Source: Candidatus Hadarchaeales archaeon
Lineage (GTDB): Archaea; Hadarchaeota; Hadarchaeia; Hadarchaeales; JAWBSP01
Direction of reading: 5' to 3'
DNA length: 21,091 nt
NCBI GenBank assembly: GCA_038842485.1
Contig: JAWBSP010000018.1
Coordinates: 1-21,091, forward strand
Part shown: piece by piece, positions 1 through 21,091 of the stretch
Layout of the letters: every line of letters starts with the position of its first letter
Numbering within the stretch: the first letter of the stretch is position 1
Program-made: the position numbers and the translations under genes
Notes under the pieces: generated by a model
Database searches by the model: none
What the model was told of the DNA's origin: nothing
Seen by the model: only the letters and a program-made list of their open reading frames with translations

Positions 1-264
1 CCTTGGCTGGTCTCCCGTGATACGTATTACTGGAGAGGACCCGTTTGGGCCCCAATAACACTCCTGATAGCCGAAGGCCTGATCCAGTACGGGAGGAAGA
101 GGCTGGCGAATGAACTCGTCGAGAAATGGATCAAGCTTGTCGAGAAATCCGGTTTCGCCGAATATTTCTATCCCGACGGGAGACCGGGAAGAGCCCACCT
201 TGGGGAAGATTTTGGCTGGACGGCCGCAGTCACGATTTATCTTTTGAAAGCGCCCGAACATTAA
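1..264 (+). CDS. 5'-truncated glycoside hydrolase, GH63/MGH1-like (alpha/alpha)6 (glucosidase/trehalase-like), C-terminal part
   Basis: Frame 1 is open from base 1 to TAA 262-264 and reads PWLVSRDTYYWRGPVWAPITLLIAEGL...GFAEYFYPDG...DFGWTAAV. YWRGPVW, F-x-EYF and FGWTAA are typical C-terminal motifs of this family. It is absent from the ORF track because it has no start in the window. Confidence 0.8.
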   Translation, partial: PWLVSRDTYYWRGPVWAPITLLIAEGLIQYGRKRLANELVEKWIKLVEKSGFAEYFYPDGRPGRAHLGEDFGWTAAVTIYLLKAPEH

Positions 265-268
265 CGTT

Positions 269-559
269 GTTTCAACCACTGTAGCGAGAACCAAATGAAA
301 CGGTGAAATGGATATGTTTCATGTTGCAAGGAGCTACTCGCGGGTTTGGAGGAAGCATTTTTGGTTTTGGCTCGAATAGGATCTCTGTTTGCTCTCTTAT
401 CCTAAAGCTTTACTAGCGGTGCTTGTACCCGCTGTGGTAACCGTTTTATCGAAAATCGTGTTTCAGTGAATTTTCAAATGAAACGATATGTTTCAAAAAA
501 ATGTTGCAAAATCGTTTCAAACGTGTTTCAGAAATGTTTCAAATTAAAACGTTGTTTCA
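269..559. repeat. AT-rich cluster of GTTTCA/GTTGCA hexamers, partly at 11-bp periodicity
   Basis: GTTTCA at 269, 316, 460, 490, 514, 525, 536, 554; GTTGCA at 323, 503; inverted TGAAAC at 296 and 479 (TGAAAC-GATAT-GTTTCA at 479-495). Confidence 0.75.
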
Positions 560-673
560 AAATTGTCGTAAGCCACACGGAACATGCCCTTGTTTGGGTA
601 TTCCCCCATGAGGTTGGGCGAGGAATTTTTCAACAACTCGAGGCTCGATTTCGAGTCAGTACTTTTTAGCCGA

Positions 674-2008
674 TTACTGGCCAGGTTGCAGGCTAAAATA
701 CGAGATTTTTCTTCCGATTCTTTTCTTCGAAAGCAGTCCGGCCGAGCAGAGGGCTGAGAGGTATTTTCTAGCTGTTCTTTCGTTTACTCCGAGTTCACGG
801 GCAACCTCCACACTGGTAAGTTCCTTTTCTCTCGCCATCTCCAATACTCTGCGTTCCATTTCCTTCAAAACCCCCCTGAAAAGGACGAGCTTGAAGAAAC
901 CCTTTTCCTCTACGAACTCGGGCTCTCGCAATCCATGGCTCAGGCAGATCTCGATCATCTTATTCGTCCCCCTTCCCCACCTCTCGATAAAGCCTGAGAG
1001 GAAGAGAAAGTTAGCAATCTTCTGGTTCCTCAGGATGGAGGGATGGTCTCTTTTCAAATCCTCAGGTGTCAACGGTTCGGGTAGCTCACCGGGGTTTGTC
1101 ACCTCCACCCTGTCCTCAAAAACCTTGACATATACGGGCGAGGGAATGGAGTAGTCCCGGTGGGCGAGGGCATTCACAATAGCTTCCCTGAGCGCTTCCA
1201 GCGGGATTTCATATGTCTCCACCCTTCTGCCCTCTCTATCGATCTTGAAGCTCAGGGTCAAGTTCTCCCTAAGAAAGTCCAAGGTTCCGGAGATCTGTGC
1301 TCTGAGGTCCCCCCCGACTTCCGTTTCCCTCCTTAGGGCGCCACCGGTGAAAACTCCGCACTTGACCATCGCGTAGGGCAGCTGGAGCTGGGGGCTTTTC
1401 GAAAAGCAAAGAAGGGCGCAGGTGGTGGGCTTTCCGTCTCTCAACCCCCCAAATTTTCTGAGGAATTCCTCCTTGTTTCCGAACCTCAGATCAACCCTCC
1501 TGACGAGAGATGCCTCGCGGACAAACTCGACTATCAGACTCTCATCGATGACGTCGAGGGAGGTCTGGACCGGTCTGTCCTCGAATGAGATGATTTCCTT
1601 GTATTTTTTCAGGATCATCTTCTCAAGCTCGTCTCTTGGTATCCTCTGGTTGCTCTTTCCAACCCTTTTGAATGCCACCCCCTTCAGAAAATATGGTTTG
1701 TCTATCCCCTCGCTCACCTGAAGGATTACCAACTTTTTACCTCCAATGTTGATTTGCTCGACTTGCGGCAGGATCGCTGGTTCCATGGAGGATTTGACCT
1801 TGTTCAAAAAGTTCTGGAGGGTGTTCTTTCCGAGCGCAACCCCCTTCACTTTTCCCCTGTCGTCCACCCCAACCACAATTTTGCCGCCAGCTGAGTTTGA
1901 AAAGGCGCAAACGGTTTCCAATATTTCTTTTTCTTCGGCAAAGCTTTCCTTGAATTCTAGAGTGGTATTCTCCCCCTTCTTTAGGAGTTTGAGGATTTCC
2001 GCCACCAT
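674..2008 (-). CDS. AlbA_2 (Schlafen-like) domain + HATPase_c_4 (RecG C-terminal-like) + C-terminal winged HTH protein
   Basis: N-terminal GENTTLEFKES...AFSNSAGGKIVVGVDD; central ALREAIVNALAHRDY...VEVTNPG...RNQKIA...IERWGRG; C-terminal LTSVEVARELGVNERTARKYLSAL HTH. Confidence 0.88.
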   Translation of the reverse strand: MVAEILKLLKKGENTTLEFKESFAEEKEILETVCAFSNSAGGKIVVGVDDRGKVKGVALGKNTLQNFLNKVKSSMEPAILPQVEQINIGGKKLVILQVSEGIDKPYFLKGVAFKRVGKSNQRIPRDELEKMILKKYKEIISFEDRPVQTSLDVIDESLIVEFVREASLVRRVDLRFGNKEEFLRKFGGLRDGKPTTCALLCFSKSPQLQLPYAMVKCGVFTGGALRRETEVGGDLRAQISGTLDFLRENLTLSFKIDREGRRVETYEIPLEALREAIVNALAHRDYSIPSPVYVKVFEDRVEVTNPGELPEPLTPEDLKRDHPSILRNQKIANFLFLSGFIERWGRGTNKMIEICLSHGLREPEFVEEKGFFKLVLFRGVLKEMERRVLEMAREKELTSVEVARELGVNERTARKYLSALCSAGLLSKKRIGRKISYFSLQPGQ

Positions 2009-2032
2009 CAGAATCTTTCTTGATGGTTAAAT

Positions 2033-2064
2033 AAATCCGGAATATTCCGGAATATTCCGGATTT
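2033..2064. repeat. Perfect 32-bp palindrome made of tandem 10-mers, possible operator
   Basis: AAATCCGGAATATTCCGGAATATTCCGGATTT is its own reverse complement and lies about 25 bp upstream of the 2008 start codon. Confidence 0.8.
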
Positions 2065-2158
2065 TACTAATGATTATTAACCGAAAAACGAATTTAAGTT
2101 CGTCGAGGGGGTCAGGATTAGGGGGTTCGTCAGGCAGGAAGAATTTGGGCGAAAGCGA

Positions 2159-2386
2159 ATGCTGCATCGGGAGAGCGCCTCCTCACGCCGCGAAGACTCG
2201 CCTTCAGGGAACTTCCGCACAGAGATCATCTCCACCCACATCAGGCTCTACGAGACGGGTCTGAGAACGTTCGAGGAGTGTTACGGGCAAGAATACGTTA
2301 CAAACATCACCTTTAGCGAGCCCTTCACGGGACAGAAAGGATGGTTTTCACCTGCAGGGATAGATACATCCTTATACCCGGTATAA
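2159..2386 (+). pseudogene. Short ORF or 3' fragment of an unknown gene
   Basis: Codons from about 2200 on have host-like GC3/AGG usage (CGC ACA GAG ATC ATC TCC ACC CAC ATC AGG CTC TAC GAG...). No motif recognised and the start is poor. Confidence 0.3.
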
Positions 2387-2407
2387 GCAACTTATAGCCC
2401 TATAAGT
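2371..2407. repeat. Two adjacent related palindromes
   Basis: CTTATAC-CCG-GTATAAG (2371-2387) and ACTTATAG-CC-CTATAAGT (2390-2407). Confidence 0.7.
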
Positions 2408-2409
2408 AG

Positions 2410-2780
2410 GATTGGAGAAAACTGTTCGAAAGACTTGGGATACAAAACCCGTCTGAAATTGCCTTACGCTTCCCAGTTGTCCGTCGGGTCATCGATAGCA
2501 ATGATCGAACCGTCGCTCGCTTCCCAGCTTATCGGCTTACATGAAAAAGGACCTTCTTCACCTGTCCGTTAAGGTGGTGGCACGTTTTCACCGAAATGGA
2601 AAAAGTCGAGGGATGGATGCTCGTTCGTGTTGGGTGTGACAGACCGGACTGTCCCCTCATGACATTCGGCTTTTTGGGCAAGCGAAAGGAGCAGGAAAAG
2701 GAGGAGTAAAGCTTCCGAGTTTTCATCCATCTTTGCTCAAATTTCTGACTCTGGCTTGAAGTAGCGGCAGCTGTTTGCGA
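2410..2780 (-). pseudogene. Probable heavily decayed IS200/IS605-family tnpB remnant
   Basis: Minus-strand fragments in shifting frames, in TnpB order: G*KLGSFT, VTPNTNEHPSLD (like RuvC-I 'aiDtNe.sld'), QVKKVLFHVSR, SIIAIDDPT (like RuvC-II 'iaiEDLt'), FRRVLYPKSFEQF. Recognised by eye only. Confidence 0.45.
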
Positions 2781-2784
2781 GAGA

Positions 2785-2812
2785 TGACAAAAAATTTATC
2801 AATTTTTGGTCA
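2785..2812. terminator. 28-bp inverted repeat with T tracts just downstream of udg; terminator or IS-end hairpin
   Basis: TGACAAAAAATT-TATC-AATTTTTGGTCA (12-bp arms, 1 mismatch), 10 nt past the udg stop. Confidence 0.4.
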
Positions 2813-2822
2813 ACGGAAGGCA

Positions 2823-3407
2823 TTAGAAATGCCAGCTACTTTTCACCGCCACCACAATCGACTTAAGCTGGTCGAAGTCTTTGAGAAGGAGTTCCTTCGT
2901 TGAGCCGCTGTAAAGCCCAGCTGCGGGGTGAAAAGTGAGGAAGAGCTTAAATTTCAGACCGGCGAAGGTACAATCCAGCAGCCTCCCGTGTTCAGCAGTC
3001 ATGCTCACCGGCCTGCCGAGGAGCTCCCCGGCGGAGATCCTCCCCAGTGCTATCACGAGCTTCGGTTTCAGGATGGTGAGCTGGCCCACCAAGAATGGTT
3101 TGCAGGCCTCTATCTCCTCGGGAAGGGGATCCCGGTTCCCCGGAGGTCTGCATTTTACAGTGTTGCAAATGTAAACTTCCTCCCGCCTCAGCCCGGCTCT
3201 CTCGAGCAGGGTGTTGAGGAACTTCCCGGCGGCCCCGACGAAGGGTCTCCCCTGCTGATCCTCCCAGTACCCGGGAGCCTCGCCCACGAACACGATCTTG
3301 CTTGGATTTCCGTCGGCGAAAACGAGCTTGGTCCGGCCTTTGTGGAGGGCGCACCTCTTGCAATTCTTCGCCTCGCGCTCAAGTTCCTCGAGTGTCTTCG
3401 GGTTCAT
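2823..3407 (-). CDS. udg: Uracil-DNA glycosylase, family 4 (Fe-S)
   Basis: CKRCAL, VGEAPG, GRPFVGAAG, CNTVKCRPPGNRDP, C and TFHPAA motifs. ATG 3407 (MNPKTLEEL) preferred over 3434. Confidence 0.93.
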   Translation of the reverse strand: MNPKTLEELEREAKNCKRCALHKGRTKLVFADGNPSKIVFVGEAPGYWEDQQGRPFVGAAGKFLNTLLERAGLRREEVYICNTVKCRPPGNRDPLPEEIEACKPFLVGQLTILKPKLVIALGRISAGELLGRPVSMTAEHGRLLDCTFAGLKFKLFLTFHPAAGLYSGSTKELLLKDFDQLKSIVVAVKSSWHF

Positions 3408-3480
3408 GAATCCCCAGAGGGGGGCCTGCATCAAATATTCTCATCATGAGAACCCAACTTGTTTGCTAGACTAAGGTTGA

Positions 3481-3727
3481 TGTAACACGTGTTACAACTC
3501 GTTGGCCCAGATTTGTCTCAGCAGCCCGCTGACATTTCTGGAGATGTAACACGTGTTACACTTTTGCTTTGGTATATCTTCACTGTAATCCGTTTTTGGC
3601 ATGTAACACGTGTTACACTCTGCGCTAAAAGTGTCAACCGAGGTTGAAACACGTGTTTCATTTTTTGCTAAGAATCGCCATTCACGCTTGGCGGTTTGAA
3701 AAGCCTAGGCTTGTAACACGTGTTACA
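3481..3727. repeat. Array A: five interspaced 16-bp perfect palindromes TGTAACACGTGTTACA
   Basis: Copies at 3481-3496, 3545-3560, 3602-3617, 3645-3660 (variant TGAAACACGTGTTTCA) and 3712-3727; spacers of 48, 41, 27 and 51 nt. Confidence 0.95.
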
Positions 3728-3794
3728 TCTTGGTTCGACCATGGCCCTCTCTTTTTGTAAAACACGGGGAAAGAATTTACTGACTAGAAACGCT

Positions 3795-4532
3795 TTAGAG
3801 AAGCATTCTGATTCCCACACCCACGCCGACAATCCCCAGCATTTTTTGGAGTTTCCTAGCAGGGGCACGCAGGGAAATCCAAGCACCAATGGGTCCTCCG
3901 GCGGCGCATCCGAGGGCTAGCGGGAGGGCATGAGATGGGGAGAAGTTTCCAAGTGAGAAGTGGGAGAGGAAAGCAGCCGTCATGGTCAAAGACATCCCGA
4001 ACATGGAAGTTCCCGCTGAAATTTTAATGGACATACCGAGAACCAGAAGCATTACGAGCTCGTCCACAATTCCTCCCCCAATCCCAAACATCCCTGAAAC
4101 GAGCCCGCTCGCAAAGCTCCCAGCCAGGACTGTTGCCACGAGCTTGGGCCCGGGTGGCATAGGGCCCAGCGTTCCCTCCCCTTTTCTTGTGAGCAGTCTG
4201 AGGGAGGAGAGCAGGAGCAGCGCGCTGAAGGCCAAGGAGAGCGGGCGGGAAGATATTAGGGTGGTGAGGTATGTCCCGGCAATCGCCCCGGGGATGTCGA
4301 GGGTGTCGAGAAGCAGACCTACTCTGTAGTCGATGCACTTCTGGAGGGCGTAGGCAATCGTGGCTGAACAGCTCAGCACGGTGATGGCGAACAGGCTGGT
4401 TCCGATGGCGGCGTGGATGGGGAGCCCTGACCAGAGGAGGAGGGGGACCATCAGCATCCCGCCCCCGAGCCCCAGGGAGGAGAAAAGGGCCGAGATGAGC
4501 AGACCGGCAGGGAAGAGGAGGAGCTCCCTCAA
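3795..4532 (-). CDS. Sulfite exporter TauE/SafE (DUF81) family membrane protein
   Basis: Two SSLGLGGG / SGMFGIGGG repeats, AIGTSL and SAGTSM motifs, highly hydrophobic. TTG start overlaps the upstream stop. Confidence 0.88.
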   Translation of the reverse strand: MRELLLFPAGLLISALFSSLGLGGGMLMVPLLLWSGLPIHAAIGTSLFAITVLSCSATIAYALQKCIDYRVGLLLDTLDIPGAIAGTYLTTLISSRPLSLAFSALLLLSSLRLLTRKGEGTLGPMPPGPKLVATVLAGSFASGLVSGMFGIGGGIVDELVMLLVLGMSIKISAGTSMFGMSLTMTAAFLSHFSLGNFSPSHALPLALGCAAGGPIGAWISLRAPARKLQKMLGIVGVGVGIRMLL

Positions 4533-5956
4533 TTCACCTCACGGAGGAACTGGTAAAGGGAGTTGTCGTCCGGGATTCCGTCTAGGTCGGTGTCGACCTC
4601 CCTCCAAGAGTAGAAGAAAAGGCCTGCGAGCTCGGGAAACTTCCTGAGGATTTCCCACTGCCCGCGCGCGAACCTGAGGTCTCCGGCCCCCCATTCCGTG
4701 ACGATCACGGGCTTCCCCTTCAGCTTCCCGTACTGCAGGTATGAATTAAGCAGATAGGGGTAACCGAACGTGCTGGTTTTGAGGGGCTCGATCAACCAGC
4801 CTTCGGTCCACAGGTACATTCTCATCCCAGTCCCCAGCAGGGCCGCATAAAATGGGTTCGTTCTCGTGTCCCTCCACCACATCTCCACCAGCCCCGTCCA
4901 GCTGGCGGCTTGGAGTGGCGGGTAGGCGTTGAAGCCGAGGAGATCCGTGAATTCCATGGGGCCAAATCCCCGATGCCGTAGCAGCAGGAGGTCGGGGGAG
5001 TGCAGAATCATATGCCCGGCGTGAAAGGTTGGTCTATGACTTCTCCCCTTGAAGACCGAGTTCACCTCCTTCAGATGCTCCCTCGGTGAGGAGAGTTCGG
5101 GAAGGTAGTCCTCGTTTCCTATCCCCCAGTAAATGTTTTCCAGATCCCCCAGCTCCCGTATCATCCGTTCCGCGTCCTCAGGGGTCTTCCTCACCGCCCA
5201 GCCCTCTCCCGTCCCCACCAGCACGTGGAGGCCGGAATCATGCAGAGCCCTGATGAAAGCCGGGTCCGCCGCAGCCTCCCAGGATATTCTCACCGAGTTG
5301 AAACCAGCTTCCCTCAGACTTGAGATGACCGCGGACCAGGAGTTCTCCCGAAGGTGAGGGAGAACCATCCCCTTCAGGGTCACGTATTCCCGACTTCCTC
5401 CACTATTGCTGAGCGAGAGCTGGAGGAGAACGGGAACCAGCAGGCAACCAGCAAGCAGCCCAGCAAGAGGTTTGATCCAGCCGACGGTGAGTCTAAGGGA
5501 TTTCCAGTTGGGTCGAGCTGCTCGGATCACCTGCGTGTTCGCCCAGAGGTCCCCGAGTCTCCGCCCTCTTTTCTTCATGAAGTAGAGCCCAACGAGATAG
5601 AGCCCAGCCGGAAATGCATCCACGATTCTAAGAACGTTTCGAACGAGCGACTTTCTGATTCCAATGGGTTCACCTTTTCTGTCCACCACGCGCAGACCGA
5701 GGAGCCACTTCCCCGGAGTTCGCCCCCCGCAGAGCCCCTCAAGCAGCAGCGTGTATGTGAGGTAGGTGCAGGGAAGCGTGAAAAGCAAAAGGGGTGGAAA
5801 AATCGGGTTGACCCAAAACTCCTCGGTCAGTCTCACCCTGAGTTCAGCGTACCACACGGGGTAGAAGGCTATCAGGAAAATGAAGAGGCGGTCGAGCAGG
5901 AGGGCCAGCACTCTTCTATGCACTAATCTCATCTCAACTCGGAACCCTTCCCCCAA
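4529..5956 (-). CDS. RDD-family membrane domain fused to a clan GH-A-like TIM-barrel glycoside hydrolase domain
   Basis: N-terminal RRVLALLLD...GRTPGKWLLGLRVV...RNVLRIVD...RRLGDLWANTQV (RDD), then a TM helix, then GFNSVRI, WGIGNE (acid/base), GFNAY, PVIVTEWG (nucleophile) and GLFFYSW. The start may be ATG 5929. Confidence 0.72.
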   Translation of the reverse strand: MGEGFRVEMRLVHRRVLALLLDRLFIFLIAFYPVWYAELRVRLTEEFWVNPIFPPLLLFTLPCTYLTYTLLLEGLCGGRTPGKWLLGLRVVDRKGEPIGIRKSLVRNVLRIVDAFPAGLYLVGLYFMKKRGRRLGDLWANTQVIRAARPNWKSLRLTVGWIKPLAGLLAGCLLVPVLLQLSLSNSGGSREYVTLKGMVLPHLRENSWSAVISSLREAGFNSVRISWEAAADPAFIRALHDSGLHVLVGTGEGWAVRKTPEDAERMIRELGDLENIYWGIGNEDYLPELSSPREHLKEVNSVFKGRSHRPTFHAGHMILHSPDLLLLRHRGFGPMEFTDLLGFNAYPPLQAASWTGLVEMWWRDTRTNPFYAALLGTGMRMYLWTEGWLIEPLKTSTFGYPYLLNSYLQYGKLKGKPVIVTEWGAGDLRFARGQWEILRKFPELAGLFFYSWREVDTDLDGIPDDNSLYQFLREVN

Positions 5957-6013
5957 ATGCCTGCGAGTTCTGACCTGAGAGTAGCAAATAAATAATGTGG
6001 GTAGGAGGAGAAC

Positions 6014-6817
6014 ATGTCAGAGGTCGGGAAGCGGATAAGGCTGGAAAGGATAATTGACCGGAGGACGCACAGGACGGTTATCGTTCCAATGGACCACGGC
6101 CTGAGCATGGGGCCCATTCAGGGTCTCGAAAGCATGGTTCAGATCGTCAATCAGGTGGCGGAGGGAGGGGCGAATGCCGTGGTCCTGCACAAGGGGATAG
6201 TGAAGGCTGGTCACAGGGGCTTCGGCAGGGACATCGGGCTTATCATCCACCTCTCGGGAAGCACCAGTCTCTCTCCAGATCCGAACGCGAAGGTGCAGGT
6301 CGCCTCTGTTGAGGAGGCCATCAGGCTCGGGGCGGACGGGGTATCCGTGCACATCAACGTGGGGGCGCCGAACGAGCAGGAGCAGTTGAGAATGCTCGGC
6401 GAGGTGGCGGAGGCCTGCTCCCACTGGGGGATGCCGCTCTTTGCCATGATGTATCCCAGGGGGCCCAAGGTAGAGAAGGGCAAGGAGCACGACCCCGAGC
6501 TCGTGGCCCTGGCGGCGAGGGTGGGAGCCGAGCTTGGGGCGGACATCATCAAGACGGTTTACACGGGTGATCCGGATTCGTTCGCCAAGGTGGTGAGGGG
6601 ATGCCCCGCACCGGTGGTGATTGCGGGCGGGCCGAAGATGCAGACGGACAGGGATGTGCTGGAGATGGCGGCGGGTGCCCTCCGGGCGGGGGCCATAGGC
6701 ATTTCCATCGGCAGGAACATTTTCCAGCACCGGAACCCAACTGCCATGACCAGGGCTCTTGCAAAGATAGTTCACGAGGATGCTTCCGTTGAGCAGGCCC
6801 TCAAAGAGCTGACTTGA
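6014..6817 (+). CDS. aroA': 2-amino-3,7-dideoxy-D-threo-hept-6-ulosonate (ADH) synthase, class I aldolase
   Basis: [24 protein letters not shown] (Schiff-base Lys), AGGPK and GRNIFQH motifs. SD GGAGGAG upstream; adjacent to DHQ synthase II. Confidence 0.93.
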
Positions 6818-7905
6818 GGAAGCTATTTTGGGTTAGAGCTGATTGGAGTTCCTCTTGGGAGGAGATCAAGCCCTTCATCTCGGCCGCCGCTGACGCCGGG
6901 TGCGATGTGGTGGTCTGCAGGCCGGACCACATCCCGAGAGTTATGGAGGTTGGAACGGTGTCCTTGGCCACGTGCGAACCCTCGCAGGCGGGCTGGCTCC
7001 TGCTGCAGGCTGGGACGGTCCAGGAGGTGGTGGAGGCGGCCAAAAGGGCAAGGGGAGAGAAGGTGGCTCTGAGGATTGGGATCACCAGCAAGGAGATGGA
7101 GCGGGCGGCGGTTGAGTGGGGTGACAAGTTCTCCTGCTTGGTGGTCTGCACCACCGACTGGAAGGTGATCCCCCTCGAGAACCTGATAGCCAATCTCCAC
7201 GGTAAAGTACCGCTGCTGGCAGAGGTCAGGAGTGCCGAGGAGGTGAGGCTGGTTCTCGAGACGCTCGAGCTTGGGGTGGATGGGGTGATGCTGGATCCGA
7301 GGGAGCGCGGACCGGCGGAGATAGGAAGGGTGGCGGCGGAGCTCGAGAGATCCCCTGAGAGGGTGGAGCTTAGGCCGGCCAGGGTCACCTTGCTCAGGCA
7401 GGTCGGGCTGGGGGAGAGGGCGTGTCTGGACACCGTGGTTTCCATGTCTGTTGGGGAGGGGATGCTGGTGGGGAGTCAGGCGGAGGGTCTTTTCCTCGTT
7501 CACTCCGAAACCCTTCCCAGCCCCTTCGTGGAGCCGAGACCCTTCAGGGTGAATGCCGGTGCGATTCACTCTTACATCAGGGTGCCGGGTGGCAAGACGA
7601 GGTATCTCTCGGAGCTCTCCTCCGGGGATGAGGTTCTCATAGTGAACGTCAGAGGGGAAACCAGAGTGGCGACCATCGGGAGAGTCAAGCTCGAGCGAAG
7701 GCCACTCCTGCTGGTGGAGGCGGAGTGCGAGGGGGGGAGGTACAGGGTGATTCTCCAGAATGCTGAGACCATAAATCTCGTTGGCGCGGATGGCAAGCCC
7801 GTCTCGGTGGCCAAGCTCAAGCCCGGTGATGAGGTCCTCCTGTGTGTGGAGAAGGGAGGAAGGCATTTCGGAGTGAAGGTGGAGGAGACCGTGGTGGAGA
7901 AATGA
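6814..7905 (+). CDS. aroB': 3-dehydroquinate synthase II
   Basis: [59 protein letters not shown] and GRHFG motifs. TTGA start/stop overlap. Confidence 0.95.
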
Positions 7906-8591
7906 GGCTCGGAAAGAGGGAACTTCCGACTCCGGCGCTCTGTGGGTGCGTCACGGGTGAGAACCCCAGAGAGATGGAGGAGGGGGTCGAACGCGCCAAA
8001 GAACTAGGGGCCGACTGTGTCGAGCTCAGGGTGGACTGGCTGAAGGAGTGGGAGGGGTGGGAGCGGCTTCTCTCCCTAGATTTCCCCAAGATCTTGACCA
8101 ATAGACCCGTGCGGGAGGGCGGCAAGTTCAGGGGAGGGGAGGAGGAGCGGGTTGGGATCCTGTTGAGGGGGATTGAACTCGGGGTCGACTGTGTCGATAT
8201 CGAGTTTTCTTCTGCCCCCGAACTTTTACAGAGGGTTTTGGAGGAGGCTAGGAGGCGCGGAACCAGTACGATTCTTTCCTTCCACGACTTCGATGGAACC
8301 CCCCCTCTCGAGGTGCTGAAGCAGAGGGTTGAGGAGCTCTCAGCCCTGAATCCCGATTTCGTGAAGCTCGTGACCATGGCGCGCAGCAAGGAGGAGTGCT
8401 TCCGGATGTTTGACCTCATACGCTCCGTGCGCGGGCGCCCCATCATCGCCTTTGCCATGGGTGAGGAGGGACATGCTTCGAGGATTGTGGCCGCACTGCT
8501 TGGAAGCCCCATCGTCTATACCTCGGTGGGGGAGCAGACCGCCCCCGGGCAGCTGGGGCTTAAGGAGATGAGGGTGATCCTGAGGAGGTGA
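7902..8591 (+). CDS. aroD: Type I 3-dehydroquinate dehydratase
   Basis: VELRVD, ILTNRPVREGG, SFHDFDGTP, VKL, FAMGEEGHASR and APGQ motifs. ATG 7902 overlaps the aroB' stop (ATGA). Confidence 0.93.
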   Translation: MRLGKRELPTPALCGCVTGENPREMEEGVERAKELGADCVELRVDWLKEWEGWERLLSLDFPKILTNRPVREGGKFRGGEEERVGILLRGIELGVDCVDIEFSSAPELLQRVLEEARRRGTSTILSFHDFDGTPPLEVLKQRVEELSALNPDFVKLVTMARSKEECFRMFDLIRSVRGRPIIAFAMGEEGHASRIVAALLGSPIVYTSVGEQTAPGQLGLKEMRVILRR

Positions 8592-8594
8592 GGG

Positions 8595-9455
8595 ATGATT
8601 TTCGGTTCAACAAAGGTGGTGGCCCTCATTGGCGATCCCGTGGAGCGGAGCCTTTCCCCTCCCATCCAAAATGCCGCGTTCAGGGCCCTCAGGCTCGATT
8701 ACGTTTATGTCGCTTTCAGGGTGACGCGCGATCAGCTGCCCAAGGCCGTGGAGGCGACTAGGACCCTGGATCTGGCTGGTCTCAACGTCACCCATCCCCA
8801 CAAGATTTCCATTCTCGGTCTGCTTGACCAGCTGGACGAAGAGGCATCGGCGATCGGGGCCGTCAACACGGTGAAGAACGAGGGCGGGAGGCTGAAGGGA
8901 TACAACACGGACGGGCGCGGGGCGGTGAGGGTTTTGGAGGAGAGGGTCGGAAGCCTTTCAGGTAAAAATGTCCTGTTGATCGGGGCGGGGGGAGCTGCCA
9001 GGGCCATTGCGTTCTCTCTGGCGGAGAAGGGGGCAAATCTGAGCATAGCGAACCGCACGCTGGCCAGGGCGAAGGAACTCTCAGTGGAGCTCGAGCGGAA
9101 GCGGGGGGTCAGGGCGAGGGTGGTGAGCGTGAAGCCTTGGTCCCTGTCGGAAGCCGTGAAGGGGGCAGACATTCTCATAAACGCCACGACGGTTGGAATG
9201 TATCCTAGGACGCGGGAGACCCTAGTTTACGCGAAGATGATGCACCCGAACCTGACGGTTTTTGACATAGTGTACCAGCCCTACTACACCAGACTGCTAA
9301 GGGAGGCGAAGAGGGCGGGGGCGAAAATCGTAAGCGGGGTCGAGATGCTGGTGGCACAGGCGGCCCTTTCCTTCGAGATATGGACGGGCAGGCAGGCGCC
9401 GGTTGAGGTGATGAGGAGGGAGGCCTGGAGGCTGGTAAGGAGATGGAAGTTCTGA
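8595..9455 (+). CDS. aroE: Shikimate dehydrogenase
   Basis: SLSP, GLNVTHPHK, GAVNT, GYNTDG, GAGGAARA, NRT, INATTVGM and DIVY motifs. Confidence 0.95.
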   Translation: MIFGSTKVVALIGDPVERSLSPPIQNAAFRALRLDYVYVAFRVTRDQLPKAVEATRTLDLAGLNVTHPHKISILGLLDQLDEEASAIGAVNTVKNEGGRLKGYNTDGRGAVRVLEERVGSLSGKNVLLIGAGGAARAIAFSLAEKGANLSIANRTLARAKELSVELERKRGVRARVVSVKPWSLSEAVKGADILINATTVGMYPRTRETLVYAKMMHPNLTVFDIVYQPYYTRLLREAKRAGAKIVSGVEMLVAQAALSFEIWTGRQAPVEVMRREAWRLVRRWKF

Positions 9456-10258
9456 TCGTCGGGGCGGGGGCGATGGGGGAGTGGTTCGCCCGCCTCTTCA
9501 AGCGGTGGGGCTGGGAGGTCTGGGTCACGGATGCGGACGAGCGTAAGGCGAGGAGGGTTTCCGAGCGGCTTGGGGTGAGGTTTGGGCGGGAGGTCCTCAC
9601 TCGCGCGGATGTGGTGCTGGTGGCGGTTCCCATCTCCTCCACTCCCTCCGTCTTGGAAGAGGTGGGTGCGAGGATGAAGCGCGGATCCCTGCTCATGGAG
9701 GTGGCATCGGTGAAGGAGCAGACGGTTGCGGGGATGCAGAGGCTCAAATCCGCCCAGCTGGAGCTGGTTGCGCTTCACCCCCTCTTCGGGCCCGGTGCCT
9801 CCGAACTCAGGGGGGAGAGGTTCGCCTTCATCCCGGTCAGGGCAGGGAGGATCTTCAAACAGGTGAGGGAGAGGCTGGAGGCGGAGGGGGCCCGGCTGTT
9901 CAAGACCGACTGGAGGGAGCACGACCAAAAGATGGCCAGGGTGCAGGCCCTGAGCCACCTGATCCTCCTCCTCTACCTCAAGCTCTGCGAGAGGGGGGAG
10001 CTCCAGACCCGTCTTTCGAGGAGCCTCGCTGAGGTGGCCAAGGCGCTCCTGGCCGGTAACCCCTCCGTTTACTACGACATCCAGACGCTCAACCGATACT
10101 CGGCCACGGTGAGGGGGGAACTTATTGAAACCCTGAAACAGCTGGACGGACTGTTAAGGGAGGGGAAGAAGGAGGAGTTCGAGGAGATCTTCAGGAGACT
10201 TGCCCGGGAGTTTGGGAAGGAGGTTGAGGAGGCGTACAGGAGGCTGTACGTATCTTGA
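9443..10258 (+). CDS. tyrA: Prephenate dehydrogenase
   Basis: GAGAMG Rossmann motif, EVASVK, HPLFGP and EHDQKMARVQALSH. Confidence 0.9.
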   Translation: MEVLIVGAGAMGEWFARLFKRWGWEVWVTDADERKARRVSERLGVRFGREVLTRADVVLVAVPISSTPSVLEEVGARMKRGSLLMEVASVKEQTVAGMQRLKSAQLELVALHPLFGPGASELRGERFAFIPVRAGRIFKQVRERLEAEGARLFKTDWREHDQKMARVQALSHLILLLYLKLCERGELQTRLSRSLAEVAKALLAGNPSVYYDIQTLNRYSATVRGELIETLKQLDGLLREGKKEEFEEIFRRLAREFGKEVEEAYRRLYVS

Positions 10259-11073
10259 AGATAGGTGTTCTGGGCCCGCGCGGGACGTACAGCGAGCTCG
10301 CGGCTAGGGCCCGTTTCGGCGACGCGGACTATGTTTGGTATCCGAGCATAACCGACATCGGGAGGGCGGTCGAGCGTGCTGAGGTGGAACTCGGGGTCGT
10401 CCCCCTTGAGAGCCTGCGGGAGGGGAGCGTGGGGGAGAGCCTGGACCTGCTCGCCTGGGGCAACGTGAAGATAAGGGAGGAGATAGTTTACCCCATCTCC
10501 GTCTCCCTGCTGGCGGTTCCCGGCACGAGGCCCGAGCAGATAACCCAGCTCCTCTCCCACCCGCAGGTCTTCGCGCAGTGCCGGGAGTTTCTCTCGCGGA
10601 GGTTTCCGAGGGTGGAGCTGGTGGAGGTCAGCAGCACGGCGAGGGCGGCCGAGCAGGTGGTGAAGGCAAGGCGCCCCCAGATAGCGAGCCTGGGCCCCCC
10701 GAATTTGGCGCAAATTTACGGGCTGGAGGTCCTCTTCAGCGACATCCAGGGGGAGGAGATAAACCTCACCAGATTCTTGGTTCTTGCGTTGCAGGATAGT
10801 CCACCGACGGGTTACGACAAGACCTCCATCGTCTTTTACACGGCGGAGGACAGGCCGGGAATCCTGTGGGAAATCCTGGGCGAGTTTGCGTCCAGGAAGA
10901 TAAACCTCACCAAGGTTGAGTCCAGGCCTTCCAAAAAAGCTCTCGGGGATTATCTGTTCTTTGTGGACTTCGAGGGCCATCACCAAGAGGAGCGCTGCAG
11001 GGAGGCCCTGGAGGGAGTCAAGCGGAAGACGGCCATGCTGAAGATTCTTGGCTCCTATCCCCGGAGGTTCTGA
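10255..11073 (+). CDS. pheA: Prephenate dehydratase with ACT domain
   Basis: LGPRGTYS, SHPQVFAQC, NLTRF, DRPG, INLTKVESRP and LGSYP motifs. Confidence 0.95.
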   Translation: MKIGVLGPRGTYSELAARARFGDADYVWYPSITDIGRAVERAEVELGVVPLESLREGSVGESLDLLAWGNVKIREEIVYPISVSLLAVPGTRPEQITQLLSHPQVFAQCREFLSRRFPRVELVEVSSTARAAEQVVKARRPQIASLGPPNLAQIYGLEVLFSDIQGEEINLTRFLVLALQDSPPTGYDKTSIVFYTAEDRPGILWEILGEFASRKINLTKVESRPSKKALGDYLFFVDFEGHHQEERCREALEGVKRKTAMLKILGSYPRRF

Positions 11074-11125
11074 TCTGAGGGCGATAACTGCTTGGGTCTT
11101 TGAATTCTTCCAGAGGCTTGGAGAG

Positions 11126-11560
11126 CTACCTTGGTGAATCTCTCCTTTTGACCAAATCCAGCATGTCTTTCACATCCAGGGTCTCTATCCCCTTTGGCTC
11201 TCCTTCTATGTTTCCCTTGTCCGGCACCACTAGGATCTTCCTGGCACTGAACCTGCTTAGCTTTTCTTCGATCGATCTGATCTCACCCGCATCCAAAAAT
11301 TCCTTCCATTTCACCTCAGCCACCGCTCGTAGATTTTCAAACTCAAAAAGGGTCGACGTGATGAGGATGAGGTTGCCCACCACCCCTCCCGAATGGAATT
11401 CCCTGAGGGGCGGCCGGTAGCTTTGGATCAGGAAGGGCTCTCAGATAGACAGCCGACTCCAAGAGCTCCTTTCCCTTGACCTCCCTCGAGAGAGCCAGGA
11501 GGGCATCCCTCTCTTTCCCGTTTTCCTGCGCCCGTAAAGGAGCTTCCAGGGTCCCGCACA
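11126..11560 (-). pseudogene. Truncated, frameshifted archaeal ATP-binding / PD-(D/E)xK nuclease-fold (DUF234-like) protein, C-terminal remnant
   Basis: RAVAEVKWKEFLDAGEIRSIEEKLSRFSARKILVVPDK resembles the ExK-type C-terminus of archaeal ATPase proteins. Upstream sequence continues in another frame (ELLESAVYLRAL). No Walker A region is present. The boundary at 11560 is approximate. Confidence 0.5.
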
Positions 11561-11708
11561 CTCGACCTTCCCGATTTCTATTCTTCTGGGTATTATTCTC
11601 TAAGACAACGTCACAATCTGGGTGGCAGGCTAACTCTCTCAATTTAACCGCAATCCGGATTATCCAGATTGCTCCAACTATTTTACAGATACTTTTCGGC
11701 TCGTTCAG

Positions 11709-12067
11709 TGTTACTATAGTAACATCGGATCCTGAAACGGAGGCTGGTTGTGATTTTTCGATTTTCCGGCTGTGTTACCATAGTAACACGGAAACCAAAG
11801 CTGTCGGTGTCCAGCTTCAACGAGTGTTACTATAGTAACATCACAACTCAAACATGCGAGAGTGTGGGAGGGTTGAACTTGTGTTACCATAGTAACATCG
11901 ACTCAAAAAGACGCGGACCGTTCTATGATCTGAGTGTTACTATAGTAACATCGGAGCCTGAGGAAAGGGATGAGAATTGAGGTAGCTTCAAGTAGTGTTA
12001 CTATAGTAACATTCAACTTGGAAAAAAGCGTGCCATTGCTGAGTCCGAATGTGTTACTATAGTAACA
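11709..12067. repeat. Array B: seven interspaced 16-bp palindromes TGTTACYATAGTAACA
   Basis: Copies start at 11709, 11773, 11825, 11882, 11935, 11996 and 12052 (11773 and 11882 have a CATA centre); spacers of 48, 36, 41, 37, 45 and 40 nt. All copies are preceded by G and 6 of 7 are followed by T. Confidence 0.96.
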
Positions 12068-12145
12068 TGGCCAGTCCGTCAAACCGCAAAAATTTTGGAA
12101 GCCCTAGCTGAAACGGAAACGTTGCAGAACCTGTAGGCAAGATTA

Positions 12146-14092
12146 CTAAACCATTGAACGTCTTTGAAGTTCTCCAGCACCTGTGGCGACGCGGATTTCC
12201 ACGAATCCATAATGCTTGAGGTCCCGCACCTCCCCGGTCAGGGTTCCATCCTTGAGGGAGAGTCTGCTCGTGCCGCTCTCGCCCTTAAAGTCTGCACTTT
12301 TCACCCCCCTCTCGAGGCGGATGGAGAAACCAAAAGAGACAGGCCGCATCTCGTCCCGCTTCCGGTCGTAGTTGCAGTTGAGCATGTGCAGAAAAATTCT
12401 ATCGTTCGCACGGTTGGCGGAGAAAAAGACCTCGGGGGGAGCGTCGGTTGAGAGGATGGATGGGATGGTGTCCTTTTCACCATATACTTCGGCCCTCTCC
12501 AGAAAGTCGTGTTGCGCCGGGGTGAGAAGCGATTCGGAGGGTACGAGAAACCTTCCCCTCCTCCTTTCGGGGAGCTCGGGCAAGATCTCCCCGTCGCCGA
12601 AGATCTCGATCTCCCACAGGACGTGTCTCCTGCAAAGGGAGCTTACGATCTCGGTCAGGTGTTTCATGTAAGGGTGGGAAAGGAAGGTGTATCCTTCAAG
12701 GTGGGAGCGGTAGGAGAAAACCAGGCAAACATCCGACAGCTGGGTTCCCTCGGCCGCCCCCCTGTTTCTCGCAATGAAGGAGTTGGCCTCCGCCAGGGGT
12801 TCGAGGGGCGGGTAGTAGGGTTTCCCCATGGTGTAGCAGCTGTAGGGCGCCATGAAGTTGGCCTGGCAGGAGAAGGCCTCGTAGGCGTAAAACTTCAGCA
12901 GCTCGTTCGCGCGCTTCCCCCTCAGTTTTCTGGAGGTGAGCACCGAGGGAACGGCCGTAACTTCCTTCCCCCTCCCCGCCGCCCTCGCGAGCTTGTACCA
13001 AGGGGAGTGTGTTCTTTTGGGTGGAAGACCGAAATCCAGTTCGAAGCAGATGAAGTCCACGTGCCTCATCAGGGGGAAGTAGGGCGGGAGGAGCTGGGCG
13101 AAGTTTCCCGTAACCTCGATTTTTCTCCCCTTCCGCGCCGCGTACTCTCTTGCATGCTGGGCCAGCTCCCTGAAGGTTCTCTCGGAGCTCCGAATCTGGG
13201 CAATCCTGTACTCCCTCCAGAACGGGAAGTGTTTAACCAGCAGGTGGGCGCGAATGGGACCAACCAGCCGGGAAAGCAGGAACCTACGGAGGCTGAACTT
13301 CTTGGGATTTATCCCGAGTTTCCTCAAACCCTCCTCCCCATGCTTCTCCAGCAGGTAGTTCAGGAATGCCCTGCTGCAGTGCCGGCAGTAGCCCGCCCCG
13401 CACCAGATGGACTCGAAGGGCGTGGCGGACTCGTCCACTTGGATTCCGTGGGCCCCGTAATCGATCTGAAGCTCGACCATTCGCTTCAGGTAGGAGAGCC
13501 AGTGCGGACTGTTCCTGCACATGGTTAGGCAGGAGAAGGGCCCAAGAATGTGGGGCAGAATCCAGAGGACCCAAGGTTTGGTGCCCAGGATGCTCCTGCA
13601 GGAACAGGCCTCCACAAGGCTCTGGATTTCCCTTTCCCCCTCCTTGAACTTGCCGGGGAAGTAATCCTCCCATCTTCCAAGCCCGAGGAGCCTGTCTTGG
13701 TAGAAGGCATCCAGGCCCCACCTGACTTTCTTTCCGGGTCCCCTTCGGCTCATCCAGGAACAAATCTTCCCGTCCCTCACCCCCATCAGGATGTCGTTGT
13801 ACCCCTGCGCTTCCCAAACCACCGCGAAGACCTTGATCCCTTCTTTCTCGCACCTCTGGATGAATTCCCTGTCGCTCCATCCTCCACGCTCCCAAGGTCT
13901 CTCCCCTTCTGCCTCGAGCCTGAGGAGGGGAAGGCCGGCGACCCCAGAACCCAGAGCGGACCAGAGCAGGGCTTCGGCCTTCAGGCGCTTCATGTCCTCC
14001 AAAACCTTCTCGGTCTTGGGGGAGAGGAAGGCGCAGACGGGTCTCTTGCTGGGGGGATAGGTGGAGCACATGCTGAAGATGCGGTAAGCCAT
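12146..14092 (-). CDS. Hypothetical 648-aa protein, probable TIM-barrel glycoside hydrolase with GH42-like features and a trimerisation-like C-terminal domain
   Basis: YGAHGIQVDE and GYCRHCSRAFLNYLLEKHG (like the GH42 cysteine motif), WREYR, SDVCLVFS, IFLHMLN. ATG 14092 (MAYRIF) preferred because the longer ORF runs through the palindrome. Confidence 0.6.
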   Translation of the reverse strand: MAYRIFSMCSTYPPSKRPVCAFLSPKTEKVLEDMKRLKAEALLWSALGSGVAGLPLLRLEAEGERPWERGGWSDREFIQRCEKEGIKVFAVVWEAQGYNDILMGVRDGKICSWMSRRGPGKKVRWGLDAFYQDRLLGLGRWEDYFPGKFKEGEREIQSLVEACSCRSILGTKPWVLWILPHILGPFSCLTMCRNSPHWLSYLKRMVELQIDYGAHGIQVDESATPFESIWCGAGYCRHCSRAFLNYLLEKHGEEGLRKLGINPKKFSLRRFLLSRLVGPIRAHLLVKHFPFWREYRIAQIRSSERTFRELAQHAREYAARKGRKIEVTGNFAQLLPPYFPLMRHVDFICFELDFGLPPKRTHSPWYKLARAAGRGKEVTAVPSVLTSRKLRGKRANELLKFYAYEAFSCQANFMAPYSCYTMGKPYYPPLEPLAEANSFIARNRGAAEGTQLSDVCLVFSYRSHLEGYTFLSHPYMKHLTEIVSSLCRRHVLWEIEIFGDGEILPELPERRRGRFLVPSESLLTPAQHDFLERAEVYGEKDTIPSILSTDAPPEVFFSANRANDRIFLHMLNCNYDRKRDEMRPVSFGFSIRLERGVKSADFKGESGTSRLSLKDGTLTGEVRDLKHYGFVEIRVATGAGELQRRSMV

Positions 14093-14152
14093 CTGAACAT
14101 TTGGGGGATTCTTATTTCCGAAAGGGTGACCAGCATTCGCGAGGCTGAGCGA

Positions 14153-14168
14153 TGTTACTATAGTAACA
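14153..14168. repeat. Lone perfect copy of the array B palindrome
   Basis: TGTTACTATAGTAACA in the divergent intergenic region, 60 nt from ATG 14092 and 35 nt from tRNA-His. Confidence 0.95.
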
Positions 14169-14203
14169 CATCCCCTTAACAAAGCGCTGATCTAGATTTT
14201 GAT

Positions 14204-14276
14204 GGCCAAGGTGGTGTAGTGGTTAGCATCCGGGCCTGTGGAGCCCGTGACGCGGGTTCGAATCCCGCCCTTGGCC
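14204..14276 (+). tRNA. tRNA-His (GTG)
   Basis: Acceptor stem GCCAAGG/CCTTGGC, anticodon arm CGGGC-CTGTGGA-GCCCG, T arm GCGGG-TTCGAAT-CCCGC. G-1 (14204) is encoded opposite C73 (14276). No intron; CCA not encoded. Confidence 0.97.
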
Positions 14277-14546
14277 CTACGGAATCAGTTCCAGCGCCTG
14301 TTTGGGGACTCCTCTTTGCACCAGCTCGAGCTTTTTCGTTTTTCTCATTCTTTTTATCTGGGCTTCCCTCTTCCTGGCTTCCGCGAGGGTGGGGAGGAGT
14401 TCGGCGTAAACGAGCTTGAGGGGGAGCCACCCCTTGGTCGAGCGCACTCTCCCAGAGAGGTGGGACTGGATTCTCCCCCGGAGGTTGGAGGTGGAGCCCA
14501 CGTAGAGCCTGCCCCCCCTGCCCATGAGGATGTACACCCAAGGCAT
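14277..14546 (-). CDS. Small GIY-YIG nuclease family protein (UPF0213-like), 89 aa
   Basis: MPWVYILMGRGGRLYVGSTSNLRGRIQSH...LVYAE...ARKREAQIK. Start taken as ATG 14546. Confidence 0.88.
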   Translation of the reverse strand: MPWVYILMGRGGRLYVGSTSNLRGRIQSHLSGRVRSTKGWLPLKLVYAELLPTLAEARKREAQIKRMRKTKKLELVQRGVPKQALELIP

Positions 14547-14562
14547 CCAACCCGAATTTTTC

Positions 14563-14575
14563 CGCTTTAAAAGCG
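14563..14575. promoter_or_regulatory. Candidate bidirectional TATA box
   Basis: CGCTTTAAAAGCG sits in the 49-nt gap between the divergent ATGs at 14546 and 14596. Confidence 0.45.
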
Positions 14576-14595
14576 ACTTTGCACCAATCACCCCG

Positions 14596-14961
14596 ATGGA
14601 AGCGGAAGGACTCACGGAGATGCCCCTGAGGCTCGTGATCTCCCTAGCCGTGGCCATGTTCTGCCTCACCGTGCTCATGCAGTTCGTCCGCACCTCGGAG
14701 AGGGTCATGCTCAGGGATTTTAGCGTGACCTTCCAGACAGGGACAGGCAGGCTGACCGTCAAGGTCTTTGATGCACAGACCGGAAGCGCAGTGGGCGGCG
14801 CGACAATCACGGTTAGCTACCCCGGTGGGAAAAAGGCGCACACCTTGGGGGCAACCTCCAACTCCTACACCTTCTCTCTTCCCCCCGATGTGCTCATAGC
14901 GAACGTGAGGGTCACGAAGAACGGCTATCTTCCATGGGAGGGAGAGGTGGCCTTGGGCTGA
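14596..14961 (+). CDS. Membrane-anchored/pilin-like protein with a beta-sandwich (carboxypeptidase regulatory-like) domain
   Basis: MEAEG-LTEMPLRLVISLAVAMFCL hydrophobic N-terminus; VKVFDAQTGSAVGGATITV...VRVTKNGY. ATG 14596 avoids overlap with the GIY-YIG gene. Confidence 0.65.
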   Translation: MEAEGLTEMPLRLVISLAVAMFCLTVLMQFVRTSERVMLRDFSVTFQTGTGRLTVKVFDAQTGSAVGGATITVSYPGGKKAHTLGATSNSYTFSLPPDVLIANVRVTKNGYLPWEGEVALG

Positions 14962-15326
14962 GGGGGATAGAATCCCTGCCGGCCGCTCTCCTGTTGAGTG
15001 CCATCCTCTCGGTCATGGTGGCGGGGTTTGGTGTCAGGGCGATGGAAACCCTCAGCGAGGGGAGGGCGAGGCAGCGGGCGATCCAGGAGTTCCTCGAGTT
15101 CACGGAGGCGGCAAGGGCTGCGTGTTCGGGGGAGGGCAGGCAGGTCACGCTCACCGAGGCCGAGGTTGCCGTTTCGGGCAGGGCGGTGCAGCTCTATTTC
15201 AAGGGTTCCCCCATTAGGGCTGAGGTCTTGCCCGTACCCTTCTCGCGCGAGGCAAGGCTCACCCCCGGGAGCTACACCATAAGCCTAAGGAGGACGGGCG
15301 GGGGCTGGTTTCTTGAGGTTGAGTGA
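14934..15326 (+). CDS. Pilin-like protein (class III signal peptide-like RG|IESLP plus hydrophobic helix)
   Basis: LRG-IESLPAALLLSAILSVMVAGFG, coupled to neighbours. Start uncertain (ATG 14934 or CTG 14958). Confidence 0.6.
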   Translation: MGGRGGLGLRGIESLPAALLLSAILSVMVAGFGVRAMETLSEGRARQRAIQEFLEFTEAARAACSGEGRQVTLTEAEVAVSGRAVQLYFKGSPIRAEVLPVPFSREARLTPGSYTISLRRTGGGWFLEVE

Positions 15327-15693
15327 GCGGTTCCCCCTCTGGCTCGGAGTTTCGCTTGTTACCCTCACCCTGCTGGCATGCGCCTTCAGGCTGTATCTCA
15401 TCCTGAGGGGGAGGGCCGAGGAGTGGCGTCTCAGGCTGATGGCTCAGGAACTGGCAAGAACCCTTCTCCTAGTTTCACAAGTTGAGGGGGAGGTTGAGGT
15501 TCAGGTCCAGCTCCCCCGTCCCTTGGGTTTGGAGGTGACCCAGGGGAGCCCGGTCAGGGTTTCCCTCCTCTCCGAGAAAGCCGCTGGGGTGGCCCACGTC
15601 AGTCTCCCCCTGCCCGTCCAGACCGTCAACCTCCAGAACGTCTCCCGTGTCACCATCAGGAAGGATTCGGGCATGCTTCGGGTGGGCTCGTGA
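15313..15693 (+). CDS. Hypothetical protein, N-terminal TM helix (pilin-like operon)
   Basis: FPLWLGVSLVTLTLLACAF; host-like codons; overlaps both neighbours. Confidence 0.65.
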   Translation: MRLSERFPLWLGVSLVTLTLLACAFRLYLILRGRAEEWRLRLMAQELARTLLLVSQVEGEVEVQVQLPRPLGLEVTQGSPVRVSLLSEKAAGVAHVSLPLPVQTVNLQNVSRVTIRKDSGMLRVGS

Positions 15694-16004
15694 AGGACCT
15701 GCTGGCCTCGGCCTTCTGCTGCGTCCTCTTCCTCTGGTTCGCTCTCTCCGTGGTGCAGTTCCAGCTCTGGTGGGAGGGGGCGACTAGGGACCGATTGGAG
15801 GCGGATTTTTCCGAGAGGGTTGGCGAGCTCTACAATCATCACCCGGAAACCTTCCCGCAGCTCTGCGACCGGCTGGGTGCGTCGGCCGCAATCTGGGGGG
15901 ATGGCGGGCAGCTGTGGAGGCACGGGGTCCTGGAAAGGTGTTCGGTCCGACTTCCCGTATGCTTCGAGAACAGGCTGGCGGAGGTGAGGGTATGGACAGG
16001 CTGA
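15690..16004 (+). CDS. Hypothetical protein, N-terminal TM helix (pilin-like operon)
   Basis: GTGA start/stop overlap; LLASAFCCVLFLWFALSVV. Confidence 0.65.
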   Translation: MKDLLASAFCCVLFLWFALSVVQFQLWWEGATRDRLEADFSERVGELYNHHPETFPQLCDRLGASAAIWGDGGQLWRHGVLERCSVRLPVCFENRLAEVRVWTG

Positions 16005-16441
16005 TCGATGTGGTTCTCTTCTCCACCTGCCTCGCTCTCTGCCTGCTTCTCCTGCTCCCCTCGCGCCCTCCCTCCAATCCCCCAAACTCTCTGGCTAGGA
16101 GCACCCTGCTTACCCTGCTGGAGGCTCGGCCCAAGAATTTCCACTACGCGCTCGGCACCCAAGACAGGGGGCTGAGGTTCAAAAGCTACGGCCAGCTTCT
16201 CGTCGAGTTCGCGGTGCTCGGTTCCCCGCCTCAATTTGGGGAGGAACTGAGGGCGGAGCTCAGGAACACCCTGGATGGGCTGCTTCCCTTTGGCTACAGG
16301 CTCAGCCTTGAGTCGGGATCCGTGCTTCTCGAGGTCGGAAACCGTGAGAACGGGAGGAGGCTGGTCCGGGAGTCGGTTCCCCTCCTCCTTCCCTCCGTCC
16401 CCCCCTCCGAGGTTGAGCTGGTTTTAGAGCTGTTTGCATGA
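15992..16441 (+). CDS. Hypothetical protein, N-terminal TM helix (pilin-like operon)
   Basis: SD GGAGGTGA precedes ATG 15992; MDRLIDVVLFSTCLALCLLLLL. Confidence 0.68.
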   Translation: MDRLIDVVLFSTCLALCLLLLLPSRPPSNPPNSLARSTLLTLLEARPKNFHYALGTQDRGLRFKSYGQLLVEFAVLGSPPQFGEELRAELRNTLDGLLPFGYRLSLESGSVLLEVGNRENGRRLVRESVPLLLPSVPPSEVELVLELFA

Positions 16442-17970
16442 GCGCCTACACGGCCGTGGGGGTTGTCCTCCTCCTGCTGGTTGCAAGTGCCGCTCCCGCC
16501 CTGAGGGAGACCCAGCATCTCGCGGTGGAGATGGGCATGCAGCAAGAGGAGCTCCTACGGCTTTCCGCCAGGGCGAGGGCGGCCGAGGAGGGTCTCTCCA
16601 ACCTCCTGAGGCAGGCGGTGTACCTCGCCCTCCGAGAGGTTTGCGGGAGGGCGGACGCGTACTCTTCCGACTGGCGGAGGGAGAGGGCGGTTGAGAGTTT
16701 GGCTTGCGAGCATCTCCGAGAGACCTGCCGCTGGTTGCCTCTGGTCACCGGGGGTGAGCTCCTCGCCGAGCCCAAGGTGGTGCGGATCTCGCCCGCCGAT
16801 AACGGCTTTGTTTGGGCGACCTGCGAACTCGAGGGCCTGATCCTGGAAGAGGGCCCCACGGCAAGGTTGAGACGCTCTCTGGAGAGGGTGGAAACTCTGG
16901 TGGATTGCAGGTTTTTCCTGTTGCAGGAGCGCATGAACGAGTTTCTCAGGAGGCTTGACGACCTTCACGACAGATGGAGGAACTGGGAGTACCTGCAGGC
17001 TTGGGGCGAGGCCGTGCTGGGGAGGGTTTGGCTGTCAAAGGGGAGGACGGAAACCCTGTTAAAGGCTGCTTGGGCCCAGCAGGAAATCGAGGTTTTCGGT
17101 TCTTGCTCCCCCCTCCTCCCCCCCGTGCTTCCTTCCCTTCAACTTCCAAGCGTCCAGCCCGCGGAGGAGGCCCTGGGTCGCCTGATCGAGAGGCTGGGCT
17201 CGCCCCTGCCGCTTCCGGAGAAGATTGAGGAGGCGGAGCAGGGGCTGGAGGAGGTTAAGCGGCTCTTCCCGGACCGGGAGGAGATGCTGCGGGCGGCGGC
17301 GTCGAGGCTCGAGGGGGCGCTTTCGCGAATTGAGAACAGGTTTCGGGAGGCTAGAGTTGAGCTGGAGGCCGGGAGGGAGAAGGAGGCCGAACGGATCATC
17401 GCACGGCTGCTGGAGGAGGGAGAGAGCGAACTGGAGAAATGCTGGGTTCTCGGGAAGGGCGGGCTGGAGAGGGTGGAGAGGGAGGTCCCCAAGCTTGACG
17501 ATCCAACCCTCCCGGCGCTGAAGAGATTTCTGGAAGGGGTTCGGGAGGAACTCGGGCTCTTCGGGTGCGGGGAGCTCCCGAGCCTTCCCCACACGGCGGA
17601 GTGGTCGGAGGTCTCGTTGCCCAAGCCGCTCGGTCCACCCGGGCTTTCAGTGCTTAGGGAGCTGGAGGTGGCGAAGGTCTCCTTCCGAAGGGAGGATCCG
17701 CTAGGCCTTTGCGGGTGTGAGGATGCCACCCCCATCTACCTTTGGTTCATTGGCCTGACGGTGTGGTGGGGGCAGTGGAGTGTAACTGTTGAGCTCAAGG
17801 AGAGGCCGCTCGAAAAAATCTTCGATTACGAGAACCCCGCCATCCCTCTTCAGCTACCTCTCCCGGCCCACTACTCGCTCCAATATCTCTACAGGGTTCC
17901 TAAGGAGAGTTTTAGCACGAGAGTCGTAGTTTTGTTCCCCAGACCTTTTAAGGTTACGATTTCAGGATGA
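16438..17970 (+). CDS. Hypothetical 510-aa membrane-anchored protein with a central helical/coiled-coil region
   Basis: ATGA overlap; AVGVVLLLLVASAAP N-terminus; long E/R/L-rich helical middle; beta-rich C-terminus. Confidence 0.78.
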   Translation: MSAYTAVGVVLLLLVASAAPALRETQHLAVEMGMQQEELLRLSARARAAEEGLSNLLRQAVYLALREVCGRADAYSSDWRRERAVESLACEHLRETCRWLPLVTGGELLAEPKVVRISPADNGFVWATCELEGLILEEGPTARLRRSLERVETLVDCRFFLLQERMNEFLRRLDDLHDRWRNWEYLQAWGEAVLGRVWLSKGRTETLLKAAWAQQEIEVFGSCSPLLPPVLPSLQLPSVQPAEEALGRLIERLGSPLPLPEKIEEAEQGLEEVKRLFPDREEMLRAAASRLEGALSRIENRFREARVELEAGREKEAERIIARLLEEGESELEKCWVLGKGGLERVEREVPKLDDPTLPALKRFLEGVREELGLFGCGELPSLPHTAEWSEVSLPKPLGPPGLSVLRELEVAKVSFRREDPLGLCGCEDATPIYLWFIGLTVWWGQWSVTVELKERPLEKIFDYENPAIPLQLPLPAHYSLQYLYRVPKESFSTRVVVLFPRPFKVTISG

Positions 17971-17984
17971 GCATGTAGAGCGGA

Positions 17985-18006
17985 AAACTACGTACCTACG
18001 TAGTTT
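17985..18006. repeat. Inverted repeat in a convergent intergenic region
   Basis: AAACTACGTA-CC-TACGTAGTTT (perfect 10-bp arms), 14 nt after the stop at 17970. Confidence 0.65.
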
Positions 18007-18119
18007 CTGTAATCCACCGCTCTGAAGACGCGGAGTTTCTGAACTTTGAATTTGCGGAGTAAGGCTCTTCTTGGGCGATACTTCTGGGGGAGCGGAGTCC
18101 GCAGCGCTAGGAAGTTTTT

Positions 18120-18443
18120 TCATTTCAATCGCCCACATCCGGCTTGATTCGCAAGTTTCTGCTTGAGGAGCTCCAACCTGAGCGAGATACCGTCCAGCTT
18201 GGGAGCGAGCTTTTGCTCGAGCTCGGCGAGCAGGTTTTTCACCACCTCGGAAACCTCTCTGGCCACGTGGGTGGAGAGGGGCTGGATCCCCGAGTCTTGG
18301 AACTCCTCCCTCAGGCGCTCCAGCAGGAGCTCGACCTCCTCCGGTGGCAGGCCCGTTGCCACAAAGACATCATAGATCTCCTCATCACCCCACCCCAGCC
18401 TGATCATGGCACGCATCACATCCGAAACCGCCACTCCCTTCAT
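18120..18443 (-). CDS. Small hypothetical helical protein
   Basis: MKGVAVSDVMRAMIRLGWGDEEIYDVFVATGLPPEEVELLLERL followed by a coiled-coil-like tail; host-like codons; divergent from the Hef helicase gene. Confidence 0.65.
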   Translation of the reverse strand: MKGVAVSDVMRAMIRLGWGDEEIYDVFVATGLPPEEVELLLERLREEFQDSGIQPLSTHVAREVSEVVKNLLAELEQKLAPKLDGISLRLELLKQKLANQAGCGRLK

Positions 18444-18489
18444 CAGGGGGTTTGCCCTCCGCTCCTTCTTAAAGCGGAAACAACAATTG

Positions 18490-20037
18490 ATGGAGTACGC
18501 CACCCACCCCCTCCTCAAGCCCAACACCCTTGAGCTCAGGGAATATCAGGTCCGAATCCTTCCGAGCATCCTCGAGAGGAACTCCCTCGTCATCCTCCCC
18601 ACCGGGATGGGGAAAACCTTCCTGGCCATCATGGCCACCTGCTGCAGGCTTCAAAAATTTCCGGGTAGCAGGGTTCTCGTCATGGCCCCCACCAGACCCC
18701 TCGTCGTCCAGCACTATCACACCTTCAAAAGGTGCCTCAACCTCCCAGAGCAGGACTTTGCGCTCCTGACCGGGGAGACCGCCCCCTGCGAGAGGGAAAA
18801 GCTCTGGGAGAAAGGGAGGATCCTGTTCGCCACCCCACAGGTGGTTGAAAGGGACCTTCTTGCCGGGAGGTTCAACCTTCGGGACTTCTCGCTCTTGGTT
18901 TTCGACGAGGCTCACAGGGCGGTTGGCGACTACCCGTACGTTTTCATTGCGGCCCAGTACATGAAGAGCTCGAGGGACCCGCTGGTGCTAGGCCTCACCG
19001 CCTCACCGGGAGGGGAGAGGGAAAGGATCGAGGAGGTCAAGAGGAACCTTTTCATCCAGTCCGTGCAGATAAGGAGCGAGCACGATAGGGATGTCAGTCC
19101 CTACCTCATGCCCGTGAAGATCGAGTGGAGGAGGGTGGAGCTCCCGGAGTACTTCTCAACCCTTCGGGGCCTCCTGCAGGGGCGTCTGAAGGAGCACCTC
19201 TCCCTCCTGAAGCAGGCTGGCCTCCTCCCGAGCACTCAGGACGTCACGAAACGGGAGCTGCTGAAGGTGCAGGAGCAACTGCTCGCCCGGCAGAGGGAGG
19301 GGGAAAATGTCTCCGCGCAGCTTCTGTCCCAGGCGATCTGCATGAAGCTGCTCCACGCGCTCGAGCTGCTTGAAACGCAGGGGGTCTACGCTCTCAGGGA
19401 AGCCCTGGTCCGCCTTCAGGTGAAGGGCGGCCAGCCCGGGTCCAGCAAGTCGGACAGGATCCTATCCCGCGACCGCGACATCCAGACCGCCCTCGCTCTT
19501 TGCAGGAGTGTGGAGGAGAGGGGTTTCCCCGATCACCCGAAGCTTACCGAGTGCCTGGAGTGCGTGAGGGAGCAGCTCTCGGCGAATCCAGAGTCTCGAA
19601 TACTGATTTTCGCCAACTACAGGGACACGGCCGAGAGGCTGGTTGCGCTTCTGAGGGCGGAGGGGATAAGGGCCGAGAAGCTGCTGGGGCAGGCTGAGAG
19701 GGGCGGGAGTTCGGGCATGTCCCAGGCGGAGCAACTCAGGGTCATCGAGCAGCTGAAGCGCAGGGAGATCAGCGCCCTGGTTTCAACCGCCGTGGGGGAG
19801 GAGGGGCTGGATATCCCCGATGTGGAGCTGGTGATTTTCTACGAGGCAGTTCCCAGCGAGATAAGGTCGATCCAGCGGAGGGGGAGGACCGGGAGGACGA
19901 GGCCGGGGAGGGTGGTGGTTTTGCTCGCCAAGGGAACCAGGGATGAGGCCTATTACTGGTCGGCGGTGAGGAGGGAGAGGGAGATGAGGAAGGTTCTGCG
20001 GCAGAGAACACTCGGGGAGTTTGCATGCAGAAGCTGA
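18490..20037 (+). CDS. hef: Hef/FANCM/Mph1-like SF2 DEAH helicase (helicase part only)
   Basis: LPTGMGKT, APTRPLVVQH, FDEAHRAVGDYPY, GLTASPG, HPKL, EEGLDIP and IQRRGRTGR motifs. ATG 18490 (MEYATHPLLKPNTLELREYQ). Confidence 0.92.
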   Translation: MEYATHPLLKPNTLELREYQVRILPSILERNSLVILPTGMGKTFLAIMATCCRLQKFPGSRVLVMAPTRPLVVQHYHTFKRCLNLPEQDFALLTGETAPCEREKLWEKGRILFATPQVVERDLLAGRFNLRDFSLLVFDEAHRAVGDYPYVFIAAQYMKSSRDPLVLGLTASPGGERERIEEVKRNLFIQSVQIRSEHDRDVSPYLMPVKIEWRRVELPEYFSTLRGLLQGRLKEHLSLLKQAGLLPSTQDVTKRELLKVQEQLLARQREGENVSAQLLSQAICMKLLHALELLETQGVYALREALVRLQVKGGQPGSSKSDRILSRDRDIQTALALCRSVEERGFPDHPKLTECLECVREQLSANPESRILIFANYRDTAERLVALLRAEGIRAEKLLGQAERGGSSGMSQAEQLRVIEQLKRREISALVSTAVGEEGLDIPDVELVIFYEAVPSEIRSIQRRGRTGRTRPGRVVVLLAKGTRDEAYYWSAVRREREMRKVLRQRTLGEFACRS

Positions 20038-20693
20038 GGATCATAGCGGACCACAGGGAGGTTCCTTCCGGTGTGGTGAAGCGGCTTTTCGAGGCGGGGG
20101 TCGAGGTGGAAACGAGGCAGCTGGAGGTGGGCGACTACATCGTCAGCGCGGAGGTGGGGGTGGAGAGGAAGAGCACGAGGGATTTTGTCCAGTCCATCCT
20201 CGACCGCAGGCTGCTGGAGCAGGCGAGGCTCCTGAAGGAAAGCTTCCCCAGCCCTCTGCTAATTGTGGAGGGGGAGGACCTGTACACGGTGAGGGGCGTG
20301 CACCCGAACGCCATCAGGGGGGCGCTGCTGGCGCTGGCGGTGGATTTCGGGATACCCATCCTCTGGAGCAGGGATGAGTCCGAGACCGCCTCCTTCTTGC
20401 ACCTCCTGGCCAAGAGGGAGCAGGTGGAGAGGGGGAGACCCGTGGCGGTGAGGGGGGAGAGAAAGGGGCTGACGCTGGAGGAGAGGCAGAGGTTCGTGGT
20501 GGAGGGTCTGCCGGGGATTTCCGCCGTTCTGGCTAGGAGGCTGCTGGAGCACTTTGGGACGGTGGAGAGGGTGATGACGGCCTCCGAGAAGGAGCTCCAG
20601 CAGGTTCACGGAATAGGTCCGGAAAAGGCTAAAGAGATCAGGGAGGTCCTGGCTTCACCCTATCCCGGCGGGCAGACTAGACTGGAGACCTAG
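20025..20693 (+). CDS. xpf: XPF/ERCC4 structure-specific endonuclease with (HhH)2 domain
   Basis: IIADHRE, LEVGDY, VERKSTRDF (ERKxxxD), LIVEG, LPGIS and VHGIGPEKA motifs. GGGGAG upstream of the ATG. Confidence 0.93.
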   Translation: MQKLRIIADHREVPSGVVKRLFEAGVEVETRQLEVGDYIVSAEVGVERKSTRDFVQSILDRRLLEQARLLKESFPSPLLIVEGEDLYTVRGVHPNAIRGALLALAVDFGIPILWSRDESETASFLHLLAKREQVERGRPVAVRGERKGLTLEERQRFVVEGLPGISAVLARRLLEHFGTVERVMTASEKELQQVHGIGPEKAKEIREVLASPYPGGQTRLET

Positions 20694-21091
20694 AGCTTCC
20701 AGTACCTGCCCAGCTGGGCCTTCACCTCCCGCAGCACGGGGGGACTTCTGGGTGCGGGCGTTTCAAACCTCTCCCCCAGCATGCACCTGAACACGTTGCA
20801 GGCACCCTCAGCGGTTCCCTTCAAGTCATAGCCCCCCTCCAGCACGAAAAGCGCCCTCCCCCTGTCCAGCACGCTCTGGGCCAGCCAGCCGAAGGACTCG
20901 GAGGAGAGGTTGAGGGAGGTGAGCGGGTCGTCCCGGTGCGCGTCGAACCCCATGGAGACCGCAATGAGCTCGGGTTTGAACTGATCGCAAAGCGGCTCGA
21001 AGATCTCCTTCACGGCGGCGGCGTACTCGGCGTCCCCGCTTCCCGGCGGAAGGGGCACGTTGACCGTGTAACCCTCCCCCTCTCCCTCCCC
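20690..21091 (-). CDS. Histone deacetylase-family (AcuC/AphA-like) amidohydrolase, 5'-truncated
   Basis: GEGEGYTVNVPLPPGSGD, FKPELIAVSMGFDAHRDDPL and VLEGGY motifs; the frame is open to the window edge. Confidence 0.92.
   Translation of the reverse strand, partial: GEGEGEGYTVNVPLPPGSGDAEYAAAVKEIFEPLCDQFKPELIAVSMGFDAHRDDPLTSLNLSSESFGWLAQSVLDRGRALFVLEGGYDLKGTAEGACNVFRCMLGERFETPAPRSPPVLREVKAQLGRYWKL

Follow-up and report, generated by a model that had tools for sequence, protein, structure and literature searches.

Palindrome arrays in a Hadarchaeota genome and a candidate family of small proteins that may read them

The palindrome arrays of the window

A 21,091-nt stretch of DNA (the window) from a hot-spring archaeon, whose 943-kb Hadarchaeota MAG (G000) is 89% complete, holds two clusters of short palindromes. 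Array A (3481..3727; like the other palindromic features, given without strand) consists of five 16-bp palindromes, four of them exact copies of TGTAACACGTGTTACA (at 3481, 3545, 3602 and 3712) and one a symmetric variant, TGAAACACGTGTTTCA, at 3645. Their starts are 64, 57, 43 and 67 nt apart, with spacers of 27-51 nt whose mutual likeness is no greater than that of shuffles (z = -1.3). The array lies between the start of a Family-4-like uracil-DNA glycosylase gene (2823..3434, minus strand), downstream of the array and with its listed start 47 nt from the nearest palindrome, and the end of a TauE/SafE-family membrane protein gene (3795..4532, minus strand), beyond the 3' end of the latter. At the left of the window, downstream of a 444-aa gene, we also observed a cluster of at least eight words, 10-65 bp apart (290..570, family D20), that read either GTTTCA, like the outer half of the variant palindrome of array A, or TGAAAC.

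Array B (11709..12067) contains seven 16-bp palindromes, TGTTACYATAGTAACA, starting at 11709, 11773, 11825, 11882, 11935, 11996 and 12052, that is at distances of 64, 52, 57, 53, 61 and 56 nt, with mutually unrelated spacers of 36-48 nt (z = 1.0). All seven have the same flank orientation, with G or T-G on the left and mostly T on the right. The copies and spacings of both arrays are as an earlier note on this DNA had described them, and none of 100 dinucleotide-preserving shuffles matched the pattern of either array, which is thus far beyond chance.

Array B sits between convergent genes, past the 3' end of a 678-aa ORF without Pfam family (12146..14182, minus strand), the true start of which probably lies further downstream than the TTG listed for it. 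An eighth, lone copy of the B palindrome (14153..14168), in the flank orientation opposite to that of the array, is found at the 5' end of this ORF, in the divergent region that separates it from tRNA-His (GTG; 14205..14277, plus strand); it ends 36 nt before the first base of the tRNA. We considered B as a promoter element of tRNAs or small RNAs and rejected it, a family-B palindrome being present beside only 1 of 40 tRNA genes, that of tRNA-His. Ahead of tRNA-Ile on contig C11, a GGCGAACGTTCGCC site was noticed at a distance of 148 bp.

Both arrays are absent from a strain that is ~93-95% identical and from congeners. At the A locus, the related strain has 254 other letters in place of 601 bp; the orthologous spacer of G002 is without array, and no palindrome with arms of at least 7 nt was found at the G001 locus. 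Array B belongs to a strain-variable 1.1-kb segment (11075..12199): in contigs of runs X16 and X17, position 11074 is joined to 12200 via just 31 other letters, without B palindrome, and in G002 a NAD-synthetase-like ORF (named by eye) directly follows pheA. Two runs labelled metatranscriptomic, which are probably DNA, match at 90-99% with most pieces below 95%, so that their source is a related strain. Besides the array, the variable segment holds a decayed gene, namely two out-of-frame ORF pieces of 85 and 99 aa (11126..11642, minus strand), the latter without Pfam match; set beside the ATPase encoded at 8963-10366 of G000 contig C16 and judged by eye, their translations look like what is left of the C-terminus of an archaeal ATPase (ATPase_2/DUF234 kind). 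Neither terminal repeats nor target duplications were seen at the 11075 and 12199 borders.

According to the earlier note, A and B use one half-site, GTGTTAC, in opposite geometries. We observed that in B the G of this heptamer is a flank base, found only in array B, and that the genome-wide core is TGTTAC-N4-GTAACA. In the same register, A reads TGTAAC-ACGT-GTTACA and B reads TGTTAC-TATA-GTAACA, which agree at 10 of 16 positions, and a form bridging the two, TGTTAC-ACGT-GTAACA, is present in other genomes of the order. Since this alignment and the bridging form account for the shared heptamer, opposite geometries need not be invoked, and the sequences are better explained as two variants of one 16-bp frame. 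A period of ~60 bp, close to the footprint of a histone tetramer, had also been proposed. When all arrays of the genome were taken together (46 pairs of neighbours at most 120 bp apart), the distances spanned 27-112 bp, with a median of 64 bp, no fixed period and no single mode; with such spacings the histone footprint loses its support.

Palindrome families across the genome

A de novo scan of G000 yielded ~93 palindromic sites in at least eight families (A, A', B, C, C2, D, E and F), and further arrays were found in this genome and in its relatives, as the earlier note had anticipated. The repeats of the arrays are 14-16 bp long. Most sites (84/93) lie outside crude gene calls, which cover 88.7% of the genome, and 9/93 lie inside; words from the palindrome families top the ranking of repeated intergenic 12-mers. 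Sites are alike within a genome and unlike between genomes.

For many single B sites, the distance from their end to the following start codon is 17-63 nt. Between G000 and G001, B sites have kept their positions upstream of flavodoxin/RnfG, after RnfB and inside the ApbE ORF, their centres and flanks changing together. Contig C13, which also bears orc1/cdc6, has fourteen B sites within 22 kb. No small ORFs were found between B palindromes on G000 contigs C4 and C13 or in G001. The arrays of families C, D and E adjoin frameshifted or stop-bearing copies of the small genes described below and have related spacers, the C arrays lying downstream of such copies. A MinD/ParA-like gene, recognised by eye, lies ~0.9 kb from the array on C16, and a histone gene was likewise recognised by eye in G000.

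Small genes that carry the palindromes

A search for a gene family co-occurring with the palindromes across genomes was successful: with each palindrome family goes a small gene that fits no known family and that we named SPF. These genes have a palindrome of 14-24 bp at their 5' end and often another past the stop codon. The earlier note's idea of a family of locus-specific arrays read by paralogues thereby gained partial support, from the further arrays and from the different palindromes that accompany different paralogues of one small-protein group.

For family B, the gene concerned encodes a 172-aa SPF-domain protein, SPF-B (G000 contig C13, 10816-11334), and a B palindrome ends 17 nt before its ATG. 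In G002 a near-copy, of which only the inner 14 bases, GTTACTATAGTAAC, are symmetric, ends 18 nt before the ATG, and in G001 the palindrome lies within the first codons of the listed ORF. By eye, a TGTTAC-like element is present upstream in 16/16 loci of SPF-B orthologs, perfect in 6 and one-off in 10. The exact TGTTAC-N4-GTAACA adjoins the ortholog in G034, G056, G009, G021, G024, G044, G049 and G062. Among 65 genomes, which are related and hence not independent, the SPF-B gene was found in 15 of the 16 with an exact site and in 20 of the 49 without (Fisher p = 3e-4), so that 20/65 genomes have the gene without such a site. B is thus, as would be expected of a transcription-factor operator, a dyad site present at promoters, including that of its putative regulator SPF-B, and conserved across species. 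Within the 5' codons of SPF-B we noticed a TCCAGTGGAAA..GGGG word reminiscent of origin recognition boxes; the region upstream of cdc6 looks coding.

The SPF-C gene has palindromes in its N-terminal codons and right after its stop, 222-231 bp apart, in 7/7 complete loci (an eighth locus is cut), and occurs in differing contexts in differing genomes. We considered the palindromes as the ends of a mobile SPF-C cassette and rejected this, since the first palindrome is preceded by a TTATAAA box and the homology between genomes already sets in at that box. SPF-L has TTGTTA..TAACAA just before its start in 12/12 loci and a second copy across a TATA-like box in 9/12; these operator-like sites share with B the register TGTTA-N6-TAACA. 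SPF-L was itself tried as the reader of B and rejected: a deletion has removed its gene from G001, where 20-21 B sites are kept; in G002 the gene is truncated and B sites are kept as well, and it is present in 50/65 genomes irrespective of them. For family A, an SPF paralogue of G018 is flanked by an exact A palindrome and an A-like one, the exact A standing beside a paralogue in this one genome only. In G000 itself, TGAAACACGTGTAGCA, an imperfect site, abuts the TATA-like box of an 86-aa SPF gene (contig C20, 18614-18871) that is without close ortholog. Another SPF paralogue, in G029, has three flanking copies of TCTAGACACGTGTCTAGA. A search of the window with the SPF-C profile returned no SPF-like ORF.

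SPF-C, SPF-L and SPF-D have no Pfam match (E up to 10), and the SPF proteins belong to no recognised DNA-binding family, whether HTH, RHH or other. SPF-C and SPF-L cannot be demonstrated to be homologous (hhalign probability of 0.9%). In the AF2 models, the topology of the SPF proteins is compatible with that of Cas2, and strand 1 ends in an acidic residue (YDF, WDL, WDV or FDL). With two of the models, the top Foldseek matches were mostly Cas2, with weak E values of 3e-3 to 0.2, and VapD as well for SPF-L; a wide fold search returned generic ferredoxin-like folds only (best Z of 7.4). A dimer was modelled for SPF-B only: the predicted homodimer is symmetric and scores 0.63, versus 0.01 for the best of three controls; in calibration, 20 of 30 solved homodimers and 1 of 23 single chains came up to that mark. 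The runs agreed in at least 73% of the contacts, with pLDDT of at least 87.

Readings of the arrays

Our preferred reading, to which we give a probability of about 0.5, is that two paralogous small SPF proteins, putatively DNA-binding, have operator-type sites clustered in arrays A and B. The SPF proteins would then best be regarded, from their models, as a dimeric and undescribed DNA-binding family with a ferredoxin/Cas2-like fold. We infer that they bind the palindromes and that this binding regulates transcription. Each paralogue would bind the region of its own gene via its own palindrome and autoregulate, which the presence of palindromes at the 5' end and after the stop of SPF genes fits, and copies elsewhere would put other DNA under the same protein. 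SPF-B, most likely the reader of B, would bind TGTTACTATAGTAACA, and the 86-aa C20 protein, or another such paralogue, would bind TGTAACACGTGTTACA, its link to A being weak. The palindromic sites, 4-bp centres included, and the predicted SPF-B dimer have matching symmetry, which argues for this reading. The link between protein and site is one of gene neighbourhood; the palindromes could also be bound by some other regulator, under whose control the SPF genes would stand. The convergent-gene setting of array B and the dispensability of the arrays at the strain level are unexpected for ordinary operators. Several causes may underlie the stacking of sites, five to seven deep: variable DNA may be repressed cooperatively or insulated, the protein may be titrated, or SPF cassettes may have decayed and left their sites behind. 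Remains of this last kind were observed with families C, D and E, and with neither A nor B.

The palindromes might instead be operators of conventional transcription factors (wHTH, Lrp/AsnC or RHH), with SPF genes among the targets and the arrays as multi-operator regions. The promoter-proximal sites kept in position between G000 and G001 agree with this, as does the lack of a recognised DNA-binding family among the SPF proteins, and palindromic operators of 16-20 bp, in some cases as two neighbours, are described for archaeal regulators such as RbkR (PMC5397151). Autoregulated prokaryotic transcription factors whose palindromic operators flank the TATA box or start site, RbkR being an archaeal example (PMC5397151), resemble the present system in their symmetric 14-20-bp sites, with a copy at their own gene and others before further genes, and in a motif that drifts between lineages together with the protein. 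They differ from it in that the putative reader here has none of their DNA-binding domains and in that the sites also lie after stops, inside 5' codons and, five to seven deep, in non-essential, strain-variable DNA. Every palindrome family would need its own factor, each always targeting a different SPF paralogue. No candidate factor gene was found beside the arrays in the window, and the RbkR consensus forms listed in PMC5397151 differ from A and B. We regard conventional factors as unlikely. Selfish repeats that amplify themselves, whether they are REP/BIME- or MITE-like or are cassettes that a recombinase moves by acting at the palindrome, with arrays as insertion hot spots or graveyards without host function, seem to us similarly improbable. 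REP/BIME elements with RAYT and MITEs share with the palindromes their intergenic clustering, the several families per genome and fast gain and loss, and such an origin would agree with the missing arrays of the related strain and congeners, the homogeneity of sites per genome and their difference between genomes, the broken SPF copies with related spacers beside the C, D and E arrays, the changing contexts of SPF-C and the decayed ATPase genes that neighbour arrays. REP elements have a head motif; the palindromes here are perfect, short and without it. In addition, no IS200/RAYT-type transposase (Y1, PF01797) was found in the 89% complete G000, the unit length is not uniform, the spacers of A and B vary in length and are not related, without repeats at the borders of the variable segment, SPF-C homology starts at the promoter and not at a palindrome, and several B sites hold their positions across species.

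Two further explanations have still less in their favour. Transcripts of the arrays might be processed into small RNAs, in the manner of CRISPR or of type III antitoxins, and the Cas2/VapD-like SPF would then be the nuclease partner. Their short palindromic repeats, unrelated spacers and strain variation recall CRISPR arrays, the Foldseek matches point to Cas2 and VapD, and the C arrays lie downstream of SPF-C. Against it, the repeats measure just 14-16 bp (16 bp in A and B) instead of ~23-50 bp, at an irregular spacing of 27-112 bp and with varied spacers in place of a constant period and near-constant ones, and many copies are single and promoter-proximal. Neither Cas1 (PF01867) nor Pfam Cas2 (PF09827) was matched in the 89% complete G000 (the latter at E up to 1, and at E up to 10 for single SPF proteins), and no cas1 or cas2 is present in the window. 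Processing into small RNAs, also raised by the earlier note, is further disfavoured by the palindromic centres (ACGT, TATA, CATG and ATAT) and the copies upstream of TATA boxes, which argue for recognition of double-stranded DNA, and by Rfam, which matched only the tRNA; inspection by eye of the A and B spacers revealed no box C or D pattern of C/D-box RNAs. We consider this explanation very unlikely. The same may be said, with even more reserve, of centromere-like or chromatin-organising platforms (sopC/parS arrays or nucleosome phasing). F-plasmid sopC, bound by SopB, is made of 16-bp inverted repeats in tandem units of ~43 bp, and parS families are replicon-specific; here, too, 16-bp palindromes recur every 43-72 bp, distinct palindromes would go with distinct paralogous readers, fourteen B sites share 22 kb of C13 with orc1/cdc6 on the same contig, and the genome encodes a histone. 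The sites, unlike centromeres, occur at numerous loci of the chromosome and at numerous promoters, in arrays that vary between strains and have no constant period; ParB_N (PF02195) was found neither in G000 nor among the ten window proteins scanned, and no ParA or other partition ATPase adjoins the window arrays.

An extension, in our view improbable, of the preferred reading is that the Cas2/VapD-fold SPF and the palindromes form a reader-plus-site system in which SPF also copies or inserts its palindrome, building arrays with captured, unrelated spacers. SPF proteins share with Cas2/VapD nucleases the acidic residue at the end of strand 1, the beta-sheet dimer predicted for SPF-B and the weak Foldseek matches; they differ in the gene-specific palindromes of their genes, a feature not known from Cas2 genes. 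If the extension is true, the system would be either akin to the CRISPR adaptation module, as a small relative or as an analogue of independent origin, or a selfish repeat of a new, protein-guided kind.

If SPF proteins bind the palindromes, they would represent a new sequence-specific DNA-binding family on a Cas2/VapD-like ferredoxin fold, and two clusters of look-alikes from other archaeal phyla, with 489 and 781 members, would be candidates for the same role. A literature search listed no work on palindrome arrays of Hadarchaeota, nor any on Cas2-like proteins that bind DNA and are linked with palindromes. The system would give a first handle on gene regulation in this uncultured group. The arrays show putative binding sites multiplying and disappearing within ~5% sequence divergence, a turnover that bears on the origin of regulatory or selfish DNA in streamlined genomes. 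With at least eight families in a 1-Mb genome and arms and centres that drift between genera, the series of paralogues and palindromes would make the co-evolution of specificity readable.

Palindromes in the window and in the genome

Of the five palindromes in array A (3481-3727), four are exactly TGTAACACGTGTTACA and one is a symmetric variant, TGAAACACGTGTTTCA; array B (11709-12067) has seven copies of TGTTACYATAGTAACA, and an eighth B palindrome stands alone at 14153-14168. Neither pattern occurred in 100 dinucleotide-preserving shuffles. On one side of array A a uracil-DNA glycosylase gene starts, and on the other a TauE-family gene ends. A 678-aa ORF without a Pfam family has array B past its 3' end, and the lone B site falls between its 5' end and tRNA-His.

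We scanned the source genome (943 kb, 27 contigs, 89% complete; the window is contig C18) de novo for palindromes with 6-nt arms and gaps of 0-8 nt. The top of the scan was TGTTAC-N4-GTAACA, with 30 sites, followed by TGCGAACGTTCGCA (family C), TGCACACGTGTGCA (D), TGCGCACGTGCGCA (E) and then A. When one or two mismatches were permitted and GGCGAACGTTCGCC (C2), the hybrid TGTAACACGTGTTTCA (A') and ACTACGAATATTCGTAGT (F) were added, the genome held 93 sites in all families, nine of them within crude gene calls, which make up 88.7% of its length. Most sites lie in clusters in long spacers, on contigs C3, C9, C11 (three clusters), C12, C13 (several), C16 and C19. This bears out the family of palindrome arrays proposed in the earlier note. 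The period of about 60 bp, which that note compared to a histone footprint, was not recovered: genome-wide, neighbour distances of up to 120 bp (n = 46) vary between 27 and 112 bp (median 64) and therefore give no period and no support for the histone-footprint reading.

Within array A and within array B, the spacers are as dissimilar as shuffled sequence (z = -1.3 and 1.0), whereas spacers in the C and A' arrays show relatedness (z = 8.5, 3.3, 4.5). The eighth family, F, has five copies of ACTACGAATATTCGTAGT on C19 (233-747), adjoining the phenylalanyl-tRNA synthetase beta-subunit gene, and no associated small gene was identified there. On contig C23, one exact A and one exact B palindrome (at 6909 and 7009, 100 bp apart) sit between two divergently transcribed paralogous ATPases, 37% identical, which by eye look like the AAA/DUF4143 kind.

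Placed in register, A (TGTAAC-ACGT-GTTACA) and B (TGTTAC-TATA-GTAACA) are identical at 10 of 16 positions. TGTTAC-N4-GTAACA is present in 16 of the 65 genomes of the order (reversed-pattern control, 0-1). Its centre depends on the lineage, being TATA, CATA or CATG within this genus and ACGT or ATAT outside it. TGWWACACGTGTWWCA was found in 14 of the 65, mainly as TGTTAC-ACGT-GTAACA, which, judged by sequence, is a bridge between the A and B forms. The two arrays had been described as one half-site in opposite geometries; no inversion is needed, since register alignment and the bridging form account for the overlap, and the heptamer GTGTTAC is common to both because the centre of A, ACGT, abuts GTTACA. 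Exact C and D palindromes also occur in other families of the order.

Small proteins with palindromes at their genes

An 80-aa ORF adjoins C, C2 and E sites. This protein, SPF-C (SPF being our name for the group), has no Pfam or NCBIfam match, and 8 representatives only among 1.84 billion proteins. All seven complete loci, which come from other Hadarchaeota, have a CGAACGTTCG palindrome in the N-terminal codons and, at a distance of 222-231 bp, another directly behind the stop codon; 4 of 8 loci have a third, 55-70 bp beyond the second. Both flanking palindromes are the same variant within each locus, and homology between genomes spans promoter box, gene and second palindrome, excluding the flanks.

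A longer paralogue, SPF-L (98 aa, contig C8), is present in 50 of 65 genomes, with TTGTTA..TAACAA directly before its start in 12/12 loci and a second copy across a CTTTATATA box in 9/12. This widely conserved gene has deoxyhypusine synthase and CDC48 as its neighbours; the related genome G001 has a deletion in its place (C15 7055-7097), and in G002 its 5' part is missing (C8 23459-23644). A paralogue in G018 has CTTATGTAACACGTGTTACATAAG, an exact A, 13 nt before its ATG and an A-like palindrome after its stop; one in G029 has three copies of TCTAGACACGTGTCTAGA; and an 86-aa gene on C20 of the source genome has TGAAACACGTGTAGCA against a TATA-like box. A related small ORF (SPF-D), intact in G029 and stop-bearing or degenerate in the source genome, has D palindromes on both sides. 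Sequence links connect SPF-L, the C20 protein, SPF-B and SPF-D, to which SPF-C and SPF-E are joined by an N-terminal motif and predicted topology only (hhalign probability 0.9%). In several genomes (loci L076, L070, L082, L081, L080, L077) proteins of about 200-230 aa with a conserved N-terminal part (..LSFFYNVFREGYVLYKRP..) end in an SPF-like domain; no palindrome of at least 12 bp was found within about 70 bp upstream of the domain.

The candidate reader of B, SPF-B, was absent from the crude gene calls and was found through the SPF-L profile: in the source genome, G001 and G002 this also matched the N-terminal end of a 172-aa ORF that has TyrRS on one side and a radical-SAM gene on the other. 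In the source genome the B palindrome ends 17 nt before the SPF-B ATG; in G002 a near-copy, symmetric in its inner 14 bases (GTTACTATAGTAAC) only, ends 18 nt before it, and in G001 the palindrome lies inside the first codons of the listed ORF. SPF-B orthologs occur in 35 of 65 genomes. A TGTTAC-like element precedes the gene in all 16 loci read, by eye perfect in six and one-off in ten (e.g. TGTTACAATAGTATCA), and in eight further genomes exact sites flank the gene. Genomes with exact TGTTAC-N4-GTAACA sites carry SPF-B in 15 of 16 cases, those without in 20 of 49 (Fisher p = 3e-4, overstated because the genomes are related and not independent). The word TCCAGTGGAAA followed by GGGG (C13 10828-10850; loci L095-L107), in or just before the first SPF-B codons, is conserved at the nucleotide level across genera; we take it to be reminiscent of archaeal origin recognition boxes, and C13 also carries orc1/cdc6, at a distance of 3.5 kb.

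Modelled as a homodimer, SPF-B scored 0.63 (best of three controls, 0.01), a mark that 20 of 30 solved homodimers and 1 of 23 single chains attained in calibration. The runs agreed in at least 73% of contacts, with pLDDT of at least 87, and the predicted interface is symmetric and passes through beta strands. The predicted SPF-L fold (best pLDDT 80, the other four models 46-58) has the same order as the SPF model compared with it, plus an insert. Foldseek gave no match to the SPF models at E <= 0.001; its top rows were mainly Cas2, and also VapD for SPF-L, at weak E values (3e-3 to 0.2). A wide fold search returned generic ferredoxin-like folds only (best Z 7.4). The dimer score may partly reflect likeness to Cas2, since Cas2 dimers are solved structures.

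Variable loci and readings of the palindromes

About 60 bp without an array separate the glycosylase and TauE genes in G002, and in the same genome the next gene directly follows pheA; at the glycosylase-TauE locus of G001 there is no palindrome with arms of at least 7 nt. The runs that contain the window stretch are hot-spring metagenomes. In contigs from two runs (identity 90-99%, under 95% for most pieces), 11074 and 12200 are linked by 31 other letters without a B site, and 254 other letters stand in place of 3336-3938, which would be too short for array A plus about 241 bp of flanking coding sequence, likewise unaligned. The 1.1-kb variable segment also contains two out-of-frame ORF pieces resembling, by eye, the C-terminus of an archaeal ATPase. 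A run X6 contig, with zero differences from the window across aligned pieces, has an 85-bp deletion (11466-11552) directly upstream of array B.

Single B sites occupy the same places on C13 and in G001: before flavodoxin/RnfG, after RnfB, inside the ApbE ORF and after TyrRS, the last being the SPF-B gene's own 5' site, as the palindrome sits at that gene's 5' end. These sites change together, from tg-TGTTAC-TATA-GTAACA-ca to tgtc-TGTTAC-CATG-GTAACA-gaca in G001. Those in the ApbE ORF (C13 25186-25240; G001 C3, L038 7301) lie about 490 nt into a reading frame of 692 aa, at a matching position in both species; ApbE is in the C-terminal part, the frame is open through the palindromes and could read VTIVT, and two genes rather than one may be present.

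Most economically, the palindromes are read as sites in double-stranded DNA that symmetric SPF dimers would bind. Every paralogue would have a palindrome of its own, at its own gene, and in arrays A and B such putative sites would be stacked in dispensable DNA. No ParB was found in a search of the source genome. RNA or CRISPR elements are argued against by centres that are themselves palindromic, by copies upstream of TATA boxes, by irregular spacing and by searches that gave no Cas1, Pfam Cas2 or Rfam match. The idea of selfish repeats keeps real weight, because arrays are gained or lost at strain level and decayed SPF copies adjoin the C, D and E arrays; against it, searches for a Y1 transposase, for terminal repeats and for uniform units found none.

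Other palindromic words in the window

The 280 bp at 290-570 contain at least eight GTTTCA/TGAAAC words, some of them in the form CGTGTTTCA, spaced by 65 bp. The A-variant palindrome has GTTTCA as its outer half, and the cluster may be a third, degenerate array. An overlapping tandem palindrome, TCCGGAATATTCCGGAATATTCCGGA (2030-2065), lies directly upstream of a 444-aa gene with AlbA_2, HATPase_c_4 and HTH domains and is probably the own operator of this regulator. Its centre, GAATATTC, is common to family F.
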